Part shown: positions 1 through 64,000 of the stretch, one piece after another
Position numbering within the stretch: the first letter of the stretch is position 1
How the letters are laid out: every line of letters begins with the position of its first letter
NCBI GenBank assembly: GCA_041619515.1
Contig: JBFKDW010000005.1
Span: 2,323-66,322, forward strand
Reading direction: 5' to 3'
Length of the DNA stretch: 64,000 nt
DNA from: Acidimicrobiia bacterium
GTDB lineage: Bacteria; Actinomycetota; Acidimicrobiia; Spongiisociales; SHLN01
Translations under genes and position numbers: made by a program
Notes under the pieces: model-generated
The model's database searches: none
Told to the model about the DNA's origin: nothing
Seen by the model: only the letters and a program-made list of their open reading frames with translations

Positions 1-877
1 CATTGTGGTGCTTGTACTTGACGCCGTCGAGCAGCTCCCCGTCGGTGATGCCGGTTGCGGCAAAGAACACATTATCCGAATTCACAAGATCCCTCATGCT
101 GAGCACCCGCTCCAGGTCGTGGCCCCCCTCGGCCGCATAGGCCCGCTCGGTGTCGTCTCGCGGCCACAGCTTGCACTGCTGTTCGCCCCCCATGCAGGTG
201 AGTGCGGCGGCCGCAATCACCGCCTCGGGCGACCCTCCGATCCCGAACAGGACATCGATGCCGCTGTCCTCCTGGGCGGTGGCGATGGCGCCGGCCACAT
301 CGCCGTCGCGGATGAGACGGATCCGGGCGCCGGCATGGCGCACGGCCTCGATGTAGGGAGCGTTGCGGGGTCGGTTGAGAATGATGGCGGTGAGCTCGGA
401 GACACTCTTGTCGAGCGCCTTCGACACCTGGGAGAGATTGTGGGCGACGGGCGCCTCCAGGTCGATCATCCCGGCCGCCGCCGGTCCCACGGCGATCTTG
501 TCCATATAGACGAGGCTCCCGGGAGCGTACATGCTGCCGCGTTCGGAGACGGCGATCACGGAGACGGCTCCCGGCATTCCCTCGGAGGTCAGGGTGGTGC
601 CGTCCACCGGGTCCACGGCTACGTCGACCGCCATGCCGCGCCCGGTCCCGACTTTCTCCCCGTTGTGGAGCATCGGGGCTTCGTCCTTCTCGCCCTCGCC
701 GATGACGATGGTGCCGTCGATGTCTATGTAGGCGAGGATCAGCCGCATGCCGTCGACGGCGGCCTGGTCTGCCGCCAGCTTGTCTCCCCGTCCTTGCCAC
801 CGGGCGGCAGCCAGCGCTGCGGTCTCGGTGACCCGGACGAGCTCCAACCCGAGGTTGCGCTCCGGCACTTCAACCAT
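1..877 (-). CDS. glpX: Class II fructose-1,6-bisphosphatase GlpX (3' end runs off the window)
   Basis: Absent from the ORF track because it has no stop in the window. Manual translation from ATG 877: MVEVPERNLGLELVRVTETAALAAARWQGRGDKLAADQAAVDGMR...VIGEGEKDEAPML...DVAVDPVDGTTL...IRLIRDGDVAGAI...GIGGSPE...FFAATGITDGELL; all GlpX signature blocks. Confidence 0.95.
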   Translation of the reverse strand, partial: MVEVPERNLGLELVRVTETAALAAARWQGRGDKLAADQAAVDGMRLILAYIDIDGTIVIGEGEKDEAPMLHNGEKVGTGRGMAVDVAVDPVDGTTLTSEGMPGAVSVIAVSERGSMYAPGSLVYMDKIAVGPAAAGMIDLEAPVAHNLSQVSKALDKSVSELTAIILNRPRNAPYIEAVRHAGARIRLIRDGDVAGAIATAQEDSGIDVLFGIGGSPEAVIAAAALTCMGGEQQCKLWPRDDTERAYAAEGGHDLERVLSMRDLVNSDNVFFAATGITDGELLDGVKYKHHN

Positions 878-941
878 GCAACACCCTGTCTGTCGACGGA
901 ACTAAACGTACCGCAGTATGTGCGCCGGTACCGCCTTTTGC

Positions 942-2228
942 CTAGAACTGCTCCTCTTCGGTGGAACCGTGCATCGCCAGCGTGGAGGCGGCCCCTCCGC
1001 TGATCACCTGAGCAACCTGGTCGAAGTAGCCGGCCCCCACCTCGCGCTGATGGCGGGTGGCGGTGTACCCATCTTGCTCCATGGCGAACTCGCGTTCTTG
1101 CAGCCGCACGTAGGCGGTCATGCCCTCGTCGGCGTAATGACGCGCCAGCTCGAACATCGAGGCGTTGAGCGAATGAAACCCGGCCAGCGTGATGAACTGG
1201 AAGGTATAGCCCATGGCACCCAGCTCCTGCTGGAACTTGGCGATGGTCCCGTCGTCGAGATGCTTCTTCCAGTTGAACGACGGCGAGCAGTTGTACGCCA
1301 GCTTCTGGTCCGGGAACTCGGCATGGATCGCGTCGGCAAACCGGGCGGCCTCGTCGAGGTCGGGATGGGAGGTCTCGCACCAGATGAGGTCGGCGTAGGG
1401 CGCATAGGCGAGTCCGCGCATGATGGCCTGATCCAGCCCGGCCCGCACCCGGTAGAAGCCGTCCAGGGTCCGCTCTCCGGTCGTGAACTCTTGATCACGG
1501 GGGTCGATGTCGCTGGTGAGCAGCTCGGCGCCGTTGGCGTCTGTGCGTGCCACGACCAGCGTCGGGACACCGAGGACGTCGGCCGCCAGCCGGGCGGAAA
1601 TGAGGTTGCGGACGTGCTGGGAGGTCGGCACAAGCACCTTTCCACCCATATGCCCGCACTTCTTCTCGGCCGCCAGCTGATCCTCGAGGTGAACACCCGC
1701 CGCCCCGGCCTTGATGAACGACTTCATGAGCTCGAACACGTTGAGGGGGCCTCCGAACCCGGCTTCGGCGTCCGCCACGATCGGGACCATCCAGTCGGTC
1801 CCGTCTCTTCCCTCCGACCAGTCGATCTGGTCGGCGCGCCGGAGGGCGTTGTTGATCCTGCGCACCAGGGCCGGGCCGCTGTTGACCGGGTAGAGGCTCT
1901 GATCCGGGTACACCTCTTCGGCCAGGTTGGCGTCGCCGGCGACCTGCCACCCGCTCAGGTATATGGCCCGCAACCCGGCTTTGACCATCTGCACCGCCTG
2001 GTTGCCAGACAGGGCACCGAGGGCGTTGACGTAGCTCATGTCGTGGGTGATGTCCCACAGCTTCTCGGCCGCCCGGGTGGCGAGCGTGTGCTCCTCGCGC
2101 AGTGATCCCCGCAGTCGGATGACTTCCTCGGCGAAATAGGGCCGCTCGACTCCCACCCACCGTGCGTCGGTGGCCCATTGTTCGGTGAGCAGCCGGGCTT
2201 CGGCTTCCATCCGCTTGGCAACCGTCAT
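942..2228 (-). CDS. aceA: Isocitrate lyase
   Basis: Catalytic [49 protein letters not shown]; SD AAGGAG upstream. Confidence 0.98.
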
Positions 2229-2265
2229 AGCGTTCTCCTTCTGTTGTGTGCTTGTTTGCTGAGAT

Positions 2266-3876
2266 TCACGACGCCGATTCCAGGACTGCGTACGCCGGGA
2301 TTGTGAGGAACTCCTCGAATTCTTCGGCCAGCGCCACCTGCTCGAAGAGGAGCCGGGCCTCCTGCCACCGTCCGTTCCGGAACACCTCGTCGCCTAGTTC
2401 GTCGCGGATCGAAGCCAGCTCTTCGTCGGTGATGGTTCGAACGAGCTCGCGGGTCACGGCGCGTCCATCGGCGAGGGTCGCCCCATGGTGGACCCACTGC
2501 CACAACTGGGAACGGGAGATCTCGGCGGTGGCCGCATCCTCCATGAGGTTGAAGATGGCGACGGCACCGTTGCCACCCAGCCAGGCTTCCAGATACCGTA
2601 TCCCGACGTTGACGTTCGTGCGCACGCCCGCTTCGGTGACCGCGCCTCCCTCCACGGAGGTGTTCAGCAGGTCGGCGGCTTCGACCGGGATGTCGTCGTG
2701 CTCGATGCCGATCTGATGGGGGCGATCGCCCAGCTTGGCCGTGAACACCTCCATTGCCACCGGGACGAGGTCGGGGTGGGCAACCCAGGTCCCGTCGTGC
2801 CCGTTGAATGCCTCCAGCTCCTTGTCGTCCCACACCTTCGAGAGCGCCCGTTCGTTCACCTCCGGGTCGCGGCGGCTGGGGATGAACGCCGCCATGCCTC
2901 CCATGGCGTGCGCGCCACGGCGATGGCAGGTGCGGATCAGCAAACGGGTGTACGAACGCATGAAATGGACGTTCATGGTCACGAGCGCCCGGTCGGGGAG
3001 CAGGAACTGGCGATGATTGCGCAGCTTCTTGATGACCGAGAAGATGTAATCCCAGCGGCCGGCGTTCAAGCCCGCCGAGTGCGCCTTGAGCTCATTGAGG
3101 ATCTCGTCCATCTCGAACGCCGCCAGGATGGTCTCGATGAGCACGGTCGCCTTGATGCTTCCGATCGGGATGCCGAGCGCCTCCTGGGCAGCGAGGAACA
3201 CGTCGTTCCACAGGCGGGCCTCGAGGTGGCTCTCCAGCTTGGGAAGATAGAAGTAGGGGCCGGAACCGTGATCGAGGAGGTAGCGAGCGTTGTGGAAGAA
3301 ATACAGCCCGAAGTCGAACAGGCTCGCAGAGATGGGCTCGCCGTCGACGGTGACGTGCCGCTCGAGCAGATGCCAGCCGCGCGGCCGAACCATGAGGGTT
3401 GCCGGCTGGTCACCGAGCTCGTAGACCTTGCCGTCTTGTTCCAGGCGGATGGTCCGGCGCACTGCGTCGGTGAGGTTCACCTGCCCGTCGATGACGTTGC
3501 TCCAGGTGGGGGAGTTGGCGTCCTCGAAGTCCGCCATGAACACGTTGGCACCCGAGTTGAGTGCGTTGATGATCATCTTGCGGTCGACCGGGCCGGTGAT
3601 TTCCACCCGGCGATCGGTGAGGTCGGCGGGGATCGGCCCGATATGCCAGGTGCCACTGCGGACCCCCTTGGTCTCGGGGAGAAAATCGGGGAACTCGCCG
3701 GCATCGAGGCGTTCCTGGCGGGCGGATCGGTCTGCCAGCAGGGAGACACGCACCGGGTTGAACCGTCGATGGAGGTCACCGACGAACTCGAGCGCCTCGG
3801 CGGTCAGGATCTCTTGGTGGCGATGCCCGCCGGGACCGTGGATGTCGATCATGCTGCTGTGCTCCCTCGTGGACAT
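2266..3876 (-). CDS. aceB: Malate synthase A
   Basis: [82 protein letters not shown]. Start ATG 3876 chosen; ORF track extends to 3891. Confidence 0.97.
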
Positions 3877-3910
3877 CACTTTCTTATACATTTGTGGGTC
3901 GCACCAAGCC

Positions 3911-3938
3911 TAGCTCAGGGTAAGATGAGCTATTCTTA
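3911..3938. promoter_or_regulatory. Overlapping inverted repeats in the aceB / regulator divergent intergenic region; candidate operator
   Basis: TAGCTCA-N8-TGAGCTA (3911-3932) and near-palindrome TAAGAtgAGCTatTCTTA (3921-3938). Confidence 0.5.
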
Positions 3939-3965
3939 TCTCGATTGATCGGAGCAGCCGAAGTT

Positions 3966-5396
3966 ATGATCGATTTGCTGACGTTCGGTCACCGGCTTCG
4001 ACATTACCGCCGACTGCGCGGCCTCACGCTCGATGGCCTGGGGGCGTTGGTGGGCAAGCCTGCCCCCTATCTGTCGAATCTCGAGAACGGGCGCCGGGAG
4101 CCGAAACTCGGCCTCGTGCAGGCGCTGGCCGCTGCCTTGGAGGTGACACCCGCCGACCTGTTGGACGAGACACCGCCCTCGCGTCGGGCGGAGCTGGAAA
4201 TCGATTTGGAGCGAGCGCAGTCAGATCCCCTGTACGCGGAGCTCGGCCTTCCGCACCTCAAGCCGAGTGCCCGGCTCTCGGATACGGCCCTCGAGCACAT
4301 CACGCGGCTGTATACCGAGCTCAAGGAGCGGTCCTACGTTCAGGCTGCATCTCCCCAGGAGGCCTTGGCCGCCAACGCCGCCTTGCGGGAACGGCTGCTG
4401 CAGCACGATCTCTATCTGGCCGATGTCGAGCAGGTGGCCTCCGACGCCCTCGATGCGGTCGGCTTCGACGGCCCCGGTGCCATGCCCCAGACGGCCCTCA
4501 ACGACCTCGTCGCCCATTTCGGTTTCGAGGTGCGCCAGGTGGCCGACCTCCCGATGTCGGTGCGCTCGCTGGCGGACCTTCGCAACCATCGTATCCTCAT
4601 CCGGGGTCGGGACGAGATGCGCACCCGCCGGGCACGCACCGTCGTTCTCCAAACCCTCGGTCACTTCGTCCTCGGGCACGGCGCTCCCGCCAGCTACACG
4701 GAGTTCCTCCGGCAGCGGATGGAGGCCAACTACTTCGCAGCCGCCGTGCTGGCTCCCGAGCGCACGCTCGCGCCCTACCTGCGCGAGGCAAAGGAGGGGC
4801 GCCGGCTCTCCGTCGAGGATGTCAAGGAGCTCTTCTACATCAATTACCGCCTGGCTGCGCAGCGCTTCACCAACCTGGCCACCCACCACCTTGGCCTCCG
4901 TACCCACTTCGTCCGCTCCGACGAGCTCGGGGTGATCTGGAAGGCATACGGCAACTCGGGAGTCCCGTTTCCCACCGCCCCGGACGGCTCGATCGAGGGC
5001 CAGCGGCTGTGCCGACAGTGGGGTACCAGGGTGGCGTTTCATTCGGACGACAAGTTCGGCATCCACTACCAATACACCGACACGCCCGCCGGAACCTTTT
5101 GGTGCGCCACCCACCTGGAGGTCGACCGTGATCCACCGCACGCCATCACCGTCGGATGCACGTTCGAGGATGCCAGGTTCTTCAGGGGCTCGGACACCGA
5201 GCGTCACAGCACGAGCAACTGCCCGGACGGGGAATGCTGTCGCCGCCCCCCGGGCGACCTTGCGGAACAATGGGCGGGCAAGTCCTGGCCGTCGGCCCGG
5301 GCGGCCGCCCTCAACCCACTGGGACTGCCCTCCGGCAATCTGCCGGGTGTCGACCTAACTGAGATCTACGAGTTTCTCGCCGCTCACGAGGACTAG
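3966..5396 (+). CDS. XRE-family HTH regulator with IrrE/M78-like and C-terminal sensory domains (RamB/PrpR/ScfR-like)
   Basis: N-terminal HTH (GHRLRHYRRLRGLTLDGLGALVG...YLSNLENGRREP), EANYFAAAVLAP, Cys-rich C-terminus; divergent from aceBA as RamB-type regulators are. ATG 3966 preferred over 3945. Confidence 0.85.
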   Translation: MIDLLTFGHRLRHYRRLRGLTLDGLGALVGKPAPYLSNLENGRREPKLGLVQALAAALEVTPADLLDETPPSRRAELEIDLERAQSDPLYAELGLPHLKPSARLSDTALEHITRLYTELKERSYVQAASPQEALAANAALRERLLQHDLYLADVEQVASDALDAVGFDGPGAMPQTALNDLVAHFGFEVRQVADLPMSVRSLADLRNHRILIRGRDEMRTRRARTVVLQTLGHFVLGHGAPASYTEFLRQRMEANYFAAAVLAPERTLAPYLREAKEGRRLSVEDVKELFYINYRLAAQRFTNLATHHLGLRTHFVRSDELGVIWKAYGNSGVPFPTAPDGSIEGQRLCRQWGTRVAFHSDDKFGIHYQYTDTPAGTFWCATHLEVDRDPPHAITVGCTFEDARFFRGSDTERHSTSNCPDGECCRRPPGDLAEQWAGKSWPSARAAALNPLGLPSGNLPGVDLTEIYEFLAAHED

Positions 5397-5470
5397 CCGG
5401 CGCCGGCCGGACGCCGAGTACGATCAGCCCCTCTCCGAGCATCGAGAACATCATTTCCCGCTTCACGCCC

Positions 5471-7501
5471 ATGCGCCTCGCCGACCTCACACGCGGATCT
5501 TTCGACCGTGCCGGTGCCGCCGCCTTCATCACGCTGGCGGCCGTCGTGGGCGTGCTGGTCGGGTTGAGCAGTGCGCTGCTGATCTGGGCCGTAGATCTGG
5601 TCGAAAGCGGCGCCGAGAGGCTGGGAGACGCATTGTCGCTTGGCCGCGCCGTCGGCCTCATCAGCGTCCCCGCCGGTTTGGTGCTGGGGTTCGTCATCGC
5701 CAGACGTTTCGCCCCGGAAGCCGAAGGAGATGGGGTTCCGGCCGCGATGGCGGCTCTCGTGGTGCGCGGGGGCCGCCTGCGGCTGCGATCGTGGATCACC
5801 AAGATTGCCGCAACGGCCGCCACCCTGGGGGGCGGCGGCTCGGCTGGACGCGAGGGACCCGTGGTCCAGATCGGCGCTACGGTCGGCTCGGTGGCGGCTC
5901 GCTACGCCAAGCAAGGCGAGGACAAGATGCGGAGCCTGGTGGCCGCCGGCGCCGGGGCAGGGATCGGAGCCAGCTTCAACGCTCCCATCGCCGGGATGCT
6001 GTTCGCCATGGAGGTGATACTCGGCAATTTCGGCCTCCGTCACCTCAACGTGGTCGTGATTGCCTCGGTGTCCGCTTCCGTTACCAGCCGCTTGCTGGTG
6101 GGGGAGGAGAGCCTTCTGCAGGCGGCCTCGTTCAACCTCGAGGATCCCCGTGAGCTGCTGCTCTACGCACTGCTGGGAGTCGGGGCCGCCTTCGCCTCCT
6201 ACCTGTTGCTGCGCCTGCTCTCGCTCACCGAGAGCGTGAAACTGCCGGGCCCGGCATGGATGCGGCCGATCGTCTTCGGTCTGGGGATCGGCGGCCTCGG
6301 GCTCATCTATCCCGAAGCACTCGGTACCGGTCAGCGGTTTATCGAGGACCTGCTGAGCGGGGTGGGCGAGCCGGCCAGCTACCTGTGGTACACGCTCCTG
6401 GCGATTGCCGGGATGAAGATCCTCACCACCGGGCTTACTCTCGGGGCCCGCGCCTCCGGCGGGGCGTTCATGCCCAGCCTGTTCATCGGCGCCGCCCTCG
6501 GGGCGGGACTGGCCCACATCTTCGACAACGCCTGGACGGTCAGCACCATCGAACCGAGCGCGTTTGCCATCGTGGGCATGGCCGCGACGTTCGCGGCGGT
6601 GGCGCGGGCGCCGCTCACTTCGATCATCATCGTGTTCGAGATCACCGGTGACTACGGCCTCGTGCTTCCGCTCATGCTGGCCGGGACGCTCGCCACATTC
6701 ATCGCCGATCGCCTCCACCCGCTGAGCGCCTACACGATGCCGCTCGCCCGGGCCGGGATCAAGCTGACCCGCCGGGGCGAGGTGGATCTGCTCGACACGG
6801 TGCCGGTGGGCAACGTCATGACCCGCAACCTGACCAGTGTCGCCCCCGACCAGTCGCTTGCCGAGGTTCATGCCATCCTCGACCGGGAACGCCATCACGG
6901 GCTCCCGGTGGTCGAGGACGACAAGCTGGTTGGCATCATCACGCTGAGCGACATCCAGCGAGCGGCCGACGGCGCCGCCACCGTCGGGGAGGCGATGACG
7001 CGCCGCCCGGCGACCGTCACCGCCTCGGCGCCGGTCTCTCTGGCCATCGAGCGCATGGCGGCGCTCGGAGTGGGGCGGCTGCCGGTGGTCGACGACGACG
7101 ACCCCACCCGCCTGGTCGGTGTCTTCCGCAGGGTGGGAGCCGTCAATGCCTATCACGAGGCGCTCAGTGCCTCCACCGAGCACGAGCTGAGCCTCGAACG
7201 CCTGCGCCTCCGCACCGATCCCGGCGCCCGGTTCTTCGATTTCCGTATCCCGCGTGAATCGATGGCCGACGGACGGCTCGTCAAGGAGACGTCGTGGCCG
7301 GAGGGGTTGACGCTGGTATCGGTCCAGCGAGGCCGGGCGGTGATGGTCCCGACCGGGAACCTGCAACTGGTGGAGGGCGACGTCGTGACCGCCTTCGGCA
7401 CGGCCGCGGCCCGGGAGCGCACTATCGAACGGCTCGACGCCAGCAGCCATGGTGACACCGCCGAGATACCCGAGGTCTCGACCGGCCCAGAGGAGTCGTA
7501 G
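5471..7501 (+). CDS. CLC-family chloride channel/transporter with tandem CBS domains and C-terminal TrkA-C (RCK_C) domain
   Basis: GREGP, FNAPIAG, GAFMPSLFIGA, FEITGDY; CBS repeats (VGNVMTR..., HGLPVVEDDKLVGIITLSD); C-terminal LVEGDVVTAFG. Confidence 0.92.
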   Translation: MRLADLTRGSFDRAGAAAFITLAAVVGVLVGLSSALLIWAVDLVESGAERLGDALSLGRAVGLISVPAGLVLGFVIARRFAPEAEGDGVPAAMAALVVRGGRLRLRSWITKIAATAATLGGGGSAGREGPVVQIGATVGSVAARYAKQGEDKMRSLVAAGAGAGIGASFNAPIAGMLFAMEVILGNFGLRHLNVVVIASVSASVTSRLLVGEESLLQAASFNLEDPRELLLYALLGVGAAFASYLLLRLLSLTESVKLPGPAWMRPIVFGLGIGGLGLIYPEALGTGQRFIEDLLSGVGEPASYLWYTLLAIAGMKILTTGLTLGARASGGAFMPSLFIGAALGAGLAHIFDNAWTVSTIEPSAFAIVGMAATFAAVARAPLTSIIIVFEITGDYGLVLPLMLAGTLATFIADRLHPLSAYTMPLARAGIKLTRRGEVDLLDTVPVGNVMTRNLTSVAPDQSLAEVHAILDRERHHGLPVVEDDKLVGIITLSDIQRAADGAATVGEAMTRRPATVTASAPVSLAIERMAALGVGRLPVVDDDDPTRLVGVFRRVGAVNAYHEALSASTEHELSLERLRLRTDPGARFFDFRIPRESMADGRLVKETSWPEGLTLVSVQRGRAVMVPTGNLQLVEGDVVTAFGTAAARERTIERLDASSHGDTAEIPEVSTGPEES

Positions 7502-7544
7502 GGGAGAGGCCGCCCGCCGCGGTAGCTTCGGAGCGAGGTTCACG

Positions 7545-8345
7545 GTGTACGAGTTCGATGAAGCGGTGGCTCTGGACGGGCCCGATGCGGGCCCATGGAG
7601 CGCCTCGATCCCCGATGGCTGGGATTTCGCCGGGATCCCCAACGGTGGCCTGCTCATGGCTGTGCTGGCATCGGCCCTCGGGCCGATGACCGGACATCCG
7701 GATCCCGTCACCGTCACCGCCCATTACACGGCCCCCGCAGTGCCGGGGGCAGCCGCCATCGAGGGCGAGCTGCTCCGCTCGGGTCGGCGGCTGGGAACCG
7801 CCGGCGGGCGGCTCATTCAGAATGGCAAGGTCGTCGCCCATGCGCTCGGGACCTTCGGCGACCTGGCGACCCGGCCGGACGGGCTCGTGTACGAGACCGG
7901 TCTTCCCGTCCTCCCGCCGGTGGAGAAGTGCTTGGCAGGAACGAGCACAGATAGCTTCGTGCTGCCTCGCATCTTCGACCGGGTCGAGATGCGCTTCCAT
8001 CCCGACCATGTGGGGTTTGCCACGGGTGAGAGGGACGGCCGGGCCGAGATCGCCGGTTGGATGCGGTTCCGCGACGGGCGCCCGCCCGACCCGCTCGCCA
8101 TGCTCCTGTTCACCGACGCCCACCCGCCCTCTGTGTTCAACGCGCCTGAGGTGTCGGTGGGATGGGTGCCGACCATCGAGCTGACCGTGCACATCCACAA
8201 GCACCCCCACCCCGGATGGATCGGCGGCTGGTTCTCAACCCAACACGTGAGCGGAGGCTTTCTCGAGGAGGACGGCGTCCTCTGGGACGAACTCGGCGAC
8301 CTCGTCGCGGTGGCTCGCCAGATTGCGATGGTTCCGCGCCCATAG
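7545..8345 (+). CDS. Acyl-CoA thioesterase family protein (double hotdog, TesB-like)
   Basis: FDEAVAL...IPDGWDFAGIPNGGLL, DAHPPSVF, GWVPTIELTVH, GGFLEEDGVLWDELGDLVAVARQ. GTG 7545 chosen. Confidence 0.85.
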   Translation: MYEFDEAVALDGPDAGPWSASIPDGWDFAGIPNGGLLMAVLASALGPMTGHPDPVTVTAHYTAPAVPGAAAIEGELLRSGRRLGTAGGRLIQNGKVVAHALGTFGDLATRPDGLVYETGLPVLPPVEKCLAGTSTDSFVLPRIFDRVEMRFHPDHVGFATGERDGRAEIAGWMRFRDGRPPDPLAMLLFTDAHPPSVFNAPEVSVGWVPTIELTVHIHKHPHPGWIGGWFSTQHVSGGFLEEDGVLWDELGDLVAVARQIAMVPRP

Positions 8346-8487
8346 CGGCTCGCGAGCTCATCTGCCCGCCCCACCGGCACGGCGGGATCCAACGAAGCCG
8401 GACGCACGCACGTCGTCCGACGCCGCCGGGCGGTCGGCGGGCAGGCACGGCTAGCGTTTCAGGTCCACCTACGCGAGCCCTCCAATC

Positions 8488-9171
8488 ATGCCTCCTCGTA
8501 CCGGACTACTCGATGGGATGCGATCCGTCGCTCCTCTGCTGGTGGGCGTGGCGCCCTTCGGGCTGATCTTCGGCGTGACCGCCGCCGCCAGCCCGGTGGG
8601 TGGAGGGCTCGGGTACGCCACCTCGCTCATCATCTTTGCGGGAGCGGCACAACTGGCGACCGTGCAACTCATCACGGCCGGCTCGGCGGCCGCCGTCGTG
8701 ATCGCCACGGCCCTCGTCATCAACGCCCGGCATCTCATGTACAGCGCCGCCCTCGCACCGCACTTCCGGGAGTTCCCGGCCCGCTGGCGATTCGCTCTCC
8801 CGTACATCCTCACCGATCAGGCGTTCGTCGTGGCCATCACCCGCTACGACGCTGAGCGCGATCCCGCCTACCGGCGCTGGTTCTTCTTCGGCGGTGCGAT
8901 CGCGCTCTGGCTCACATGGCAGCTGACCACCGGGGCCGGGGTGCTGCTCGGAGCGTCGGTGCCTGCATCGTGGTCGCTCGACTTTGCCATCCCGCTGGTG
9001 TTCCTGGCCCTCCTGGTCCCGGCGCTGAGGAACCGGCCGAGCGTGGCCGCTGCCGCCGTGGGTGGGCTGGTGGCCCTAGCCGCCAACGATGTTGCGTACA
9101 GCCTGGGGCTCATCATCGGCGCGGTGAGCGGCATCACCGCCGGTGTCCTGGCAGAGCGGCTGAAACGATGA
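8488..9171 (+). CDS. azlC: AzlC-family branched-chain amino acid exporter, large subunit
   Basis: GVAPFGLIFG, IFAGAAQLA, INARHLMYSA, LTDQAF, LDFAIPLVF. Confidence 0.93.
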   Translation: MPPRTGLLDGMRSVAPLLVGVAPFGLIFGVTAAASPVGGGLGYATSLIIFAGAAQLATVQLITAGSAAAVVIATALVINARHLMYSAALAPHFREFPARWRFALPYILTDQAFVVAITRYDAERDPAYRRWFFFGGAIALWLTWQLTTGAGVLLGASVPASWSLDFAIPLVFLALLVPALRNRPSVAAAAVGGLVALAANDVAYSLGLIIGAVSGITAGVLAERLKR

Positions 9172-9485
9172 GCAATTGGCTGGTCGTGGTAGTCATCGGG
9201 GTCGGGACCTACGCGCTTCGGCTGTCCTTCATCGGCATCCTCGGCACCCGCCCGCTCCCGGTCTGGGCCGAGCGTCCGCTCCGCTACGTCGCACCGGCCG
9301 TGCTGGCAGCGCTGGTGCTCCCGGCCGTCGTTCTGGCAGAGGGGGCGGCAGACGTGACACCGGCGGGCAATCCGCGTTTCCTGGCAGCCGTGGTGGCCGG
9401 ACTCGTCGCCTGGCGGCGCAGCAGCGTAGCCGGTGTGATCATGGTGGGCATGGGCCTGCTCTGGATCCTCCAGGCAGTGAGCTGA
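9168..9485 (+). CDS. azlD: AzlD-family exporter, small subunit
   Basis: ATGA overlap with azlC stop; MSNWLVVVVIGVGTYALRLSFI...LRYVAPAVLAALVLP. Confidence 0.88.
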   Translation: MSNWLVVVVIGVGTYALRLSFIGILGTRPLPVWAERPLRYVAPAVLAALVLPAVVLAEGAADVTPAGNPRFLAAVVAGLVAWRRSSVAGVIMVGMGLLWILQAVS

Positions 9486-9518
9486 CCATGTGAACAGCCG
9501 AAGGGCCGACCCGCCGTC

Positions 9519-12326
9519 TCAGCCGCCCCCGCCGTCCTCTGCTTCCGGTGGCACGTACTCCCATCCGCTGCCGTGCGGCCGGAACACGTTGCCGTGGTCA
9601 TCGGTCCATCGCCCCGACGCGGTGTCGAGCTGATCCGGCGTCCGAAAGTCGAGGTTGGCGATGACCGGGCCGTTGACTCCATCTCGTATCTCGAGGTAGT
9701 AGAGATCGCCGGAGAACGGATTGTCGCTGCCCGGTCGGTCCGTCCCGACGTACACCGGCCCGACGCTGTCGTGCAGGCCTTCGATCGGCTCAAACTCCAG
9801 CGCGCCACCGAGCAGGCGCCACACCGAGCCACCGTTCGACGTCCAGAATCTGAGCCGGCCTTCGGTGGGCTCGATGGTCATGCGAACCCATTTGCGGCGC
9901 CCATCGGCGAACGACACGGGAATCTCCTGATTGGTGCCGAGGTCGACGAACCCGTCCTCGGAGAAATTGCCGACCAGCGCGGTGAAGATGTCGATCCCAA
10001 ACCGCCACGAGCGGTCATTGGGGTTCGAGTCATACTGGCCTGCGAACATCTGCCAGAACTCGGGCGTCCAGCGGTCGGGAGCCACCAGGACACGGACATC
10101 GAGGTCGCCCGAGCCGACGAAGTCCGAGGCCGAGAAATAGTCATCGGGGTCTCCGGGGAAGCGCATGAAACCGAGGGCAGCCGGAACCACGATGCACTCG
10201 CTGACACTGAACCGTTCGGGAGCCGTGGCCAGGGCGGTGCGATAGCAATACTCGGCCTCTCGTGCCCGCTCCGTGAGCCAGAGCTCGCGATCGGTGATGT
10301 CGGCACCCACCTGCATCCAATCGGCGCCGTCGCGCCGCTCCCACACGTCGACTCCCCGGCCCACCTGCACGGCCGGCCACGAGACAACGATCGTCGTTTC
10401 AACATCCCCATCCACCCGCATGAATGGAATCGGGGCCACCGGGTTGCTGATCGGGTCCGGTTCGAACACGATCGGCTCGATGGCCCTCTCCAGCACTTCC
10501 CCGCTGACCGTGCCGGCGCTGAGGTCCACGAGAGCGTCTGCGGCATCGATCCAGTTCGCCCCTGCTGCGCTCCAGATGACACCGGGCACTCGCGCCGAAG
10601 GCTCGATTCGTATGGTGGGGCTGCTGTCCGGGAGCTCGAACACCAGCTCGTGGACGAGCTGCTCGCCGGGGGGGATCTCGACCCACATGGCGACAACCTG
10701 CCCACTGCCGTCACTTCCCGATGCCACCAGGGACTCCACTCCGGCAAAGCGCGGCCGCACCGCGGCAGCCGGGACGTTCACCGACAGGATCCCCACGTAG
10801 GTTCCCGGCTCGTTGCCCAGCGCCAACGCCGGGCCCAGGACGTAATCGGGGAAGGCCGACTGGGCGGTGTTGTCGAGCCGGACCTCGACGGTGACCGTAC
10901 GGCCCTGTTCGCCGCGCTCGGACTCCAGCACCGCCGCCACGGTGAGGAAGCTGTCCAGCTTGTTGGCCCCCCGGTTGAGAACCGAAACCATCAAAGAATC
11001 GGGGTCCATCGCCCCGTCGATGCCAACGGACTGCCACGCCTGCTGCTGGACGGGCTGGCGAGACCAGGCCAGCAGGTGGCGGCCTGCGGCGGCATCCTGC
11101 ATCCGCTTGGCGAGGGTCACGAGGTCGATGTCGGTGCGATCGATAGCCTGCAGCGTGGCGGTCGAGACATCCTGGAGCCGATCGCGGCGCACCTCCACAT
11201 CGTCCTCCCAGTATTGGTCGAACAGCAGCTCGCGCACCACGCTCGAGTCGTCGATGATGCGTCCGTCGAGGTCGACGGGGCCGGTAGCCGCCAGAACCGC
11301 CGCCAGCGCGACCGGATCCAGAACTATTACTCCGTCGACCGTCTCGTCTTCGAGCTCTTCCCACATCGAAGCCGCCAGCTCGGCGTTGGCAGCGAAGCGC
11401 GGGCTGGCGCTCAGGTTGCGCCAGTCGCTGGCGATGTCGAGCCATCCCCAGCGTTGCGCAAGGTCGTCGTCGAGGATTTCGACACTGCCCGGCTCCAGCA
11501 GGATCTCGCCGGCCGGGCGCAGCCGGCGGACGTCGATCCGGCCGTTCGTGATCTCGACCGTCCCGGCCTGGAGGTACGAGCCGGAGCCGGCCCGCATCTC
11601 ACTGTTGTTGGCGGCGAGCAGCAAATAGGTTGTGGGACCCTCCAGGAACTCCGCCAGACCGGCGGCCGCCACTTCGACCTCGTCGAGCAAGTCACTGGCT
11701 TCCCCCAGCTCGGCGGTGAAGCGGATGCGGGCATCGGCCAGCGACCTCGTCAGGCCGCCGGCGGGCCCCAGGTCCAAATCGGCGAAGGACTGTTTGGTCC
11801 GCTGGACGATGGCGAGCGCCTCCCGGGCGACCCCAACCCGATCGGTCTCGGCAGCCACGGTGGCGAGCGCTTCCACATCTGCGGAAGCCACCGCCAGCGC
11901 CGTGGCAACCCGTGCGGCCGATCCGCTCAGCGCATCGGCCGACCTGATCTGCGTTCCCACCCACGGCATCAACCGCAGCGGGGACACCAGCCACGAGCGC
12001 ACCTCGCTCTGCGCCGTTTCGAAGTCCTCGGCGGCAGCCTCGAGGTCCGCCGTCAGCTCACCGTCGGCCACCGCATCGATGTTCACATCCTGTCTGACCG
12101 TCTCGAGGCGGCCGACGCCGGAGAGCGCCAGGTCGCGAGCCTGGAAGATGCGAGAGGCGGCGGCGTTGAGCCAGACCGCCACCAGCAAGGCGGCGACACC
12201 GATCACCCACGGCCAGCGTCGCCGTTTTGGTGGTGCGAGTGGCTCCCTCAGCTCTTCGGGAATGTCGACCTTCACGCCAATGAGGGTATCCCCAGTCCAC
12301 CATTCTGTCTCACAGGGTGAGGCCAC
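9519..12326 (-). CDS. DUF4012 membrane-anchored protein with C-terminal FN3-like and LamG/ConA-like extension
   Basis: N-terminal TM; DUF4012 core TYLLLAANNSEMRAGSG, NLSASPRFAANA, DGVIVLDP, NRGANKLD; about 300 extra C-terminal residues with the pattern VYVG...FSGDLYYLEI. Start possibly GTG 12275. Confidence 0.75.
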   Translation of the reverse strand: MASPCETEWWTGDTLIGVKVDIPEELREPLAPPKRRRWPWVIGVAALLVAVWLNAAASRIFQARDLALSGVGRLETVRQDVNIDAVADGELTADLEAAAEDFETAQSEVRSWLVSPLRLMPWVGTQIRSADALSGSAARVATALAVASADVEALATVAAETDRVGVAREALAIVQRTKQSFADLDLGPAGGLTRSLADARIRFTAELGEASDLLDEVEVAAAGLAEFLEGPTTYLLLAANNSEMRAGSGSYLQAGTVEITNGRIDVRRLRPAGEILLEPGSVEILDDDLAQRWGWLDIASDWRNLSASPRFAANAELAASMWEELEDETVDGVIVLDPVALAAVLAATGPVDLDGRIIDDSSVVRELLFDQYWEDDVEVRRDRLQDVSTATLQAIDRTDIDLVTLAKRMQDAAAGRHLLAWSRQPVQQQAWQSVGIDGAMDPDSLMVSVLNRGANKLDSFLTVAAVLESERGEQGRTVTVEVRLDNTAQSAFPDYVLGPALALGNEPGTYVGILSVNVPAAAVRPRFAGVESLVASGSDGSGQVVAMWVEIPPGEQLVHELVFELPDSSPTIRIEPSARVPGVIWSAAGANWIDAADALVDLSAGTVSGEVLERAIEPIVFEPDPISNPVAPIPFMRVDGDVETTIVVSWPAVQVGRGVDVWERRDGADWMQVGADITDRELWLTERAREAEYCYRTALATAPERFSVSECIVVPAALGFMRFPGDPDDYFSASDFVGSGDLDVRVLVAPDRWTPEFWQMFAGQYDSNPNDRSWRFGIDIFTALVGNFSEDGFVDLGTNQEIPVSFADGRRKWVRMTIEPTEGRLRFWTSNGGSVWRLLGGALEFEPIEGLHDSVGPVYVGTDRPGSDNPFSGDLYYLEIRDGVNGPVIANLDFRTPDQLDTASGRWTDDHGNVFRPHGSGWEYVPPEAEDGGGG

Positions 12327-12373
12327 GAGTGCACTCTGGGTGGATAGAAGGTCCAGCCGGGTATCGTCAGCGG

Positions 12374-13258
12374 ATGCCGAGTCGAATCCGAATCATGGCA
12401 GCCGCGTCGGTCCTCACCCTCGGCGCATGCGGCGGAACCGCCCAGCCGAGCCTGCCCGAGCCAGCTCCTGAAACAACGATCCGGCCTCCTGCCGCCCCCA
12501 CGAGCAGCACCGTCGCACCCACTACGGCGGCGACCACCACCACGACCATCTCGCCCTTTGCCCGGCCGGCCTGGCTGGGAACCCGCCCGCTCCCGCTGCG
12601 ACCCGACGAGCACGGTGAGGTCCGGCCGACGCCGGCGGAGCTGGTCGACCGCCGGCTGGCCACCCCCGATGATCTCCCACCTCCCTCCGGTGAAGGGTTC
12701 GAGTACTCGGTGGGGCCGGTGCCCGATGATGTTCTGGCACGGTCGAGCTGGTCGCCGGAGTGCCCGGTTGGTGTGGACGAGCTCGCCTACGTCACCGTCT
12801 CGCACGTCGGTTTCGACGGCATGGCCCACACCGGAGAGCTGCTCGTCAATGCCGACTGGGCCGATCAGGTGGTAGAGGTCTTCCGCACGCTGTACCTCAG
12901 CAAGTTCCCCATCGAGCAGATGCGGATCATTCGCGCCGAGGAAATCGATGCACCGCCGACCGGTGACTGGAACGACACGACGTCGTTCGTGTGCCGACCG
13001 GCGGTCGGAAGCTCGAGCTGGTCACAGCATGCCTACGGCCTGGCAATCGACATCAACCCGTTCCACAACCCGTACTCGAAAGGCGACCTGGTGCTCCCGG
13101 AGCTGGCCTCGGCGTACGTGGATCGTGCCGATGTACGCCCCGGCATGATCCAGTCGGGAGACGTGGTGGTGAGCGCCTTCGCCGACATGGGGTGGGTGTG
13201 GGGCGGATACTGGAACACGCTCAAGGATTGGATGCATTTCTCGGCCAGTGGCGGGTAA
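12374..13258 (+). CDS. M15-family (D-Ala-D-Ala carboxypeptidase-like) metallopeptidase lipoprotein
   Basis: Lipobox LGAC, Thr-rich linker, DTTSFVCR, WSQHAYGLAIDINP, WGGYWNTLKDWMHF. Confidence 0.9.
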   Translation: MPSRIRIMAAASVLTLGACGGTAQPSLPEPAPETTIRPPAAPTSSTVAPTTAATTTTTISPFARPAWLGTRPLPLRPDEHGEVRPTPAELVDRRLATPDDLPPPSGEGFEYSVGPVPDDVLARSSWSPECPVGVDELAYVTVSHVGFDGMAHTGELLVNADWADQVVEVFRTLYLSKFPIEQMRIIRAEEIDAPPTGDWNDTTSFVCRPAVGSSSWSQHAYGLAIDINPFHNPYSKGDLVLPELASAYVDRADVRPGMIQSGDVVVSAFADMGWVWGGYWNTLKDWMHFSASGG

Positions 13259-13534
13259 GGGGAACGCCTGCGGCGTTCCTTAGGAGTTGCTGCACAACTC
13301 CATGGTCGGGCGGCGTTCCTTAGGAGTTGCTGCACAACTCCATGGTCGGGCGGGAACGCCTACGGCGTACCTTAGGAGTTGCTGCACAACTCCATGGTCG
13401 GGCGGCGTTCCTTAGGAGTTGCTGCGCAACTCCATGGTCGGGCGGGAACGCCTGCGGCGTTCCTGGGGAGTTGCTGCACAACTCCATCCCCGAGCGGGGT
13501 TCCTGCGCGGTCGCTGCGCACCTCCATCCTCGTC
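13259..13534. repeat. Hierarchical palindromic tandem repeat: 3 x 92 bp, each [12 bp + 40 bp + 40 bp]; REP/BIME-like
   Basis: 40-mer CGGCGTTCCTTAGGAGTTGCTGCACAACTCCATGGTCGGG at 13271 and 13311, with 1 mismatch at 13363 and 13403, degenerate at 13455 and 13495. 12-mer (C/G)GGGAACGCCT(G/A) at 13259, 13351, 13443. Confidence 0.93.
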
Positions 13535-13723
13535 CGGGGCCGGCGGCAGCGGTGCCCTGTTGCCGTCCTGCCGCGGAAGGCGCGCAACTAGATGCGCCAA
13601 TGGTGGTACCGTGATAGCGGCGAGTGCAGGCTCATACAGAAACCTGCTCGCCGGGCCTCTACTGCTCTACCGCTTTGTTGAGTCGTGCCGGGGGCCGATC
13701 GAAGCAAAGAAACGGAAGAAGAC

Positions 13724-14977
13724 ATGCAGAGCCCCTCCCTCCACGAGGTCGAAACGGCCTCGTTCTCAGACCTTGGCGTATCCGATGACCTGGTCGCCGC
13801 CCTCGACCGCACAGGCATCACCGCACCTTTCCCCATCCAGGTCATGGCGATACCGGACGGCCTCGCCGGCCGGGATGTCTGCGGCAAGGCCCAGACCGGC
13901 TCTGGCAAGACGCTCGCCTTCGGCATCCCGCTCATCGAGCGAACCGTTGCCGCCGCACCCCACCGGCCGACCGCCCTGGTCCTGGTTCCGTCTCGCGAGC
14001 TGTGCGTCCAGGTCGCGCGTGAGCTGAAGCCGCTCGCTCGTGGTCGCGGGCACAGCCTGACCACCGTTTACGGCGGAGTCTCCATGGGCAGGCAGATTCA
14101 GGACCTCGAGAAGGGCGTCGAGATTCTCGTCGCTACCCCGGGCCGGCTGATCGACCTCATGGAGCGCAACGTCGTCAACCTCGGGGATGTTGTCACCGTG
14201 GTGATCGACGAAGCCGACCAGATGGCGGACATGGGCTTTCTACCGCAAGTGCATCGGGTGATGCGAGACATAGAGCGGGGTCACCAGACCATGCTGTTCT
14301 CGGCGACACTCGACGGGGCGATTGCGTCGCTCATCAACTCGTATCTGGAGGATCCGGTCCGTCACGAGGTGGAATCAGCCGGCGAGGTCATCGACACCCA
14401 GGAGCACCGTTTCGTAGCCGTCCATCAGCTCGACAAGGCGAAGGTGGCAGCGGCGATTGCCGCCTCCGTCGACCGGACACTGGTATTCGTGCGGACCAAG
14501 CGGGGAGCCGACAGGGTGGCCGAGCAACTGAATCGCGAGGGAGCACACGCAGCCGCCATTCACGGCGACCTCCGCCAGAACATTCGCGAGCGGTCCCTCA
14601 GCGACTTCTCGAAGGGGACGGTCCCCGTTTTGGTGGCTACCAATGTGGCCGCCCGCGGCCTGCACATCGACGATGTCGACATCGTGATCCACTACGACCC
14701 GCCCGACGACTACAAGAGCTTCATCCATCGCTCCGGCCGCACTGCCCGGGCCGGCGAAAGCGGGCTCGTCGTCACCCTGGTGCTGTGGGATCAAGTAGAA
14801 GATGTCCAGCGGCTGCAACGCGCCTCGGGCCTCCATTACGAGATCACGAAGATGTTCTCCAATGATCCACGGCTGGCGGACCTGGGCGGATTCGAGCCAG
14901 AAGAGGTCGAGTTCAGGAAGCCGTCGATGGCCGACCTGTCGCGCCGGGCCGGGGGACGGCGCCGGCGGCGCCGCTGA
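13724..14977 (+). CDS. DEAD-box ATP-dependent RNA helicase (RhlE/DeaD-like)
   Basis: Q motif (PFPIQ), AQTGSGKT, VPSRELC, TPGR, DEAD, SAT, ATNVAARGLHI, HRSGRTARAG; Arg-rich tail. ATG 13724 chosen. Confidence 0.96.
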   Translation: MQSPSLHEVETASFSDLGVSDDLVAALDRTGITAPFPIQVMAIPDGLAGRDVCGKAQTGSGKTLAFGIPLIERTVAAAPHRPTALVLVPSRELCVQVARELKPLARGRGHSLTTVYGGVSMGRQIQDLEKGVEILVATPGRLIDLMERNVVNLGDVVTVVIDEADQMADMGFLPQVHRVMRDIERGHQTMLFSATLDGAIASLINSYLEDPVRHEVESAGEVIDTQEHRFVAVHQLDKAKVAAAIAASVDRTLVFVRTKRGADRVAEQLNREGAHAAAIHGDLRQNIRERSLSDFSKGTVPVLVATNVAARGLHIDDVDIVIHYDPPDDYKSFIHRSGRTARAGESGLVVTLVLWDQVEDVQRLQRASGLHYEITKMFSNDPRLADLGGFEPEEVEFRKPSMADLSRRAGGRRRRRR

Positions 14978-15092
14978 GCCCGCCGGGTCGACCACATCGC
15001 CGTACCGCTGGGTTCCTCCGGAAAAACCGACTACCGTTAGCGGGTATTCGTCGGAGCCGCCAAATGGGCCCGACCGAGAAGGGAAACGACTG

Positions 15093-15353
15093 GTGAGTGT
15101 AAATATCTACGTAGGAAACCTTCCGTTCAGCGTCAACAACGCCGAACTGGAGGATCTCTTCACCGAGCACGGGACGGTGTCCTCGGCCCAGGTGATCATG
15201 GATCGGGAAACCGGTCGTTCCCGAGGTTTCGGGTTCGTTGAAATGGAGGGGGCCGATGCGGCACGGGCTGCCATCGAGGCTCTCGACGGGACCGAAGTCG
15301 AAGGCCGCCGCCTCAAGGTAAACGAGGCCAGAGAGCGACAGGGACGGCGCTAG
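15093..15353 (+). CDS. Single-RRM RNA-binding protein
   Basis: RNP2 IYVGNL and RNP1 RGFGFVEM; C-terminal LKVNEARER; GTG 15093 after AAGGG SD; 86 aa. Confidence 0.93.
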   Translation: MSVNIYVGNLPFSVNNAELEDLFTEHGTVSSAQVIMDRETGRSRGFGFVEMEGADAARAAIEALDGTEVEGRRLKVNEARERQGRR

Positions 15354-15371
15354 CCAACACCATCCAAGCGA

Positions 15372-15407
15372 AAGGGCCCGGACGCCTCGGCGTCCGGGCC
15401 CTTCTTC
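15372..15407. terminator. Intrinsic, probably bidirectional, terminator between convergent genes
   Basis: 14-bp stem AAGGGCCCGGACGC / GCGTCCGGGCCCTT with CTCG loop, followed by CTTC. Confidence 0.8.
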
Positions 15408-15415
15408 GTGAGGCA

Positions 15416-16708
15416 TCAGCGGACCGGAACCAAGCGGGCGACCGCCCCGTCCCAGGTGGCGATCAGCAGCTCACCGCCGCCGTCCACCCCGAAGGCATTG
15501 ATCTGGCCGGGCATGAGATCGGCCGTCCATTCTGCCGGGGCGGTGGCTTCACCGGACTCATACCTGAAGCTGCGAACCCACTCCCGCACCCAGTCTGCGT
15601 AGAAGTAATGTCCGACCAGCTCGGGGATCGCTGCGCCCCGATACACGTACCCGCCGGTGACCGATAGCCCTTCGCTGTGGCTGTATTCGACGACCGGAAG
15701 CACGTAGTCGGCGGGGTCGCAGTTGCTCTCGAAGAAGCAGCGGGTTCCTTCCATGGAGGGCCAGCCAAAGTTGTAGCCGTTCGGCTCGAGGGGGACCACG
15801 TCGATCTCCTCGCGCGAATCCTGGCCCACGTCACCGATATAGATGAGATTCTCCACCGGGTCGATGGCAAAGCGCCACGGGTTGCGGAGACCGTAGGCCC
15901 ACACCTCTGGGGCGCCGCCGACACCGTCGGCGAACGGATTGTCGGGCGGGATGGCGTAGGGCCGAGCGCCATCGACGTCTATTCGGAGAATGGCGGACAG
16001 GAGCGTCCCGGGGTCCTGGCCGTTTACGGAGGCCCCGCCGGCGCCCCCATCCCCGGTCGAGATGTACAGGAAACCGTCGGGCCCAAACTGCAGCATGCCG
16101 GCGTTGTGACGCTCGTCCGGCTGCGGTATCTCCAGCACGATCCGCGCCTCGGACTCATCGGCACGGTTGGGGTCATCGGTAACGGTGTGCTCGGCGACAA
16201 TCGAAGTGCCGGCCCGGTCGGTGTAGTAGACGAAGAAGCGACCGTTCGTCGCGTATGAGGGATGAAAGGCGAGCCCGAGGAGTCCCTGCTCGATACTGAT
16301 GGAGCCCACCTTGTTCCGGATATTCAGAAAGGGCTCGGGCAGCAATCCGTCGACCGGGTCGACGATCTTGATGCGACCCACCGCCTCGAGCACGAAGAGC
16401 CGCTCGTCCCCCGGCACCGCGGTCACGAACGTTGGGCGACTCAGTCCGGTGGCCAGAGTCTCCAGCGCCAGCCCCTGGAGGGGGTCTGGTGGGACGGTGG
16501 TGGTTGTCGGAGGAACCGTCGTGGTGGTTGTGGCGACGCTGCTGGTCGTGGTGGACGGGGCGACCGTGGTGGTCGTCGGGGCCGTGGTGGTGGCCGCCAC
16601 CGTCGTCGACGAGGCGTCGGTCGCATCCTCTGAACCGCGACATGACGCGGCGGTCAGTGCCACCAGCACAACGAGCAGCGTCGTGGGACGACGCATGACA
16701 GAAGACAT
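15416..16708 (-). CDS. PQQ-dependent sugar dehydrogenase (glucose/sorbosone dehydrogenase family) lipoprotein
   Basis: Lipobox AASC, Thr-rich linker, EQGLLGLAFHP, HNAGMLQFGPDG, YGLRNPWRF, GDVGQ, NFGWP, SVTGGYVYRG. Confidence 0.92.
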   Translation of the reverse strand: MSSVMRRPTTLLVVLVALTAASCRGSEDATDASSTTVAATTTAPTTTTVAPSTTTSSVATTTTTVPPTTTTVPPDPLQGLALETLATGLSRPTFVTAVPGDERLFVLEAVGRIKIVDPVDGLLPEPFLNIRNKVGSISIEQGLLGLAFHPSYATNGRFFVYYTDRAGTSIVAEHTVTDDPNRADESEARIVLEIPQPDERHNAGMLQFGPDGFLYISTGDGGAGGASVNGQDPGTLLSAILRIDVDGARPYAIPPDNPFADGVGGAPEVWAYGLRNPWRFAIDPVENLIYIGDVGQDSREEIDVVPLEPNGYNFGWPSMEGTRCFFESNCDPADYVLPVVEYSHSEGLSVTGGYVYRGAAIPELVGHYFYADWVREWVRSFRYESGEATAPAEWTADLMPGQINAFGVDGGGELLIATWDGAVARLVPVR

Positions 16709-16832
16709 GACGGAAGCATATGCAACCCAGTCCCAAGCCCAACGTCAGCATGTCGCCCCGGGTGGTGGGCCCGGCGGCATTCACCTCGCTCGGCTCTCGG
16801 GCCGGTCGGCCGAGAAGGAGAGCGGTCCGGTT

Positions 16833-17180
16833 CTAGAGGTCGTCGTCGAAGAACCCCCAGGGGACGATCGTGCCGTCTGCTGCGGTCCACGCCGACCCGG
16901 TGAGCGCCGAACCGGTGAGCGTGGCCAACCGGCTCTTGAGCCTGTCTCGCTGTTCGATCAATCTCGCCAGCTGCTGCATGACGGCTCCGATTGACTGGCG
17001 CACGTCGGCGAGTTGCTGCTGCAGCTGCTCTTGCTCGGTATCGGGCGGGGAAGCGGCTGGGCGTGCGTCGCGCAGGTCGACGGTGATGGTGGTCTGGGAC
17101 CCGACAGCAGTCGGGACCGGGTTGGGCATGACGGCAGAGTGGCTGGCTCGGGGGCGGATCTGTCGCATTGGGACCTCCAC
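16833..17180 (-). CDS. Hypothetical protein with Gln/Leu coiled coil
   Basis: Fills the gap between neighbouring minus-strand genes; heptad-like QEQLQQQLADVRQSIGAVMQQLARLIEQRDRLKSRL; start uncertain. Confidence 0.5.
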   Translation of the reverse strand: MEVPMRQIRPRASHSAVMPNPVPTAVGSQTTITVDLRDARPAASPPDTEQEQLQQQLADVRQSIGAVMQQLARLIEQRDRLKSRLATLTGSALTGSAWTAADGTIVPWGFFDDDL

Positions 17181-17298
17181 GTCGGCGGCTATGACGTGTT
17201 AGCCCTGGGTCCCTTCCCGGCAATCAGCATGCCACACGATGTCGGTCTCGTCCACCACCGATTTTTTCTTGGCCGCCGTACGGGGCGGAACGCACCCC

Positions 17299-17970
17299 TC
17301 ACAGCGGTCGGTGGGGGACCACATACCAGAGGATCATGAGGAAATGGAACAGGCTGCCGAGCACCACCAGGATATGGAATACCTCGTGGTGGGAGAAAAC
17401 GCGGGGGAACAGCTGCGGCCGCTCCGTTGCCAGCAGGACCAGTCCGATGGTGTACGAGAGGCCGCCGGCGATCATGAGCAGAATGGCGCCGCCGGAGAGG
17501 CGTCTAACGAGCTCGAGAAACGGGATGATGGCGAACCAACCCATGGTTGTTTGCAGCGCAATCGAGACCCAATCCGGCACCGTGGGAAAGGCGATCTTCT
17601 GGATGATCCCAACTGCGGCCGCTCCCCATACCACCGACAGGGTGACGAAACGCCATGAACCATCCAGCACGTTGATGGCGACGGGGGTGTATGTGCCGGC
17701 AACGAGCACGAAGATCATCGAGTGATCGACCCGCTGCATCCGTTGCTTCCACTTCGCCCGCCATGGAACGGAGTGATAGAGGGCGCTGGCGGTGTACAGA
17801 CCGATCAGGCTGCAGCCGAACACCACGACGCTGAACACGCGGGTGGGGTCGGGAGCGGATCGCAGAATGAGGAGGGCCATGCCGGCGGCCGAGATGACGG
17901 CGGCTGAACCATGCAGAAACCCACGCACGGGATTCGTCATCTTGCCGAGTCGCATCCGCTCCGTCATCAT
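17299..17970 (-). CDS. Hemolysin III / PAQR-family (TrhA-like) membrane protein
   Basis: LYTASALYH, DHSMIFVLVAGTYTP, GGLSYTIG, HHEVFHILVVLGS. Confidence 0.92.
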   Translation of the reverse strand: MMTERMRLGKMTNPVRGFLHGSAAVISAAGMALLILRSAPDPTRVFSVVVFGCSLIGLYTASALYHSVPWRAKWKQRMQRVDHSMIFVLVAGTYTPVAINVLDGSWRFVTLSVVWGAAAVGIIQKIAFPTVPDWVSIALQTTMGWFAIIPFLELVRRLSGGAILLMIAGGLSYTIGLVLLATERPQLFPRVFSHHEVFHILVVLGSLFHFLMILWYVVPHRPL

Positions 17971-18063
17971 CCAAATATCGTACCGCCGGTGCTCAACGTT
18001 GAGGCCATTTGGTGGCGGGGGCGATGGGGCGCCGGATTCTGCCGGAACGAATAACCTTGCCCG

Positions 18064-18267
18064 ATGTGCCGAAGCATCAAGACACTGCGAACGCCTGAAA
18101 TGCTGGTCTCGGATGACGATATCGAGGCAGCCGCCCTTCAATTCGTCCGCAAGATTTCCGGTTACCGGAAGCCTTCCCGGGCAAACGAAGCGGCGTTCAA
18201 TCTCGCCGTTCGCCAGATCAGCCGCTCGAGCCGCACACTTCTCGACAGCTTGGTGGTGCGCATCTAG
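18064..18267 (+). CDS. DUF2277 family protein
   Basis: MCRSIKTL...DIEAAALQFVRKISG...NEAAF pattern. Confidence 0.85.
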   Translation: MCRSIKTLRTPEMLVSDDDIEAAALQFVRKISGYRKPSRANEAAFNLAVRQISRSSRTLLDSLVVRI

Positions 18268-19199
18268 CCGGCTTCGTGGCCGAGCACCTCGAGGAGCTCG
18301 GCGGCGTAGTCGAGATCGAAGCCGCCGAGAATTTGCAGGTAATAGCGTCCGATACCGAGGTCCGCCAGGAGCCCGAACGTGTCGCGTGCCTCCTCGTGGG
18401 TCCCCATCGGGACGCCGAGCGTGCGAAACTCTTCTTCGATGTCGGCTGCATCGGTAGCGCGGGCAGCGGCAAACGCCTCGAGGCGGGCACGGTAGCCGGC
18501 GGCATCGGCGGCCACGATCGGCGGCGAGATGCTGGAGAGCAGAATGCTGCCGGGATCCCGCCCGGCGTCGGCCGCCGCGTCTTGGGCCCGGGCGATACGC
18601 TCGCCCAGGGCTGGCGCCGGCAGGGCGTAGATGTTGAACTCGTCTGCGAACCGTCCTGCCAGCTCCGGGGTCCGTCGGGGTCCAGAGCCGCCCACCAGGA
18701 TGCGGAGCGTCGGCGGTTTCGGCTGGTGATCCACCTCCTCGAGCTGGTAATACGTCCCGTCGAAGCCGGCGGATCCTTCCGACAGGGCCGCCCGCAGGTA
18801 CCCGAGCGCCTCCTCGAGCCGATCGAACCTCTCATCCCACTCGGGAAGGGGAAATCCAAACATCGTGTGCTCGGCTCGCATCCAGCCGGTGCCGAGCCCG
18901 AGAGTGAAGCGCCCTGAGCTCACCTCGTCCATGGCCAGCCCGAGCTTGAGCAGGGTTGCCGGGTGCCGGTAACTGACGGGCGACACGAGTGCCGCCAAAC
19001 CGATCTGGCGGGTCTGGGCGGCGACCCCGCCCAGGTAGGGATAGATGTCGGCCGATCGGGTGTCGTGTTCGCCGGTGGGGGAGCGCCCGGCCAGATAGTG
19101 GTCGGGGAGCGCGAACCCGGCCAGCCCTCGATCCTCGGCCCACCGAGCCGCCATGAGGATGCAGTCGAACGAGCCCCGCGTCTGGAGGGCGAAGTCCAC
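18264..19199 (-). CDS. LLM-class (luciferase-like), probably F420-dependent, oxidoreductase
   Basis: LPDHY, LVSPVSYRHP, SSGRFTLGLGTGW, RLEEAL, ILVGGSG, AGRFADEFN. Confidence 0.88.
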   Translation of the reverse strand: MDFALQTRGSFDCILMAARWAEDRGLAGFALPDHYLAGRSPTGEHDTRSADIYPYLGGVAAQTRQIGLAALVSPVSYRHPATLLKLGLAMDEVSSGRFTLGLGTGWMRAEHTMFGFPLPEWDERFDRLEEALGYLRAALSEGSAGFDGTYYQLEEVDHQPKPPTLRILVGGSGPRRTPELAGRFADEFNIYALPAPALGERIARAQDAAADAGRDPGSILLSSISPPIVAADAAGYRARLEAFAAARATDAADIEEEFRTLGVPMGTHEEARDTFGLLADLGIGRYYLQILGGFDLDYAAELLEVLGHEAG

Positions 19200-19200
19200 C

Positions 19201-19686
19201 TCAGTCGCGGAAGTTCACGTACTGGAGCGGCAGTCGATAGTCGAGACCTTTCAGGAGCGCGATCACCTCCTGGAGATCGTCTCGTTTCTTGCCCTGGACG
19301 CGCAACTGGTTGCCCTGGATCTGCACCTGGACCTTGAGCTTGGCATCCCGCACCGTCTTGGACAGCTCCTTGGCGGCGTCCTGGGCGATTCCCTGGTTGA
19401 GGGCAAAGGTGGCCTGATACCGGCCTCCGCCGATCTCCTTGGGTGTGCCGCCACTCAGCGCTTTCAGCGAGACCTTTCGACGGACCAGCTTTTCCTTCAG
19501 CACGTCGATGGCGGCCTCGAGACGGTGATCGGTAGAGGACTCGATCACGATCTCGTCCTCGGTGTGCCGGACGGTTGAGTTCGTGCCGCGGAAGTCGTAG
19601 CGGTTGGCGAGCTCGCGCGCCGTCTGATCGACGGCGTTGGTGACTTCCTGCTGATCTACTACCGAGACGATGTCAAAAGTGGGCAT
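19201..19686 (-). CDS. yajQ: YajQ-family nucleotide / c-di-GMP-binding protein
   Basis: MPTFDIVS...EVTNAVDQ...RYDFRG...IQGNQLRVQGKKRDDLQEVI...LQYVNFRD. Confidence 0.95.
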   Translation of the reverse strand: MPTFDIVSVVDQQEVTNAVDQTARELANRYDFRGTNSTVRHTEDEIVIESSTDHRLEAAIDVLKEKLVRRKVSLKALSGGTPKEIGGGRYQATFALNQGIAQDAAKELSKTVRDAKLKVQVQIQGNQLRVQGKKRDDLQEVIALLKGLDYRLPLQYVNFRD

Positions 19687-19722
19687 AGCGCACACTACCT
19701 GCTCGGGGATCGGCGACGCTGA

Positions 19723-20625
19723 TCAGTCGAAATCGACTGTGACCGAAGGGCCGCGTCGATTCTCCTCGGGAGCGTACACATAGTCGGTATGGACCAGGTT
19801 GAGGACGGTGAAGGTCACTGAATCACCTTCCACCGTCCCGGATTCGAACCTGACCCGGCCCTTGTCGTCGGTGGTCCCGCTGACGATGCCGGTGTAGCCA
19901 CCGCTGAAGCGCCCGAGAACCTGCACGTCTTCCTGCTCGTCTCCGTCCTGGTTCCTGACCTTGACCTCGATCCTGGCGTACGGCTCCTCGTCGTCGCCCC
20001 GGTCGTCACCCTTCAATTCGTGGATATGAATCGTGTCGATCGCCGGCACCGTCGTGGTGGTGGTGGACGGGAGCGTGGTGGTCGTGGTCGGGGGCGGGAG
20101 CGTGGTGGTCGTGGTCGGGGGCGGGAGCGTGGTCGTCGGGGGCCGCACCGTCGTCGTGGTGGTCGACGAAACCGTGGTGCTGGTCGTGGGCGGGACCCGG
20201 GTGGTGCTGGTGGTAGGCGGCGGGACCCGCGTGGTGGTAGTGGTGCGGGCGACCGTCGTGCTGGTGCTGGAAGTGCTCGTGGTCGTTGTGCTCGTCGCAG
20301 CAGCAGGTGCGGTCGACGTCGTCGTGGCGGGGACGGTCGTCGTGGTGTCTCCGATCACGGCGAGGGGAGCTTGCTCGGGCTGGTCCTCTGCGGGCGGCTG
20401 GGTAGGCGGGACGGTGATGGCGGTGAGCCCACCGTCGGTGGCCGGTCGCCCGGTGAGGAGCTCGGCCGAGAGCACCGTAACGGAGGGATTCTCCTCGTCG
20501 CCATCCTCCATGGCATTGGTGGCATAGGCAAAAGCGAATACGACGGCGACGATCAACAGGACCCCCCAGCGGGCGCGGCGGTTGATGACGTCGGCGTAGC
20601 CGTAGTTCTTGTCGTAGTCCCGCAC
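19723..20625 (-). CDS. Membrane-anchored protein with long Thr/Pro linker and C-terminal Ig-like beta domain
   Basis: N-terminal TM, about 90-aa poly-Thr region, beta-rich C-terminus (ARIEVKVRNQDG...GTTDDKGRVRF...VTFTVLNLVH). Confidence 0.75.
   Translation of the reverse strand: MRDYDKNYGYADVINRRARWGVLLIVAVVFAFAYATNAMEDGDEENPSVTVLSAELLTGRPATDGGLTAITVPPTQPPAEDQPEQAPLAVIGDTTTTVPATTTSTAPAAATSTTTTSTSSTSTTVARTTTTTRVPPPTTSTTRVPPTTSTTVSSTTTTTVRPPTTTLPPPTTTTTLPPPTTTTTLPSTTTTTVPAIDTIHIHELKGDDRGDDEEPYARIEVKVRNQDGDEQEDVQVLGRFSGGYTGIVSGTTDDKGRVRFESGTVEGDSVTFTVLNLVHTDYVYAPEENRRGPSVTVDFD
20069..20143. repeat. 27-bp in-frame tandem repeat encoding Pro/Thr-rich PPTTTTTLP units
   Basis: GGGAGCGTGGTGGTCGTGGTCGGGGGC exact at 20069 and 20096; shortened third copy from 20123. 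Confidence 0.85.
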
Positions 20626-20697
20626 CGTGTCACCCGCTCATGCAGCAGTCGCTTGCTGGCGCCAGGATACCGATACGTGCCGGTAACGACGTCCTGA

Positions 20698-21024
20698 TCA
20701 GCCGGCGGCTCGATCCGCTCCCGCCACCTCCACCATCGCTCCGCACGAACACAGGAAGCTCCCATCGCCGACCGCATCACCCGCCCAGATGAATACCGGA
20801 GCGTCGAGGGAGGGGCAATGTGTGCCGAAGGCGACTTCTTCCAACTCTCGAGCCTCGGGGTGGAGCCCGCGGCGCAGCCGGTGCACCCGTATTCGGTGGA
20901 CGTCGAGGCTGCGGCGTGCCGCACTGCGCGTGGCAAAGCCGGCGCCCTGCCGGGACACGATGTCGTAATGCCGCCACGCCGTCAGCAGCGATTCGATGGC
21001 GTCTTCGAGCACCGGGTGGAGCAT
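20698..21024 (-). CDS. Hypothetical protein (Cys/His-containing C-terminus)
   Basis: 108 aa, helical N-terminus, THCP...FLCSCG; plausible coding composition. Confidence 0.55.
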   Translation of the reverse strand: MLHPVLEDAIESLLTAWRHYDIVSRQGAGFATRSAARRSLDVHRIRVHRLRRGLHPEARELEEVAFGTHCPSLDAPVFIWAGDAVGDGSFLCSCGAMVEVAGADRAAG

Positions 21025-21070
21025 GGAAACAGACGATAGTCAAGGGCCCCGGCGGGGTAGAATCATCACT

Positions 21071-21430
21071 GTGACGAAATCCGAGGAGATCCAACGCTGT
21101 CTCTGGTGTGCCACGCCCGTCCCGAGATCGGCGGGCCCGGGCCGTCCCCGGCGGTTCTGCAAGCGATCGCACCGCCAGCGCCACTACGAAGCGAGGCGGC
21201 TGGCCTCCGCCCAGGGGATCGCCGCCGACGAGGTGCTGATCGCTCGTGCCCAATTCGATGCGTGGCGCGACCGGCTCTACCTGCTGGAAGCCGCCATTGA
21301 GGATGCCGAGCAGGATCTCGGCCCCTCGCCGGCACTCCGTGAGTACACGGAGGCGTTCCAGGGGCTGCATTCGGCGGCTCGGCGCACTGTCGCCCATCGC
21401 ATCGAGCCGCGGGCGCTCGGATCGGAGTGA
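21071..21430 (+). CDS. Actinobacterial hypothetical protein with N-terminal CxxC...GRPRRFC zinc-finger-like motif
   Basis: RCLWCATPVPRSAGPGRPRRFCKRSHRQRHYEAR followed by a helical region; GTG 21071 chosen. Confidence 0.7.
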   Translation: MTKSEEIQRCLWCATPVPRSAGPGRPRRFCKRSHRQRHYEARRLASAQGIAADEVLIARAQFDAWRDRLYLLEAAIEDAEQDLGPSPALREYTEAFQGLHSAARRTVAHRIEPRALGSE

Positions 21431-21440
21431 CGAGCTCCAA

Positions 21441-21653
21441 TCAGCGATTGATGGCGCTGCGGACCCGGCGGCGCAACATGTCGACCCATCGGCGGGGGCG
21501 TTCGAACTCGCTTCCGAGCACGGCCAGCCCGGCGATGATGACAACCGTGCCGGGCCCCGGAACGAACAGCAGCACGACGCCGACCAGCACGACGATGGCG
21601 CCCGTGACCGATACGACGATCCGTCGTACCAGGCGAAATGACCTGTCCGGCAT
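21441..21653 (-). CDS. PGPGW-domain small membrane protein
   Basis: GVVLLFVPGPGTVVIIAGLAVLGSEF. Confidence 0.8.
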   Translation of the reverse strand: MPDRSFRLVRRIVVSVTGAIVVLVGVVLLFVPGPGTVVIIAGLAVLGSEFERPRRWVDMLRRRVRSAINR

Positions 21654-21730
21654 GCCAACCCCCTGCTCGCAGCACGTTCCCGCAACCCTACCGCCGGTCG
21701 CGGGGGAGTGGCGCGCCCTACAGTCGTGGC

Positions 21731-22342
21731 ATGCATGAGCAGGCCATCGACCTCGAAGGGCTGGCAGCGACCATGCGGGTCATACGCCGGCGGCGGACCA
21801 ATCTGCGGATCGACCGTGAGGCGCCGGTCGACCCGGAAATCGTCGCCGAGCTCTGCCTCGCCGCCACCTGGGCGCCCAACCACAAGCTGAGTGAGCCATG
21901 GCGATTTGCGGTGCTGACCGGAGCGGCCCGGAAGCGGCTGGGGGAGATCGCAGCTGGCGGATTGTTGCGGGCGGGGGTCACCGACGAGACCAGGCTGCAG
22001 CAGACCGCCGTCAAGTACTTGCGCGCCCCGGTTGTCGTTGCGGTCGGGTGCGCGCCTCATCCCGATCCGATCCGCCACGCCGAAGACCGCGACGCGGTAG
22101 CCGCCGGTGTCCAGAACTTCCTGTTGGCCGCCACCGCAGCCGGCCTGGCGAGCTACTGGGCAACCGGGCCGGCCGCCCGCCTCCCGGAGACGGTGGAGCT
22201 GTGCGAATTCGAGCCCGGCACCGAGATCGTGGCGCTCGTCTACCTGGGCCGGCCGTCCGGAGAGGCACCCGACACGAACCGGCAGCCTCCCCGGATCACC
22301 TGGCTCGGTCGGGGATCAGACGAGGCCAAATCGTCACAGTGA
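21731..22342 (+). CDS. Nitroreductase family protein (YdjA-like)
   Basis: IRRRRT, ATWAPNHKLSEPWRF, AAGVQNFLLAATAAGLASYWATG, VALVYLG. Confidence 0.9.
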   Translation: MHEQAIDLEGLAATMRVIRRRRTNLRIDREAPVDPEIVAELCLAATWAPNHKLSEPWRFAVLTGAARKRLGEIAAGGLLRAGVTDETRLQQTAVKYLRAPVVVAVGCAPHPDPIRHAEDRDAVAAGVQNFLLAATAAGLASYWATGPAARLPETVELCEFEPGTEIVALVYLGRPSGEAPDTNRQPPRITWLGRGSDEAKSSQ

Positions 22343-22372
22343 CGTTTTGCTGCCCTTCCGGGGCCTCTGCCG

Positions 22373-22669
22373 TCAGGCGGGGCGAAGTGGGCCGACACCC
22401 TCCAGCTCGAATCCGAAATCGTCGACCCAGCAATACCACCAGGCCTCGCCGGGCTCCATGCTGCGAATCAGCACGTGATCGGGGTGAGCCGTGTGATGGC
22501 TCCTGGCGTGGCGATGCTCGGATTGGTCGCAACAACCCACGTGGCCACACGCGGCGCACATCCGGAGATGAACCCAGCTGGACCCGGTCAGCAGACATTC
22601 CTCGCATCCGTCGGCGTTTGGCCCGACAGAGGGCACTTCGGCGGGAACATGGGAGCAATCGGTGGCCAC
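22373..22669 (-). CDS. Stand-alone UBP-type zinc finger protein
   Basis: CSH...CEECL...WVHLRMCAACGHVGCCDQS..RHARSH...SMEPGEAWWYCWVD. GTG 22669 chosen. Confidence 0.9.
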   Translation of the reverse strand: MATDCSHVPAEVPSVGPNADGCEECLLTGSSWVHLRMCAACGHVGCCDQSEHRHARSHHTAHPDHVLIRSMEPGEAWWYCWVDDFGFELEGVGPLRPA

Positions 22670-22974
22670 GGCGCGGCGGAGGCTAGCCAACCCAGCCCCG
22701 CCGGGCCGTGATTCCGGTGCGCCCATAATCCCCGTTATGTAAAGCTACAGCATGGCTGAGGATCCGGGCCTGCTGGGAGCTCGACACCGCCTACCCATCC
22801 CCCATCTCGACAGAAGCCGGGTCGAAGCGGAGCCGTCCCCGAAATGTGGGCGACCGGTGCCCGGCGGTTCACGATGAGGTGTGCCGACGCATGCGTCGGG
22901 CAGCCGCCAGTCCCCTCGCTGCGGCCGGCCAGAAGCGCCTCATGGCCGGTTGTCTTGGGCCGATAGACGCACTT

Positions 22975-23835
22975 ATGAAGACTCGGACCGCTCGCCGCCT
23001 GGCCGGCATGAGCGCACCTGCGACCACGGTGGCGTCGGTGAGCGCCGTCCTCGTGATCGCCGCAATCGACCTCGCCAGCGGAACCGAGCTCTCGTTGTCG
23101 CTGTTCTACCTTGGGCCGGTCGCCGTGATGGCGTGGCGAATCGGCATCTTCGGCGCAATCCCGACCGCGCTCGGCGGCGCCGCTGCCTGGTATGGCGTCG
23201 ACCTGGCCGGTGGGCACGTCTACGCCCACCCCCTCATCCCGCTGTGGAATACGCTCGTTCGGCTGGGATTCTTCGTCATCGTCTCCGTGCTGCTGGTTCG
23301 ACTCCACCAGAGCATGGAGCGCGAAAGTGCTCTGGCACACACCGATCCCCTCACCGGGCTGCTCAACCGGAGAGCCTTCGAGGAACAGGCAGCACGAGAG
23401 ATCGAACGCGCCGGGCGGACCGGGGCCCCGGTCAGCTTCGCCTACCTGGACATCGACGATTTCAAGGACGTCAACGATCGCCTCGGACATGCAGCCGGCG
23501 ACGACGTGCTGCGCACCGTCGCCGGCGTATTGGGCCTGGTGCTGCGCGCCGTCGACCTCAAGGCACGGTTGGGCGGGGACGAATTTGCTCTCGTCCTGCC
23601 CGATACGGGCGCCGACTCCGCCGCTCCGGTCATCGAACGGTTGGAAGCCGGGCTGTCCGCCGCCGGGGTTAGCTGCAGCATTGGCACCGTGGTGTTTCGG
23701 TCGCCTCCCGGCAGCGTCGACGAGGCTCTGGCGACGGTCGACGGGCTGATGTACGAGGTAAAGGCCGACCCCGGCCGCCGGAGCGCGATCCGGCTCCACG
23801 CCACAGTGCGAGCTCCGTCGGCGGACGCCTCATGA
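22975..23835 (+). CDS. Membrane-bound diguanylate cyclase (GGDEF)
   Basis: About 4 TM segments, then TDPLTGLLNRR, LDIDDFKDVNDRLGHAAGD, ARLGGDEF. Confidence 0.92.
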   Translation: MKTRTARRLAGMSAPATTVASVSAVLVIAAIDLASGTELSLSLFYLGPVAVMAWRIGIFGAIPTALGGAAAWYGVDLAGGHVYAHPLIPLWNTLVRLGFFVIVSVLLVRLHQSMERESALAHTDPLTGLLNRRAFEEQAAREIERAGRTGAPVSFAYLDIDDFKDVNDRLGHAAGDDVLRTVAGVLGLVLRAVDLKARLGGDEFALVLPDTGADSAAPVIERLEAGLSAAGVSCSIGTVVFRSPPGSVDEALATVDGLMYEVKADPGRRSAIRLHATVRAPSADAS

Positions 23836-24059
23836 CCGCTGCGCGATCTTCGCCGGTCGTCCCAACCGCACCGTTACGAGCTGTTGAGCGTTGAGCCTTC
23901 CGGAGAAGCTGGGTCAGGCCGTCCGTGGTTGGGCCATCGCCCGTCCCGCCACTCCCCCACTCCCGGCCGGGCCGGGACGAAATATGCAACCGGGGCCGCA
24001 GCGCAAGTGCGATACTTGTCGTCGGATCGCACCGCCATCGGCCGCTGAAGAGGAGCTCT

Positions 24060-24407
24060 GTGATGGTCATCGACATCGGCGACAAACTGCACATCGTGGA
24101 GAGACGGCTGTTCGACGGGGATGTCCGCCGCCACTTCTTCGGCGTCGTCGAAGGGGTCGACCATGCCGCCATTCGGGTCACCGGGTTCGCCTTCATCTAC
24201 GACTCGGGCTCGACTCAGTACGTTCGCAGCTCGGAGCGGCGGACCCGCGTCATCCCGCTCGGGTCGAGTGGTTTCATCCTGAATGTTGCGCCCAGAGAAA
24301 CCGACATCGATCAGGTGCGATACGACGAGGGGGAGGATGGGCGCCTCGTGGTCACCGACGGCGGAGTGTTTCGCCTGGATGTCAACGAGTTCGGCCGCCT
24401 GCGCTGA
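24060..24407 (+). CDS. Conserved-looking hypothetical beta-rich protein
   Basis: GAGGAG SD then GTG/ATG; MVIDIGDKLHIVERRLFDGDVRRHFFGVVEG... Confidence 0.65.
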   Translation: MMVIDIGDKLHIVERRLFDGDVRRHFFGVVEGVDHAAIRVTGFAFIYDSGSTQYVRSSERRTRVIPLGSSGFILNVAPRETDIDQVRYDEGEDGRLVVTDGGVFRLDVNEFGRLR

Positions 24408-24449
24408 CCGCCAGCCGAGTAGCCGGCATGGGCGTAAAGTGATCGTACT

Positions 24450-25397
24450 GTGAAAGTCACCGAACACCTGGAGCGGGCGTCGGGCCCGTTCATCACATTC
24501 GAGATCATCCCGCCCACCCGCGGCGGCGACCTGGCCAGCCTCCTCGGGCTCATCGAGGACCTGACCCAGCATCGGCCGCCGTTCATCGATATAACCAGCC
24601 ATGCCGCCGAGGTCGTCTACGAGGAAATCCCCACCGGCTACGAAAAGCGCATCAAGCGCAAGCGGCCTGGGACGCTCGGCGTCTGTGCGCTCATCCAGAA
24701 CAAGTTCAACATCGACGCCGTGCCCCACATCCTGTGCGAGGGGTTCACGCGCGAAGAGACCGAGGACTTTCTCATCGAGCTGCGATATCTCGACATCGAC
24801 AACGTGCTGGCGATTCGCGGCGACTCGTCAGGCTACGAGAAGCGCCTCGATCATGGCCGGAGCCGCAATGTCTACGCTTCCGACCTGATTGCCCAGGTCG
24901 CCGACATGAACAAAGGCGTGTATCTGGAGGAGCTGCTCGATGCCGCCCCGACCGAGTTCTGCATCGGGGCGGCCGGGTACCCGGAAAAGCACTTCGAGGC
25001 TCCCAACCTCAAGGCCGACGTGGCCAGGCTCAAGCAAAAGGTGGAGGCGGGCGCCGAGTACGTCGTGACCCAGATGTTCTTCGACAACCGGCACTATTTC
25101 GCCTTCGTCGAGGAATGCCGCCGTCAGGGGATCGTCGTGCCGATCATCCCCGGCCTCAAGGTGCTGGCATCTCAACGACAGGTCGTCAGCATCCCGCGCA
25201 CCTTCCACTGTGAGATACCTCCGGCTCTGGCCGATGAGGTGATGGCGGCTCCTGCCGAACGCACCTCGGACATCGGAATCGAATGGGCGACCCAGCAGAC
25301 GAGGGAACTGCTGGAGCACGGGGTGCCGTCGGTGCACTTCTACGTGATGCAGAGTGCCCGTCTCGTGAACGCGGTGCTCGCCGAGCTCGACGTCTAG
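24450..25397 (+). CDS. metF: 5,10-methylenetetrahydrofolate reductase
   Basis: FEIIPP, FIDITSH, AVPHILC, VLAIRGD, AGYPEKH, KQKVEAGAEYVVTQMFFD, SVHFYVM. Confidence 0.93.
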   Translation: MKVTEHLERASGPFITFEIIPPTRGGDLASLLGLIEDLTQHRPPFIDITSHAAEVVYEEIPTGYEKRIKRKRPGTLGVCALIQNKFNIDAVPHILCEGFTREETEDFLIELRYLDIDNVLAIRGDSSGYEKRLDHGRSRNVYASDLIAQVADMNKGVYLEELLDAAPTEFCIGAAGYPEKHFEAPNLKADVARLKQKVEAGAEYVVTQMFFDNRHYFAFVEECRRQGIVVPIIPGLKVLASQRQVVSIPRTFHCEIPPALADEVMAAPAERTSDIGIEWATQQTRELLEHGVPSVHFYVMQSARLVNAVLAELDV

Positions 25398-25807
25398 CCG
25401 GGGCTGCGCGGCTCGAGGATGATGACCGGGATGACCCGGTGCGTTCCGGCTTCGTACTCCCCAAACTGCGGGTGCTCGGCCTTCTGTCGCGACCAAATTG
25501 GTTCGCGCTCCTCGTCCGTGGCGACCCGGGCGGTGACCTCGAGTTTCTCGGTTCCAACCTCGATAGAGACTTCCGGATGGGCCTCCAGGTTGTACATCCA
25601 ATCGGGATGGGTGTGGGCTCCCGCCTTGGAAGCAAATACCGCGTAGCCGCCGTCGAGCTTCTGGTACATGAGGGGTGTTGTCCGTTCCTGCCGAGTCCTG
25701 GCCCCGATGTGGTGCAGCAACAGCAAGGGCTTTCCGGCGAAGACTCCCCCGACCTCGCCACCGTTCTCTCGAAACTCGGCGATGATTCCTGCGTTCCAAT
25801 CTGACAT
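25394..25807 (-). CDS. Deazaflavin (F420)-dependent nitroreductase family protein (Ddn-like)
   Basis: WNAGIIAEFRENGG, LLLLHHIGARTRQERTTPL, ASKAGAHTHPDWMYNLEAHP, RVIPVIIL. Confidence 0.93.
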   Translation of the reverse strand: MSDWNAGIIAEFRENGGEVGGVFAGKPLLLLHHIGARTRQERTTPLMYQKLDGGYAVFASKAGAHTHPDWMYNLEAHPEVSIEVGTEKLEVTARVATDEEREPIWSRQKAEHPQFGEYEAGTHRVIPVIILEPRSPG

Positions 25808-25906
25808 TGAGCTCCCGTCGAGGCCTCAGTGTATGACGATTCTGGAACTGATCCGCTGACTTGACACGTCCTCTATGGTGGAACTGGGAGACGAGAGGAG
25901 GTTGGT

Positions 25907-26089
25907 GTGGTGTTCGTGTGGTCCGATGATCTTGCGCTGATGCTGAGGGACGAAGGGGACGCGACCACCCGCGAGCTGATTCACTGGATCGCCTCACCCA
26001 TCGCATATCGTCTGCCGGACGGTGAATCACCGGTCGCCTTCGCCCGGCGGCTGTTGCAGGATGACGCCCCCGACCGGAAGGCTTCCTGA
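25907..26089 (+). CDS. Small hypothetical protein (60 aa)
   Basis: Strong SD GAGAGGAGG about 6 nt upstream of GTG; fills an otherwise empty intergenic gap. Confidence 0.5.
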   Translation: MVFVWSDDLALMLRDEGDATTRELIHWIASPIAYRLPDGESPVAFARRLLQDDAPDRKAS

Positions 26090-26095
26090 GCCGAA

Positions 26096-26785
26096 TTAGG
26101 CGAGGGCGGCCTCGACCGCCGCCAAAGCATGGAGCTCGGTGGTCGGGAAATACGGGCACGGCACGTCGTCGGGGCGCAGGAGCAGCTCGATTTCCGTGCA
26201 GCCGGCGATCACCCCCTCGGCACCTTCGGCAACCATTCGTTCGATCAATTCGACGAAACCCCGGCGGGAGCGTTCCGAAACCTTCCCCCGCACGAGCTCA
26301 TCGAAGATGACGCCGTGCACGAAGTCGCGATCCCTCCGGGTGGGGACGCGCACGTCGAGGCCGCGGTCCTCCAGCCGGCTGCGATAGAAATCGTGTTCCA
26401 TCGTGTAGCGGGTGCCGAGCAGCGCCACCGTTGTGATTCCGGCGCCATCGATCGCTTCCGCAGTCGCATCGGCGATGTGGAGCAACGGCACATCGATTGC
26501 CTTCTGGATGAATGGGGCGATCCGATGCATCGTGTTGGTACAGAGGACGATCAGCTCAGCTCCGGCGTCCACCAGTCGGCGGGCGTCGGCCGCCAGCAGC
26601 GCTCCCGCCCCCTCCCAGTCGCCTCGCTCCTGAAAGGCCTCGATGGCGGCGAAGTCGTAGGAGCGAATCACGAGGTCGGCCGAGTGGGCGCCGCCGAGCC
26701 GCCGGCGGACTTCAGTATTGATGAGCCGCTCATATTCGATCGACGACTCCCAGCTCATTCCTCCGAGCAGACCGATTGTCTTCAC
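26096..26785 (-). CDS. Aspartate/glutamate racemase family protein (RacX/YgeA-like)
   Basis: MKTIGLLGGMSWESS, LCTNTMH, LLGTRYTM, IAGCTEI (two catalytic Cys). Confidence 0.93.
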   Translation of the reverse strand: MKTIGLLGGMSWESSIEYERLINTEVRRRLGGAHSADLVIRSYDFAAIEAFQERGDWEGAGALLAADARRLVDAGAELIVLCTNTMHRIAPFIQKAIDVPLLHIADATAEAIDGAGITTVALLGTRYTMEHDFYRSRLEDRGLDVRVPTRRDRDFVHGVIFDELVRGKVSERSRRGFVELIERMVAEGAEGVIAGCTEIELLLRPDDVPCPYFPTTELHALAAVEAALA

Positions 26786-26858
26786 CGGGTCACCATCCCT
26801 CCAGTCGCGCCGACCATACCCGCTCCGGCACCATCACCCGCTCGATAGCCTGGGGAGC

Positions 26859-28484
26859 ATGGGACTACGCACGACCGCGATCGAGGAGCTCGACGGGGGT
26901 TCCTTCGACGTCCTGGTCGTAGGCGGGGGCATCAACGGAGCTGTTTCGTCCGCCGTGCTGGCCGGCCGGGGTGCCGACGTCGCGCTGGTTGATCGCGGCG
27001 ATTTCGGCGGGTTCACCAGCCAGGAATCCTCCAACCTCGTGTGGGGCGGATTCAAGTACCTCGAGAGCTACGAGTTCCTCCTCGTCCGCAAGCTGTGCGT
27101 CTCCCGCAACCGGCTGATTCGAGCGTATCCGGACAACATCAAACCGATCGGGTTTCTGGCCACGCTGGACCGAACCTCGCCGTTTCCTCCCTGGCTGGCC
27201 GCCCTCGGCTCGCTGGCCTACTGGGCAATCGGGAGCTTCAAGACCCACCGTCCGCGCATCCTCGGCCCGGCCAAGATCGAAGCGATCGAGCCGGTCATCG
27301 ACACGACGGGTGCCAGAGGCGGCATCGAGTACTACGACGCCTACCTCCCGGACAACGACTCCCGCTTCGTGTTCAGCTTCATACGCTCTGCCATCGACGT
27401 CGGCGCCACCGCCGCCAACTACGTCGCCCTGGTCGGGGCCGAACGCACGCCCGGCGGTTGGCGGGTCACCTTGCGAGACGTCGAAAACGGCGGCGCCGAG
27501 TTCACCTGTCAGGCCCGCCTCATCGTCAACGCGGCCGGCCCGTTTGTCGACGCCCTCAACCAGGAGCTGGGCCCCCACACCGACCACCGCATCGTGTACT
27601 CGAAGGGAATTCACCTGGTCGTGCCGCAGATAACACCACATGAGCGGGTCCTCGCCTTCTTCGACGACACCCAGCGACTGTTCTACGTCATCCCCATGGG
27701 ACGGCGGTCGGTGATCGGCACGACCGACACCAGGGTCGATCAGCCCTACACGAGCGTCACAGATGAGGATCGCGACTTTCTGCTCGGGCAGATCAACGCT
27801 CGTCTCGACCTCGACACACCCCTCTCCCCCGCCGATGTGATTGCCGACCGGTCCGGAGTGCGGCCGCTGGTCGTGAAGCGAGGCGGCAGCGACCAGGCCG
27901 ACGTCGATTGGACGAAGCTGTCGCGCAAGCATGAGGTGGAAGTCGACACCGGGCGCGGCGTGATCACGATCTTCGGCGGCAAGCTCACCGACTGCCTCAA
28001 CGTTGGTGAGGAGGTTGCCGAGGCAGTCGAGCGCCTCGGCGTGCCCCTGGAACCCGATACCGGCGGCTGGTACGGGGAACCGGCTCCCGCCACCCGCGCC
28101 GAGTTCTACCGCCAGGCCCGCCTGATGCACCTCGACGACTTGCGGCACAAGCCGCATACCGAGCCGCTCACCAATCGGCTGTGGCGCCGCTACGGTCGGC
28201 GGGCATTCCAGATGCTCGACGCCATTCGGGACGATCCCGAAATGGGCAAAGACATCATGCGAAGCGCCGACTACCTCCGCGTCGAGCTCCACCTGGCGGC
28301 GCGCACCGAGATGGTCACGAAGCTCGAAGACTTCCTGCGGCGCCGCTCGAAGATCACCCAGGTGATTCCCGAGCACGAGGTTCGCCAGTCCGAGGGTCTG
28401 CGCGAGGTTGCCGAGATCCTGTTCGGCGACCTCGCCGACAAAAAGCTCATCGAATACTTCGGCGAGCTACCGGTCGCACGCTAG
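26859..28484 (+). CDS. glpD: FAD-dependent glycerol-3-phosphate dehydrogenase/oxidase
   Basis: DVLVVGGGINGA, DFGGFTSQESSNLVWGGFKYL, SKGIHLVVP, IGTTD, SGVRPLV, GGKLT, DFLRRRSK. Confidence 0.85.
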   Translation: MGLRTTAIEELDGGSFDVLVVGGGINGAVSSAVLAGRGADVALVDRGDFGGFTSQESSNLVWGGFKYLESYEFLLVRKLCVSRNRLIRAYPDNIKPIGFLATLDRTSPFPPWLAALGSLAYWAIGSFKTHRPRILGPAKIEAIEPVIDTTGARGGIEYYDAYLPDNDSRFVFSFIRSAIDVGATAANYVALVGAERTPGGWRVTLRDVENGGAEFTCQARLIVNAAGPFVDALNQELGPHTDHRIVYSKGIHLVVPQITPHERVLAFFDDTQRLFYVIPMGRRSVIGTTDTRVDQPYTSVTDEDRDFLLGQINARLDLDTPLSPADVIADRSGVRPLVVKRGGSDQADVDWTKLSRKHEVEVDTGRGVITIFGGKLTDCLNVGEEVAEAVERLGVPLEPDTGGWYGEPAPATRAEFYRQARLMHLDDLRHKPHTEPLTNRLWRRYGRRAFQMLDAIRDDPEMGKDIMRSADYLRVELHLAARTEMVTKLEDFLRRRSKITQVIPEHEVRQSEGLREVAEILFGDLADKKLIEYFGELPVAR

Positions 28485-28491
28485 CCCCGCC

Positions 28492-29460
28492 ATGAATGAG
28501 CCGCTGGTCACAGCTGATGATGTAGCGAGGGCGGCAGCTCGCCTCGCCGGAGTGGCCAATCACACGCCGGTCCTGACCAGTCGCACCCTCAACGGCCTCA
28601 CCGGAGCCGACGTCTACCTCAAGGCCGAGTGTTTTCAACGGACCGGATCGTTCAAGTTCCGGGGCGCCTACAACGCCATCAACAGCCTGAGCGACCGGGA
28701 ACGGAGCAGAGGTGTCGCATCCTATTCATCGGGCAATCACGCTCAGGCGGTGGCGCTCGCCGCCGCCCTGCACGACATCCCCTCCGCGATTCTGATGCCC
28801 GAGGATGCCCCGGAGCTCAAGCTGGCCGCGACCCGAGGCTACGGAGCGGAAATCGTCACGTACGACCGCTACGACGCCGAGCGGACATCCCTCGGCGAGG
28901 AGCTCGCCGAGGAACGCGGGATGACGCTGATACCCCCCTTCAACCACTGGGATGTCATCGCCGGGCAGGGGACCGCCGCCCTCGAATTGCTGGCCGAGGC
29001 CGGCTCACTCGACACCCTGCTGGTGTGTGTGGGCGGAGGCGGGCTCATCTCCGGGTGCTCGACCGTCGCCAAGGCGCATTCCGGCCCCGTCCGGGTCCTG
29101 GGCGTCGAGCCCGAGGCAGGCGATGATGCCCGCCGGTCGCTGCGGGAGGGCCGCATCGTCGAGATCCCCACCCCCCGGACCATTGCCGATGGCCAGCAGA
29201 CCACCTCGATCGGCACCAGGACCTTTGCCGTGATGAGGGAGCGCGTGGACGACATCCTCACCGTCACGGATGACGAAATCGTGGCCGCCATGCGATTCGT
29301 CTTCGAACGCATGCGGGTGGTGCTGGAACCGAGCGGCGCCAGCGCCCTCGCCGCCCTCCTCGCCGGCAAGGTCGACGTGAGCGGTCAGCGGGTCGGGGTC
29401 ACGCTCTCGGGCGGCAACGTCGGCACCAAACGATTCGTGTCCCTCATGCAGAGCTTCTGA
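28492..29460 (+). CDS. PLP-dependent Ser/Thr dehydratase family (threo-3-hydroxy-L-aspartate ammonia-lyase / serine racemase-like)
   Basis: LKAECFQRTGSFKFRGAYN, SSGNHAQ, VGGGGLISG, TIADG, EPSGA, LSGGN; no ACT domain. Confidence 0.88.
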   Translation: MNEPLVTADDVARAAARLAGVANHTPVLTSRTLNGLTGADVYLKAECFQRTGSFKFRGAYNAINSLSDRERSRGVASYSSGNHAQAVALAAALHDIPSAILMPEDAPELKLAATRGYGAEIVTYDRYDAERTSLGEELAEERGMTLIPPFNHWDVIAGQGTAALELLAEAGSLDTLLVCVGGGGLISGCSTVAKAHSGPVRVLGVEPEAGDDARRSLREGRIVEIPTPRTIADGQQTTSIGTRTFAVMRERVDDILTVTDDEIVAAMRFVFERMRVVLEPSGASALAALLAGKVDVSGQRVGVTLSGGNVGTKRFVSLMQSF

Positions 29461-29886
29461 TCAGAAGTCGAGATCGAACAGCGGGTCGGTGATCATGAAG
29501 TCGAGCTCGGTGCCCACTGTGGCCAAGAACCCGAACAGGATGAGTGCTCCGCCCGCCATCGACAGGTTCTTCATGAACATGCTCATCTCGACTTGTCGGG
29601 TCATCGGATCGGTGTCGGTCCAGAAGTGGTGCACCATGAAGCCGGCGGCCAGTGAGTAGGCCGCCAGTCCGAGGGCTGCCAGATCGGCCCAGATGCCGAG
29701 AATCACTCCCGCCCCCCCGAGGAAGATGAGGGCGCCGCTGAGCTGGGTGAGGATCTTGGCGCTGGGCACTCCCCGTGATTGGGCGTAACCGGCCGTTCCC
29801 TCCGTCTGCATGAGGTGCCCGGCCGATCCGGCTCCCACAAAGATGAGGGCAAAGAGAATTCGACCGATCAGGATGACCACGCTCAT
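29461..29886 (-). CDS. DoxX family membrane protein
   Basis: GRILFALIF, HHFW, FMKNLSMAGGAL. Confidence 0.88.
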   Translation of the reverse strand: MSVVILIGRILFALIFVGAGSAGHLMQTEGTAGYAQSRGVPSAKILTQLSGALIFLGGAGVILGIWADLAALGLAAYSLAAGFMVHHFWTDTDPMTRQVEMSMFMKNLSMAGGALILFGFLATVGTELDFMITDPLFDLDF

Positions 29887-29954
29887 CCAGATACCTCCCG
29901 TAGGCTGCGAATTCGCGAGGTTAGCCGTTTGCCGGCTGCCATGCCGAAAGCGCC

Positions 29955-30311
29955 CTACAGGGTGGCCGCCCGCTGCGCGATCGAGGCGACATCGTCGAGC
30001 GCCGCCCTGCCCGACCTTCGCAGCAGCACTCGTCCGCTGCCGTCGACCACCAGCGCCACCGGGAGCGAACGGATCGGGGGGCCCGGCAGGTCCAGGCTCC
30101 CGACTTCTGTCACCCGCGGTTGCACGCCCGCCCTCCGCAGTGCCCGCTCAACCGGCCCGCACAGGGCGCAGCCGGGCCCGGTGACGAGCGTCACGCCGGC
30201 AGCAAGCGGCAGCCGGATGGCCCCTCTTCTCCGCTGCCACCATCCCGCCGCGATCCAGGCGCCGCCCCCGATGGCCACCAGCACCAGCAACCGGAGCACC
30301 AGCGGTGTCAT
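29955..30311 (-). CDS. Membrane-anchored thioredoxin/glutaredoxin-like protein
   Basis: ATG 30311 overlaps the DUF4395 stop; N-terminal TM then VTGPGCALCGP (CxxC), IRSLPVALVVDGSG. Confidence 0.72.
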   Translation of the reverse strand: MTPLVLRLLVLVAIGGGAWIAAGWWQRRRGAIRLPLAAGVTLVTGPGCALCGPVERALRRAGVQPRVTEVGSLDLPGPPIRSLPVALVVDGSGRVLLRRSGRAALDDVASIAQRAATL

Positions 30312-30724
30312 CGGTCGATCACCCGCTCGTAGAAGATGCACCCGACGCAGATGCGCGTGGTGGCGGCCAGCAGGGCCAGTGAGAAGACGATCAGCGCCAG
30401 CGTCCAACCGGCAACCGACCATCCAATGGCGAAGAGGGCCGACGCTGCGCTGAGGAACACCACTCCCAGCAGCTGGGCAAACCTCGGCGGTCCGGCTTCC
30501 TCCGTCTCGATCGGACGGCGCCGGCGAGGCCGGACCAGCCGCAGATACGCCTGTGTGAACAGGCCCCAACCGGGCCCGGCGAATCGAGTGAGAGCGAGGA
30601 CGCCGGCGGTGACGGCCACCAGCGGCCACCAGTGGAGCGCGAACGCCACACCCACCGCCGCCGCCACCATTGCCTGGTTGAAGCGGGGCACATTCACGTC
30701 GACCCGGGCGGAGGCGGCCGTCAC
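30308..30724 (-). CDS. DUF4395 membrane protein
   Basis: VDVNVPRFNQ, GPPRFAQLLG, C-terminal ICVGCIFY; GTGA overlap with the metZ stop. Confidence 0.88.
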   Translation of the reverse strand: MTAASARVDVNVPRFNQAMVAAAVGVAFALHWWPLVAVTAGVLALTRFAGPGWGLFTQAYLRLVRPRRRRPIETEEAGPPRFAQLLGVVFLSAASALFAIGWSVAGWTLALIVFSLALLAATTRICVGCIFYERVIDR

Positions 30725-31887
30725 AGTGCCTCCAGTGAGCTCGTGAGGTCCTCCTTGAGGTCGGCGACATCCTCCAGGCCTACCGAGATGCGGATCACAC
30801 CGTCGGTGATCCCCGCCGCCGCCCTGGCATCGGCACCAATACGGCGGTGGGTCGTCGTTGCCGGGTGGGTGATGAGGGTCTTGCTGTCACCGAGGTTGTT
30901 GGAGATGTCGATGATCCGGGTGGCGTTCAGCACCCGAAACGCAGCCTCCTTGCCGCCGTCCACCTCGAAAGTGGCCACCGTCCCACCTCCGGCCATCTGC
31001 TCCTTGGCGAGAGCCGCCTGCGGGTGCGAGGGCAGGCCCGGGTACCACACCCGGCGCACCCCGGGGGTGGCCTCGAGAAAGGCCGCCAGGTCGAGCGCGG
31101 ACGCTGTCTGGTGCCGGACCCGCAGCGCCAGCGTCTCCAGGCTCTTGACCAGCACCCAGGCGTTGAACGGGCTCAGCGACGGGCCGGTATGGCGCATGAA
31201 GGGCTGCAAGCGCTCGGAGATGTACTCGGCGCTCCCGAGGATCGCTCCGCCCATTGTCCGGCCCTGGCCATCTATGTGCTTGGTCGTGGAGTAGACCACA
31301 ACGTCGGCGCCCAATTCGAGGGGCTTCTGGAGGACGGGAGTGGCGAAGACGTTGTCGACCACCACCGTGGCTCCCGCGGCGTGGGCGAGATCGGAGACTG
31401 CCGAGATGTCGACCAGAGCCTGCATGGGGTTGGAGGGCGACTCGAAGAAGACCACCCGGGCCGGCTCGGCCAGCGCCTCCTCCCATTCGTCGAGTGAGGT
31501 ACCGGAGACGAAATCGGTGTGGATCCCCCACCGCGGCAGCAACTGGTCGAGGATGATGTAGCAGGATCCGAACAGATCCCGGGAGGCCACCACCCGGTCG
31601 CCCGACTCCAGCAGAGCAGCCAATGACCAGAAGACCGCCGCCATCCCGGTGGCGGTAGACCAGGCGGCTTCGGCGCCTTCGAGGAGCCGCAACCGCTCTT
31701 CGAACATGGACACGGTGGGGTTGCCGTAGCGGGAGTAGAGATAGTGGTCGACGTCGCCGGCGAAGGATGCTTCGGCTTGCTCGGCCGACTCGTAGACGTA
31801 GCCGGAGGTCAGGAAGAGCGCCTCGGCGGTCTCGTCGAAGCCGGATCGCGTCTGGCCTCCCCGTACCAGGTGGGTGTCCTGCCTCAT
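30721..31887 (-). CDS. metZ: O-succinyl/O-acetylhomoserine sulfhydrylase
   Basis: ETAEALFLTSGYVY, YSRYGNPTV, TGMAA, ESPSNP, DNVF, YSTTKHIDGQGRTMGG, ISNNLGDSKTLITHPATTTH; SD AAAGGAG. Confidence 0.92.
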   Translation of the reverse strand: MRQDTHLVRGGQTRSGFDETAEALFLTSGYVYESAEQAEASFAGDVDHYLYSRYGNPTVSMFEERLRLLEGAEAAWSTATGMAAVFWSLAALLESGDRVVASRDLFGSCYIILDQLLPRWGIHTDFVSGTSLDEWEEALAEPARVVFFESPSNPMQALVDISAVSDLAHAAGATVVVDNVFATPVLQKPLELGADVVVYSTTKHIDGQGRTMGGAILGSAEYISERLQPFMRHTGPSLSPFNAWVLVKSLETLALRVRHQTASALDLAAFLEATPGVRRVWYPGLPSHPQAALAKEQMAGGGTVATFEVDGGKEAAFRVLNATRIIDISNNLGDSKTLITHPATTTHRRIGADARAAAGITDGVIRISVGLEDVADLKEDLTSSLEAL

Positions 31888-31992
31888 GTCGTACTCCTTT
31901 GCTCGGTGGGACGTCACGACCGGATAAACCGGCTGCGTGCGGTGGGGCGACGAACGGGTGGAGGGAGGGCTCTCGGGGTGGTGTTCGTCTGG

Positions 31993-32073
31993 TCAGGAGT
32001 GCGTGGCATAGGCGCTTGCACCCGGGTGGACCACCCGAGAGCGTTCACAGCGACACATATGCCGGCAAGTCAT
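31993..32073 (-). CDS. Putative leaderless Met/Cys-rich leader peptide MTCRHMCRCERSRVVHPGASAYATHS upstream of metZ
   Basis: Manual translation, too short for the ORF track. 2 Met + 3 Cys in the first 9 codons; ATG lies 8 nt after a -10 hexamer. Confidence 0.55.
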   Translation of the reverse strand: MTCRHMCRCERSRVVHPGASAYATHS

Positions 32074-32081
32074 GGCGCGAG

Positions 32082-32110
32082 AAGGTACCCCGTTCTCCCG
32101 GCAATGTCAA
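32082..32110 (-). promoter_or_regulatory. Housekeeping sigma70-type promoter for the metZ leader
   Basis: Minus strand TTGACA (32110-32105), 17-nt spacer, TACCTT (32087-32082). Confidence 0.75.
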
Positions 32111-32164
32111 TGGTCCGTGCCACAGCGCCGGCATTTCGCACTACGATGAGTGGCAGACGAAGCG

Positions 32165-32247
32165 TTTATCACGAGCGGTGGAGGGACAGGCCCTGTGAAA
32201 CCGCGGCAACCGGCCTCGTGGCACGGTGCCAATGCCTGATCGATGAG
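32165..32247 (+). ncRNA. SAM-I (S-box) riboswitch aptamer upstream of metH
   Basis: TTATCACGAGCGGTGGAGGGACAGGCCCTGTGAAACCGCGGCAACC...GGTGCCAAT...GATGAG. P1 TTATC/GATGA, kink-turn P2, GGCAACC/GGTGC P3. P4 appears absent. Confidence 0.92.
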
Positions 32248-32311
32248 CTGCCGGCGAGCGGTTCTCTCCGCTCGAGGCGCTCCGTGAGCGTTTCGAGAAA
32301 GGAGAGATCAT

Positions 32312-32338
32312 ATGACCGGGTGCGATCCGACATCATGA
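32312..32338 (+). CDS. 8-codon uORF (MTGCDPTS) whose stop overlaps the metH start
   Basis: SD AAAGGAG 32298-32304, ATG 32312, TGA 32336-32338 overlapping metH ATG 32335-32337. Confidence 0.45.
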   Translation: MTGCDPTS

Positions 32339-35300
32339 GTACGTACCTCGACGCCGTCACCTCCGGCAAGGTCGTTATCTTCGACGGTGCCACCGGGACA
32401 TCGCTTCAGCAGTTCGGCCTCACGGCCGACGATTTCGGCGGGCCGACCTTCGAGGGATGCAACGAGCTGCTCAGCGTCAACCGGCCCGACGTGGTCGAGG
32501 CTGTGCACCGCTCGTTCTTCGACGTCGGGGTGGACGCCACCGAGACCAACACGTTTGGGGCGTTCTCAGTCCCGCTGGGCGAGTACGGGATCTCTGAGCG
32601 GGCGTACGAGCTGGCGGCCGCCGCCACCGAGATCGCCCGCCGGGTCACCGACGAGTACATCGCCGCCGACGGCCGGTCCCGCTGGGTGGCCGGATCCATA
32701 GGGCCCGGCACCAAGTTCGCGTCCCTCGGCCAGATCCGGTACGCCGACCTGCGCGACGGGTACGAGGTGGAAGCCGCCGGGCTCATCGACGCCGGCGCCG
32801 ACGTCCTGCTCATCGAGACTCAGTTCGATCTGCTGGGGGCCAAGGCCGCCATCAACGGTGCCCGGCGCGCCATGTCTCACTCGGGGCGGGAGGTCCCGCT
32901 CCAGGTTCAAGTCACCATCGAATTGACCGGCCGCATGCTGCCCGGCACCGAGATCGGCGCCGCTCTGACCACCCTCGACGCCATGGGTGTCGACGTGGTC
33001 GGAATCAACTGCGCCACCGGGCCCCAGGAGATGTACGAGCCGCTTCGCTACCTGGCCGCCTATTCACGGCTTCCGGTCGCGGTGGTCCCCAATGCCGGGC
33101 TTCCACAGGTGATCGACGGTGAAATGGCCTACGACCTTCCCGCCGGCGCCCTCGCCGAGCACCTCGAGACGTTCATCAGCGAGTTCGGAGTCCAGGTCGT
33201 CGGCGGATGCTGTGGGACGACGCCCGAGCACCTGCGGGCGGTGGTCGAGCGCTGTCGCAGCCTGACTCCGGCCACCCGCACACCTACTCACATTCCGGGG
33301 GCGGCCTCTACGTACTCGCCCGTCTCCTTCAAGCAGGACACCTCCTTCCTCATCATCGGCGAGCGAACCAATGCGAACGGTTCGCGGGCTTTCCGGGACG
33401 CCCTGCTCGCCGAGGACGTCGACGCCTGCGTGCGAATTGCCGAGGACCAGGTCGCCGAATCCGCCCATCTCCTCGATCTGTGTGTCGACTACGTCGGACG
33501 AGATGGCGTCGCAGACATGAACCTGCTGGGAGGTCGCTTCGCCACCGAGGTCACCGTCCCGGTCGTGCTGGACTCGACCGAGCCCGAGGTGATGCAGGCC
33601 GGCCTCGAGCTGATCGGTGGCCGCAGTGTCCTCAACTCGGCCAACCTCGAGGAGGGTGATGCTCCCGGCTCCCGGTTGGATCGAGTGCTGCGCCTGGCGA
33701 AAGAGCACGGGTCCGCCGTGATCTGCCTGCTCATCGACGAACGCGGCCAGGCTCGCACCCTCGATTGGAAGCTCGAGATCGCCCATCGGATACACGATCT
33801 GGCAGTGGAACGGTACGGTCTCGAGCCCTCCGATCTCATATTCGACCCTCTGACCTTTCCCCTCAGCACCGGAGACGACGACCTGCGCGCCGACGCCATT
33901 GAGACCATCGAGGCAATCAAGCGGATCAAGCAGGAGCTGCCCGGAGTCTCGACCGTGCTGGGGGTATCCAACGTCTCGTTCGGTCTCTCCCCGGTGACCC
34001 GGCGGGTCCTCAATTCGGTGTTTCTGCACGAATGCGTTGAAGCCGGCCTCGACGCGGCCATCATCCATGCCGGCAAGATGTTGCCGCTCAACAAGATCCC
34101 CGACGACCAGCGACAGGTGTGCATGGACCTCATCTACGACCGCCGCCGCTCGGGCTACGACCCACTCGAGGCCCTATTGGCTCTCTTCGCCGACGCGGTC
34201 GAGGAGTCGAGCGTCGTGGAGGATCGCTCAGGGTGGCCGATCGAGCGCCGTCTCAGCGAGCGGATCGTCGACGGCAACCGGGGCGGGATCGAGAACGAGC
34301 TGGACGAGGCGCTGGCGAACGGCCGGGGGCCACTCGAGATCATCAACGACGTCCTCCTGGAAGGCATGCGAACAGTGGGCGAGCTTTTCGCCTCCGGCGA
34401 GATGCAACTGCCTTTCGTGCTGCGGTCGGCCGAGACAATGAAGGCCGCCGTCGCCTATCTCGAGCCCAAGATGGAGAAAGAGGACAGCGCTACCCGCGGA
34501 TCCATCGTGCTCGCCACCGTGCGGGGCGACGTGCACGATATCGGCAAAAACCTCGTCGACATCATCCTGACCAACAACGGGTTCAAGGTGCACAATCTCG
34601 GCATCAAGGTCGAAATCGACGACATGGTCCGCACCTTCCAGGAGGTGGACGCCGATGCCATCGGGATGAGCGGCCTGCTGGTCAAGAGCACGCTCGTCAT
34701 GCGAGACAACCTCGACGAGCTCACCCGGCGCGGCCTCGACCACGTCCCGGTGCTGCTGGGTGGAGCGGCGCTGACCCGCTCGTACGTGGAAGATCAGCTG
34801 CGGGCCAGGTACAACGGGCACGTCTACTACGGGAAGGATGCCTTCGCCGGGCTCGATGCCATGCACTACATCGTCGGCGGCGAAACCGGGCCGGAGCCGG
34901 CCAGGCTCCGCGGACGCACCCTCCCAGCTCACAGCGAGCAGGAAGAGGAGGTCTCTGCGACGGATCTCCCCGCTCGGGCGCCCTCGGTGGCAACCGACAA
35001 TGAGATCTTCGTGCCGCCGTTTCTCGGCAGTCGCATCGTCAAGGGCATCCCGCTCCATGAGGTCGCCGCCTATCTGAACGAGACGGCCCTGTTCCGGAAC
35101 CAGTGGCAATACCGGCCCGAATCCGGGGAGACGGATGCCGATTTCAAAGACCGGCTCCGCCTGCTGCTGCGGGAGCAGATGGCGGTGGCGCGGGCCGCCG
35201 ATCTGCTGGTTCCCGAGCTGGTCTACGGCTACTTCCCGGCCAACGGGGACGGCGACGACCTCGTTATCTGGGAGGACGAGAGCCGCTCATCCGAACGGAT

Positions 35301-35841
35301 GCGCTTCACGTTCCCCCGCCAGCACGACGACCGGTTCCTGTGCATCGCCGACTTCTTCCGTCCGATGGACCAGGAGGTCGACTACGCCGCCTTCCATCTC
35401 GTCTCGGTGGGCGAGCGGGTATCCCAGCGGACTGCCGAGTTGTTTGCTGCGGACCGGTACAACGACTACCTCCTCCTCCACGGCCTGGGAGTGGAGATGG
35501 CCGAGGCGCTGGCCGAGTACTGGCATTGGCGCATCCGGGCCGAGTGGGGATTCGTCGATGAGGATGGCCCGTCGCTCGGGGGCCTCTTCAAGCAGAAGTA
35601 CCGGGGAGGCCGCTATTCGTGGGGCTATCCGGCCTGTCCCGATCTGGAAGACAACGAGAAGGTGGCAGATCTGCTCGGAGCCGAGCGCATCGGCATCAGC
35701 GTTGGAGAAGACACCGGCTACCAGTATCAGCCCGAGCAGTCCACCTCCGCCCTGATCTGCCATCACCCACAGGCAAAGTACTTCATCGCCAAGAAGCCCC
35801 GCCAGATCCGGGCCGAGGCCGACGCCAAAGGGAAGCGGTAA
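32335..35841 (+). CDS. metH: Cobalamin-dependent methionine synthase
   Basis: FDGATGT, GSIGPG, GINCATGP, GGCCGTTPEH, IGERTNANGS, B12 motif GDVHDIGKNLV, activation domain RYSWGYPACP, PEQSTSAL. True start ATG 32335, not 31744. Confidence 0.97.
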   Translation: MSTYLDAVTSGKVVIFDGATGTSLQQFGLTADDFGGPTFEGCNELLSVNRPDVVEAVHRSFFDVGVDATETNTFGAFSVPLGEYGISERAYELAAAATEIARRVTDEYIAADGRSRWVAGSIGPGTKFASLGQIRYADLRDGYEVEAAGLIDAGADVLLIETQFDLLGAKAAINGARRAMSHSGREVPLQVQVTIELTGRMLPGTEIGAALTTLDAMGVDVVGINCATGPQEMYEPLRYLAAYSRLPVAVVPNAGLPQVIDGEMAYDLPAGALAEHLETFISEFGVQVVGGCCGTTPEHLRAVVERCRSLTPATRTPTHIPGAASTYSPVSFKQDTSFLIIGERTNANGSRAFRDALLAEDVDACVRIAEDQVAESAHLLDLCVDYVGRDGVADMNLLGGRFATEVTVPVVLDSTEPEVMQAGLELIGGRSVLNSANLEEGDAPGSRLDRVLRLAKEHGSAVICLLIDERGQARTLDWKLEIAHRIHDLAVERYGLEPSDLIFDPLTFPLSTGDDDLRADAIETIEAIKRIKQELPGVSTVLGVSNVSFGLSPVTRRVLNSVFLHECVEAGLDAAIIHAGKMLPLNKIPDDQRQVCMDLIYDRRRSGYDPLEALLALFADAVEESSVVEDRSGWPIERRLSERIVDGNRGGIENELDEALANGRGPLEIINDVLLEGMRTVGELFASGEMQLPFVLRSAETMKAAVAYLEPKMEKEDSATRGSIVLATVRGDVHDIGKNLVDIILTNNGFKVHNLGIKVEIDDMVRTFQEVDADAIGMSGLLVKSTLVMRDNLDELTRRGLDHVPVLLGGAALTRSYVEDQLRARYNGHVYYGKDAFAGLDAMHYIVGGETGPEPARLRGRTLPAHSEQEEEVSATDLPARAPSVATDNEIFVPPFLGSRIVKGIPLHEVAAYLNETALFRNQWQYRPESGETDADFKDRLRLLLREQMAVARAADLLVPELVYGYFPANGDGDDLVIWEDESRSSERMRFTFPRQHDDRFLCIADFFRPMDQEVDYAAFHLVSVGERVSQRTAELFAADRYNDYLLLHGLGVEMAEALAEYWHWRIRAEWGFVDEDGPSLGGLFKQKYRGGRYSWGYPACPDLEDNEKVADLLGAERIGISVGEDTGYQYQPEQSTSALICHHPQAKYFIAKKPRQIRAEADAKGKR

Positions 35842-35909
35842 GTCCTTCTACCCGGGGAACTTGGCCGCCGCAGGCAGCGTCTCAATCGTGAACCTACCGA
35901 GGAACATGC

Positions 35910-36704
35910 ATGACGTCTCCCTTCCCACCCAACCGGCGCTCGCCGCTTGCTGCCTCACTCGTGGCGCTCTCACTCGTGGCAACCGCCTGTGGCGGTAGCA
36001 GTGCAGCCGAGACGACTACGACCACCCTGGCTCCCACCACTACGAGCACGCGATCTGTGGCGACCACGACGACTGCACCGGCGACGACCACGACCACCAC
36101 CCCCGGCCCCACCACCACAACTCTCCCCGGCACACCATTCGAGTCGGGCCCGTCGGCCGGTGACGTGCTCGGTGTGGTGGCGGTTGCGTTCGACGATGTG
36201 CTCAACTTGCGTGCGGGCCCCGGCACCGACTTCGACGTGCTCAAGAAGCTGCCGGCACGGACCGACCGGGTCATCTCCAACGGTCGTGCCCAGGCCCTCC
36301 CCAACTCCATCTGGTACGAGGTGACGGCCCTCGGGGTGACCGGATGGGCCAGCAGCACCTATCTGGCCTTCATCGGCTCGACCGACGACATCACCGCCGG
36401 GATCATCTCCAAGCTCGGAGAGCGGCCCACCGCCCGGGACATGGAGGAGCTGGGGGCGATCGTGGCCGGATCGTATCCCGCGGTCGAACGGCCGCTGCGA
36501 GTGAGGATGTCCGGCGAGCCCAGCGTCGGGGATCTCGGCGAGGTCATCTACGACGTGGTGGGATTCGCAGACGACTCGGTGCGGGGGCTTCGCCTCCATG
36601 TCTTCGGTCAACCGACCGAGGACGGCACGGGCTTCTCCCTCAAGAGCGTCGAGGCAACGTCACTGTGCGCTCGCGGCGTCACCGACGAGGGGCTGTGCGT
36701 CTAG
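35910..36704 (+). CDS. Lipoprotein with bacterial SH3-like domain
   Basis: Lipobox ATAC, Thr linker, DVLNLRAGPGTDF...WYEV...TGWASSTYL. Confidence 0.8.
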   Translation: MTSPFPPNRRSPLAASLVALSLVATACGGSSAAETTTTTLAPTTTSTRSVATTTTAPATTTTTTPGPTTTTLPGTPFESGPSAGDVLGVVAVAFDDVLNLRAGPGTDFDVLKKLPARTDRVISNGRAQALPNSIWYEVTALGVTGWASSTYLAFIGSTDDITAGIISKLGERPTARDMEELGAIVAGSYPAVERPLRVRMSGEPSVGDLGEVIYDVVGFADDSVRGLRLHVFGQPTEDGTGFSLKSVEATSLCARGVTDEGLCV

Positions 36705-36726
36705 CGCGGGCTGCCCCGTCCGGGGC

Positions 36727-37722
36727 CTAGCCCGGCTCGAAGGCCCAGTCGGCGGCGATCACGCTCAGAACCTCGTCCGCCAGGCGGTAGCCGCCGTTCC
36801 AGGTGAAGTGGGCGCCGTCGGCATAGCGCATGTGCTTGCCGTCGAGGTAGGCGTTGTACTCGCCGTTCTCGTCCTGAAAGAGCTCGAAGCTCGAGATGAA
36901 GGTGACCCGGGGCCGTTCCCGGGCTTCGGATTCGTACACGCTGTTCATCAGCAGGACGTTGGCGTTGAAGCCGGCGGACTCCATGATGGGAAGCCCGACC
37001 CAGTACACGCGCTCGACGCCCGCCAGCAGAGCGTCCATGGCCTCGGCGACCCGGATGGCGTACAGATCCACCCACGCCTCGGTACCGACGTCGAATCGCT
37101 CCCCTCCCACGGCCACGTCCTGCGCGTCGTTGCCGCCGAAGATGACAACCGCGGCCTCCGGCTCCACGTTCGGGAGTTGCTCGGAGATGTAGACGGGCCA
37201 GTCGAAATAGTCGGGCCGGCTCAGACCGGAGATGAACCGGAAGTCGACCTCGGCGTCGACGACCCCTGTGTCGGTGCTGCGGTTGACGAGGGCCGGGCCG
37301 AACAGCTCGGCAAACGAGTCGCCGATGATCCACAGCTCCAGCGGATCGTCGCCCGTCACCGCCCGGAGGGACGGAAGCGTCGTGGTCGTCGTCGCGCCCC
37401 CGTCGACGAGTGTGGTCGTGGTCGTCGCAGGGGGTGTGGCGACGACTGCTGGTCGGTCCGTGGTCCGCCGGCCGAGCGCATCGTCGATCGATTCCCGGGG
37501 CAGATCGAGCCGCAGGAAGGCGCTCACGTCCGCCAGTGGCTCGGCAAGGGCCAGCGCCACACTGCGGCCGGTCCCGAGCTCCTGGCGCTCGGCGGTCCGC
37601 AGGATCCCCCGGGCGTTGAGCAGGGCTCCTCCCAGCAGGGCCACCAGCATGACCAGCAGCACATGCCCGGCGGGGAGGGGCCGGGCCGCATCACGACTGG
37701 ATCGGGGTGGCGAGGCCGACAT
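36727..37722 (-). CDS. SGNH/GDSL hydrolase-fold protein (DUF459-like), probable O-acyltransferase partner
   Basis: TM anchor, Thr linker, IIGDSF, SGLSRPDYFDW, VIFGGND, YWVGLP, DGAHF. Confidence 0.87.
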   Translation of the reverse strand: MSASPPRSSRDAARPLPAGHVLLVMLVALLGGALLNARGILRTAERQELGTGRSVALALAEPLADVSAFLRLDLPRESIDDALGRRTTDRPAVVATPPATTTTTLVDGGATTTTTLPSLRAVTGDDPLELWIIGDSFAELFGPALVNRSTDTGVVDAEVDFRFISGLSRPDYFDWPVYISEQLPNVEPEAAVVIFGGNDAQDVAVGGERFDVGTEAWVDLYAIRVAEAMDALLAGVERVYWVGLPIMESAGFNANVLLMNSVYESEARERPRVTFISSFELFQDENGEYNAYLDGKHMRYADGAHFTWNGGYRLADEVLSVIAADWAFEPG

Positions 37723-39137
37723 CAGAATTGGAAGTAGATGAAGGCGGCAACACCTTCGTTTGCCAGGGAATCGATGACGAAGAGCGACAGGGCGAGAACT
37801 GCTCCCTGGGCGGCCGGAGCCAGACGGCTGAATCCGGCCAGGACCCGGTCAACGGCCGGGCGGGTGACGTATTGGGCCCCGATCCCGACCCCTACCGCCA
37901 GCAGGATGGGGAGGCTGACGGCCTCGACGCCCCCACCCCATTCGGTGAGCAAGCGCCAGATGATGTCCCATGCCGTCGACAGCGACGAGGCACGAAAGAA
38001 GATCCAGGCGAAGGTGACGAGGTGGAACGTCACGAACCGCCGCCGGAAGATGGTCGCCGGGGTAACGGGAAGCGGCTGGGGCCTGCGCTCTTGTTGGTAC
38101 CGCTCCCAGACCAGCCAGGCCCCGTGGAGGCCGCCCCAGATGACGAACCTCCAGGCAGCTCCGTGCCAGAGACCTCCCAGCAGCATCGTGAGCATGAGAT
38201 TGCGGCGGGTGAGCCAGCGCTCGCCGTGGCTGCCGCCGAGGGGAATGTAGAGGTAGTCGCGCAGCCACCTGGACAGGGTCATATGCCAGCGGCGCCAGAA
38301 GTCCTGGATGCTGACGGCGGTGTAGGGAGCGTTGAAGTTGTCCGGGAATCGAAACCCGAGCAGCAGGGCGGCCCCGATGGCAATATCCGAGTAGGCGCTG
38401 AAGTCGGCATAGATCTGTACCGAGTAGGCATAGAGCGCTACGAGGATTTCGACGCTCCCGTATTGTCCGGGGCTTGCGAACACGGCGTCGACCAGATTCG
38501 AGGCGAGGAAATCTGCGATGACGACCTTCTTGGCCAGCCCAATGGCGATGAGATAGAAGGCTCGTGATGCGTCGATGCGGCGGGGATCACGCCGGCCGAC
38601 GAATTGTGGAAGCAGCTCGGTGCCTCGCACGATCGGACCAGCCACGAGTTGCGGGAAGAAAGCGAGATACACCGCGAAGTCCAGCGGAGGGGCCGGCGAC
38701 AGCTTGCGACGATAGATGTCGATCACGTAGCTGAGGGCCTGGAACGTGAAAAAGGAGATCCCGACCGGCAGGGTGATCTGGACGAGCGGAAGCGACGTCC
38801 CCACTCCGAGGGTTTCGAGCGTGGCGTTGACCGATTCAACGAAAAACCCGAAATACTTGAAATAGCCGAGCAGGCCGAGGTTGACGGCTACCGCCGCTGC
38901 GACGAGGCCTCTGCGCCGGGTCTCGGCGTCGGCGCGTTCGATCTGCACCGCAAAGAATTGATTTGCCAGCGTCGAGACCACGATGAGACCGACGAATCGC
39001 CAGTTCCAGAACCCGTAGAAGAAGTAGCTGGCTGCCAGCATGAACCATCGCCACCGCTTCGGAAACGGCATGAGCAGCCAGTTGGCCAGGAAGACGACCA
39101 CGAAGAACGTGGCAAACGTGATGGTTGGGAACAACAT
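37722..39137 (-). CDS. MBOAT-family membrane O-acyltransferase (AlgI/PatA/DltB-like)
   Basis: [76 protein letters not shown]. Confidence 0.93.
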
Positions 39138-39206
39138 GATCGAAGGCAGCAACGATACCGGGATGGCGTTGTGTCACACCCCCCGGGTAACGTTTTCGCC
39201 GTGAGC

Positions 39207-39680
39207 ATGCCAGTGGAGGTCAAACGCAGCAGCCGCCGAACCAAGACCGTCGAGGCGCGACTGGTCGACGGGACGCTGCGCCTTGCCATCCCGTCGTGGA
39301 TGACCGCCGACCAGGAGGCGCACTGGGTGGGCGTCATGCAGGAGCGGTTTGCCCGCAAGGCCGGCGCGAGCCCGATGGACCTGGCCGTCCGCGCCGGCCG
39401 CCTGGCAGCGCAGTTCGAATTACCCGAGCCCTCCGACATCACCTGGTCGGCGCGCCAAACGACCCGCTGGGGCTCGTGCAGCATCGACAGCGGCCGGGTA
39501 CGCATCTCGGACCGCCTGACGGGGTTCCCCGGCTGGGTGATCGACTATGTGATCGTTCACGAGCTTGCCCACCTGCTCGAATCGGGTCACTCACCTCGCT
39601 TCTGGGCTCTCGTCAACCGCTACCCCCTGGCTGAACGAGCTCGCGGCTACCTCATGGCGCGAGCCGATGTGGGAGAGTGA
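39207..39680 (+). CDS. YgjP/SprT-like (M48/DUF45) zinc metallopeptidase
   Basis: VKRSSRRTKTV, WGSCS, DYVIVHELAHLLESGHSPRFW. Confidence 0.88.
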   Translation: MPVEVKRSSRRTKTVEARLVDGTLRLAIPSWMTADQEAHWVGVMQERFARKAGASPMDLAVRAGRLAAQFELPEPSDITWSARQTTRWGSCSIDSGRVRISDRLTGFPGWVIDYVIVHELAHLLESGHSPRFWALVNRYPLAERARGYLMARADVGE

Positions 39681-39699
39681 CCGAGCAGTCTGCCGGCCG

Positions 39700-39963
39700 T
39701 TAGAGGCCGGCGGCCAGCGCAGCCACCTGCTCGGAGGCGCCACCGACGACGGGGTCGCCGTGGCTGAACACGACCGTGTCGAAGCGAAGTTCGGCCAGCT
39801 TCCTGACCGAGGCATCGGCCTCTGCCATGTCGGAGGTGAACCGCGGATTGGCGCCGGTGACGCCGCCGTCGGCACCGTTGAGCGCATCGTCGGCCAGCAG
39901 CAGACCCGACATCCTGTCGAGAACTGAGATCGAACCAGGCGTGCGGCGCTGGTTTCCCGCCAT
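39700..39963 (-). pseudogene. C-terminal remnant of an MBL-fold metallo-hydrolase
   Basis: RTPGSISVLD...ADDALNG...RFDTVVFSHGDP matches MBL motifs 3-5, but the first His is Arg; no upstream HxHxDH; the DUF1059 gene sits where the 5' part would be. Confidence 0.6.
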
Positions 39964-40050
39964 CGAGAGAGGGCTCGCTTGCCCGACCCACCCGCCGGCG
40001 ACGTGAGGCGGGTGTCGCCGGTAGGGTGGCAATGGACGAAAGGATGTGAT

Positions 40051-40260
40051 GTGGAACTGAAGTGTGACGATGTGGTCGGCGGGCTGGGTTGCGATTTCGT
40101 GGCCACCGGCGACACCGCCGATGAGGTACGTGATGCCATGCTCGCCCACGGAGGGGCGGTCCACGCCAACCTGATGGAAGGGATGAGCGAGGAAGAAGCT
40201 CAAAAGGCCTACGGCGAGATGGTCGCCCACATCGAGAGGCTGGTTGCCGCCAGCGGCTAG
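40051..40260 (+). CDS. DUF1059 family small protein
   Basis: LKCDDVVGGLGCDFVATGDTADEV...AHGGAVH; SD GAAAGGA. Confidence 0.8.
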   Translation: MELKCDDVVGGLGCDFVATGDTADEVRDAMLAHGGAVHANLMEGMSEEEAQKAYGEMVAHIERLVAASG

Positions 40261-40314
40261 CAGGACGACGCAGCCGCAACGCCATGCCCTTTAGCAATAT
40301 CGTAGAGTCCTAGC

Positions 40315-41064
40315 ATGCGCCGCGTCCGCGACTGGGCCTTCACCGTCCCGTTCCTGTTGGCCTTCGGGCTCACGCTGCTTGCCTTCGACGTCGTTGGTCG
40401 CCTGGTGCGACCGTTCAGCCTGCGCGGGTTCGAATACGTGATGGCAGGGCTCCAGCGCACCCTCATGAACACCTTTCGCATATGCGGGACGCAGATTCGG
40501 GTGGAGCGCTCACCTGCGATCGAGCCGCGCACCGGTTACGCCATCATCTCCAATCACCAGAGCATGTTCGACATCGTGCTGATCGGCGGCCTGCTCTTCA
40601 CGAACTTCCCCAAGTACGTTGCCAAACAGGAGCTGGCGCGCGGCTTGCCCAGCATCTCGCTCAACCTCCGCCGGGGTGGCAATGCGGTGATCGACCGCAG
40701 CGACCGCGCCGCGGCCGTCCAAGTGATTTCGGCCATGGCCAAGACGGCTCAGGATCGCAGTGTGAGCGTCACCATCTTCCCCGAGGGAACCCGCAGCCGT
40801 GACGGCCGCCTCCAGAAGTTCCGCCGGGCCGGCAGCCGTGCCCTGCTCGAAGGCGCTGATCGGCTCCCGGTGGTACCGGTCGCCATCGACGGAGCCTGGA
40901 AGCTCCTGCGCCACAACCTCAAGCCGGTTCCATTCGGGACACAGGTCAGGATCCGGTTCGGCAACCCGATCGCCCGCACCGCCGGAGACTCCGCCGAGGT
41001 CGCGCTGCAAGCCGAGGAATGGATCGCCAAGACGCTCAACGAGTGGGCGAGCACCGAGGTCTAG
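40315..41064 (+). CDS. Lysophospholipid (1-acyl-glycerol-3-phosphate) acyltransferase, PlsC family
   Basis: SNHQSMFD, YVAKQEL, IFPEGTRSRDG, PVVPVAI. Confidence 0.92.
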   Translation: MRRVRDWAFTVPFLLAFGLTLLAFDVVGRLVRPFSLRGFEYVMAGLQRTLMNTFRICGTQIRVERSPAIEPRTGYAIISNHQSMFDIVLIGGLLFTNFPKYVAKQELARGLPSISLNLRRGGNAVIDRSDRAAAVQVISAMAKTAQDRSVSVTIFPEGTRSRDGRLQKFRRAGSRALLEGADRLPVVPVAIDGAWKLLRHNLKPVPFGTQVRIRFGNPIARTAGDSAEVALQAEEWIAKTLNEWASTEV

Positions 41065-41066
41065 AG

Positions 41067-41894
41067 CTACTCGTCGAGGAAGCCGTCCAGCTGTAGCTCG
41101 GCGTTCTCGACGTAGCTGTACGGCTCGAGATCGGTGATCCCGGCCTCGGCCAGCACCTCGTCGTCCAGGTAGAAATTGCCGGTTGCCTGGCGGCTGGGCC
41201 GGGTGAGGATCTCGTAGGCGGCATCGGCGACGATCTCCGGACGACGGGACCTCCGCATCGCTTCGTCACCTCCCAGCAGATTCTGGACCGCGGCGGTGGC
41301 GATGAGGGTTCTCGGCCACAGGCTGTTGACCGCGATGCCGACCGGAGCGAACTCGGCGGCCATGCCCAGCGTGCACATGCTCATACCGTACTTGGCGATC
41401 GTGTAGCCGAGCGTGTTCGAGAACCACTTTGGATCGAGGTTGAGCGGCGGGCTGAGATTGAGGATATGGGGGTTGTCGCTCTTCTTCAGGTGCGGGATGC
41501 AGCTCCGGGATACGAGATATGTGCCGCGGGTGTTGATGTTCTGCATGAGGTCGAACACCTTCATCGGGAGCTGTTCGGTGTTCGAGAGGTTGATTGCCGA
41601 GGCGTTGTTCACGCACAGGTCGATGCCGCCGAAGGTGTCCACCGTTTGCTCGACTGCATTCTCGACATGGTGATCGAAGCGGATGTCCCCGACGATCGGG
41701 AGCGCTTTACCACCGGCCTCTTCTATCTCGGCTGCCGCGGTGTAGACGGTTCCCGGCAGGCGCGGGTGTGGTTCAGCCGTTTTGGCGACCAGAGCGACGT
41801 TGGCGCCGTCGTTGGCCGCCCGCTTGGCGATGGCGAGGCCGATTCCACGGCTGCCGCCCGAAATGAACATCGTCTTGCCGGCCAAGGGGCCCAT
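41067..41894 (-). CDS. SDR-family NAD(P)-dependent oxidoreductase (HSDL2-like)
   Basis: SGGSRGIG, NNASAI, HILNLSPP, YTIAKYGMS, NSLWP. Confidence 0.93.
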   Translation of the reverse strand: MGPLAGKTMFISGGSRGIGLAIAKRAANDGANVALVAKTAEPHPRLPGTVYTAAAEIEEAGGKALPIVGDIRFDHHVENAVEQTVDTFGGIDLCVNNASAINLSNTEQLPMKVFDLMQNINTRGTYLVSRSCIPHLKKSDNPHILNLSPPLNLDPKWFSNTLGYTIAKYGMSMCTLGMAAEFAPVGIAVNSLWPRTLIATAAVQNLLGGDEAMRRSRRPEIVADAAYEILTRPSRQATGNFYLDDEVLAEAGITDLEPYSYVENAELQLDGFLDE

Positions 41895-41939
41895 CAGGTT
41901 CCTCCGTTGCGTCTGGTGGGAATCCTACGGTGCGGGTGC

Positions 41940-43055
41940 TCAGGCTCTCGACTCGACCGCGTCCACCCGATCCGGGGCCGTCACCCGGCGATACAGACGC
42001 AGGAACGGATAGGTCGCAACCGCCGGGCCGACGATCCACACCGGCCGGGTGAGCCACCACCCGATGGTGGGCTCGCCGGGTGGCAGGTAGTCGAACGCCA
42101 GATAGAGGGCAGCCACCACCAGCGCCATACCGGTGGTGTGAAACAGGTACAGACCCATCGAGTTGGCGTTCACCCATACCGACATGCGCTGCCAGCGACG
42201 ATCGGTGGCGAGCCGGTCGACCACAAAGCTGCGGACGAGGAGCACAACCCCAATCTGGAGAATGGTCAGCGCCACGATCGCCAGGGTTGGGGGGCCCATG
42301 TTGGAGAATCGTTCGCCCGGAACTCCCACCATCGACCGTGGATAGAAGCCCATGTTGGTGAGGGCTAGCAGGGCGAACAGACCGCCCCATGCGAGTGCCC
42401 ATCCAGTCCGGCGGGGAGCTTGGACGAAGCGGTCGTAGAAGAAGCCCAGCTGGTGGGCCAGCCCCCAGATCACGAGAAAGTTCGCCCACGCCGCCCACCC
42501 CTGGCCGTGAGTGAAGCGCAGCACATCGAGGACCGCCGCCAGGCCGAGCAGCCACACGACCACGAGCTCACCCCACCGCCAGTGGGCGCGTATTGCGATC
42601 GGCGCGATCGCCACCAGCACCAGATACACGATGATGAACCAGAGCGGCGACAGGATGAGGATCACCGCCTGCCAGCCCCATGCCGGGTCGAACACTGCCT
42701 GGAGGACGAGGCCGATTCCTATCCAGACTGCGGCCAGCCCGAGGACGGGCGGCAGCAGCCGGCGCATCCTGCGGGCCAGGAACCGCCGTGAGGTGCCGAT
42801 CTCGTAGTCGTCGAACGCACGACGGTGTGCGAAGCCGCCAACGAAGAAGAAGACAGGCATCACCTGAAGAATCCAGGTCATTGCCCACATCCCGCGGAGA
42901 AACCCGATCGGGTTCAAGGGAGCAACCGAGTCCTCCGAGATCACGAGAATCGTGAACACCCAATGCCAGACGACCACCACGACAAGTGAGAACGCCCGCA
43001 GAAAGTCGACGTACGGGTCCCGGTCGGTCCGCTGGGATTGCGTGGCTGAGGCCAT
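41940..43055 (-). CDS. Acyltransferase family 3 membrane protein
   Basis: RDPYVDFLRA, VVVWHW, VMPVFFFVGG, SPLWF, SNMGPP, MGLYLFH; multi-TM. Confidence 0.87.
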   Translation of the reverse strand: MASATQSQRTDRDPYVDFLRAFSLVVVVVWHWVFTILVISEDSVAPLNPIGFLRGMWAMTWILQVMPVFFFVGGFAHRRAFDDYEIGTSRRFLARRMRRLLPPVLGLAAVWIGIGLVLQAVFDPAWGWQAVILILSPLWFIIVYLVLVAIAPIAIRAHWRWGELVVVWLLGLAAVLDVLRFTHGQGWAAWANFLVIWGLAHQLGFFYDRFVQAPRRTGWALAWGGLFALLALTNMGFYPRSMVGVPGERFSNMGPPTLAIVALTILQIGVVLLVRSFVVDRLATDRRWQRMSVWVNANSMGLYLFHTTGMALVVAALYLAFDYLPPGEPTIGWWLTRPVWIVGPAVATYPFLRLYRRVTAPDRVDAVESRA

Positions 43056-43159
43056 CCCATCTCATTTCGGCTGCTTCGGCTCCCAGCTGAAGAATCCCGG
43101 GAAGCGGCTGGGTCTGGCCGCAGCGGGTGCCTAGCATCTGGACTCGATGAGAAGCCCCC

Positions 43160-45007
43160 ATGTTTGATGATCCCGTCGTCCAGCTGGCCGGGATCGTGGT
43201 GCTCGCAGTTGCCGCACAGTGGATTGCCGCCCGGCTGCAAGTTCCCTCCATCCTCCTGCTGCTCATGGCCGGCTTCCTGGTCGGACCGGTCCTGGACATG
43301 CTCGACCCCGACCTGTTGCTCGGCGACCTGCTGGCACCCGGCGTGTCGCTGGCTGTCGGTCTGATTCTCTTCGAAGGCGGAATGAGCCTGCGCCTGCGTG
43401 AGCTGGCCGGCCAACAGCGCGTCCTCTGGTTGCTCGTCACCGTCGGAGTCGTCATCACGTGGGTGATCGGGTCGATCGTCCTGCTCATCGTCACCGACTT
43501 GCCGGGCGGCATCGCAATCCTCATCGGCTCGATACTGGTGGTATCGGGGCCGACCGTGGTGGGTCCGCTGCTCGGGCACGTCCGGCCGAGCCGCTCGGTG
43601 TCGTCGATCTTGAAGTGGGAGAGCATCTTCATCGATCCGATCGGTGCGTTCCTCGCCGTCCTCACATTCGAGGTGCTCCTGGTTGAGCGAGCGCTCGACC
43701 CCACGGTCGGCGAGATCGTCTCGGAGGTCATCAAGTTCATCCTGGCGGGGGGATTGGTCGGCGTCGGCGTCGCTGTGCTCGGGATCGTGGCCCTTCGCCG
43801 CCACTGGGTACCCGAGCACCTGCTCTCTCTGTTCGGGGTCAGCCTGGCTCTGGTGGCGTTTGTCGTTGCGGACGAGATCGCCGCCGAATCCGGCTTGCTC
43901 TCCACCATCATCCTCGGCCTGGTCATCGCCAACCACCGGCCCGTCCGCACGGAGCAGATCGTCCGTTTCTCCGAGATCATCCGGGTTCTACTCATCGGAG
44001 TGCTCTTCATCGTGCTGAGCGCCCGGATCGACATCGACCAACTGCAGGATCAGTTGTGGGCGAGCGTCGCCCTGGTCGTGGCATTGGTGCTCGTGGCGCG
44101 GCCACTGGCGGTGGCAGCCACCGCCTGGGGCTCCAGGTTCAATTGGCGGGAACGAGCCCTCATCGCGGCGGTGGCGCCTCGCGGCATCGTGGCGGCGTCG
44201 ATCGCTTCGGTCTTCGGTCTGGAGCTTCAGGCTGAAGGCGTGGTCGGGGCGGACGACATAACGCCGCTGGTCTTCGCCGTCATCGTGGGCACCGTCGCGA
44301 TCTACGGTCTTGGTGCCGGACCGCTGGCCCGGGGGCTCGGCCTGGCGCTGCGACATCAGGACGGCGCCCTCATTTTGGGCGCCGGCCCGGTCGAGCGTAC
44401 GATCGCAAGAGCGCTGGCCGACGCCGGTGTGACGTTGATCGTGGCCACCACCAACCGCCGTGACCACTATCTCGCCCGCATGGAGGAACTGCGTTCGTTC
44501 TACGGAAACGTCCTGAATCGGGACGTCGGCCTCGAACTGGACCTTGCAGGAATCGGACGCCTCGTCGCCCTCACCCCCAACGACGACGTCAACACGCTCG
44601 CCAGCACCCGGTTTTCAGAATTGTTCGGCGGCGCCTTCGTCTATCAGCTGCCTCCGGTGAGCCTCCCGGCCGGGATCGATTCGCACCCCGCCGCCGAGCT
44701 GGGCGGCCGTTTTCTGTTCGGACCGGAGTGGGACTACCAGAGCCTCAAGCGCGCACTCGATTCCGGAAGCCAGATCAGGCGAACCAGTCTGAGCGACGAG
44801 TTCACCGTCGACGACTTCCGGGCCTCCAACGATGACGCCGTGCCCCTGTTCATCGTCCGCCCGGGTGGCCGTCTCTCGGTGATTCTCAGCAGCGACACGG
44901 ACCCCCTCGCCGGCGCCGGCAACGGCGACACCATCATCTCACTCGCCCCGGGCGAGGCACCATCCATGCCCGAGGAGGAGGCCGAAGATGCCATCAACCC
45001 GGTGTGA
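43160..45007 (+). CDS. CPA1/NhaP-type cation:proton antiporter with C-terminal cytosolic (TrkA-N-like) domain
   Basis: LILFEGG, SGPTVVGP, WESIFIDPIG, ESGLL, APRGIVAAS; C-terminal ALTPNDDVN. Confidence 0.9.
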   Translation: MFDDPVVQLAGIVVLAVAAQWIAARLQVPSILLLLMAGFLVGPVLDMLDPDLLLGDLLAPGVSLAVGLILFEGGMSLRLRELAGQQRVLWLLVTVGVVITWVIGSIVLLIVTDLPGGIAILIGSILVVSGPTVVGPLLGHVRPSRSVSSILKWESIFIDPIGAFLAVLTFEVLLVERALDPTVGEIVSEVIKFILAGGLVGVGVAVLGIVALRRHWVPEHLLSLFGVSLALVAFVVADEIAAESGLLSTIILGLVIANHRPVRTEQIVRFSEIIRVLLIGVLFIVLSARIDIDQLQDQLWASVALVVALVLVARPLAVAATAWGSRFNWRERALIAAVAPRGIVAASIASVFGLELQAEGVVGADDITPLVFAVIVGTVAIYGLGAGPLARGLGLALRHQDGALILGAGPVERTIARALADAGVTLIVATTNRRDHYLARMEELRSFYGNVLNRDVGLELDLAGIGRLVALTPNDDVNTLASTRFSELFGGAFVYQLPPVSLPAGIDSHPAAELGGRFLFGPEWDYQSLKRALDSGSQIRRTSLSDEFTVDDFRASNDDAVPLFIVRPGGRLSVILSSDTDPLAGAGNGDTIISLAPGEAPSMPEEEAEDAINPV

Positions 45008-45016
45008 ACCGGCGCG

Positions 45017-45901
45017 ATGACACGGTTGCAGGTCGTCGACGTCGACGGGCCCGTCCACTATGCCGACTTCGGCGGAGAGGGGCCCCCGATGGTGCTGGTG
45101 CACGGTTTGGGTGGCTCACACCTCAACTGGCTCCACGTGGCCCCGGCGCTGGCCCGAAACCATCGCGTGGTGGCCGTCGACCTGGCGGGATTCGGGCTCA
45201 CGCCTCCGGCCGGCCGCAAAACCACGGTGCAAGCCAACCGTAACCTGCTCGACGGGTTCATCGGCGCGCTCTTCCCGCCTGGCCCGGCGATCCTGGTTGG
45301 GAATTCCATGGGCGGGCTCATCTCGATCCTCGAGGCAGCAGCCAACCCCGATCGGGTGGATGCGCTCGTGCTGGTCAATCCTGCACTCCCACTGGCCGAC
45401 ACCGGATCGCTGAACGCCTTTACGCTGCAGCGGCTGATCGTCCCGCTCATTCCCGGGGTTGGTGAAGCAGTGCTGGGCCGCTACTACGCCACCACCGATC
45501 CACCGCAGCAACTGGACGAAACCCTGGCAGCGGTGACGGCAGATCCGTCCTCCGTCCCTACCGAAGGCCGCGAGCTCACGATCGAGATGATCGAGCTGCG
45601 CCAGGAAATGGACTGGGCGGTCCGGTCGTTCTTGCAGGCATCCCGCTCGATCGCCGGGTTCCTGGCGCGCCGCAGGCACTTCCAGCGGACACTGGCCGCC
45701 ATCCGCTGTCCGGTCCTGCTGGTTCATGGAGAAGAAGACACCATCGTGTCACCCGCCTCCGCACGATGGGCGCATCGGCAGCGTCCCGATTGGAGGCTCG
45801 AGTTGTTGCCGAATGTCGGTCACGTACCCCAGCTGGAAGCACCGGAGCTGCTCGTGGAGCTTGTCGAAGACTTCCTCCGGTCGCACGCCGCAGCCCGTTA
45901 G
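45017..45901 (+). CDS. Alpha/beta hydrolase
   Basis: VHGLGGS, DLAGFG, GNSMGG nucleophile elbow, VHGEED, GHVPQLE. Confidence 0.92.
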   Translation: MTRLQVVDVDGPVHYADFGGEGPPMVLVHGLGGSHLNWLHVAPALARNHRVVAVDLAGFGLTPPAGRKTTVQANRNLLDGFIGALFPPGPAILVGNSMGGLISILEAAANPDRVDALVLVNPALPLADTGSLNAFTLQRLIVPLIPGVGEAVLGRYYATTDPPQQLDETLAAVTADPSSVPTEGRELTIEMIELRQEMDWAVRSFLQASRSIAGFLARRRHFQRTLAAIRCPVLLVHGEEDTIVSPASARWAHRQRPDWRLELLPNVGHVPQLEAPELLVELVEDFLRSHAAAR

Positions 45902-45938
45902 CGATCGGCCGACTACCGGGTCCGACCGGTTCGACGAA

Positions 45939-46595
45939 CTACGTGTAGAGGTGGATGTCTGCCTGCTCCATCACCGACATGAACGTCAGGTACTCGACGA
46001 TCTGCAGGTCACGGAGAAACAGGTCCTCCCGGTCGACCTTGAAGTGCTGCATGGACGGGCCACACAGGTAGATGTGACCGCCCAGGGTGACCAGCTGGCG
46101 CAGCTTGTCCTGGGCCGAGATGTGCCCGCTCCTGGCCATGCCTGATCTCGCCAACCGGCTGAAAGGGCGGGCCCATCCCCGTAGCCTCGGCCGAAAGCCT
46201 CTGCCAAGCACCCGGACGGCCGGCCCTTGGATGAAGAGAGAGACATCCATGCCCTCCAGGGCAGCAGCGAGGGCGAACCCGAGTGGCGAAAGCAGCTCCT
46301 CGAGACCGTCGTCGGAGATGACCATCGCCAACCTCGACCCGGTCACATTCCGATCATGCTTTTGGATCCAGAGGCGATTCCCCGTCGCGGTCCGCTCAGA
46401 GGAAACCAGCTTGTGTCCGGTGGCCCGGCACCAGGATTCGATATCGGTGAGTAGGGGCGGGTAGTAGTCGGTGAGCAGCTCGAGCACCTCACCATCGGCC
46501 ATCGTGTGCAGCTCTGCGGCTGCATCGAAGACGACGAAGGTCGCAATCGTCCTGCCGGTGCGATCGAGTGATCTTGCGGTCGTCATCGTGTCCAT
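45939..46595 (-). CDS. TusA/SirA-like + DsrE/DsrF-like fusion protein
   Basis: N-terminal GEVLELLTD...DIESWCRATGHKL (TusA-like); C-terminal ALAAALEGMDVSLFIQGPAV...YLCGPSM (DsrE-like); SD GGAGG. Confidence 0.75.
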   Translation of the reverse strand: MDTMTTARSLDRTGRTIATFVVFDAAAELHTMADGEVLELLTDYYPPLLTDIESWCRATGHKLVSSERTATGNRLWIQKHDRNVTGSRLAMVISDDGLEELLSPLGFALAAALEGMDVSLFIQGPAVRVLGRGFRPRLRGWARPFSRLARSGMARSGHISAQDKLRQLVTLGGHIYLCGPSMQHFKVDREDLFLRDLQIVEYLTFMSVMEQADIHLYT

Positions 46596-46721
46596 TGCGC
46601 CACCTCCGCTGGGAGTCGAACTCTCCGACAAGTGTGAGCGGAGCCCGAAACGATGACCAGGGCCGGTTGTCCCCTTGGCAATGTTGTCCCGTTGGCAATG
46701 CTGAGCCGTCGACCGCAGTCG

Positions 46722-46973
46722 TTAGTGAGGGTCCTGGTTGCGCCCCAGCTTGCGCGCCACCAAAACGCCCAGGACGGGGCCTGCTGCCAGGATCAGGACG
46801 GTGATGACCCCGACCGCAGCGTTCTCCCCAAAGATCTCGGGAATTGTCGACTCATAGCCTTCATCCATCCCGGTGAAGATGACGACGTTGACTGCCACGA
46901 TCGCACCAACCACGAAGCCGAACAAGGCGCCCAGCAGTGAGAGAGTGAACCGACCAAGGGTGTGCGTGCTCAT
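46722..46973 (-). CDS. Small two-TM hypothetical membrane protein
   Basis: Two hydrophobic segments flanking an acidic loop; ATG 46973. Confidence 0.6.
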   Translation of the reverse strand: MSTHTLGRFTLSLLGALFGFVVGAIVAVNVVIFTGMDEGYESTIPEIFGENAAVGVITVLILAAGPVLGVLVARKLGRNQDPH

Positions 46974-47037
46974 GCCGCGATAGTCGCTCTCGTCGGACGA
47001 ACCTGATAGAGGCTTAATCCCCCCGGGGCAACCGACC

Positions 47038-47724
47038 TCAGACGGTTGCATCCTCCCTGAGGTAGAGGCTGGTCTTGACCGCATGGGACGCCAGCCGATA
47101 GCCGTGGGATCGAAGCAGCCCGACCACTTCGGACCCAGACGGATTGTGCAAATCGATGGCTAGGTCCTCCACCGCCACGACCCGGGGGCGGTACCGGCCC
47201 CAGTCGTTGGACTGGAGCACCTCCACATCCATGCCCTCGACATCGACGGAGAGAAGATCAATCGGCGTTCCCGCCGGGAGGTGCTCGCCGAGGACGTCTG
47301 CCAGAGGCACCACTTCGGTGGGAAGGGTCTTTTCCACCGCCACGCCCTGGTCGGCGCTGATCGCGTCCGCAAACGACGGCTCGAGCGTGTTCGAGGATGC
47401 CCAGTCCCCGAATACCATCAGCTCGGCGGTGCGTCTCGGGGTGCCGGCCGCCTGCCGGAGCGTCACGTCGTCGGGTCGGGCCGTCGCCAGGATTTCGGCC
47501 ATCACGGGGTTGGGCTCGATGTTGATGCCTCTCCATCCGGCCTCGTGCAGCAGGGCGGTGTTGGAGAACGCCGCCGGGTGATAGGCCCCCACGTCGACGT
47601 AGAACCCGGCCTCCGGAAGCCCGCCATGCTCCTCGAAGAGAGCCATCAGGACAGCATCTTCGCCGTGAGCCGAGTAGGTGAGACGGGCGTATGGCGGAAG
47701 CAGGCCCTTTGCAGACGAGCTCAC
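47038..47724 (-). CDS. FkbM-family SAM-dependent methyltransferase
   Basis: YSAHGED, FYVDVGAYHP...SNT, WRGINIEPNP, IDLLSVDVEG; GTGA overlap with the upstream permease stop. Confidence 0.88.
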   Translation of the reverse strand: MSSSAKGLLPPYARLTYSAHGEDAVLMALFEEHGGLPEAGFYVDVGAYHPAAFSNTALLHEAGWRGINIEPNPVMAEILATARPDDVTLRQAAGTPRRTAELMVFGDWASSNTLEPSFADAISADQGVAVEKTLPTEVVPLADVLGEHLPAGTPIDLLSVDVEGMDVEVLQSNDWGRYRPRVVAVEDLAIDLHNPSGSEVVGLLRSHGYRLASHAVKTSLYLREDATV

Positions 47725-48566
47725 GTGACGGTGCGGCGGTACACCCGGATCGCCAGTGGCACGAACACCGCCAGGATGATCCCCGAATACAGGAGCGACA
47801 GGGAGATCTGGCCCACCACCGAGTTGCCGGGAAGCAGCGCCCCCTCCCCCAGTATCAACCCGCGCAGGGCATCGACGGTCACCGTCACCGGCTGGTTGTC
47901 GGCGAACGCCCGCAGCCAACCCGGCATCGTCTGGGTGGGAACGAACACCGAGCTGGCGAACACCAGCGGAAACACCGGAAGGAACACCGCCGTCTGGGCG
48001 GCTTCGGGGTTCTTTACGAGCAGCCCGATGGTCGCCATGATCCACGAGAAGGAAAAGGAGAAGACCATCGCAAGGGCGAGACCGCCGATGAGCCCGGCGA
48101 AGCTGGTCTGGTAGCGAAACCCGATCAGGACGCCAACCAGCAGCATCAACCCGATGACGAACCCGTTGCGAATGAGATCCGAGATGGTTCGCCCTGCCAG
48201 GACCGCCGACCTCGCCATCGGAAGTGACCGGAACCGGTCGATCACGCCCTTGGATAGGTCCTCCGTCAGACCCAGCGCGGTCTGGCCGGCGCCGAAGGCC
48301 GCAGTCTGCACAAGCAAGCCCGGAATGAGCCAATTGATGTACTTCCCGGCGGCGGCCGGCGGCAGGGTGCCACCGATTGCCCCTCCGAATACGTAGGTGA
48401 ACAGCAGCAAGAACATGATCGGCTGGATCGTCGACAGCACGATGAGCTGAGGCAGTCGAAGATTGCGGAGCAGGTTGCGCTTCGTGATGACCAGGATGTC
48501 CCGGGCCGTCTGCGGCAGGGAAGCCGCAACGCGACCCGGCTTGGGGGGTGCCACAGTCGCAGTCAT
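47721..48566 (-). CDS. ABC-2 exporter permease (DrrB-like)
   Basis: QPIMFLLLFTYVFGG, GVIDRFRSLPM, FASSVFVP, NQPVT. Confidence 0.92.
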   Translation of the reverse strand: MTATVAPPKPGRVAASLPQTARDILVITKRNLLRNLRLPQLIVLSTIQPIMFLLLFTYVFGGAIGGTLPPAAAGKYINWLIPGLLVQTAAFGAGQTALGLTEDLSKGVIDRFRSLPMARSAVLAGRTISDLIRNGFVIGLMLLVGVLIGFRYQTSFAGLIGGLALAMVFSFSFSWIMATIGLLVKNPEAAQTAVFLPVFPLVFASSVFVPTQTMPGWLRAFADNQPVTVTVDALRGLILGEGALLPGNSVVGQISLSLLYSGIILAVFVPLAIRVYRRTVT

Positions 48567-49570
48567 GGTTGCCTCCTTCGACGGCCGCGCCGTCCGTTTG
48601 GTGCCGGTTCCTCCGACGGAGCGCTCTCAGCCGGGTGGCCCGTCAAAGTGAGAAACACGTCGTCGAGGCTCGGCTTGTGGAGGGCAATGTCGGTGGGAGC
48701 AATCGACGCTCCGTCGAGTGCCCGTACCACCTGGGTGAGCGTCCTGGGGCCCTCGGCGGCGGGAGTCGTGATCCTGCGAGTCTCGGCATCGATGGTCGGT
48801 TCGGAGCCGGAGATGGCTCGGAGGGCTTGGATCGCTTCGGCCTGCCGATCCTCCGGCACGATCAGCTCGATGACCGCCGTCCCCAGTGTGTCCTTGAGAT
48901 CGTCGGAGGTGCCTTCGGAGATCAAGCGGCCCTCGTCGATGACGGCGATCCGGTCGGCGAGCTGGTCGGCTTCGTCGAGGTACTGGGTGGTGAGCAACAC
49001 GGTGGTTCCGGTGTCGACCAGCTCGGTGATCAGGCGCCAGACGTCGATGCGGCTGCGGGGGTCGATGCCGGTGGTGGGCTCGTCGAGGAAGAGCACCTGA
49101 GGCCGGCCGACCAATGAGGCAGCCAGGTCGAGACGCCGCTGCATGCCACCCGAATAGGTCTTCACCTGCCGGTCGGCGGCGTCGGCGAGCCCGATTCGCT
49201 CGAGAACCTCCCCGGCCCGGTCCCTCGATTCGGAAGCCGACAGTCCGTACAGCCTGCCGACCATCTCGACGTTCTCCCGGCCGGTGAGGTAGTCGTCGAC
49301 GGCCGCGAACTGTCCGGCCAATCCGATCCGGGTGCGGGCCGTCTTGGGATCCGCCAGCACATCCACTCCCGCCACGACGGCCCGTCCGGCGTCCGGTCGC
49401 AGCAAGGTGGTGAGCACTCGGATCAGCGTGGTCTTGCCGGCGCCGTTCGGCCCGAGCAGGCCGTAGATGATGCCCGCCCCAAACTCGAGGCTCACGTCAT
49501 CGAGCGCTTTGACGGTTCCACCGAAGGTCTTGCGAATGCCTTCAGCCCGCACAATGGGTGTCGTCGTCAT
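48563..49570 (-). CDS. ABC exporter ATP-binding protein (DrrA-like)
   Basis: GPNGAGKTT, YSGGMQRRLDLA, FLDEPTTGIDP, LTTQYLDEAD, PSLDDVFL. ATG 49570 chosen. Confidence 0.93.
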   Translation of the reverse strand: MTTTPIVRAEGIRKTFGGTVKALDDVSLEFGAGIIYGLLGPNGAGKTTLIRVLTTLLRPDAGRAVVAGVDVLADPKTARTRIGLAGQFAAVDDYLTGRENVEMVGRLYGLSASESRDRAGEVLERIGLADAADRQVKTYSGGMQRRLDLAASLVGRPQVLFLDEPTTGIDPRSRIDVWRLITELVDTGTTVLLTTQYLDEADQLADRIAVIDEGRLISEGTSDDLKDTLGTAVIELIVPEDRQAEAIQALRAISGSEPTIDAETRRITTPAAEGPRTLTQVVRALDGASIAPTDIALHKPSLDDVFLTLTGHPAESAPSEEPAPNGRRGRRRRQP

Positions 49571-49605
49571 CAGGGCCGGCCTTTGTATCGAAGAGGAGAT
49601 GGAGA

Positions 49606-51264
49606 CTAGGGCGACGATATGTCGTACACGCCACCTGCCGGTTCTTCCAACTCCGGCCTCTCCCGGCGAAATCCGGCCCGGCCGGTGAGCCCGCGCCTGA
49701 TGAGGAGCGGCCACGTGATCGCGGCGCTCAGCAGCACCAGCACCAGTGCGGTAATCCCAACCTCGGCGAAGAACCCATCTTCGGCTGCATTCCATATTCG
49801 CGTCGCCAGGGTCTCGAAGCCGATCGGCGCCAGGATCAGAGTGGCCGGCAACTCCTTGAGGGTTGAGAGGAGAACGAGCCCGGCGCCCGCCAGCAGCCCG
49901 GGTCCGATCAGCGGCACCTCGACGGTGAGGAATCGCCTGCCGGCGCCGGCTCCCAGCATCCGGGCGGCGTCGTCATAGCGCGCCGGGACCGCCTCGATCG
50001 CCGCCTGCGCCGGGCCGAGCGCCTGTGCGCCGAAGTGGAGGACATAGCCGAGAATCAGCAGAGGGAGGGTCTGATAGACGCTCCCGAGGATCCCGGGGGC
50101 ACGGATAGCCCAGAATGCGAGTGAGATCGCCACGACCAAACCCGGGAGCGCGAACACCGAGGTGATCGACGCACCCGCCGACTCGGAGATCCACGAGCGG
50201 CGCCGAGCCGACGCATAAGCCACCGGGATCGTCACGACGATGGCTGCGGCGGCTGCCAGTGCAGCTGCTCCTGCGGAGCGGACCGTTGGATCGAGCAGGA
50301 AGCCGAGCGAGTCGCCGAGGCCGGAGTATCCGACCCCGACGGTGCTCGAGCCCCTGACCACCCAGATGACGAACACGAACAGGGGGGTCAGAAGACCGAG
50401 CCCGACGACAAGACCGGTGTAGGCAAGCGCCGGGACGGTGCCCCAACCAAGGCGATAGTGGACCTGGCGCTGCCCGACCGTCGCCATCGGCTGCCGGCGA
50501 GCCGCCGCCATCCGGTTGAGAGCGGCCACGACCAGCGCCACCACGGTCAGCACCAGCCCGAGTGTGAGTGATGTCGCCCGGTCGGCGAGCTGGGAGGAGA
50601 AGATCACCCGGGTGATGGTGTCGAAGCGCATCAGCGACACGGCCCCGAAATCACTCAGGCCGTACAGGAACACCAGCAGCGTCCCGGCGACGATGGCCGG
50701 CCAGGCCTGCGGCAGCACCACGTTGCGGAGCGCTCTCCACGACGAGTCGCCGAGCAAGCGGGCAGCGTCTTCGAGTGAGGAGGCGGTGGTCGCCAGCCGT
50801 GCCAGGACCGGAAGGTAGACGTACGGGTAGGTCAGGAGCGAGAGCACTGCGAGCGCGCCCCAGAACCCCTGGACCCGGGGAACGAACTCGATGAGACCAC
50901 CCGGTCCGAAGGCGGCCAGCACGGCGGTCGCACCCACGAAGGAGGGGATGACCAGCGGAAGCGCCAGGGCCCAGCGCCACACCGACCGGCCGGGCAGGTT
51001 GGTGCGGGCCACCAGGACCGCCAGCGTCGTGCCCAGCACCGTCGATGCCACGGCGGTGGTGGTTGCGATCAGCAGGGAGTTGGCGAGCGGGCGAAGGGTG
51101 GTGGAGCTGAGCAGGATGGTGCCGAGATCGCTGCCGAGGGTCACGGTGCGAATCAGCAGATAGCCGACGGGAAACAGAAACAGCAGTCCCACCACGCCGG
51201 CGACCAGCGTGAGGCGACCGGCGGGCCGCGGCGAGCGGCTAGGGAGCCTCGAGGCCACTGGCAT
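49606..51264 (-). CDS. Fe3+-type ABC transporter permease (FbpB/FutB-like)
   Basis: Two EAA-type loops (LEDAARLLG, YDDAARMLG), LSDFGAV, LKELPATL. Confidence 0.9.
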   Translation of the reverse strand: MPVASRLPSRSPRPAGRLTLVAGVVGLLFLFPVGYLLIRTVTLGSDLGTILLSSTTLRPLANSLLIATTTAVASTVLGTTLAVLVARTNLPGRSVWRWALALPLVIPSFVGATAVLAAFGPGGLIEFVPRVQGFWGALAVLSLLTYPYVYLPVLARLATTASSLEDAARLLGDSSWRALRNVVLPQAWPAIVAGTLLVFLYGLSDFGAVSLMRFDTITRVIFSSQLADRATSLTLGLVLTVVALVVAALNRMAAARRQPMATVGQRQVHYRLGWGTVPALAYTGLVVGLGLLTPLFVFVIWVVRGSSTVGVGYSGLGDSLGFLLDPTVRSAGAAALAAAAAIVVTIPVAYASARRRSWISESAGASITSVFALPGLVVAISLAFWAIRAPGILGSVYQTLPLLILGYVLHFGAQALGPAQAAIEAVPARYDDAARMLGAGAGRRFLTVEVPLIGPGLLAGAGLVLLSTLKELPATLILAPIGFETLATRIWNAAEDGFFAEVGITALVLVLLSAAITWPLLIRRGLTGRAGFRRERPELEEPAGGVYDISSP

Positions 51265-52258
51265 CGATCAGATCCCGGGTCGCTCCGAGTCCTCCGCCGA
51301 GACGGTCGAAATCGTACGTGGCTACGTTGAGCGTGCTCAGCGGCGGAAGCGCGGGGGAGGGCCCGACATCTGCCGCCAGGGGATACTCGAGAGTCTCGCG
51401 GCTGTAGAAGGTCTGGGCCGACTCACCGAGCATGAATGCCAGGAAGTCGGCGGCACGGTCCGGCGCATCTGTGCTGTCGAGGACGGCGCCGGCGGTGACG
51501 ATGAGCAGGGACCCGATGTCGCCGTTCGGGAAGTAGTAGTTCTCAGATCGAACGGTAGGATCCTCCGCCTTCGCCCGCAGGTTGTAGTAGTGGTTGACCA
51601 GGCCGAGCGGGATTTCTCCCCTCCCGACGGCCTGCACGATGGCGGTGTTGTTGACGTAAGTTCGCGCCTCGTTGGCCTCCAGGCCCTCCAGCCAGGCGAG
51701 GGTGGTGTCGTCACCGTGGATTTCCCGCATGGCGGTCACGAAATCCTGGAACGAGCCGTTGCCGGGTGCGACACCGACCTCACCCCGGTAGCGCGGATCC
51801 GTCAGGTCGAACACCGACCCGGGCAGATCGGCAACCTCGGCAAGGTCGGCGTTGTAGACGAGCACTCGCACCCGGCCGGAGAGGCCCACCCACAGGCCGT
51901 CTCGATTGCGGAACTCCGGCGCCACCAGCTCGAGGACTCCGGATTCGACGGGACGAAGCAGGCCCGCCTCGGCCAGGAAGCCCACCGCCCCGGGGCTCTG
52001 CGAGATGAAGACGTCTGCCGGGCTGCGAGAGCCTTCTTCTGAAATGAGCAAGGCGAGATCCGCCGAGCTCCCGTACTTCACGGCCACGTCGATTCCAGTC
52101 TCTTCAGTGAAGGCGTCCAGCAGCGGGCCGATCAAGTTCTCCGTGCGGCCCGAGTACACGGTGATCGACTGCCGGTCGGTGCCGCAGGCGGCCGCGACGA
52201 GAGCGAGGACGAGGATGAGGGTTCCCAGGGTGAAGCCCCGGCGTACGGAGAGGTCCAT
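51239..52258 (-). CDS. Fe3+ ABC transporter substrate-binding lipoprotein (FbpA/FutA-like)
   Basis: Lipobox AAAC, VYSGR, GRVRVLVYN, VNHYY, TLEYP. Confidence 0.9.
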   Translation of the reverse strand: MDLSVRRGFTLGTLILVLALVAAACGTDRQSITVYSGRTENLIGPLLDAFTEETGIDVAVKYGSSADLALLISEEGSRSPADVFISQSPGAVGFLAEAGLLRPVESGVLELVAPEFRNRDGLWVGLSGRVRVLVYNADLAEVADLPGSVFDLTDPRYRGEVGVAPGNGSFQDFVTAMREIHGDDTTLAWLEGLEANEARTYVNNTAIVQAVGRGEIPLGLVNHYYNLRAKAEDPTVRSENYYFPNGDIGSLLIVTAGAVLDSTDAPDRAADFLAFMLGESAQTFYSRETLEYPLAADVGPSPALPPLSTLNVATYDFDRLGGGLGATRDLIDASGLEAP

Positions 52259-52306
52259 GTGCCGAGCCTATCGCGAACGCTGCGAAATTATCAACCGGAC
52301 CATACA

Positions 52307-52329
52307 AATATTTTATGGCCCGCCTAATG
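52307..52329. promoter_or_regulatory. Candidate DtxR-family operator upstream of the substrate-binding gene
   Basis: AATATTTTATGGCCCGCCTAATG; 17/23 identical to the site at 53424. Confidence 0.5.
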
Positions 52330-52342
52330 ATGAGGGCGTCGC

Positions 52343-53392
52343 CTAGCCCGTCATCGCCAGGGACCCCACACCGGCTTCGGGGAAGGCGACGACGTCGGGC
52401 CCCGAGTAGGTCAATGAGATGCGATCGCCCGGTCGAAAGCGGGGAGCCGCGATGCCCCGGACCAGCACCGACATCGTCTCCAGTTCGACGGCATAGGAGG
52501 TGTCGTGCCCGTAGAACTCGACGCCGGTGACCAGGCCGTCGTCTCCGTTGCCGATCAACAGGTGCTCCGGCCGAATCGCCAACCGGCATGGCCCCCAGGT
52601 GGGTTCGGTGAGGCGTAGCTGCCCAAAGATCGTCGAAGCAGTGTCACCGTCTCCCGTCGCCGCCACCAGGTTCGCCTCGCCCACGAACGCAGCCAGCCAG
52701 GGAGACACCGGGTGCTCGTACACCTCGGCCGGAGGGCCTTGCTGGACGATTCGTCCTTCGCGCATCACCGCTACTTGATCGCCCACCACGAACGCCTCCT
52801 CTTGATCGTGGGTGACGAAGATGGCAGTCATCCCAACTTCCCGCATGAGGCCGGCAACCTCGCTTCGGAGCTTTATCCGAAACTCCGTGTCGAGATTGGA
52901 GAAGGGCTCATCGAGCAGGAGAACGCGGGGCCGCGGGGCAAGCGCACGTGCCACCGCCACCCGCTGCGCCTGTCCCCCGGACAAGTCCTGCGGATAGCGG
53001 TGCCCGAGATCGGCGAGGCCGACCATGTCGAGGGCTTGCCGGGCACGTTGGCGCCGGTCGTCAGCCTCCCTGAGGCCGTAGGCGACGTTCTTCTCAACCG
53101 TCAGATGTGGAAACAGCGCCCATTCCTGGAAGACCATGCCCACGCGACGCTGCTCGGGAGGGACGTGCACACCGGGGCCGGTCAGGATCTCCCCTGCCAG
53201 GGACACCGAGCCACCGTCGGTAGGAGTGAGGCCGGTCAGCAACCGCAGGAGTGTGGTCTTCCCACAGCCGCTGGGGCCGAGCAACGCCAGCGTCTCGCCT
53301 TCCGGCACCGTAAACGAAGCGTCGTCGACGATCAGCCGGTTGCCGAAACTCTTCGTGAGCCCCCGGGCCTCTAGGTAGTGGTCTCCCGACAT
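52343..53392 (-). CDS. Fe3+-type ABC transporter ATP-binding protein (FbpC-like)
   Basis: GPSGCGKTT, VFQEWALFPH, LSGGQAQRVA, LLDEPFSNLD, VTHDQEEA. Confidence 0.9.
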   Translation of the reverse strand: MSGDHYLEARGLTKSFGNRLIVDDASFTVPEGETLALLGPSGCGKTTLLRLLTGLTPTDGGSVSLAGEILTGPGVHVPPEQRRVGMVFQEWALFPHLTVEKNVAYGLREADDRRQRARQALDMVGLADLGHRYPQDLSGGQAQRVAVARALAPRPRVLLLDEPFSNLDTEFRIKLRSEVAGLMREVGMTAIFVTHDQEEAFVVGDQVAVMREGRIVQQGPPAEVYEHPVSPWLAAFVGEANLVAATGDGDTASTIFGQLRLTEPTWGPCRLAIRPEHLLIGNGDDGLVTGVEFYGHDTSYAVELETMSVLVRGIAAPRFRPGDRISLTYSGPDVVAFPEAGVGSLAMTG

Positions 53393-53423
53393 CGCATTCC
53401 CGTCCTGTGAACAGGTCCTTACC

Positions 53424-53446
53424 AATATTGTAGGGCGACCCTAATA
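53424..53446. promoter_or_regulatory. Candidate DtxR-family operator upstream of the ATPase gene
   Basis: AATATTGTAGGGCGACCCTAATA containing the palindrome TAGGG-cga-CCCTA; AT-rich island in a GC-rich background. Confidence 0.55.
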
Positions 53447-53464
53447 CCTAGGGGACCGGATTGG

Positions 53465-54160
53465 CTAGCCGGTGACCGAAACCAGCCCGGCCAGGGCCCC
53501 CGATACGTGGACCTGCCTCGCTCCGGTGTCGAGCAGGCACCCTCCGTCGTCTGACAGGGCCAGGACGGTGACGGTCGCTCCCGGAGCGATCCCCTGCCCC
53601 TCGAGGAACGAATGGGAAGCCGGGTCCCCCCCGATTCGCACGACCTCCACGCGGTGGCCGACGAGGGCTTGGGAAAGTGAGTGAAGGGCTACGACCGCCC
53701 GGGGCTGGTCGTCGTCGGCGGGTATCGGCTTGCCCTGGGGTCCCACCCGCGGATCTCCGAGGAAGTGGGCGAGTTGCCTGGCAACCTCGGTCGGGGTGAT
53801 GTGCTCGAACTCGCAGGCAACCGCATCCGCTGCCGCCGGGGTCAACCCAAGATGATCGGCCAGAAACAGCGCCCACAGCCGGCGTCGGCGCAGAACGGTG
53901 CGGGCGATGGTCGCTCCCGCCGGTGTGAGATCGGCACCCTTGTACGGGGTGTAGGCCACCAGCCCTCTTTCGGCCAGCTTCTTGACCATCTCGTTGGCCG
54001 AGACCCGCGACACATCGAGCGCCGTCGCCAGCTGCGGCACCGGAACGGGGCCCTCGTGACCGTCCTCAGCCGCCATGGCGATGGTGATCAAGTACATCTG
54101 CTCGGCTTCACTCGTTGAGGCGGTTCCGTCGAGATCAGAAGTTCGGTGTGCGGTAGCCAT
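53465..54160 (-). CDS. DtxR/MntR-family metal-dependent repressor with C-terminal FeoA-like domain
   Basis: SEAEQMYL, LDVSRVSANEMVKKL, LTPAG, RRRRLWALFL, ACEFEH, PQGKPIP, FeoA-like tail. Confidence 0.9.
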   Translation of the reverse strand: MATAHRTSDLDGTASTSEAEQMYLITIAMAAEDGHEGPVPVPQLATALDVSRVSANEMVKKLAERGLVAYTPYKGADLTPAGATIARTVLRRRRLWALFLADHLGLTPAAADAVACEFEHITPTEVARQLAHFLGDPRVGPQGKPIPADDDQPRAVVALHSLSQALVGHRVEVVRIGGDPASHSFLEGQGIAPGATVTVLALSDDGGCLLDTGARQVHVSGALAGLVSVTG

Positions 54161-54245
54161 GGGCAGCTCCTGCTGGTGTGTGCGCCTGACGATACCCGCC
54201 GCGGAAGCTAAGGCCGAGAAAAACTAGCGGGAATAGGCTGGTTAG

Positions 54246-55322
54246 GTGCCAACCATCGAACTGCAGGGAGCATCGAGCTCGTTCCGGGAAGGAGTAGTCG
54301 GGCTTCACCCCACCGATCTCACCATTCACCCCGGCGAGCTGCTGGCCGTGGTCGGCCCGTCGGGCTCGGGCAAGACCACGCTCATTCGGCTGATCGCCGG
54401 ACTGGACCGCCCGACGACGGGCAGTGTTCTCTTCGACGGCCGGGTGTTCGACGACGTTCGCCCCAGTGCTCGCGGCGTCGGCCTGGTGGTCACCCAGGGA
54501 GCGCTCTACCAGCACATGTCCGCCGAGGACAACCTCCGGTTCCCCCTCCAGGTCACCGGGGTGGATGAGCCCGAGCAGACCGCCCGCACCGAACGCGGGG
54601 CCGCCCGATTCGGGATACGCCGTCTGCTGGGCCGCAGTGCAAGCAGCCTGTCGGCGGGCGAGCGCCAGCTGGTCGCCACCGGCCGGGCCACCGTGCGCGA
54701 AGCTCCGGTTCTCCTCTTCGATGAGGCCCTGGCAGGCATCGATCCCCACCTGCGCCAGCAGGTGCGGACCGAGATTCGCAAGCTGCACGGCGACGGCAAC
54801 ACCATCGTCTATGCCACCAACGAGCAGGAGGAGGCGATGGCGCTCGCCGACCGCATCGTGGTGCTGCGTGACGGCGCCGTGCAGCAGGTGGGAACCCCGA
54901 TGGAGGTCTACCAGCAGCCGGCCACCGTGTTCGTTGCCGAGTTCCTCGGGTCCCCCGGAATGAACATCGTCCCGGCCGAGAGAGCCGGTGACCGGTTGCG
55001 AATCGGCACCGACGAGATTGCAGGCGCTCCCCCACCGCCGGCCGCCACCCCTTTCGTCGCCGGCATTCGGCCGGAGGACGTGCATCTCGCCCGGCCGGGC
55101 GAACCATTCGACCGCTGCCTTCACGCCCGGGTCATCGCAGTCGAAGAGCTCGGTTCCCAGCGGATCGCCCACGTGGCGTTCGGCTCACCCGATTCCGGGG
55201 CACTCGATTTCGCCGTCCGGGTAGAGGGCTCCGCGCCGCTGGCCGTCGGCGCCTCGGTGGAACTGTCGGTGGCGACCGACAAGATCGCCTACTTCGACCG
55301 CCAGAGCGGGCTGCGTCTCTGA
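54246..55322 (+). CDS. CUT1-family sugar ABC transporter ATP-binding protein (MsiK/MsmX-like)
   Basis: GPSGSGKTT, ALYQHMS, TNEQEEAMALADRI, FVAEFLGSPGMN, TOBE-like tail. Confidence 0.88.
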   Translation: MPTIELQGASSSFREGVVGLHPTDLTIHPGELLAVVGPSGSGKTTLIRLIAGLDRPTTGSVLFDGRVFDDVRPSARGVGLVVTQGALYQHMSAEDNLRFPLQVTGVDEPEQTARTERGAARFGIRRLLGRSASSLSAGERQLVATGRATVREAPVLLFDEALAGIDPHLRQQVRTEIRKLHGDGNTIVYATNEQEEAMALADRIVVLRDGAVQQVGTPMEVYQQPATVFVAEFLGSPGMNIVPAERAGDRLRIGTDEIAGAPPPPAATPFVAGIRPEDVHLARPGEPFDRCLHARVIAVEELGSQRIAHVAFGSPDSGALDFAVRVEGSAPLAVGASVELSVATDKIAYFDRQSGLRL

Positions 55323-55384
55323 CGCGAGCTGGTCGACCGGCGCCACGCCTTCAGCCGGCAGGCTCATGTGACGATGACACACGC

Positions 55385-55927
55385 ATGAACAAGCGGACGA
55401 TTCTCGCCGTCTCCGCGCTGCTGCTCGGCGCCTGTGCGCAGGTGACCGTCGAGACGACGACGCTGTCTGGCGGCAGCATGGCCGTGCCTTCCGAAGACCC
55501 GGCTGCGTCGCGAGTGCGCGAGACGGCCGGCCGAATCTGCGAGGAACACGCCTGGATCGGGATCGAGGAGCCGGCGTCCTTCGGTGAGGCCGCCGCCGAG
55601 ATCGAGGTCGAGCCTGCCGTCGTAGCCGCAGCCGTGCGCCGGGAATGTCCGGAGTCGTTCTACCAGCCGCTGAGCCGGGCCGAGGCCGACTGGTGTGGAG
55701 AAGGCATGAGCTTCGGCAGGAACTTCTTCCTCGTCGTGGCGGCCGGAGTCGAGCTCGGCATCGAGAGCTTCACGGTCGTCGAGCCGGCGCTCGTGGCCAA
55801 AGCAACCGACCGCAGCGCTGAGCTGACGGATTACGAGATCGAGCTGCTCACCGCCGAGCTGCAGACGATGTCCGAATCATCGCGATTCGATCGTGACTGG
55901 GCGCAGGCCTGCCGCTCCACGTTCTAG
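55385..55927 (+). CDS. Hypothetical lipoprotein
   Basis: Signal peptide with lipobox LGAC; four further Cys (possible disulfides). Confidence 0.7.
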   Translation: MNKRTILAVSALLLGACAQVTVETTTLSGGSMAVPSEDPAASRVRETAGRICEEHAWIGIEEPASFGEAAAEIEVEPAVVAAAVRRECPESFYQPLSRAEADWCGEGMSFGRNFFLVVAAGVELGIESFTVVEPALVAKATDRSAELTDYEIELLTAELQTMSESSRFDRDWAQACRSTF

Positions 55928-55983
55928 CGGGCCATGTGCACCCCATCTCGCAGCACTCGTGATGTGCGGGAGCACGCCATCGG

Positions 55984-56562
55984 TTGGCAGGGCACGGCAC
56001 CGGCGGCCATGACATGATCCACTCCGTATGGACGGCGCGACGATCGGAGGCAGGTGTGGGGACTGAGGCAGAGGCAGAGGCGCCGGTTCGCCTGCTCGGG
56101 CCGGAGGACGGCGAGCTCCTCGGACCGCCCGACGGCGTGATGGATCGATACATGATCAGCGCCGCAGATACCGACGGCCGCTTTTCGCTCGTCGAGCACA
56201 GGCTGGCACCCCATGCGCTGGCTGCGCCGCTGCATCTCCACACCAGAGAGGACGAATACAGCTTCGTGCTGCAGGGCGAGGTTGGAGCACTCCTCGGTAA
56301 GCAGGAGGTGGTTGCGACGGCGGGCGACCTGTTGTTTAAGCCGCGCGGGCAGTGGCACACGTTCTGGAACGCCGGGGCGGCTCCGGCCCGCATCCTGGAG
56401 ATGATCAGCCCTGCCGGCCTCGAGTTGCTCTTTCGCATGATCGATACCGATCCGCAGCTGCTTGACCCCGACAGGCTGGCCGAGGTGGGAGAGACCTTTG
56501 GCTGCAAGGTCGACTTCGAGGGAACGGTTCCGGTCGTCGAGCGCCACGGCCTCGTGTTCTAG
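55984..56562 (+). CDS. Cupin domain protein
   Basis: PLHLHTREDEYSFVLQG, PRGQWHTFWN, ISPAGLE; start uncertain. Confidence 0.85.
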   Translation: MAGHGTGGHDMIHSVWTARRSEAGVGTEAEAEAPVRLLGPEDGELLGPPDGVMDRYMISAADTDGRFSLVEHRLAPHALAAPLHLHTREDEYSFVLQGEVGALLGKQEVVATAGDLLFKPRGQWHTFWNAGAAPARILEMISPAGLELLFRMIDTDPQLLDPDRLAEVGETFGCKVDFEGTVPVVERHGLVF

Positions 56563-56593
56563 GGCGCTGGGAAGCGCCCCACCCACGCCGGTG

Positions 56594-57742
56594 CTAGGCC
56601 GCCCCCCACGGCTCTTCGAGGGTGTGGCGAAGATGGGGAGCGAACAGGGACGGCTCCAGGAGGAAGGAGTCGTGGCCCTTCTCGGAATGGACCGTGATGC
56701 GGCGGGATGGAACCCCGGCCGACTTGAGCGCCTGCATCATCCGCTCCTGTTCTTCCGGGTAGAAGCAGACGTCGGAATCGACGGAGAAGACCATGAAGAA
56801 CTGGTCCTTGCACACCCGCAGCGCCTCCTCGAACGTGGCCGCCCCGACCGATTCGAGGAGGTCAAAGCCCTGCCATGCTTCCATGAATCGCAGGTAGCTG
56901 TTCGCATCGAAGCGTGAGACGAACTTCTGACCCTGGTGCCACATGTAGGACTCGATCGGATGGCCGATCTGGATGTACTCAGATGCCTCGTGGGGATCCA
57001 CGATCTCGGACCGGGCCCGGTCCTTCATGGCGGCCAGGGATACGAACGTCTTGTGGCCGATCATGCGTGCCAGCGCCAGGCCCCGGTTCGGAGGCTCTCC
57101 GTCGTAGTAGTCACCACCGTTGAAGTTGGGGTCGTTGACGATGGCGTTGACCTGCTCGAAGTTGTGGATGTACTGGAGGGCCGTCACTTCCAGCCCGCCT
57201 GCGATCGGAATCACCACCTCCACCCGCTCTGGGAAGCGGGTGGCGACACTCAGGCACATGAGTGCACCCATTGAGGCTCCGGTGACGGCGTGCAACTTGC
57301 CGATCCCGAGGTGATCGAGCAGCAGCATCTGGGAGTTCACGATGTCGTCGACCGACACCGACGGAAAAGCCCCGCCGAAGGGCCGCCCATTGGCAGGGTT
57401 CACCGACGACGGGCCCGTCGACCCGTAGCATCCGCCCAGGTAATTCACACACAGGACCGCAAACCGATCCGTATCGAGCGCCCTGCCCGGCCCAATGAAC
57501 TGATCCCACCATCCCACCTGGCATTCGGCCGTCCATCGCCCGCCCACGCCCGGGACGGTCTCGGTGAATCCGGCAGCATGCTGGCTGCCGGTGAGAGCGT
57601 GGAATACGAGGATGACATTGTCTTCCTCGGCACTCATGGTGCCGTACAGCTCGTAGGCGAGGGTCACCTCAGGCAGCGTGGACCCGTCTTCGAGCGGAAA
57701 CGGATCGGGGCTCGTGTAGAACTTGGTTTCGGTGCTGACCAC
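56594..57742 (-). CDS. metX: Homoserine O-acyltransferase (MetX family)
   Basis: HALTG, WWDQFIGPG, NYLGGCYGSTGP, GASMG, RFDANSY, GHDSFLLE. Confidence 0.93.
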   Translation of the reverse strand: MVSTETKFYTSPDPFPLEDGSTLPEVTLAYELYGTMSAEEDNVILVFHALTGSQHAAGFTETVPGVGGRWTAECQVGWWDQFIGPGRALDTDRFAVLCVNYLGGCYGSTGPSSVNPANGRPFGGAFPSVSVDDIVNSQMLLLDHLGIGKLHAVTGASMGALMCLSVATRFPERVEVVIPIAGGLEVTALQYIHNFEQVNAIVNDPNFNGGDYYDGEPPNRGLALARMIGHKTFVSLAAMKDRARSEIVDPHEASEYIQIGHPIESYMWHQGQKFVSRFDANSYLRFMEAWQGFDLLESVGAATFEEALRVCKDQFFMVFSVDSDVCFYPEEQERMMQALKSAGVPSRRITVHSEKGHDSFLLEPSLFAPHLRHTLEEPWGAA

Positions 57743-57824
57743 TGCGGTTCCTCAACTGGGTCCGAGAGACGATAGACGGTCCGGGGATTTCTCCAACCAT
57801 GCTTGTGATCGGCTCTCAAGTTAA

Positions 57825-60800
57825 ATGGCGTTTCGGCCGAGAGGTCCGCGAGGAGTGAGACAGGTTGTGAGGCGAGGATTGGCATTCGGTTGGCTGGTGG
57901 GAATCCTGCTGGCCGCGGCTCCGGCCGGAGCGTCGACCGCCGGTCCCGAGCTTGCTCACTTCGATCCCGACACCGGCCGGTGGCACATGCGCGACACGGT
58001 CGGCGCCACCCACACCTTCTACTTCGGCGTGCCGGGCGATGTTCCGCTCCTGGGTGATTGGGACTGCGATGGCGACGACACCGTTGGCATGTACCGCCCG
58101 GCCAACGGCTTCGTGTACCTGCGCAACACCAACGACCAGGGAATCGCCGACGTCGACTTCTTCTACGGTGTGGCGGGGGATGTGCCGCTGGCCGGTGACT
58201 GGGACGGCGACGGCTGCGACACCCTCGCCATTTACCGGGACGGCCGCGTGTTCGTCCGCAACAGCCTGGGCACCGGCGTCGCCGACTACGACTTCTACTT
58301 TGGAGTCCCCGGTGATCGCCCATTCGCCGGTGACTTCGACGGGGATGGGATCACAACGGTGGGCCTCTATCGCCAGTCCAGCGGATACGCCTATCTCCGC
58401 CATGCCAACAGCACCGGAATCGCCGACCTCGAGTTCTTCTACGGGGTCCCCTCCGACCGGATCGTGGTGGGCGACTGGGACCACGACGGTGACGAGACGG
58501 TCGGGATATTCCGCCCATCCGAATCCCGTTTCTATCTATCGAACACCAACGCCACGGGGATGGCCGACCGTGGAGTGTGGTTCGGAGAGAGCCATTTCCT
58601 GCCCGTCGCCGGGGCCGTCGGGTTGGGTGACCCGGCGCCGCCCACCTATTCCTGGGCGGCGCGCTGGTCGGATCCGGCCACCTGGGGCGGCCGGGTACCG
58701 GTGGCCGGAGAGGTGGTTACCGTCCCGGCGGGAACATCGATCATGCTCGACGTCTCTCCCCCGCCCCTCGGCGGCCTGCGGGTGAACGGGGCACTCGTCT
58801 TCGACCGGCGCGATATCGATCTGACGACCGACTGGCTGATCGTCGCCGGACAGCTCCAGATCGGCACCGCCGGCGAGCCTTTCGAGCAGAAGGCCACCAT
58901 CACCCTGACGGGAGACCCGGGAAGCAACGTGATGGGGATGGGCTCCAGGGTGTTCGGGGTCATGGGTGGAACGGTCGACCTGCATGGTCGAGCCGACGTG
59001 AGCTGGACCTCGCTGGCGGCGAGCGCACCGGCCGGGGCCACTTCGGTGACGCTGCAACAGCCGGTCGCCTGGCGCCCCGGCGAACGGATCGTCATTGCCT
59101 CGACCGACTTCGACCACGAGCAGGCGGAGGAGCGAACCATCACCTCGGTGAGCGGCACGACCGTGCGGTTCGCGGAACCACTCGAGCACCCCCACTGGGG
59201 TCAAATGCTGTGGCCGGGCGGGCACCCGGTCGACGAACGGGCCGAGGTCGGCCACCTCACGCGCACGATCGTCATTCGGGGCGCCGACGACGGTGTTGCC
59301 GCCATGTTCGGCGGGCACATGATGGCGATGCCGGGAAGCATCACCCGTATGGAACACGTCGAGTTCGCCCACATGGGCCAGGCCGGCGAGCTGGCCCGCT
59401 ACCCGGTTCACTGGCACCAGGCGGGCGACGCGCCCGGCAGCTACGTGCGCGGCGCCGCAATCCACCACAGCTTCAGCCGGTGTGTGACCGTCCACGGCAC
59501 CAACCACCTGCGCGTGGAAGACAACGTCGCCTACGACACATTCGGTCATTGCTACTTCCTCGAGGACGGAGCCGAACACGGCAACGTCTTCGAACACAAT
59601 CTGGGCTTGGTGACCCGCAGGCCAGACGATGCCAACGCCTTGCTCCCGTCAGACAACAGTTACCCCGGACCCGGGACCTTCTGGATCACCAACCCCGACA
59701 ACACGTTTGTGAACAACGTAGCCGCCGGGTCGGAAGGAATCGGATTCTGGTTCGCCCTCCCCGAGCATCCCACCGGGCCTTCTGCCACCACCACCATCTG
59801 GCCGCGTCGCACCCCGCTGCGACGATTCGACCAGAACACCGCCCACTCGAACGCTCGTGATGGCCTGCACGTTGATCGTGGCCCCGACCCGTCCGGTTTC
59901 ACCGACACCACCTACTACGACCCGCGCTCGGCGCCGGGCGATCCCGACTCAGCACCGGTCATCGCCCACTTCACCAACTTCACCGCCTACAAGAACCGCA
60001 ACAACGGAGCCTGGCTGCGGGGAGAGAACCACGTTGTGAGCGGGGCAGTGCTGGCGGACAACGCGGTAGGGCTCACCTTCGCGTCCGACGACAGCGAGCT
60101 GTTCGCCTCGCTGCTGGTGGGAGAGACGGCCAATGTCGGCGATCCTCGCCCGTGGGAGTCGACCGGGCCCGGGGGGCGCAGCCTGCCTCAGCCGTGGGAT
60201 GCTCACACCACCATCAGCGGCTTCGACTTCTACGACGGAACGGTGGGGGTGCGCGATTCCCATTTTGTCGCCTTTGCGAACCGTCCCCAGCGCGGGGCCG
60301 GAGCACTCGGCGTGCTCAACTTCACCGATTTCAGCCTCGACACCGACAACTACGCCTCCGGGCTGACCTTCCACCCTGCCACCAAGCGCGTGTACCTCGA
60401 AACCCGGTCGGTGCCGCTCGATCCAGACTCCGGTGAGGACGGCTACCGGAGCGCGGTCTTCCGGGATCTCGACGGGTCGGTGACCGGCTCCCCAGACATG
60501 GCCGTGACCGTGAACAATCCGATCCTGTACGACGGATCATGCAGCTATCGGGCAGACTGGAACGCCCGCCTGTGCCCGCACGGGTATACGGCGCTTCTCA
60601 TCGACGATCGGAGCGGCTCCAGCACGGCCGTCGGACCGATTGTGGTGCGGCGCGACGACGGGGCCTCGCACACGATCATCGGGCGGCCGGATGACGGCCC
60701 GAACGACCATTTCCGCACCAGCGTCCTCAACGGCCGGAGTTACACGATCGACGCTACCGGAGCCTGGACGTCCCACTACCAGGTTCGGACCTACGAGATG

Positions 60801-61037
60801 GCGGCCGGCGAGTGGCTGCACGTGACCGTGAAGGGGGTCAGCGGCACCCCGCACATCTATCGGGACTGGTGGATCGACGAACGCAACCGCCTCGAGCCGG
60901 TGGGAAGCCTGGCAGCGCTGCTCGACTCGGACGGCGGGGCGTACTTCCGGAGCGGCTCGGATCTGCATCTCAAGCTGGTTCCCCGGGAGGATCGCGAGTG
61001 GGCGGCGCTCGACATCTGCTCGACCGCCGGGTGCTGA
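57825..61037 (+). CDS. Large secreted protein: FG-GAP-like repeats + G8 domain + CEMIP/TMEM2-like parallel beta-helix
   Basis: Signal peptide; about 5 repeats of GD-[WF]-D-x-DG; G8 (WSDPATWGGRVP...LQIGTAGEPF); RYPVHWH, HHSFSRCVTVHGTN, GHCYFLEDG, FWITNPDN, GAWLRG, VFRDLDGSVTG. Start probably GTG 57855 or 57867. Confidence 0.85.
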   Translation: MAFRPRGPRGVRQVVRRGLAFGWLVGILLAAAPAGASTAGPELAHFDPDTGRWHMRDTVGATHTFYFGVPGDVPLLGDWDCDGDDTVGMYRPANGFVYLRNTNDQGIADVDFFYGVAGDVPLAGDWDGDGCDTLAIYRDGRVFVRNSLGTGVADYDFYFGVPGDRPFAGDFDGDGITTVGLYRQSSGYAYLRHANSTGIADLEFFYGVPSDRIVVGDWDHDGDETVGIFRPSESRFYLSNTNATGMADRGVWFGESHFLPVAGAVGLGDPAPPTYSWAARWSDPATWGGRVPVAGEVVTVPAGTSIMLDVSPPPLGGLRVNGALVFDRRDIDLTTDWLIVAGQLQIGTAGEPFEQKATITLTGDPGSNVMGMGSRVFGVMGGTVDLHGRADVSWTSLAASAPAGATSVTLQQPVAWRPGERIVIASTDFDHEQAEERTITSVSGTTVRFAEPLEHPHWGQMLWPGGHPVDERAEVGHLTRTIVIRGADDGVAAMFGGHMMAMPGSITRMEHVEFAHMGQAGELARYPVHWHQAGDAPGSYVRGAAIHHSFSRCVTVHGTNHLRVEDNVAYDTFGHCYFLEDGAEHGNVFEHNLGLVTRRPDDANALLPSDNSYPGPGTFWITNPDNTFVNNVAAGSEGIGFWFALPEHPTGPSATTTIWPRRTPLRRFDQNTAHSNARDGLHVDRGPDPSGFTDTTYYDPRSAPGDPDSAPVIAHFTNFTAYKNRNNGAWLRGENHVVSGAVLADNAVGLTFASDDSELFASLLVGETANVGDPRPWESTGPGGRSLPQPWDAHTTISGFDFYDGTVGVRDSHFVAFANRPQRGAGALGVLNFTDFSLDTDNYASGLTFHPATKRVYLETRSVPLDPDSGEDGYRSAVFRDLDGSVTGSPDMAVTVNNPILYDGSCSYRADWNARLCPHGYTALLIDDRSGSSTAVGPIVVRRDDGASHTIIGRPDDGPNDHFRTSVLNGRSYTIDATGAWTSHYQVRTYEMAAGEWLHVTVKGVSGTPHIYRDWWIDERNRLEPVGSLAALLDSDGGAYFRSGSDLHLKLVPREDREWAALDICSTAGC

Positions 61038-61096
61038 GCCCGCCTGAGAGCCCAGCACGTGCAGGACCGGCTGACCGGACGCAGTAGGTTGGCGGG

Positions 61097-61987
61097 GTGC
61101 TCCAACTGGAGAATCTTCACAAGCGATACGGCCCGGTCGTTGCGCTCGACGGATGCAGCTTCGATCTCGAGCGCGGCCGACTGCTCGGATTCCTCGGCCC
61201 CAACGGGGCGGGCAAGACCACCGCGATGCGGTCGGTATTCGGCCTCGTCAATCCCGACGTGGGCACGATCACCTGGGACGGTTCCCCCATCGGGCCGGCC
61301 GAGCGGCTCCGCTTCGGGTACATGCCCGAGCAGCGGGGCCTGTATCCGCGCATGCGCGTGCACGACCAGCTCGTCTATTTCGGACGGCTGCATGGGATGA
61401 CCCGGGCCGCCGCCCACGAAGCTGCCGACTTCTGGTTGGGCAAGCTCGGGCTCACCGAACGGTCCGACGCGAGGTTGGAAGAGCTTTCGCACGGCAACCA
61501 GCAGCGCATCCAGCTGGCCGCAGCCCTCGTCCACGATCCGGAGTTGCTGGTGCTGGACGAGCCGTTCTCCGGGCTCGACCCAATCGGTGTCGAGACCATG
61601 GCCGGCCTGCTCCGATCGTTGGCCGGCAACGGGGTGGCGGTGATGTTCTCGAGCCATCAGCTCGATCTCGTCGAAGATCTTTGCGAGGAGGTGGTGGTCA
61701 TCAACCGGGGAGACATCGTCCTCGAGGGTGAGGTGTGGACACTGCGGACCGCCTCGCCCCGGCGCTATCTGGAGGTGGAGGTCAGGGAAGTGAGCTCGAG
61801 CTGGGTCGACGAGCTGGAGGGCACCGAGATCGTGGAGCGCACCGGGTCCCGGATCCGCCTCGCCACCTCGGCAGACGCACACCTCGAGGAGATGGTGGCC
61901 AGGGCGGCTGCCGCCGGCGAGATCACGCTCTTCGCCTTCGAGCCTCCCAGCCTGTCCGAGGTCTTCCGGGAGGCGGTTGCGCAATGA
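61097..61987 (+). CDS. ABC transporter ATP-binding protein (NatA/YhaQ-like)
   Basis: GPNGAGKTT, GYMPEQRGLYP, LSHGNQQRIQL, LDEPFSGLDP, FSSHQL, PSLSEVF. Confidence 0.92.
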   Translation: MLQLENLHKRYGPVVALDGCSFDLERGRLLGFLGPNGAGKTTAMRSVFGLVNPDVGTITWDGSPIGPAERLRFGYMPEQRGLYPRMRVHDQLVYFGRLHGMTRAAAHEAADFWLGKLGLTERSDARLEELSHGNQQRIQLAAALVHDPELLVLDEPFSGLDPIGVETMAGLLRSLAGNGVAVMFSSHQLDLVEDLCEEVVVINRGDIVLEGEVWTLRTASPRRYLEVEVREVSSSWVDELEGTEIVERTGSRIRLATSADAHLEEMVARAAAAGEITLFAFEPPSLSEVFREAVAQ

Positions 61988-63156
61988 AGGGTTGGACCGC
62001 CATCTACCTGGTCGCCCGGCGCGAGCTGACGGAGCGGATCAAATCGAAGGCTTTCATCATTTCGACCGGGTTCATCGTGCTGCTGGTGGTGGCGGCCATC
62101 GTCATACCGGCAGTGTTTGACGACGACGGGCCGGGCACACTCGCACTTGCCACCGCCACTCCCCTCTCTGAGGCGGCCATCGCCCAGTTCGAATCGGCGA
62201 GTGGCGGCGACCCGGTGCTCGCGGTCGAGATGGTTGCAGACGATGCAGCCGTACGGGAGGCAGTCCAGACAGGGTCGGCCGATGCCGGCATCGTCGCCGG
62301 GCCCGAGCTCATCATCTCCTCGGGGGAGCCCGGCGCCACCACCAGCCTGCTGGCGAGCGTCCTCGGCTTCGATCTCGCGATCACCGAGCTCGGCGCTCGC
62401 GGCATCTCGCTGGAGGACATCGCCCCCCTGCTGGAGGCCGACATCCCCATCACCGCACTCGAGGATGCCACCGACCCTGAGGACGCCGCCCTCGCCTTCT
62501 TCGGCGTCATCCTGCTGTACATCACAATCCTCACCTACGGCCAGTGGGTGGTGCTGGGCGTCATCGAGGAGAAGTCCAGCCGGGTCGTCGAGGTCGTGCT
62601 GGGTGCCGTTCAGCCGCGGCACTTGCTGGCCGGCAAGGTCATCGGCATCGGATTGCTCGGCGTCGGCCAGGTCGTCGTGATCGGACTCGTCGCACTGGCG
62701 GCCTCAGCCGTCGGCGGTGACGCGGTATCGATCCCCGATGCCGCCCCCACCGCCTTCTTTTCGATCCTGCTGTGGTTTGTGGTCGGGTACGGCATCTACG
62801 GCGTCTTGTTCGCCGCAGCCGGGTCGCTCGCCTCGCGCCAGGAAGAAGCCGGCAACGCCACCCTCCCGTTCACGGCTCTGCTGACGATCGCGTACTTCGT
62901 GAGCTTCAGTGCGGTCGAGGAGACCAACCTGGTCGCACGCATCCTGTCGTTTCTCCCGCCCTTCGCCCCCATCAGCATGCAGGTGCGCATGGTGAGGGGG
63001 GACGCTGCCGCCTGGGAGGTCCTGCTGTCACTGGCGCTCGCCGCCGTGATGATCTACGGCGTCATCCGGGTGGGAGAGCGCTTCTATCGGGGAGCGGTCC
63101 TCGGCCAGGGCCGCAAGCTGAAGTGGCGAGAGGCCTGGCGATCGGCTGACGCCTGA
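61984..63156 (+). CDS. ABC-2 permease (NatB/YhaP-like)
   Basis: ATGA overlap; VARREL, GVIEEKSSRVVEVVL, LAGKVIG, AAAGSL, FLPPFAP. Confidence 0.9.
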   Translation: MKGWTAIYLVARRELTERIKSKAFIISTGFIVLLVVAAIVIPAVFDDDGPGTLALATATPLSEAAIAQFESASGGDPVLAVEMVADDAAVREAVQTGSADAGIVAGPELIISSGEPGATTSLLASVLGFDLAITELGARGISLEDIAPLLEADIPITALEDATDPEDAALAFFGVILLYITILTYGQWVVLGVIEEKSSRVVEVVLGAVQPRHLLAGKVIGIGLLGVGQVVVIGLVALAASAVGGDAVSIPDAAPTAFFSILLWFVVGYGIYGVLFAAAGSLASRQEEAGNATLPFTALLTIAYFVSFSAVEETNLVARILSFLPPFAPISMQVRMVRGDAAAWEVLLSLALAAVMIYGVIRVGERFYRGAVLGQGRKLKWREAWRSADA

Positions 63157-63203
63157 TCGCGTCAATCCTGCCGACCGCGACGGCCGGGCGTAGGCTTGGC
63201 GGC

Positions 63204-63731
63204 ATGGAGACCGTGCCGGCATCGAGCCGCACGTTGCAGGGGCGCTGTCGGCTACTGCGAATCGGGCGCTTCGGGTTCCCGGTTGAGAAGCTCGCCGGTG
63301 ACGAGGAAACCATCGCCCTCCTGGGACGTGACGGGTCGATGCGCATCTTCTTCGGGCCCGGTCGGCGGGTCGTGCCGGCCGGGGGGCCCGAATGGCGGAT
63401 CAAGGCCGCCACGTCGGGCCGTCATATCGTCCCCATCATCAGGTCCGGCTCGCGCATCATCGCCACGTCGGGGCCTCTGCATGCCAGGCGCAGCTACGGG
63501 ATCAACGGCGATGGCTACGCCCTGACCGTCATCCCGGTCGGCAAGACGGGCTTTCGCTCTCCCGGGCGCTGGGTACTGCGCCGGCACGAAGACCAGATAG
63601 CCACGATCGATGAGCACCGGCGCGTCATCATCGCCGATGAGCCGGTTCCGGTCGCGGCCACTGTGTTGGCGTTTACGCTCATCACCCACGGGATACCGGG
63701 TGAGGGCGACCTCATGCCCGGCCGCGACTAA
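63204..63731 (+). CDS. Hypothetical protein
   Basis: 175-aa beta-rich ORF filling the gap, ending in an amphipathic helix; no family recognised. Confidence 0.55.
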   Translation: METVPASSRTLQGRCRLLRIGRFGFPVEKLAGDEETIALLGRDGSMRIFFGPGRRVVPAGGPEWRIKAATSGRHIVPIIRSGSRIIATSGPLHARRSYGINGDGYALTVIPVGKTGFRSPGRWVLRRHEDQIATIDEHRRVIIADEPVPVAATVLAFTLITHGIPGEGDLMPGRD

Positions 63732-63743
63732 CCGGCCGACTCG

Positions 63744-64000
63744 CTACCGGCGCGATGAGTACTCGATGAGCGCGTGCATGTAGTTGCTGCGCTCAAACGC
63801 GCTCGGGTCGGGGCTGGAGCGCTGGCTGAGGCTGCCACGGGCCTGATCGAGGGACACGTAGTCCCGCTCCTCCAGCCACCGGGTGACTCCGGCCAGCACC
63901 TCGGTTATGTGGGCGGGGCCGTTCTTCAACAAGGCTGAGGCCATCATCGTGACGTCGGCTCCAGCCAGCACCAGCTTCAGCACGTCCTCGGCCGTGTGGA
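63744..64000 (-). CDS. Dihydroorotate dehydrogenase-like protein, C-terminal part (5' end beyond the window)
   Basis: [26 protein letters not shown]...[20 protein letters not shown] is typical of the DHOD-like subfamily C-terminus. Confidence 0.8.

Follow-up and report, generated by a model that had tools for sequence, protein, structure and literature searches.

The minus-strand region upstream of metZ at 31888-32110 of the window (the whole 64,000-nucleotide stretch that was analysed) carries a leader element that, judged by comparison with its relatives, is real, and we read it, with a probability of about 0.65, as a ribosome-mediated translational attenuator that would sense the supply of charged tRNA-Cys and probably also that of Met. 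What supports this model in silico is the conservation of the leader, the signatures of its reading frame, its potential for pairing, and the geometry of a stall. The regulatory codons and the target genes point to amino-acid supply as the signal, and ribosome stalling, the direction of regulation, and any contribution of Rho would follow from the model. The sequence-only reading had proposed that a ribosome stalled on a Met/Cys-rich small open reading frame (sORF), just 5′ of a pairing segment, switches the Shine-Dalgarno (SD) sequence of metZ, and this core idea is strongly supported by the comparison of related leaders.

The metZ locus and its leader sORF

The gene metZ (30721-31887, minus strand) encodes a 388-aa O-succinylhomoserine sulfhydrylase (PF01053) that scores 667 bits against the O-succinylhomoserine sulfhydrylase model NF005870 (cutoff 618). 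On the same strand, a DUF4395 gene (30724-30308) overlaps the metZ stop codon in a GTGA and is followed by genes for a CxxC thioredoxin-like protein (30311-29955) and a DoxX protein (29886-29461); these three genes (29461-30724) are likely the remainder of the metZ operon, and the gene order metZ-DUF4395-CxxC recurs in loci L289 and L293-L299. Upstream of metZ, a -35 hexamer TTGACA (32105-32110) is separated by 17 nt from a -10 hexamer TACCTT of the TANNNT type (32082-32087), which lies 8 nt before the ATG (32073-32071) of a sORF of 26 codons plus TGA (31993-32073), with the translation MTCRHMCRCERSRVVHPGASAYATHS. The TGA (31995-31993) is 105 nt from the metZ ATG at 31887. This layout of promoter, sORF, stop codon, and spacing, first drawn up in the sequence-only reading, proved correct in every position. 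A simple promoter scan of the window did not call the leader promoter because TACCTT agrees with TATAAT at 3/6 positions only. The window sORF has Met or Cys at five of its first nine codons, and its sulfur-amino-acid codons at 32047-32067 are Cys3 (32067-32065), Met6 (32058-32056), Cys7 (32055-32053), and Cys9 (32049-32047).

The same leader was found in 25 loci (about 25 uncultured Acidimicrobiia, nearly all labelled as such), the hosts being metagenome-assembled genomes; most counts below cover 21 members, to which L289, L291, L298, and L299 were added later. It is co-oriented with and upstream of genes of sulfur and cysteine metabolism in the window and in the relatives. First noted before metZ, the element is not confined to that gene; it also heads cysA2-like two-domain rhodanese operons (some with metZ), a DUF4395 operon, and genes for an SsuA-family binding protein (ssuA). 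These paralogous leaders have in common a nearly invariant part of about 35 nt; segments a, b, and c, described below, formed part of the retrieval patterns used to find members. In 20/21 members a TANNNT hexamer stands 7–12 nt 5′ of the start codon, a gap (8 nt in the window) somewhat wider than a strictly leaderless start would have, with no SD between; the intervening bases are C-rich and without GGAG, and a TTGNNN hexamer lies 16–18 nt 5′ of the -10 in nearly all members. Transcription probably starts at, or a few bases from, the sORF AUG, which would make the sORF leaderless or near-leaderless.

Several signatures of the reading frame are shared by the family. The sORFs start with ATG or GTG, are 25–29 codons long (one has 41), and stop at one shared in-frame place with any of the three stop codons (TGA 14, TAA 4, and TAG 3). 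All indels are multiples of three, and the variable stretch that forms a loop is only ever 12, 15, or 18 nt long. In the start region 27 ATGs are in frame and one is out of frame. Cys accounts for 46/193 N-terminal codons in frame (24%), as against 20 and 7 Cys codons in the other two frames, and shuffled sequences gave 9.4 ± 2.9 in-frame Cys codons and reached 46 in 0/20000 trials; in-frame Met codons number 17, with 0 and 4 in the other frames. Because of this in-frame conservation, the sORF is presumably translated, and without an SD. Counted from an invariant Ser TCT codon, codon -3 is Cys in 23/25 members (19 of the first 21 and all of L289, L291, L298, and L299) and Met in the other two, both of which precede metZ. 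By this register Cys would be the main sensor across the leader family, and Cys9 would be the sensor codon of the window leader. As to the dual sensing of Met and Cys that had been suggested, Met does occupy codon -3 in two metZ leaders, but Cys takes that position in nearly all members, and Met codons are enriched in frame family-wide and not only before metZ. The Cys codons of the window (Cys3, Cys7, and Cys9; MCRC) are never adjacent, and its sORF falls outside the search rule of Canestrari et al., which is at least two consecutive Cys codons; adjacent Cys codons do occur in some relatives, e.g., L164, L167, L169, L170, L173, L174, L264, and L299.

Searches beyond the family were largely negative. 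Against Rfam 15, including SAM-I, SAM-II, SAM-IV, SAM-V, SAM-VI, and the amino-acid leaders, the minus strand at 31888-32110 gave no match at E≤10; at the gathering score no metZ leader matched in the window or its relatives, SAM-I being the only real match, and four other members gave no leader match at E≤1. In the window a SAM-I riboswitch lies on the opposite strand, before metH and 90 bp from the metZ leader, and SAM-I riboswitches control rhodanese-metZ operons in other Acidimicrobiia. A covariance-model search of about 270–290 loci returned no further members; four weak matches (E 0.2–0.9) lay inside a regulator CDS and were rejected. Covariance model R1 had no match in Mycobacterium, Nocardia, or Streptomyces loci. 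The host of the window is an Acidimicrobiia-like actinobacterium and no relative of Mycobacterium or Streptomyces. In a metagenome scan with MetZ, relatives were no closer than 77% and copies of the leader were absent, and a rhodanese-anchored scan of Actinomycetota found unrelated Cys-rich sORFs only, with the module absent. The window holds no second leader copy, and none of its other Cys-rich small ORFs has a -10-like hexamer 5–11 nt upstream; one that was examined in context lay inside a permease CDS and was set aside. The complete chromosome L168 carries a DUF4395-type leader, and its metZ, in a cysH-cobA-metZ operon, has no leader directly upstream. In the literature no description of the leader element was found, nor of such attenuation for metZ, in agreement with what the sequence-only reading had stated.

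Alternative pairings and the proposed switch

The nearly invariant part of the leader is made up of short segments with more than one partner. Segment a (CUCUCGGGUGG, 32031-32041, minus strand, as are all segments) is an invariant core with the alternative partners b and e. Segment b (CCACCCGGGUGC, 32018-32029) pairs with a through its 5′ part and, through its 3′ part GGGUGC, the candidate anti-sequestrator, with segment c. Segment c (GCACUCCU, 31995-32002) forms the 3′ end of the sORF, its last U being the first base of the stop codon, and is complementary to the metZ SD AGGAGU (31893-31898). Between b and c, a variable stretch (32003-32017) would serve as the 3′ strand of helix P0 in the closed form, paired with the variable N-terminal codons at 32052-32069, and, in the open form, as the loop closed by the b:c helix. 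The spacer from the sORF stop to the SD (31899-31992) is C-rich and G-poor (C 0.46 and G 0.21 in the window) and holds a non-conserved hairpin together with segment d (GACGAAC, 31983-31989), which is the 5′ strand of hairpin S3 and lies inside the footprint of a terminating ribosome, segment e (ACCACCCCGAGAG, 31970-31982), which lies in the S3 loop and is complementary to a, and segment f (GUUCGUC, 31949-31955), which is the 3′ strand of S3 and lacks a following U-tract.

Much of this had been anticipated from the window sequence. The local hairpin is present (8 bp in RNAfold, CUCGGGUG/CACCCGGG, with a 3-nt loop), as is the pairing of 32041-32031 with 31982-31970 (8 bp, a bulge, and 4 bp). The further partner CCACCCG at 31961-31955 exists but is specific to the window and missing from the closest relatives. 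The same is true of the proposed anti-SD CCCTCCCTCC, which is present in the window and absent from the closest relatives; the conserved anti-SD is instead GCACUCCU, at the sORF 3′ end and overlapping the stop codon. The helix GACGAAC/GTTCGTC (31989-31983/31955-31949) exists, is conserved, and covaries, but it is no simple competitor of the pairing between 32041-32031 and 31982-31970, as had been suggested, because the two do not overlap in sequence and have a pseudoknot topology.

Across the family, standard pairs fill 97% of alignment cells for a:b, 99% for a:e, and 100% for b:c, and segment c is invariant in 25/25 members. It is complementary over 6–9 conserved nt to a family-specific SD, AGGAGU(G)(C): a U follows GGAG in 20/21 family SDs vs. 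10/79 control genes of the same loci, and GGAGUG is found in 13/21 vs. 3/79. The combination of a:b with c:SD is the RNAfold minimum free energy structure in 15/21 members, and the mean probability that the GGAG of the SD is unpaired is 0.08. The GGG of b is shared by the a:b and b:c helices, and the only substitution in it, a G-to-A change seen in L298 and L299, stands opposite U in both of these alternative helices. All substitutions in paired columns are compatible with pairing, and four members retrieved via MetZ proteins show only pairing-compatible single changes in a:b, b:c, and a:e. The P0 duplex joins two variable regions, with -14.5 kcal/mol in the window and a family mean of -16.2 vs. 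-9.9 with shuffled loops (P≤0.05 in 17/21). All 21 members have the d:f helix (mean 7.5 bp vs. 4.6 in shuffles), which comes in nine distinct complementary variants, to which L298 and L299 add two more; a U-tract follows S3 only in L264, and L289 differs at segment e (AGAGAG). The RNAalifold consensus is a:e with b:c, and a:e and d:f, with b:c nested, have the topology of an H-type pseudoknot. The window leader of 191 nt, folded alone, is no more stable than shuffles (z -0.34).

The alignment of relatives that had been put forward as a check on conserved codons and covarying stems bore out the former and the covariation of S3, but no family member has compensatory double substitutions in a:b, b:c, a:e, or c:SD. 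Part of the reason is that a, b, and c were held constant by the patterns used for retrieval, and another part is that every segment has to fit two partners.

In the proposed mechanism, with no ribosome stalled, the 5′ half of the sORF would pair with its 3′ half (P0 and a:b) in a long hairpin, in which a:b occupies the GGGUGC of b and leaves c (GCACUCCU) to pair with the SD; metZ and the downstream genes would then be poorly translated, and the transcript would probably be exposed to Rho. When Cys-tRNA is scarce, a ribosome would wait with codon -3 (Cys9, 32049-32047) in its A site, and its leading edge would cover or unwind P0 and the base of a:b. The freed GGGUGC could pair locally with c, the SD would be released, and metZ-DUF4395-CxxC-DoxX would be translated. 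This logic corresponds to the 1:2, 2:3, and 3:4 pairings known from erm/cat and trp leaders, segment 4 being the SD here. A ribosome that holds codon -3 in its A site would have the base of a:b about +11 to +15 from its P site, if the stall geometry is drawn with general ribosome footprint figures.

When the footprint of the stalled ribosome was masked in the model, the mean cost of opening the SD fell from 7.5 to 5.5 kcal/mol; the effect exceeded 1 kcal in 13/21 members and was missing in 8/21, and an in silico mutation of the 3′ part of b abolished most of it. The effect of masking at equilibrium is modest. For the ssuA group, the model does not open the 12-bp c:SD helix even when segment a is masked.

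The attenuator model has no need of segment e and hairpin S3, although both are conserved. An extension that would give them a part, which we regard as speculative and rather doubtful, makes the leader a modular, transplantable, bistable switch set by the ribosome, in which e captures a and the H-type pseudoknot (a:e and d:f, with b:c nested) acts as a latch that would hold the SD open, or keep Rho off, after the stalled ribosome has left. Codon -3 would set the amino-acid specificity of such a switch; it is mostly Cys and is Met in one metZ lineage, and the cassette may therefore have been re-addressed to other sulfur genes or amino acids.

Competing explanations

The output of the leader, with Cys still sensed by the sORF, could instead be mainly transcriptional: Rho would terminate transcription in the C-rich spacer or in early metZ, in the manner of tna-like or polarity-type attenuation, and sequestration of the SD would be just a trigger or a secondary feature. 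This we consider unlikely. In each of the 21 members C is abundant and G scarce in the spacer (about 0.42 and 0.22, respectively), and the sORF and the CDS are balanced in composition; no intrinsic terminator was found, and a terminator scan of 31700-32500 returned no terminator-like sites and, as had been noted from the sequence, no U-tract in the window leader. The 5′ strand of S3 is within reach of a terminating ribosome, and Rho was proposed for actinobacterial Cys leaders by Seliverstov et al. (PMC1262725). Against a mainly transcriptional output, the spacer is rut-like by composition only, which is no proof of a rut site, the stalled ribosome, some 50 nt further upstream, would leave the spacer uncovered, and the complementarity of 6–9 nt between the sORF end and the family-specific SD points to control of translation initiation. 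The two mechanisms are compatible with each other. A reversal of the logic, in which ribosomes that finish the sORF open c:SD and thereby activate metZ by translational coupling while stalling at Cys codons lowers expression when sulfur amino acids run short, is improbable. A terminating ribosome must indeed open c:SD and S3, because the sORF runs through the anti-SD, and the equilibrium models of the ssuA group hold c:SD closed despite a masked segment a; the targets, however, are genes of sulfur acquisition and assimilation, which are expected to go up when supply is limited, Cys limitation induces the homologous cysA2 operon of mycobacteria, and neither the sensor codon held in fixed register beside a:b nor the conserved b:c alternative would have a role.

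Three further explanations deny the sORF, the tRNA supply, or the RNA its part in the switch. That the leader is an RNA that binds a metabolite or a protein, folded as a riboswitch-like pseudoknot of a:e and d:f around the nested b:c with an incidental ORF, would suit the nearly invariant core, the RNAalifold consensus, the covariation of S3, and the H-type topology, but is very improbable given that the three stop codons interchange, indels come in multiples of three, Cys and Met codons keep to one frame with codon -3 fixed, and no Rfam family matches; the need of every segment to fit two partners, with the SD as anchor, accounts for the invariance itself. Slighter still is the chance that the product of the sORF, as a functional small protein or as a nascent arrest peptide (conserved SRVxxPGA...HS), is what matters and tRNA supply is not. 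Conservation does cover the C-terminal two thirds of the peptide, yet it is at the nucleotide level, includes third codon positions, and extends past the stop codon, while the N-terminus varies save for its Cys/Met codons and the substitutions in the variable stretch fall, by eye, at all three codon positions. It is hardly credible that the conserved block is a DNA operator at which a repressor would form a roadblock downstream of the promoter: although the leader has, at about +47 to +56, the perfect 10-bp palindrome CACCCGGGTG, the site reads CGCCCGGGTG in 7/21 members (six ssuA leaders and L264), a change that destroys the DNA palindrome yet retains the RNA pair (U-A to U-G), and the palindrome arises because b must complement both a and c.

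Significance and comparison with known systems

Translational attenuation by a ribosome stalled on the sORF remains our preferred reading, and the leader most likely varies on the attenuation in which ribosomes on leaderless sORFs sense cysteine, demonstrated to date in mycobacteria alone. Each mycobacterial locus seems to have evolved an sORF for itself; in the Acidimicrobiia, a deep-branching and largely uncultured actinobacterial class, one near-invariant cassette precedes several sulfur operons. If the reading is true, the "ribulon" idea would reach beyond one genus, and the leader would be the first RNA-level regulator of metZ in Actinobacteria besides SAM riboswitches. The family would then also offer a natural series that varies in sensor codon (Cys/Met), target gene, and strength of the SD clamp, and a compact model of alternative pairings chained to an SD. 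The family also draws attention to regulatory sORFs that stay without annotation in metagenome-assembled genomes because genome pipelines overlook them.

In mycobacteria, polycysteine leaderless sORFs (Ms5788A/Rv0815A, the "Cys ribulon") attenuate the cysA2 operon, and the C-terminal Cys tract of Ms5788A is itself the anti-SD (Canestrari et al. 2020, bioRxiv 10.1101/834739; Mol Microbiol 114:93). The present leader resembles them as an unannotated, Cys-codon-rich short ORF at the 5′ end, without an SD, before sulfur and cysteine operons that include a cysA2-type rhodanese gene with DUF4395-type and thioredoxin-like genes, and in both cases the downstream gene has its SD paired with RNA of the sORF (here in silico), a pairing that a stalled ribosome is proposed to block. 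It differs in that there is no sequence relationship, the mycobacterial sORFs before rhodanese genes (..RRAVDLCRV..CCCC) being without a, b, and c, and in that the Cys codons are N-terminal and would act through a relay from a:b to b:c onto an anti-SD at the sORF end, unlike those of Ms5788A. One nearly invariant module common to at least four operon types, a covarying S3 with segment e, the control of metZ, and the possibility of Met at the sensor position likewise set it apart.

For methionine operons in Actinobacteria, Seliverstov et al. (2005) reported no RNA element, and they described actinobacterial Cys leader peptides without a recognisable mechanism (PMC1262725); in alphaproteobacteria, a SAM-II riboswitch precedes metZ (PMC9373788). 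Like SAM-I (RF00162) and SAM-II, the leader would be a cis-acting RNA control of methionine-synthesis genes, but it matches no aptamer, and its proposed sensor is the translating ribosome, with Cys/Met-tRNA and not SAM as the signal. In tnaC-tnaAB, attenuation depends on Rho and the ribosome arrests at the stop codon of the leader. There as here, the leader ORF is short, an untranslated, C-rich spacer comes directly after it, and an intrinsic terminator is lacking; nothing indicates arrest at the stop codon or a free amino acid as effector in the metZ leader, and tna has no equivalent of its Cys codons and a/b/c relay. As in the trp, his, leu, and ilv attenuators, codons for the end product lie in a leader peptide just 5′ of alternative hairpins; unlike in trp and his, there is no GC hairpin with a U-tract, and the 3:4 element would be a sequestrator of the SD. 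The architecture is matched by ermC (with its leader ermCL) and the cat leaders, in which four segments are arranged so that a stall at segment 1 breaks 1:2, 2:3 forms, and the SD is released: here too, control would fall on translation initiation without a terminator, the pairings are mutually exclusive in silico, and the stall codon, fixed in register at codon -3 in 25/25 members, would put the ribosome at segment 1. Unlike in erm/cat, the proposed signal is the supply of an amino acid (as tRNA) and not an antibiotic with a nascent peptide, of which there is no sign here, and the sORF, with its probably leaderless start, spans segments 1 to 3 and ends in the anti-SD.

The metZ leader and the divergent metH gene

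In the window sequence, the minus strand carries a -35 element (TTGACA, 32110-32105) and, after 17 nt, a -10 element (TACCTT, 32087-32082), followed 8 nt later by the ATG (32073) of a 26-codon short ORF (sORF), MTCRHMCRCERSRVVHPGASAYATHS, which ends at a TGA (31995-31993) 105 nt before the ATG of metZ (31887). The position of the leader's transcription start site is predicted from sequence, and the consensus promoter scan did not call the promoter of the metZ leader. The 388-aa metZ product is O-succinylhomoserine sulfhydrylase (PF01053; NF005870 at 667 bits, cutoff 618), and overlapping or nearly abutting frames 3' of metZ encode DUF4395, a CxxC thioredoxin-like protein, and DoxX. No terminator was found at the metZ leader, Rfam gave no match on the metZ strand within 31888-32110 even at E<=10, and the window leader, folded as a single sequence, was not more stable than its dinucleotide shuffles (z -0.34).

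The plus strand carries the divergent metH, encoding cobalamin-dependent methionine synthase (ATG at 32335), with a -10-like TACGAT (32142-32147) and an upstream SAM-I riboswitch (RF00162 in Rfam, 72 bits; 32163-32249), and the metZ and metH promoters stand back to back (~40 bp). The riboswitch is kept in the related loci L001, L002, and L175 (Rfam-confirmed), and sequence similarity places it in L171, L289, and L291 too. The 1365-aa ORF of the mechanical ORF list (31744-35841, plus strand) corresponds to metH plus a spurious 5' extension, which spans the whole intergenic region and reaches the metZ start on the opposite strand.

Members and contexts of the leader family

The nearest MetZ genes in species-representative genomes (L001 and L002, 83–85% identity) share this layout and conserve the leader, in which a 3-nt indel keeps the frame and the spacing of -35, N17, -10, 8 nt, and ATG is retained; the leader is also present at L051, where MetZ is 64% identical. 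A DNA pattern whose anchors lie outside the Met/Cys codons retrieved 13 true members, a second pattern leaving segment a (CUCUCGGGUGG, 32041-32031, minus strand) free added 7 amid ~26 chance matches in coding regions, and retrieval by MetZ protein, using no leader pattern, added 4 more, L298 and L299 among them. The family totals 25 loci, nearly all labelled as Acidimicrobiia or Actinomycetota metagenome-assembled genomes (MAGs), and all hosts are uncultured. A covariance model made from the family recovers 25/25 members (61–89 bits) and has no match in ~270 other loci, including Mycobacterium, Nocardia, Streptomyces, and alphaproteobacterial metZ/rhodanese regions. The submitter labels of L001/L161, L280, and L286 (Gammaproteobacteria, Acidobacteriota) differ from the Acidimicrobiia labels of their nearest relatives with near-identical leaders, which probably reflects mis-binning or mislabelling of these MAGs.

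The genes behind the family leaders are metZ, a two-domain rhodanese, a SsuA-family sulfonate-binding protein (TIGR01728, 221 bits), and DUF4395. In the window's clade the leader lies immediately 5' of metZ, with the SAM-controlled metH diverging on its other side. MetZ relatives of 78–81% identity (L293-L296 among them) are found in operons ordered cysA2-like rhodanese (278 aa), rhodanese (134–144 aa), metZ, DUF4395, and CxxC protein, and divergent leader copies occur upstream of the first rhodanese in a five-gene cysA2-like rhodanese operon (L298 770-970 and L299 750-960). In other Acidimicrobiia (L003 2246-2329, L008 891-975), a SAM-I riboswitch is followed by a rhodanese-domain gene and then metZ. 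Since metZ stands behind a SAM-I riboswitch in some lineages and behind the sORF leader in others, its control has been exchanged between the two. The only complete chromosome with a family member, OY970200, has it before DUF4395 (L168), and its metZ (L292), in a PAPS reductase-uroporphyrin methylase-metZ operon, has no leader directly upstream. At L168 (6359-6445) the SD-proximal ATG starts a 28-codon ORF with an ATGA overlap with the DUF4395 start; it could be an additional small ORF or could result from a frameshift in the assembly.

Coding signal, alternative pairings, and a proposed relay

Several features of the alignment suggest that the family sORF is translated. Its length is 25–29 codons (one of 41), it stops at one in-frame place (TGA 14, TAA 4, TAG 3), GGGUGC and GCACUCC are separated by a variable stretch of 12, 15, or 18 nt and no other length, and 27 ATGs of the start region are in frame vs. 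1 out of frame. Among 16 non-redundant N-termini, 46/193 codons in the sORF frame are Cys, the other two frames having 20 and 7 (shuffles, 9.4 ± 2.9; 0/20000 reach 46), and internal Met codons number 17 vs. 0 and 4. Conservation of the Met/Cys codons was a check named in the sequence-only reading. The codon three places before an invariant Ser TCT codon (position -3; Cys9 in the window, 32049-32047) is Cys in 19/21 phylogenetically non-independent members, Met in 2/21, and Cys again in four later-retrieved members. Of the 21, 14 carry Cys at position -5; at position -6, 10 carry Met and 7 carry Cys. Both leaders with Met at -3 (L166 and L172) precede metZ, but Met codons are otherwise not metZ-specific. 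The nucleotides that encode the peptide part SRVxxPGA...HS are conserved, third codon positions included, and conservation extends beyond the stop, so the constraint on this region is on RNA and not on protein.

The pairings listed in the sequence-only reading were all found in the window leader. On the minus strand, segment a is followed by b (CCACCCGGGUGC, 32029-32018), c (GCACUCCU, 32002-31995, its last U being the first base of the stop codon), and d and f (GACGAAC, 31989-31983, and GUUCGUC, 31955-31949), which form hairpin S3 with e (ACCACCCCGAGAG, 31982-31970) in its loop. In the family alignment, standard pairs occupy 97% of cells in the 8–10 bp a:b hairpin, 100% between the GGGUGC of b and c, and 99% in a:e. 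Pattern-based retrieval makes a, b, and c look more invariant than they are. Segment c is also complementary to the SD (AGGAGU, 31898-31893); U follows GGAG in 20/21 family SDs vs. 10/79 for the remaining genes at these loci, and GGAGUG occurs in 13/21 vs. 3/79. Complementarity also links the variable N-terminal codons with the variable stretch that follows b (mean -16.2 vs. -9.9 kcal/mol shuffled; P<=0.05 in 17/21), so that the sORF 5' half can zip onto the 3' half (P0) with a:b at its tip.

Covariation of the stems was also a suggested check. Every member has S3 (7.5 bp on average vs. 4.6 in shuffles), with at least nine different complementary sequences, a true covariation; a:b, b:c, and a:e show no compensatory double changes across the family. 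The single changes seen in these three are all pairing-compatible; for example, the sole substitution in the GGG common to a:b and b:c (G to A, giving GAG in L298 and L299) is opposite U in both helices, and L298 also duplicates GCACUCC. This near-invariance may plausibly reflect two partners per segment in a chain anchored on the SD, itself bound to fit the ribosome. Segment e and S3 are conserved, yet unneeded by an a/b/c relay; a:e and d:f with nested b:c have H-type pseudoknot topology, and a latch or a Rho-related role is possible. L264 is the sole member with a U-tract (UUUUCU) after S3, and its 146-nt spacer holds several AAUCGCC copies.

In folding models, a conformer with P0/a:b and c:SD, which sequesters the SD, is the RNAfold minimum in 15/21 members (mean GGAG unpaired probability, 0.08), and the RNAalifold consensus of nested a:e and b:c lies on average 5.4 kcal/mol higher, with S3 uncredited in that form. 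A ribosome halted for want of Cys-tRNA was mimicked by keeping the mRNA unpaired between its 5' end and a point 12 nt beyond the first base of the -3 codon; opening 8 nt at the SD then cost on average 5.5 instead of 7.5 kcal/mol, with a drop of >1 kcal in 13/21 members. Destroying b:c complementarity in silico reduced this effect to 0.8 kcal. In the ssuA group, c:SD spans 12 bp and remains closed at equilibrium.

On computational grounds, the leader is proposed to act as a relay in the erm/trp style whose output is translational. When Cys-tRNA is plentiful, the sORF would be read fast, P0 and a:b would re-form behind the ribosome, and c would pair with the SD, leaving metZ and the following genes poorly translated and the transcript probably open to Rho, because in every member the spacer between stop and SD is rich in C and poor in G (C 0.42, G 0.22). 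Under Cys-tRNA shortage, the ribosome would wait with the -3 codon in its A site. The ribosomal entry channel spans roughly +11 to +15 relative to the P site, and in the stalled state it would sit exactly at the base of a:b, freeing GGGUGC to pair with c and opening the SD. That cysteine scarcity would turn expression on is suggested by the targets, which serve sulfur uptake and assimilation, and by the mycobacterial cysA2 leader, which has been characterised experimentally and works in this direction (Canestrari et al., 2020, bioRxiv 10.1101/834739).

Comparison with known systems

Methionine operons of Actinobacteria yielded no RNA element in the work of Seliverstov et al. (PMC1262725), and a full-text literature search returned nothing on leaderless cysteine attenuation in Acidimicrobiia. 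In other Actinomycetota, two further Cys-rich sORF types, unrelated to this leader, stand before cysA2-like rhodanese genes (5' of the rhodanese match in L220, L225, L226, L229-L231, L238, L240, L242, and L179-L182, L186); the first, '..RRA(V/I)DLCRV..CCCC', occurs in Mycobacterium, Gordonia, Jatrophihabitans, Actinoplanes, and Acidothermus, and the second reads '..MIPxRLC(G/C)C..'. Classical attenuators have a terminator, whereas the Acidimicrobiia leader is without one. Leaders of the erm/cat type share its proposed working mode, but the signal here would be amino-acid supply. The mycobacterial polycysteine leaderless sORFs are similar in mode of working and not homologous; in contrast to them, the Cys codons of the Acidimicrobiia leader are not anti-SD, those of the window are non-consecutive, and one cassette serves several operon types.

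Follow-up and report, generated by a model that had tools for sequence, protein, structure and literature searches.

In the literature searched, ppe2 of Mycobacterium tuberculosis is the sole experimentally studied case in which a riboswitch is combined with termination-reinitiation, and no bacterial SAM example was found. Termination-reinitiation at NUGA stop/start overlaps in operons has reportedly been addressed by Huber et al. in 2019, and the Cys-responsive polycysteine leader ORFs of mycobacteria work by attenuation and have their Cys codons in runs. In case of ppe2, the portion of Kipkorir et al. (Nucleic Acids Res 2024, PMC11260477) that we draw on describes a gene without Shine-Dalgarno sequence (SD) whose start overlaps the stop of uPPE2 in an AUGA; uPPE2 is controlled by the riboswitch, and ppe2 relies on its translation, by termination-reinitiation. 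Overlaps of this type appear to be frequent, as the part of a survey of M. tuberculosis considered here lists 515 NUGA overlaps, with more than half of the downstream ORFs being without initiation signals (bioRxiv 10.1101/2022.06.01.494293). For upstream ribosome binding sites of S. meliloti, upstream ORFs (uORFs) are reported whose control of the gene behind them works through coupling or through occlusion of the ribosome binding site (PMC13285730). Riboswitch annotation usually assigns the gated SD to the downstream gene, but the SD of the present metH leader, like that of two thirds of the related metH leaders examined, belongs to a micro-ORF.

The window, i.e. the whole stretch of 64,000 nt that was analyzed, comes from an uncultured marine actinobacterium (Acidimicrobiia), in which a SAM riboswitch sits 5' of metH (Table 1). 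MetH has five Pfam matches (S-methyl_trans, Pterin_bind, B12-binding_2, B12-binding and Met_synt_B12), the first of which begins at residue 14 when numbered from ATG 32335. The aptamer scores 72.3 bits with RF00162 (clan CL00012; gathering threshold 44.4; E 4.3e-16; model positions 1-108), and the class assignment, for which SAM-IV or SAM-I/IV may be alternatives, follows the RF00162 score, next to a lower-scoring match to another family of CL00012. It is the sole SAM riboswitch detected in the genome. P1-P3 align to the model, while the columns of the P4 hairpin are a 17-position gap. On the divergent side, the neighboring gene can be assigned at the family level (PF01053), and its name metZ is that of the initial annotation, whose description of about 450 bp with a riboswitch, a coupled micro-ORF and a putative attenuator peptide for two consecutive pathway steps holds up with respect to the layout, including the PLP enzyme gene and the Met/Cys-rich ORF in its leader.

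Table 1. Coordinates of the features in and around the metH leader (positions in the window).
Feature	Position	Strand	Basis or remark
Cys/Met-metabolism PLP enzyme gene, divergent	30721..31887	-	PF01053, E 7.5e-129
Met/Cys-rich 26-codon ORF MTCRHMCRCERSRVVHPGASAYATHS in the metZ-side leader	31993..32073	-	ORF reading
SAM riboswitch aptamer, SAM-I clan	32163..32249	+	RF00162
Hairpin H1 (CGAGCGG / CCGCUCG)	32255..32274	+	SD-free alternative fold, RNAalifold consensus
Hairpin H2 (CUCGAGGCGCUC-CGU-GAGCGUUUCGAG)	32271..32297	+	MFE folds of relatives
Shine-Dalgarno sequence AAAGGAG	32298..32304	+	sole strong SD in the metH leader
Micro-ORF (uORF) MTGCDPTS, 8 codons and TGA	32312..32338	+	read from the sequence
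In-frame GTG, possible rival metH start	32320..32322	+	5 codons 5' of ATG 32335
ATGA stop/start overlap	32335..32338	+	metH ATG 32335-32337, uORF TGA 32336-32338
metH, cobalamin-dependent methionine synthase, 1168 aa	32335..35841	+	Pfam

The SD is separated by a 7-nt spacer (32305-32311) from an ATG (32312-32314) that is out of frame with metH and that opens the micro-ORF (ATG ACC GGG TGC GAT CCG ACA TCA), with a single Cys codon at 32321-32323. As a measure of SD strength, we calculated the energy of the duplex with the 16S tail GAUCACCUCCUUUCU. This tail was taken from three genomes of the same order, as the 16S end is unassembled in the window's own genome. The SD of the uORF reaches -12.7 kcal/mol, compared to -6.2 kcal/mol for the best site before the metH ATG, and a duplex-energy scan returned no other site scoring -7 or lower within 140 nt upstream. 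The claims of the initial annotation that the only strong SD serves an out-of-frame uORF, that the stop codon of this uORF overlaps the start codon of metH, and that a comparable SD is missing for metH itself are thus all borne out, but the in-frame GTG, which lies 15 nt behind the end of the GGAG core, had been overlooked.

The riboswitch is located directly upstream of this SD, which is predicted to be sequesterable. In the MFE fold, the pyrimidine-rich anti-SD UCUCUCC (32263-32269), which is part of the loop and the 3' side of H1, pairs with GGAGAGA (32301-32307), and the GGAG core of the SD has a predicted probability of being unpaired of just 0.01-0.04. The metH AUG is mostly paired in the predicted fold as well, with probabilities of 0.88/0.19/0.06 for being unpaired at its three positions. 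An SD-free structure is computed at -79.8 kcal/mol versus -81.9 kcal/mol for the SD-paired one, a gap of 2.1 kcal/mol. The 5' strand of H2 overlaps the 3' strand of H1. H2 is nearly invariant in relatives, with columns that are conserved across 36 aligned leaders, and its 12-bp stem is present in 17 of 19 MFE folds of leaders, the exceptions being L004 and L253 (numbers preceded by L denote leaders). The consensus fold differs in that the 3' strand of H2 is engaged with the aptamer core (AAUGC and the 5' strand of P1). No terminator-like site was detected at 31880-32420, which fits translational control. The z-score of the leader fold is just -1.79. RNAalifold on 12 close relatives returned the SD-free fold from sequences that are too alike to decide between the structures, and none of the 45 consensus pairs in this alignment is compensatory, so that covariation for the SD-sequestering helix was not seen in this set. 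Two further pairings were considered and discarded. A pseudoknot that would join the P3 loop (GCCUCG) to CGAGGC at 32274-79 was dropped because the P3 loops are freely variable, in contrast to an invariant GAGGCGC, and a hairpin between the AUGs of the uORF and metH, which scores -7.0 kcal/mol and rests on the self-complementary CAUG, is absent from the folds of relatives and was discounted as evidence.

Taken together, the anatomy of the sequence, the match to RF00162, the predicted pairing and the conserved overlap are best read as a two-stage translational switch in the metH leader, for which SAM binding, the direction of the switch, the translation of the uORF and the reinitiation at metH are what we infer. 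In the first stage, bound SAM would let the aptamer hold its core, and H2 could form. The formation of H2 would break H1 and thereby release the anti-SD, which then would pair with the SD. If SAM is absent, the 3' strand of H2 would pair with the aptamer core, H1 could form, and the SD would be free. In the second stage, the free SD would load ribosomes onto ATG 32312, and these ribosomes would translate the eight codons, terminate at TGA 32336-38 and reinitiate one base upstream at the SD-less ATG 32335, i.e. by termination-reinitiation over an NUGA overlap. As the translation of the micro-ORF would follow SAM, the metH output would follow the translation of the micro-ORF. We regard it as probable that SAM hides the SD in this way, and that a lack of SAM permits translation of the micro-ORF with subsequent reinitiation at metH.

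This reading agrees with the conservation of the arrangement. All five same-genus genomes with a metH match, out of seven searched, keep an 8-codon uORF together with an ATGA or GTGA overlap, and 8-codon uORFs with overlapping stop are also present in three further leaders (L253, L256 and L119). Among 51 distinct riboswitch-linked metH leaders from Acidimicrobiia, an SD-served uORF ends exactly on the metH start in 34, by an NTGA in 32 and by a 1-nt overlap (TGATG) in two, whereas 15 have an in-frame SD and start directly and the remaining two are unclear; these counts come without formal statistics from leaders that are kin and that were found by window-derived patterns, and they are therefore not counts of independent events. 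The coupled uORFs have lengths of 8, 9, 12, 16, 17, 18, 19, 24, 44 and 61 codons, and their peptides fall into about 12 unrelated classes. As the overlap recurs over this range of lengths, the arrangement is not a chance feature. No SD at or below -7.8 kcal/mol is available to metH itself in 23 of the 34 coupled leaders. The other 11 also carry an SD of metH's own, and their coupling may be dispensable or may act through unmasking. Between the start codons of uORF and metH, 12 of the coupled leaders have an in-frame stop, which means that metH cannot start at the SD in these cases, and 20 have no in-frame NTG in this interval. The sole out-of-frame SD-proximal ORF that misses the metH start is found in L172, where it ends 5 nt beyond. 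In the close relative L239, which has 81% identity over the aligned MetH N-terminus, the SD-proximal ATG is fused in frame to metH. Together with the direct-start leaders, this fusion indicates that a uORF is not required for riboswitch control of metH. Relatives found at the protein level are mostly MetH genes of 63-67% identity without riboswitch, which do not bear on the present question. With orthologous 5' ends compared, the proposal of a SAM-gated SD that serves a micro-ORF, to which metH is coupled by the stop/start overlap, has gained comparative support, with reinitiation as the presumed coupling step.

What alternatives exist for a coupling by reinitiation? The uORF could in principle be an artifact, if a sequencing or assembly indel disguised a normal in-frame start. 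The L239 fusion demonstrates that an in-frame version exists in nature, but contigs of runs X5 and X6, which come from two other studies and span 32232/32257-32600, have no differences and no gaps to the window, with no indel listed between 32267 and 32600. As far as these assembled contigs show, there is no 1-nt error between ATG 32312 and ATG 32335, and as the frame relation is the same in the five same-genus genomes and in many further assemblies, we consider an indel extremely unlikely. In the one RNA run, X19, likewise present as contigs, matches were confined to the conserved aptamer of other organisms, with no depth at 32304-32371, so that it says nothing on the locus. Another idea would be that the start of MetH is GTG 32320, served by the SD of the uORF over a long spacing, and that the micro-ORF is an incidental or competing frame. 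No stop separates this in-frame GTG from ATG 32335, and an NTG is found at the equivalent position in L002-L005 and L256 (TTG, TTG, TTG, ATG and TTG), altogether, with the window included, in six of the nine leaders of the 8-codon class. The uORF ATG follows GGAG by just 2 nt in L002, L004, L005 and L253, and in the first three of these the in-frame TTG or ATG is 10 nt away from GGAG. N-terminal extensions also seem to be tolerated, since a conserved Tyr is found anywhere from residue 4 to 17 in direct-start leaders. However, the 15 nt from GGAG to GTG in the window compare with 7 nt to the uORF ATG, the NTG is missing in L014, L253 and L119 of the 8-codon class and likewise in L030, L240 and L247, all of which keep uORF and overlap, and the above-mentioned in-frame stops forbid such a start in 12 of the coupled leaders. 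Since two of its bases, TG, also belong to the Cys codon TGC of the uORF, the NTG may be a by-product. Moreover, codon 5 of the uORF always encodes Asp or Glu (GAT/GAC/GAG), and its variable base is the first codon position in the metH frame (S/P/L/A/A/D/R). A start at GTG 32320 is therefore quite improbable in our view. We give similarly little credit to the idea that the uORF is translated while metH initiates alone, be it by standby binding, by scanning from the SD or independently of any SD, with the micro-ORF being neutral or mildly repressive as at metE of M. tuberculosis. The 15 leaders without uORF would agree with this, and many soil relatives without riboswitch look leaderless, so that the clade may use SD-independent starts, but a neutral or repressive uORF needs no stop exactly on the metH start, and yet the overlap is kept over at least ten uORF lengths. 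An A follows the metH start codon in all 34 coupled leaders (32 NTGA, and two ATGA after the 1-nt overlap) versus 8 of 17 uncoupled ones, and the predicted pairing of the metH AUG also speaks against autonomous initiation. Finally, ribosomes coming from ATG 32312 might frameshift or suppress the stop at the overlap, which would generate an extended uORF-MetH fusion. A frameshifted uORF-PPE2 fusion has been described alongside reinitiation with an M. tuberculosis reporter in the portion of PMC11260477 that is used here, but no slippery heptamer was recognized by eye in 32321-32338, and the uORF peptides lack the conservation expected of a protein extension, which renders such a fusion very unlikely.

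A further possibility concerns reinitiation less than the role of the micro-ORF, which may also be a sensor, if a sulfur or cysteine input is added to that of SAM, either by ribosomes pausing at the Cys codon or by a nascent micro-peptide that is conserved. Cys codons are enriched in the uORF frame (26 of 454 codons, compared to 11 of 426 and 5 of 426 when these stretches are read in the other frames), with at least one Cys in 20 of 28 uORFs versus 11 and 3 for the other frames, and in the final set 26 of 34 uORFs contain Cys. A motif [ST]-x-[ED]-P-x-C-[TIR] is shared by 18 leaders, 17 of which have motif and overlap in one uORF, whereas in L243 the motif is in a first uORF and the overlap is made by a second one. 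The Cys of the motif is at codon 8-10 in 15 of 17 scored leaders and nearly always encoded by the rare codon TGT, while the acidic codon varies between GAA, GAG, GAT and GAC. In L266, E-P-x-x-C-T is retained although the nucleotides differ. As a downstream anti-SD, the motif stretch GAACCUUCCUGU was rejected, because its mean energy of -7.7 kcal/mol in 17 leaders compares with -8.6 for shuffles and -9.2 for other windows; the motif thus pairs with the SD region no better than shuffles do, which argues against a simple RNA explanation. In single MFE folds, it is paired with differing partners. The Met/Cys-rich ORF in the divergent metZ-side leader would also be in line with a sensing of sulfur supply. 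On the other hand, the uORF of the window carries a single Cys codon and not several codons for the sensed amino acid, the [ED]-P-x-C motif is absent from its peptide MTGCDPTS, and 8 of 34 uORFs are without Cys, including the close relatives L014, L253 (with CGC there), L030, L240 and L247. MFE folds for the window's genus allow a pairing of codons 2-4 (ACCGAUUGC) with the invariant GCGAGCGGU, and this pairing is improved by the U to C change of L253, so the TGC in this genus could equally be held by RNA pairing; in addition, the kin that carry Cys codons are not independent. An additional sensor function of the micro-ORF therefore appears unlikely to us. The more specific idea, that the micro-ORF belongs to a conserved family of riboswitch-gated metH micro-peptides of Acidimicrobiia whose translation reports cysteine or sulfur by Cys-tRNA-dependent pausing or by a nascent-peptide effect, is speculative and somewhat less likely still. 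If it were true, MetH synthesis would need low SAM and adequate cysteine, with an RNA sensor and a ribosome sensor in series within about 180 nt.

For the two-stage switch with reinitiation at metH, there are practical implications. When the gated SD belongs to a micro-ORF, gene callers misplace the metH start or miss the real control point. Reinitiation could be tested with the natural variants, among which uORFs range from 8 to 61 codons, a second SD is present or absent, and in-frame fusions occur.

In comparison with known systems, the metH leader resembles the classical translational SAM-I/S-box riboswitches in its RF00162 aptamer and in the predicted sequestration of the SD by an anti-SD, but its aptamer has no aligned P4 and is followed by two conserved 3' hairpins, and the gated SD serves a micro-ORF and not the regulated gene. 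With the mycobacterial polycysteine leaders, it has in common a small upstream ORF with Cys codon before sulfur-metabolism genes of Actinomycetota, but the uORF of the window has one Cys codon and the overlap-coupling layout. The S. meliloti uORFs are alike with respect to coupling, while the considered text of PMC13285730 states no link to riboswitches. Operon NUGA pairs, as far as described in the cited part of bioRxiv 10.1101/2022.06.01.494293, have the same 4-nt overlap and an SD-less downstream ORF, but they mostly consist of full-length genes, whereas the partner of metH is a micro-ORF whose only evident role would be the delivery of ribosomes under the control of a riboswitch. The highest similarity is seen to the ppe2 leader, for which the consulted portion of PMC11260477 likewise describes a riboswitch-controlled SD of an out-of-frame uORF, an SD-less main ORF and an AUGA overlap. 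Differences are that the ligand is SAM and not B12, that the gene is metH and not ppe2, that the organisms are Acidimicrobiia and not Mycobacterium, and that the uORF comprises just 8 codons. For ppe2, the same source describes that main-ORF expression depends on the translation of uPPE2, mainly by termination-reinitiation, whereas for metH this dependence is predicted from the sequence. In turn, conservation over many genomes (34 of 51 leaders) is seen for the metH layout. This suggests that the riboswitch-gated reinitiation design is not a mycobacterial oddity, and the layout looks like one that is recurrent and selected in another actinobacterial class with another ligand.

The metH leader probably acts through an 8-codon upstream ORF (uORF) that is gated by the SAM riboswitch and coupled to metH by termination-reinitiation. 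The initial annotation had proposed this from a layout that agrees exactly with the sequence (see table), and its core interpretation is supported by the conservation of the stop/start overlap in 34 of 51 related leaders. It had also assigned the Shine-Dalgarno (SD) site to the uORF and none to metH, which is borne out by the duplex energies to the 16S tail GAUCACCUCCUUUCU (read in three genomes of the same order, as the 16S end of this genome is unassembled): -12.7 kcal/mol before ATG 32312 versus -6.2 kcal/mol at best before ATG 32335, with no further site of ≤ -7 by this scoring within 140 nt upstream.

Features of the metH leader and its surroundings (window positions)
Feature	Position	Strand	Basis and remarks
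Cys/Met-metabolism PLP enzyme, divergent gene	30721-31887	-	Pfam
SAM riboswitch	32163-32249	+	Rfam SAM riboswitch model, 72.3 bits (gathering score 44.4)
Hairpin H1	32255-32274	+	predicted; fold with SD and AUG forced open
Hairpin H2, 12 bp	32271-32297	+	predicted; minimum-energy fold
SD AAAGGAG	32298-32304	+	sequence; 7 bases before ATG 32312
uORF (ATG, ACC GGG TGC GAT CCG ACA TCA, TGA)	32312-32338	+	peptide MTGCDPTS
In-frame GTG, candidate metH start	32320	+	five codons 5' of ATG 32335; 15 nt past GGAG core end
metH	start ATG 32335	+	1168-residue product; Pfam gives the five cobalamin-dependent methionine synthase domains, the first from residue 14 counted from ATG 32335
uORF stop TGA	32336-32338	+	3 bases in common with metH, start ATG 32335 (ATGA)

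Related leaders were collected by a genome search of 41 relatives (match in 25), an aptamer-pattern scan of genome contigs (at least 119 stretches; MetH downstream in 13 of 80 examined), a hairpin-pattern scan of metagenome contigs (32 stretches, 20 riboswitch-linked) and a further genome scan (11 stretches). Removal of identical copies left 51 distinct riboswitch-linked metH leaders, which were sorted by fixed rules; as they are related to one another and were retrieved with patterns derived from the window, the counts are given without P-values. In 32 of the 51, an SD-served uORF out of the metH frame ends NTGA on the metH start, and in two more (L252, L262) it ends TGATG with a 1-nt overlap. 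A direct in-frame SD and start without uORF are present in 15, and two are ambiguous. Of seven genomes of the same genus searched, five gave a metH match, and each of these carries an 8-codon uORF with ATGA or GTGA. The lengths of the coupled uORFs are 8, 9, 12, 16, 17, 18, 19, 24, 44 or 61 codons, and their peptides form about 12 classes unrelated to one another, so that the overlap has survived numerous insertions and deletions; the layout would thus appear to be under selection. Even the 44-61-codon uORFs of L233, L251 and L265, which start at the gated SD and extend across a second hairpin (GUCUCUCCC...GGGAGAGAC) and then a strong second SD, still end GTGA on metH, and L243 carries two tandem uORFs, the second of 12 codons. 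The only out-of-frame SD-proximal ORF that misses the metH start (L172) ends 5 nt past it. Most MetH genes of soil Acidimicrobiaceae MAGs (L033-L107), which are 63-67% identical, have no riboswitch; there, GGTATCCT is followed by GTG or ATG about 7-10 nt on, an arrangement resembling a -10 box and leaderless start.

Could the uORF be an assembly artefact? A 1-nt sequencing error that takes ATG 32312 out of the metH frame would create such a picture, and in a close relative (L239; 81% identity over the aligned MetH N-terminus) the SD-proximal ATG indeed lies in the metH frame (MHEAQQAKPTYLDAV), the reading frame being the sole difference between this fused layout and the uORF layout. This explanation fails, because contigs (not raw reads) from runs of two other studies, covering 32232-32600 and 32257-32600, are identical to the window with zero gaps and no indel listed between 32267 and 32600, and because the orthologues share the layout; we regard an artefact as extremely improbable.

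Initiation of metH elsewhere than at the overlap deserves more weight, but is also unlikely. The in-frame GTG 32320 had been overlooked initially. In L002, L004, L005 and L253, the uORF ATG lies just 2 nt past GGAG, and three of the four have a TTG or ATG in the metH frame 10 nt past GGAG, where it may compete or even dominate. The spacings in the window, 7 nt for the uORF ATG versus 15 nt for the GTG, favour the uORF start, and 20 of the 34 coupled leaders have no in-frame NTG between uORF start and metH start. In 12 of the 34, an in-frame stop lies in this interval, so that metH cannot begin at the gated SD there. An equally small chance is given to initiation at metH independent of the uORF: 11 of the 34 coupled leaders do have a separate SD before metH, while 23 have none of ≤ -7.8. 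The 15 leaders that manage without a uORF, and the fused layout of L239, also count against coupling. Termination-reinitiation from the uORF remains the preferred reading.

How might SAM gate the SD? No intrinsic-terminator-like site was found in 31880-32420, and control is therefore most likely exerted at translation or through Rho. In the minimum-energy fold, UCUCUCC (32263-32269) pairs with GGAGAGA (32301-32307) and encloses H2, leaving the GGAG core with a predicted unpaired probability of 0.01-0.04. Forcing SD and AUG open costs 2.1 kcal/mol (-79.8 versus -81.9) and yields H1, whose 3' strand overlaps the 5' strand of H2, and the consensus that RNAalifold gives for 12 close relatives pairs the 3' strand of H2, GAGCGUUUCGAG, with the aptamer core instead. 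We infer a coherent switch of three helices: when the aptamer is folded, H2 would form, the H1 strand would be released and the SD hidden; when it is open, the 3' strand of H2 would be captured, H1 would form and the SD would be free. The two hairpins (GAGGCGC...GAGCGUUUCGAG, 32255-32297) are near-invariant across 36 aligned leaders; none of the 45 consensus pairs shows a compensatory change among the 12 relatives, whose sequences are too alike for covariation. The P4 hairpin of the Rfam model is unaligned in this aptamer, the only SAM riboswitch detected in the genome, and a competing match to another family of the clan scored lower; aptamer and hairpins may represent a distinct SAM-I-clan subtype. 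A local hairpin between the uORF start (UCAUAUG) and the metH start (CAU-AUGA) is also predicted (32306-32339, -7.0 kcal/mol), and is absent from the relatives' folds.

The initial annotation had suggested that the Cys codon might add a second input. In the related leaders, Cys codons are enriched in the uORF frame (26/454 versus 11/426 and 5/426 for the remaining two frames of these stretches), and 26 of the 34 coupled uORFs (final set) contain at least one. The motif [ST]-x-[ED]-P-x-C-[TIR] is common to 18 leaders (in L243 within the first tandem uORF), with Cys at codon 8-10 in 15 of 17 scored. All four GAN acidic codons are used at the [ED] position, the Cys codon ends in T in 88% of rows (17 of the 18 motif leaders, L266 excluded), and L266 retains E-P-x-x-C-T with a different nucleotide sequence. 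Pairing of the motif with the SD region is no better than for shuffled versions, and the motif looks constrained as a peptide or through its codons. At the window locus, a cysteine-related input is possible but unsupported, because MTGCDPTS lacks [ED]-P-x-C, the uORFs of close relatives (L014, L030, L240, L247) have no Cys, with CGC at its position in L253, and uORF codons 2-4 are predicted in this genus to be able to pair with the invariant GCGAGCGGU strand. An additional sensing role of the micro-ORF, which would be compatible with coupling, is rated as rather unlikely.

The same riboswitch subtype also precedes other genes. In 13 leaders (L135, L149, L152, L171, L179, L180, with 30 codons; L137, L145, L147; L129, L139, L166; L156), an SD and a short ORF rich in Met and Cys come directly after it (e.g. 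...PGSFRCMCCRRSRVACPSVRRS). These ORFs share a C-x-C...SRV core with the 26-codon ORF MTCRHMCRCERSRVVHPG... of the window (31993-32073, minus strand), so that this leader peptide is riboswitch-gated in other genomes. A second family (L109, L128, L148, L167) has 19-22 codons ending ...RRC[RHL]MS(S), and its stop overlaps no long ORF within the 450 nt examined. Nineteen of 31 direct targets encode a protein beginning M-x-x-V-x-G-LRCRECGR (L112, L113, L121, L123, L125, L126, L133, L134, L136, L153, L154, L157, L158, L162, L174, L178, L182, L186, L187).

In the literature covered, which excludes most subscription journals, we found no bacterial SAM riboswitch tied to a uORF or to termination-reinitiation. 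In Mycobacterium tuberculosis, a survey counts 515 NUGA overlaps, with initiation signals missing from over half of the ORFs downstream (bioRxiv 10.1101/2022.06.01.494293). The closest known case is the ppe2 leader of that species: PPE2 has no SD, has AUGA in common with uPPE2, a uORF in a different frame behind a B12 riboswitch, and strictly requires uPPE2 translation, mainly via termination-reinitiation, with some stop suppression and frameshift fusion as well (PMC11260477). From its sequence, the metH leader would follow the same logic, i.e. a riboswitch-gated uORF coupled to a main ORF without SD, whereas ligand, gene and bacterial class differ, and the metH layout is backed by comparative evidence.
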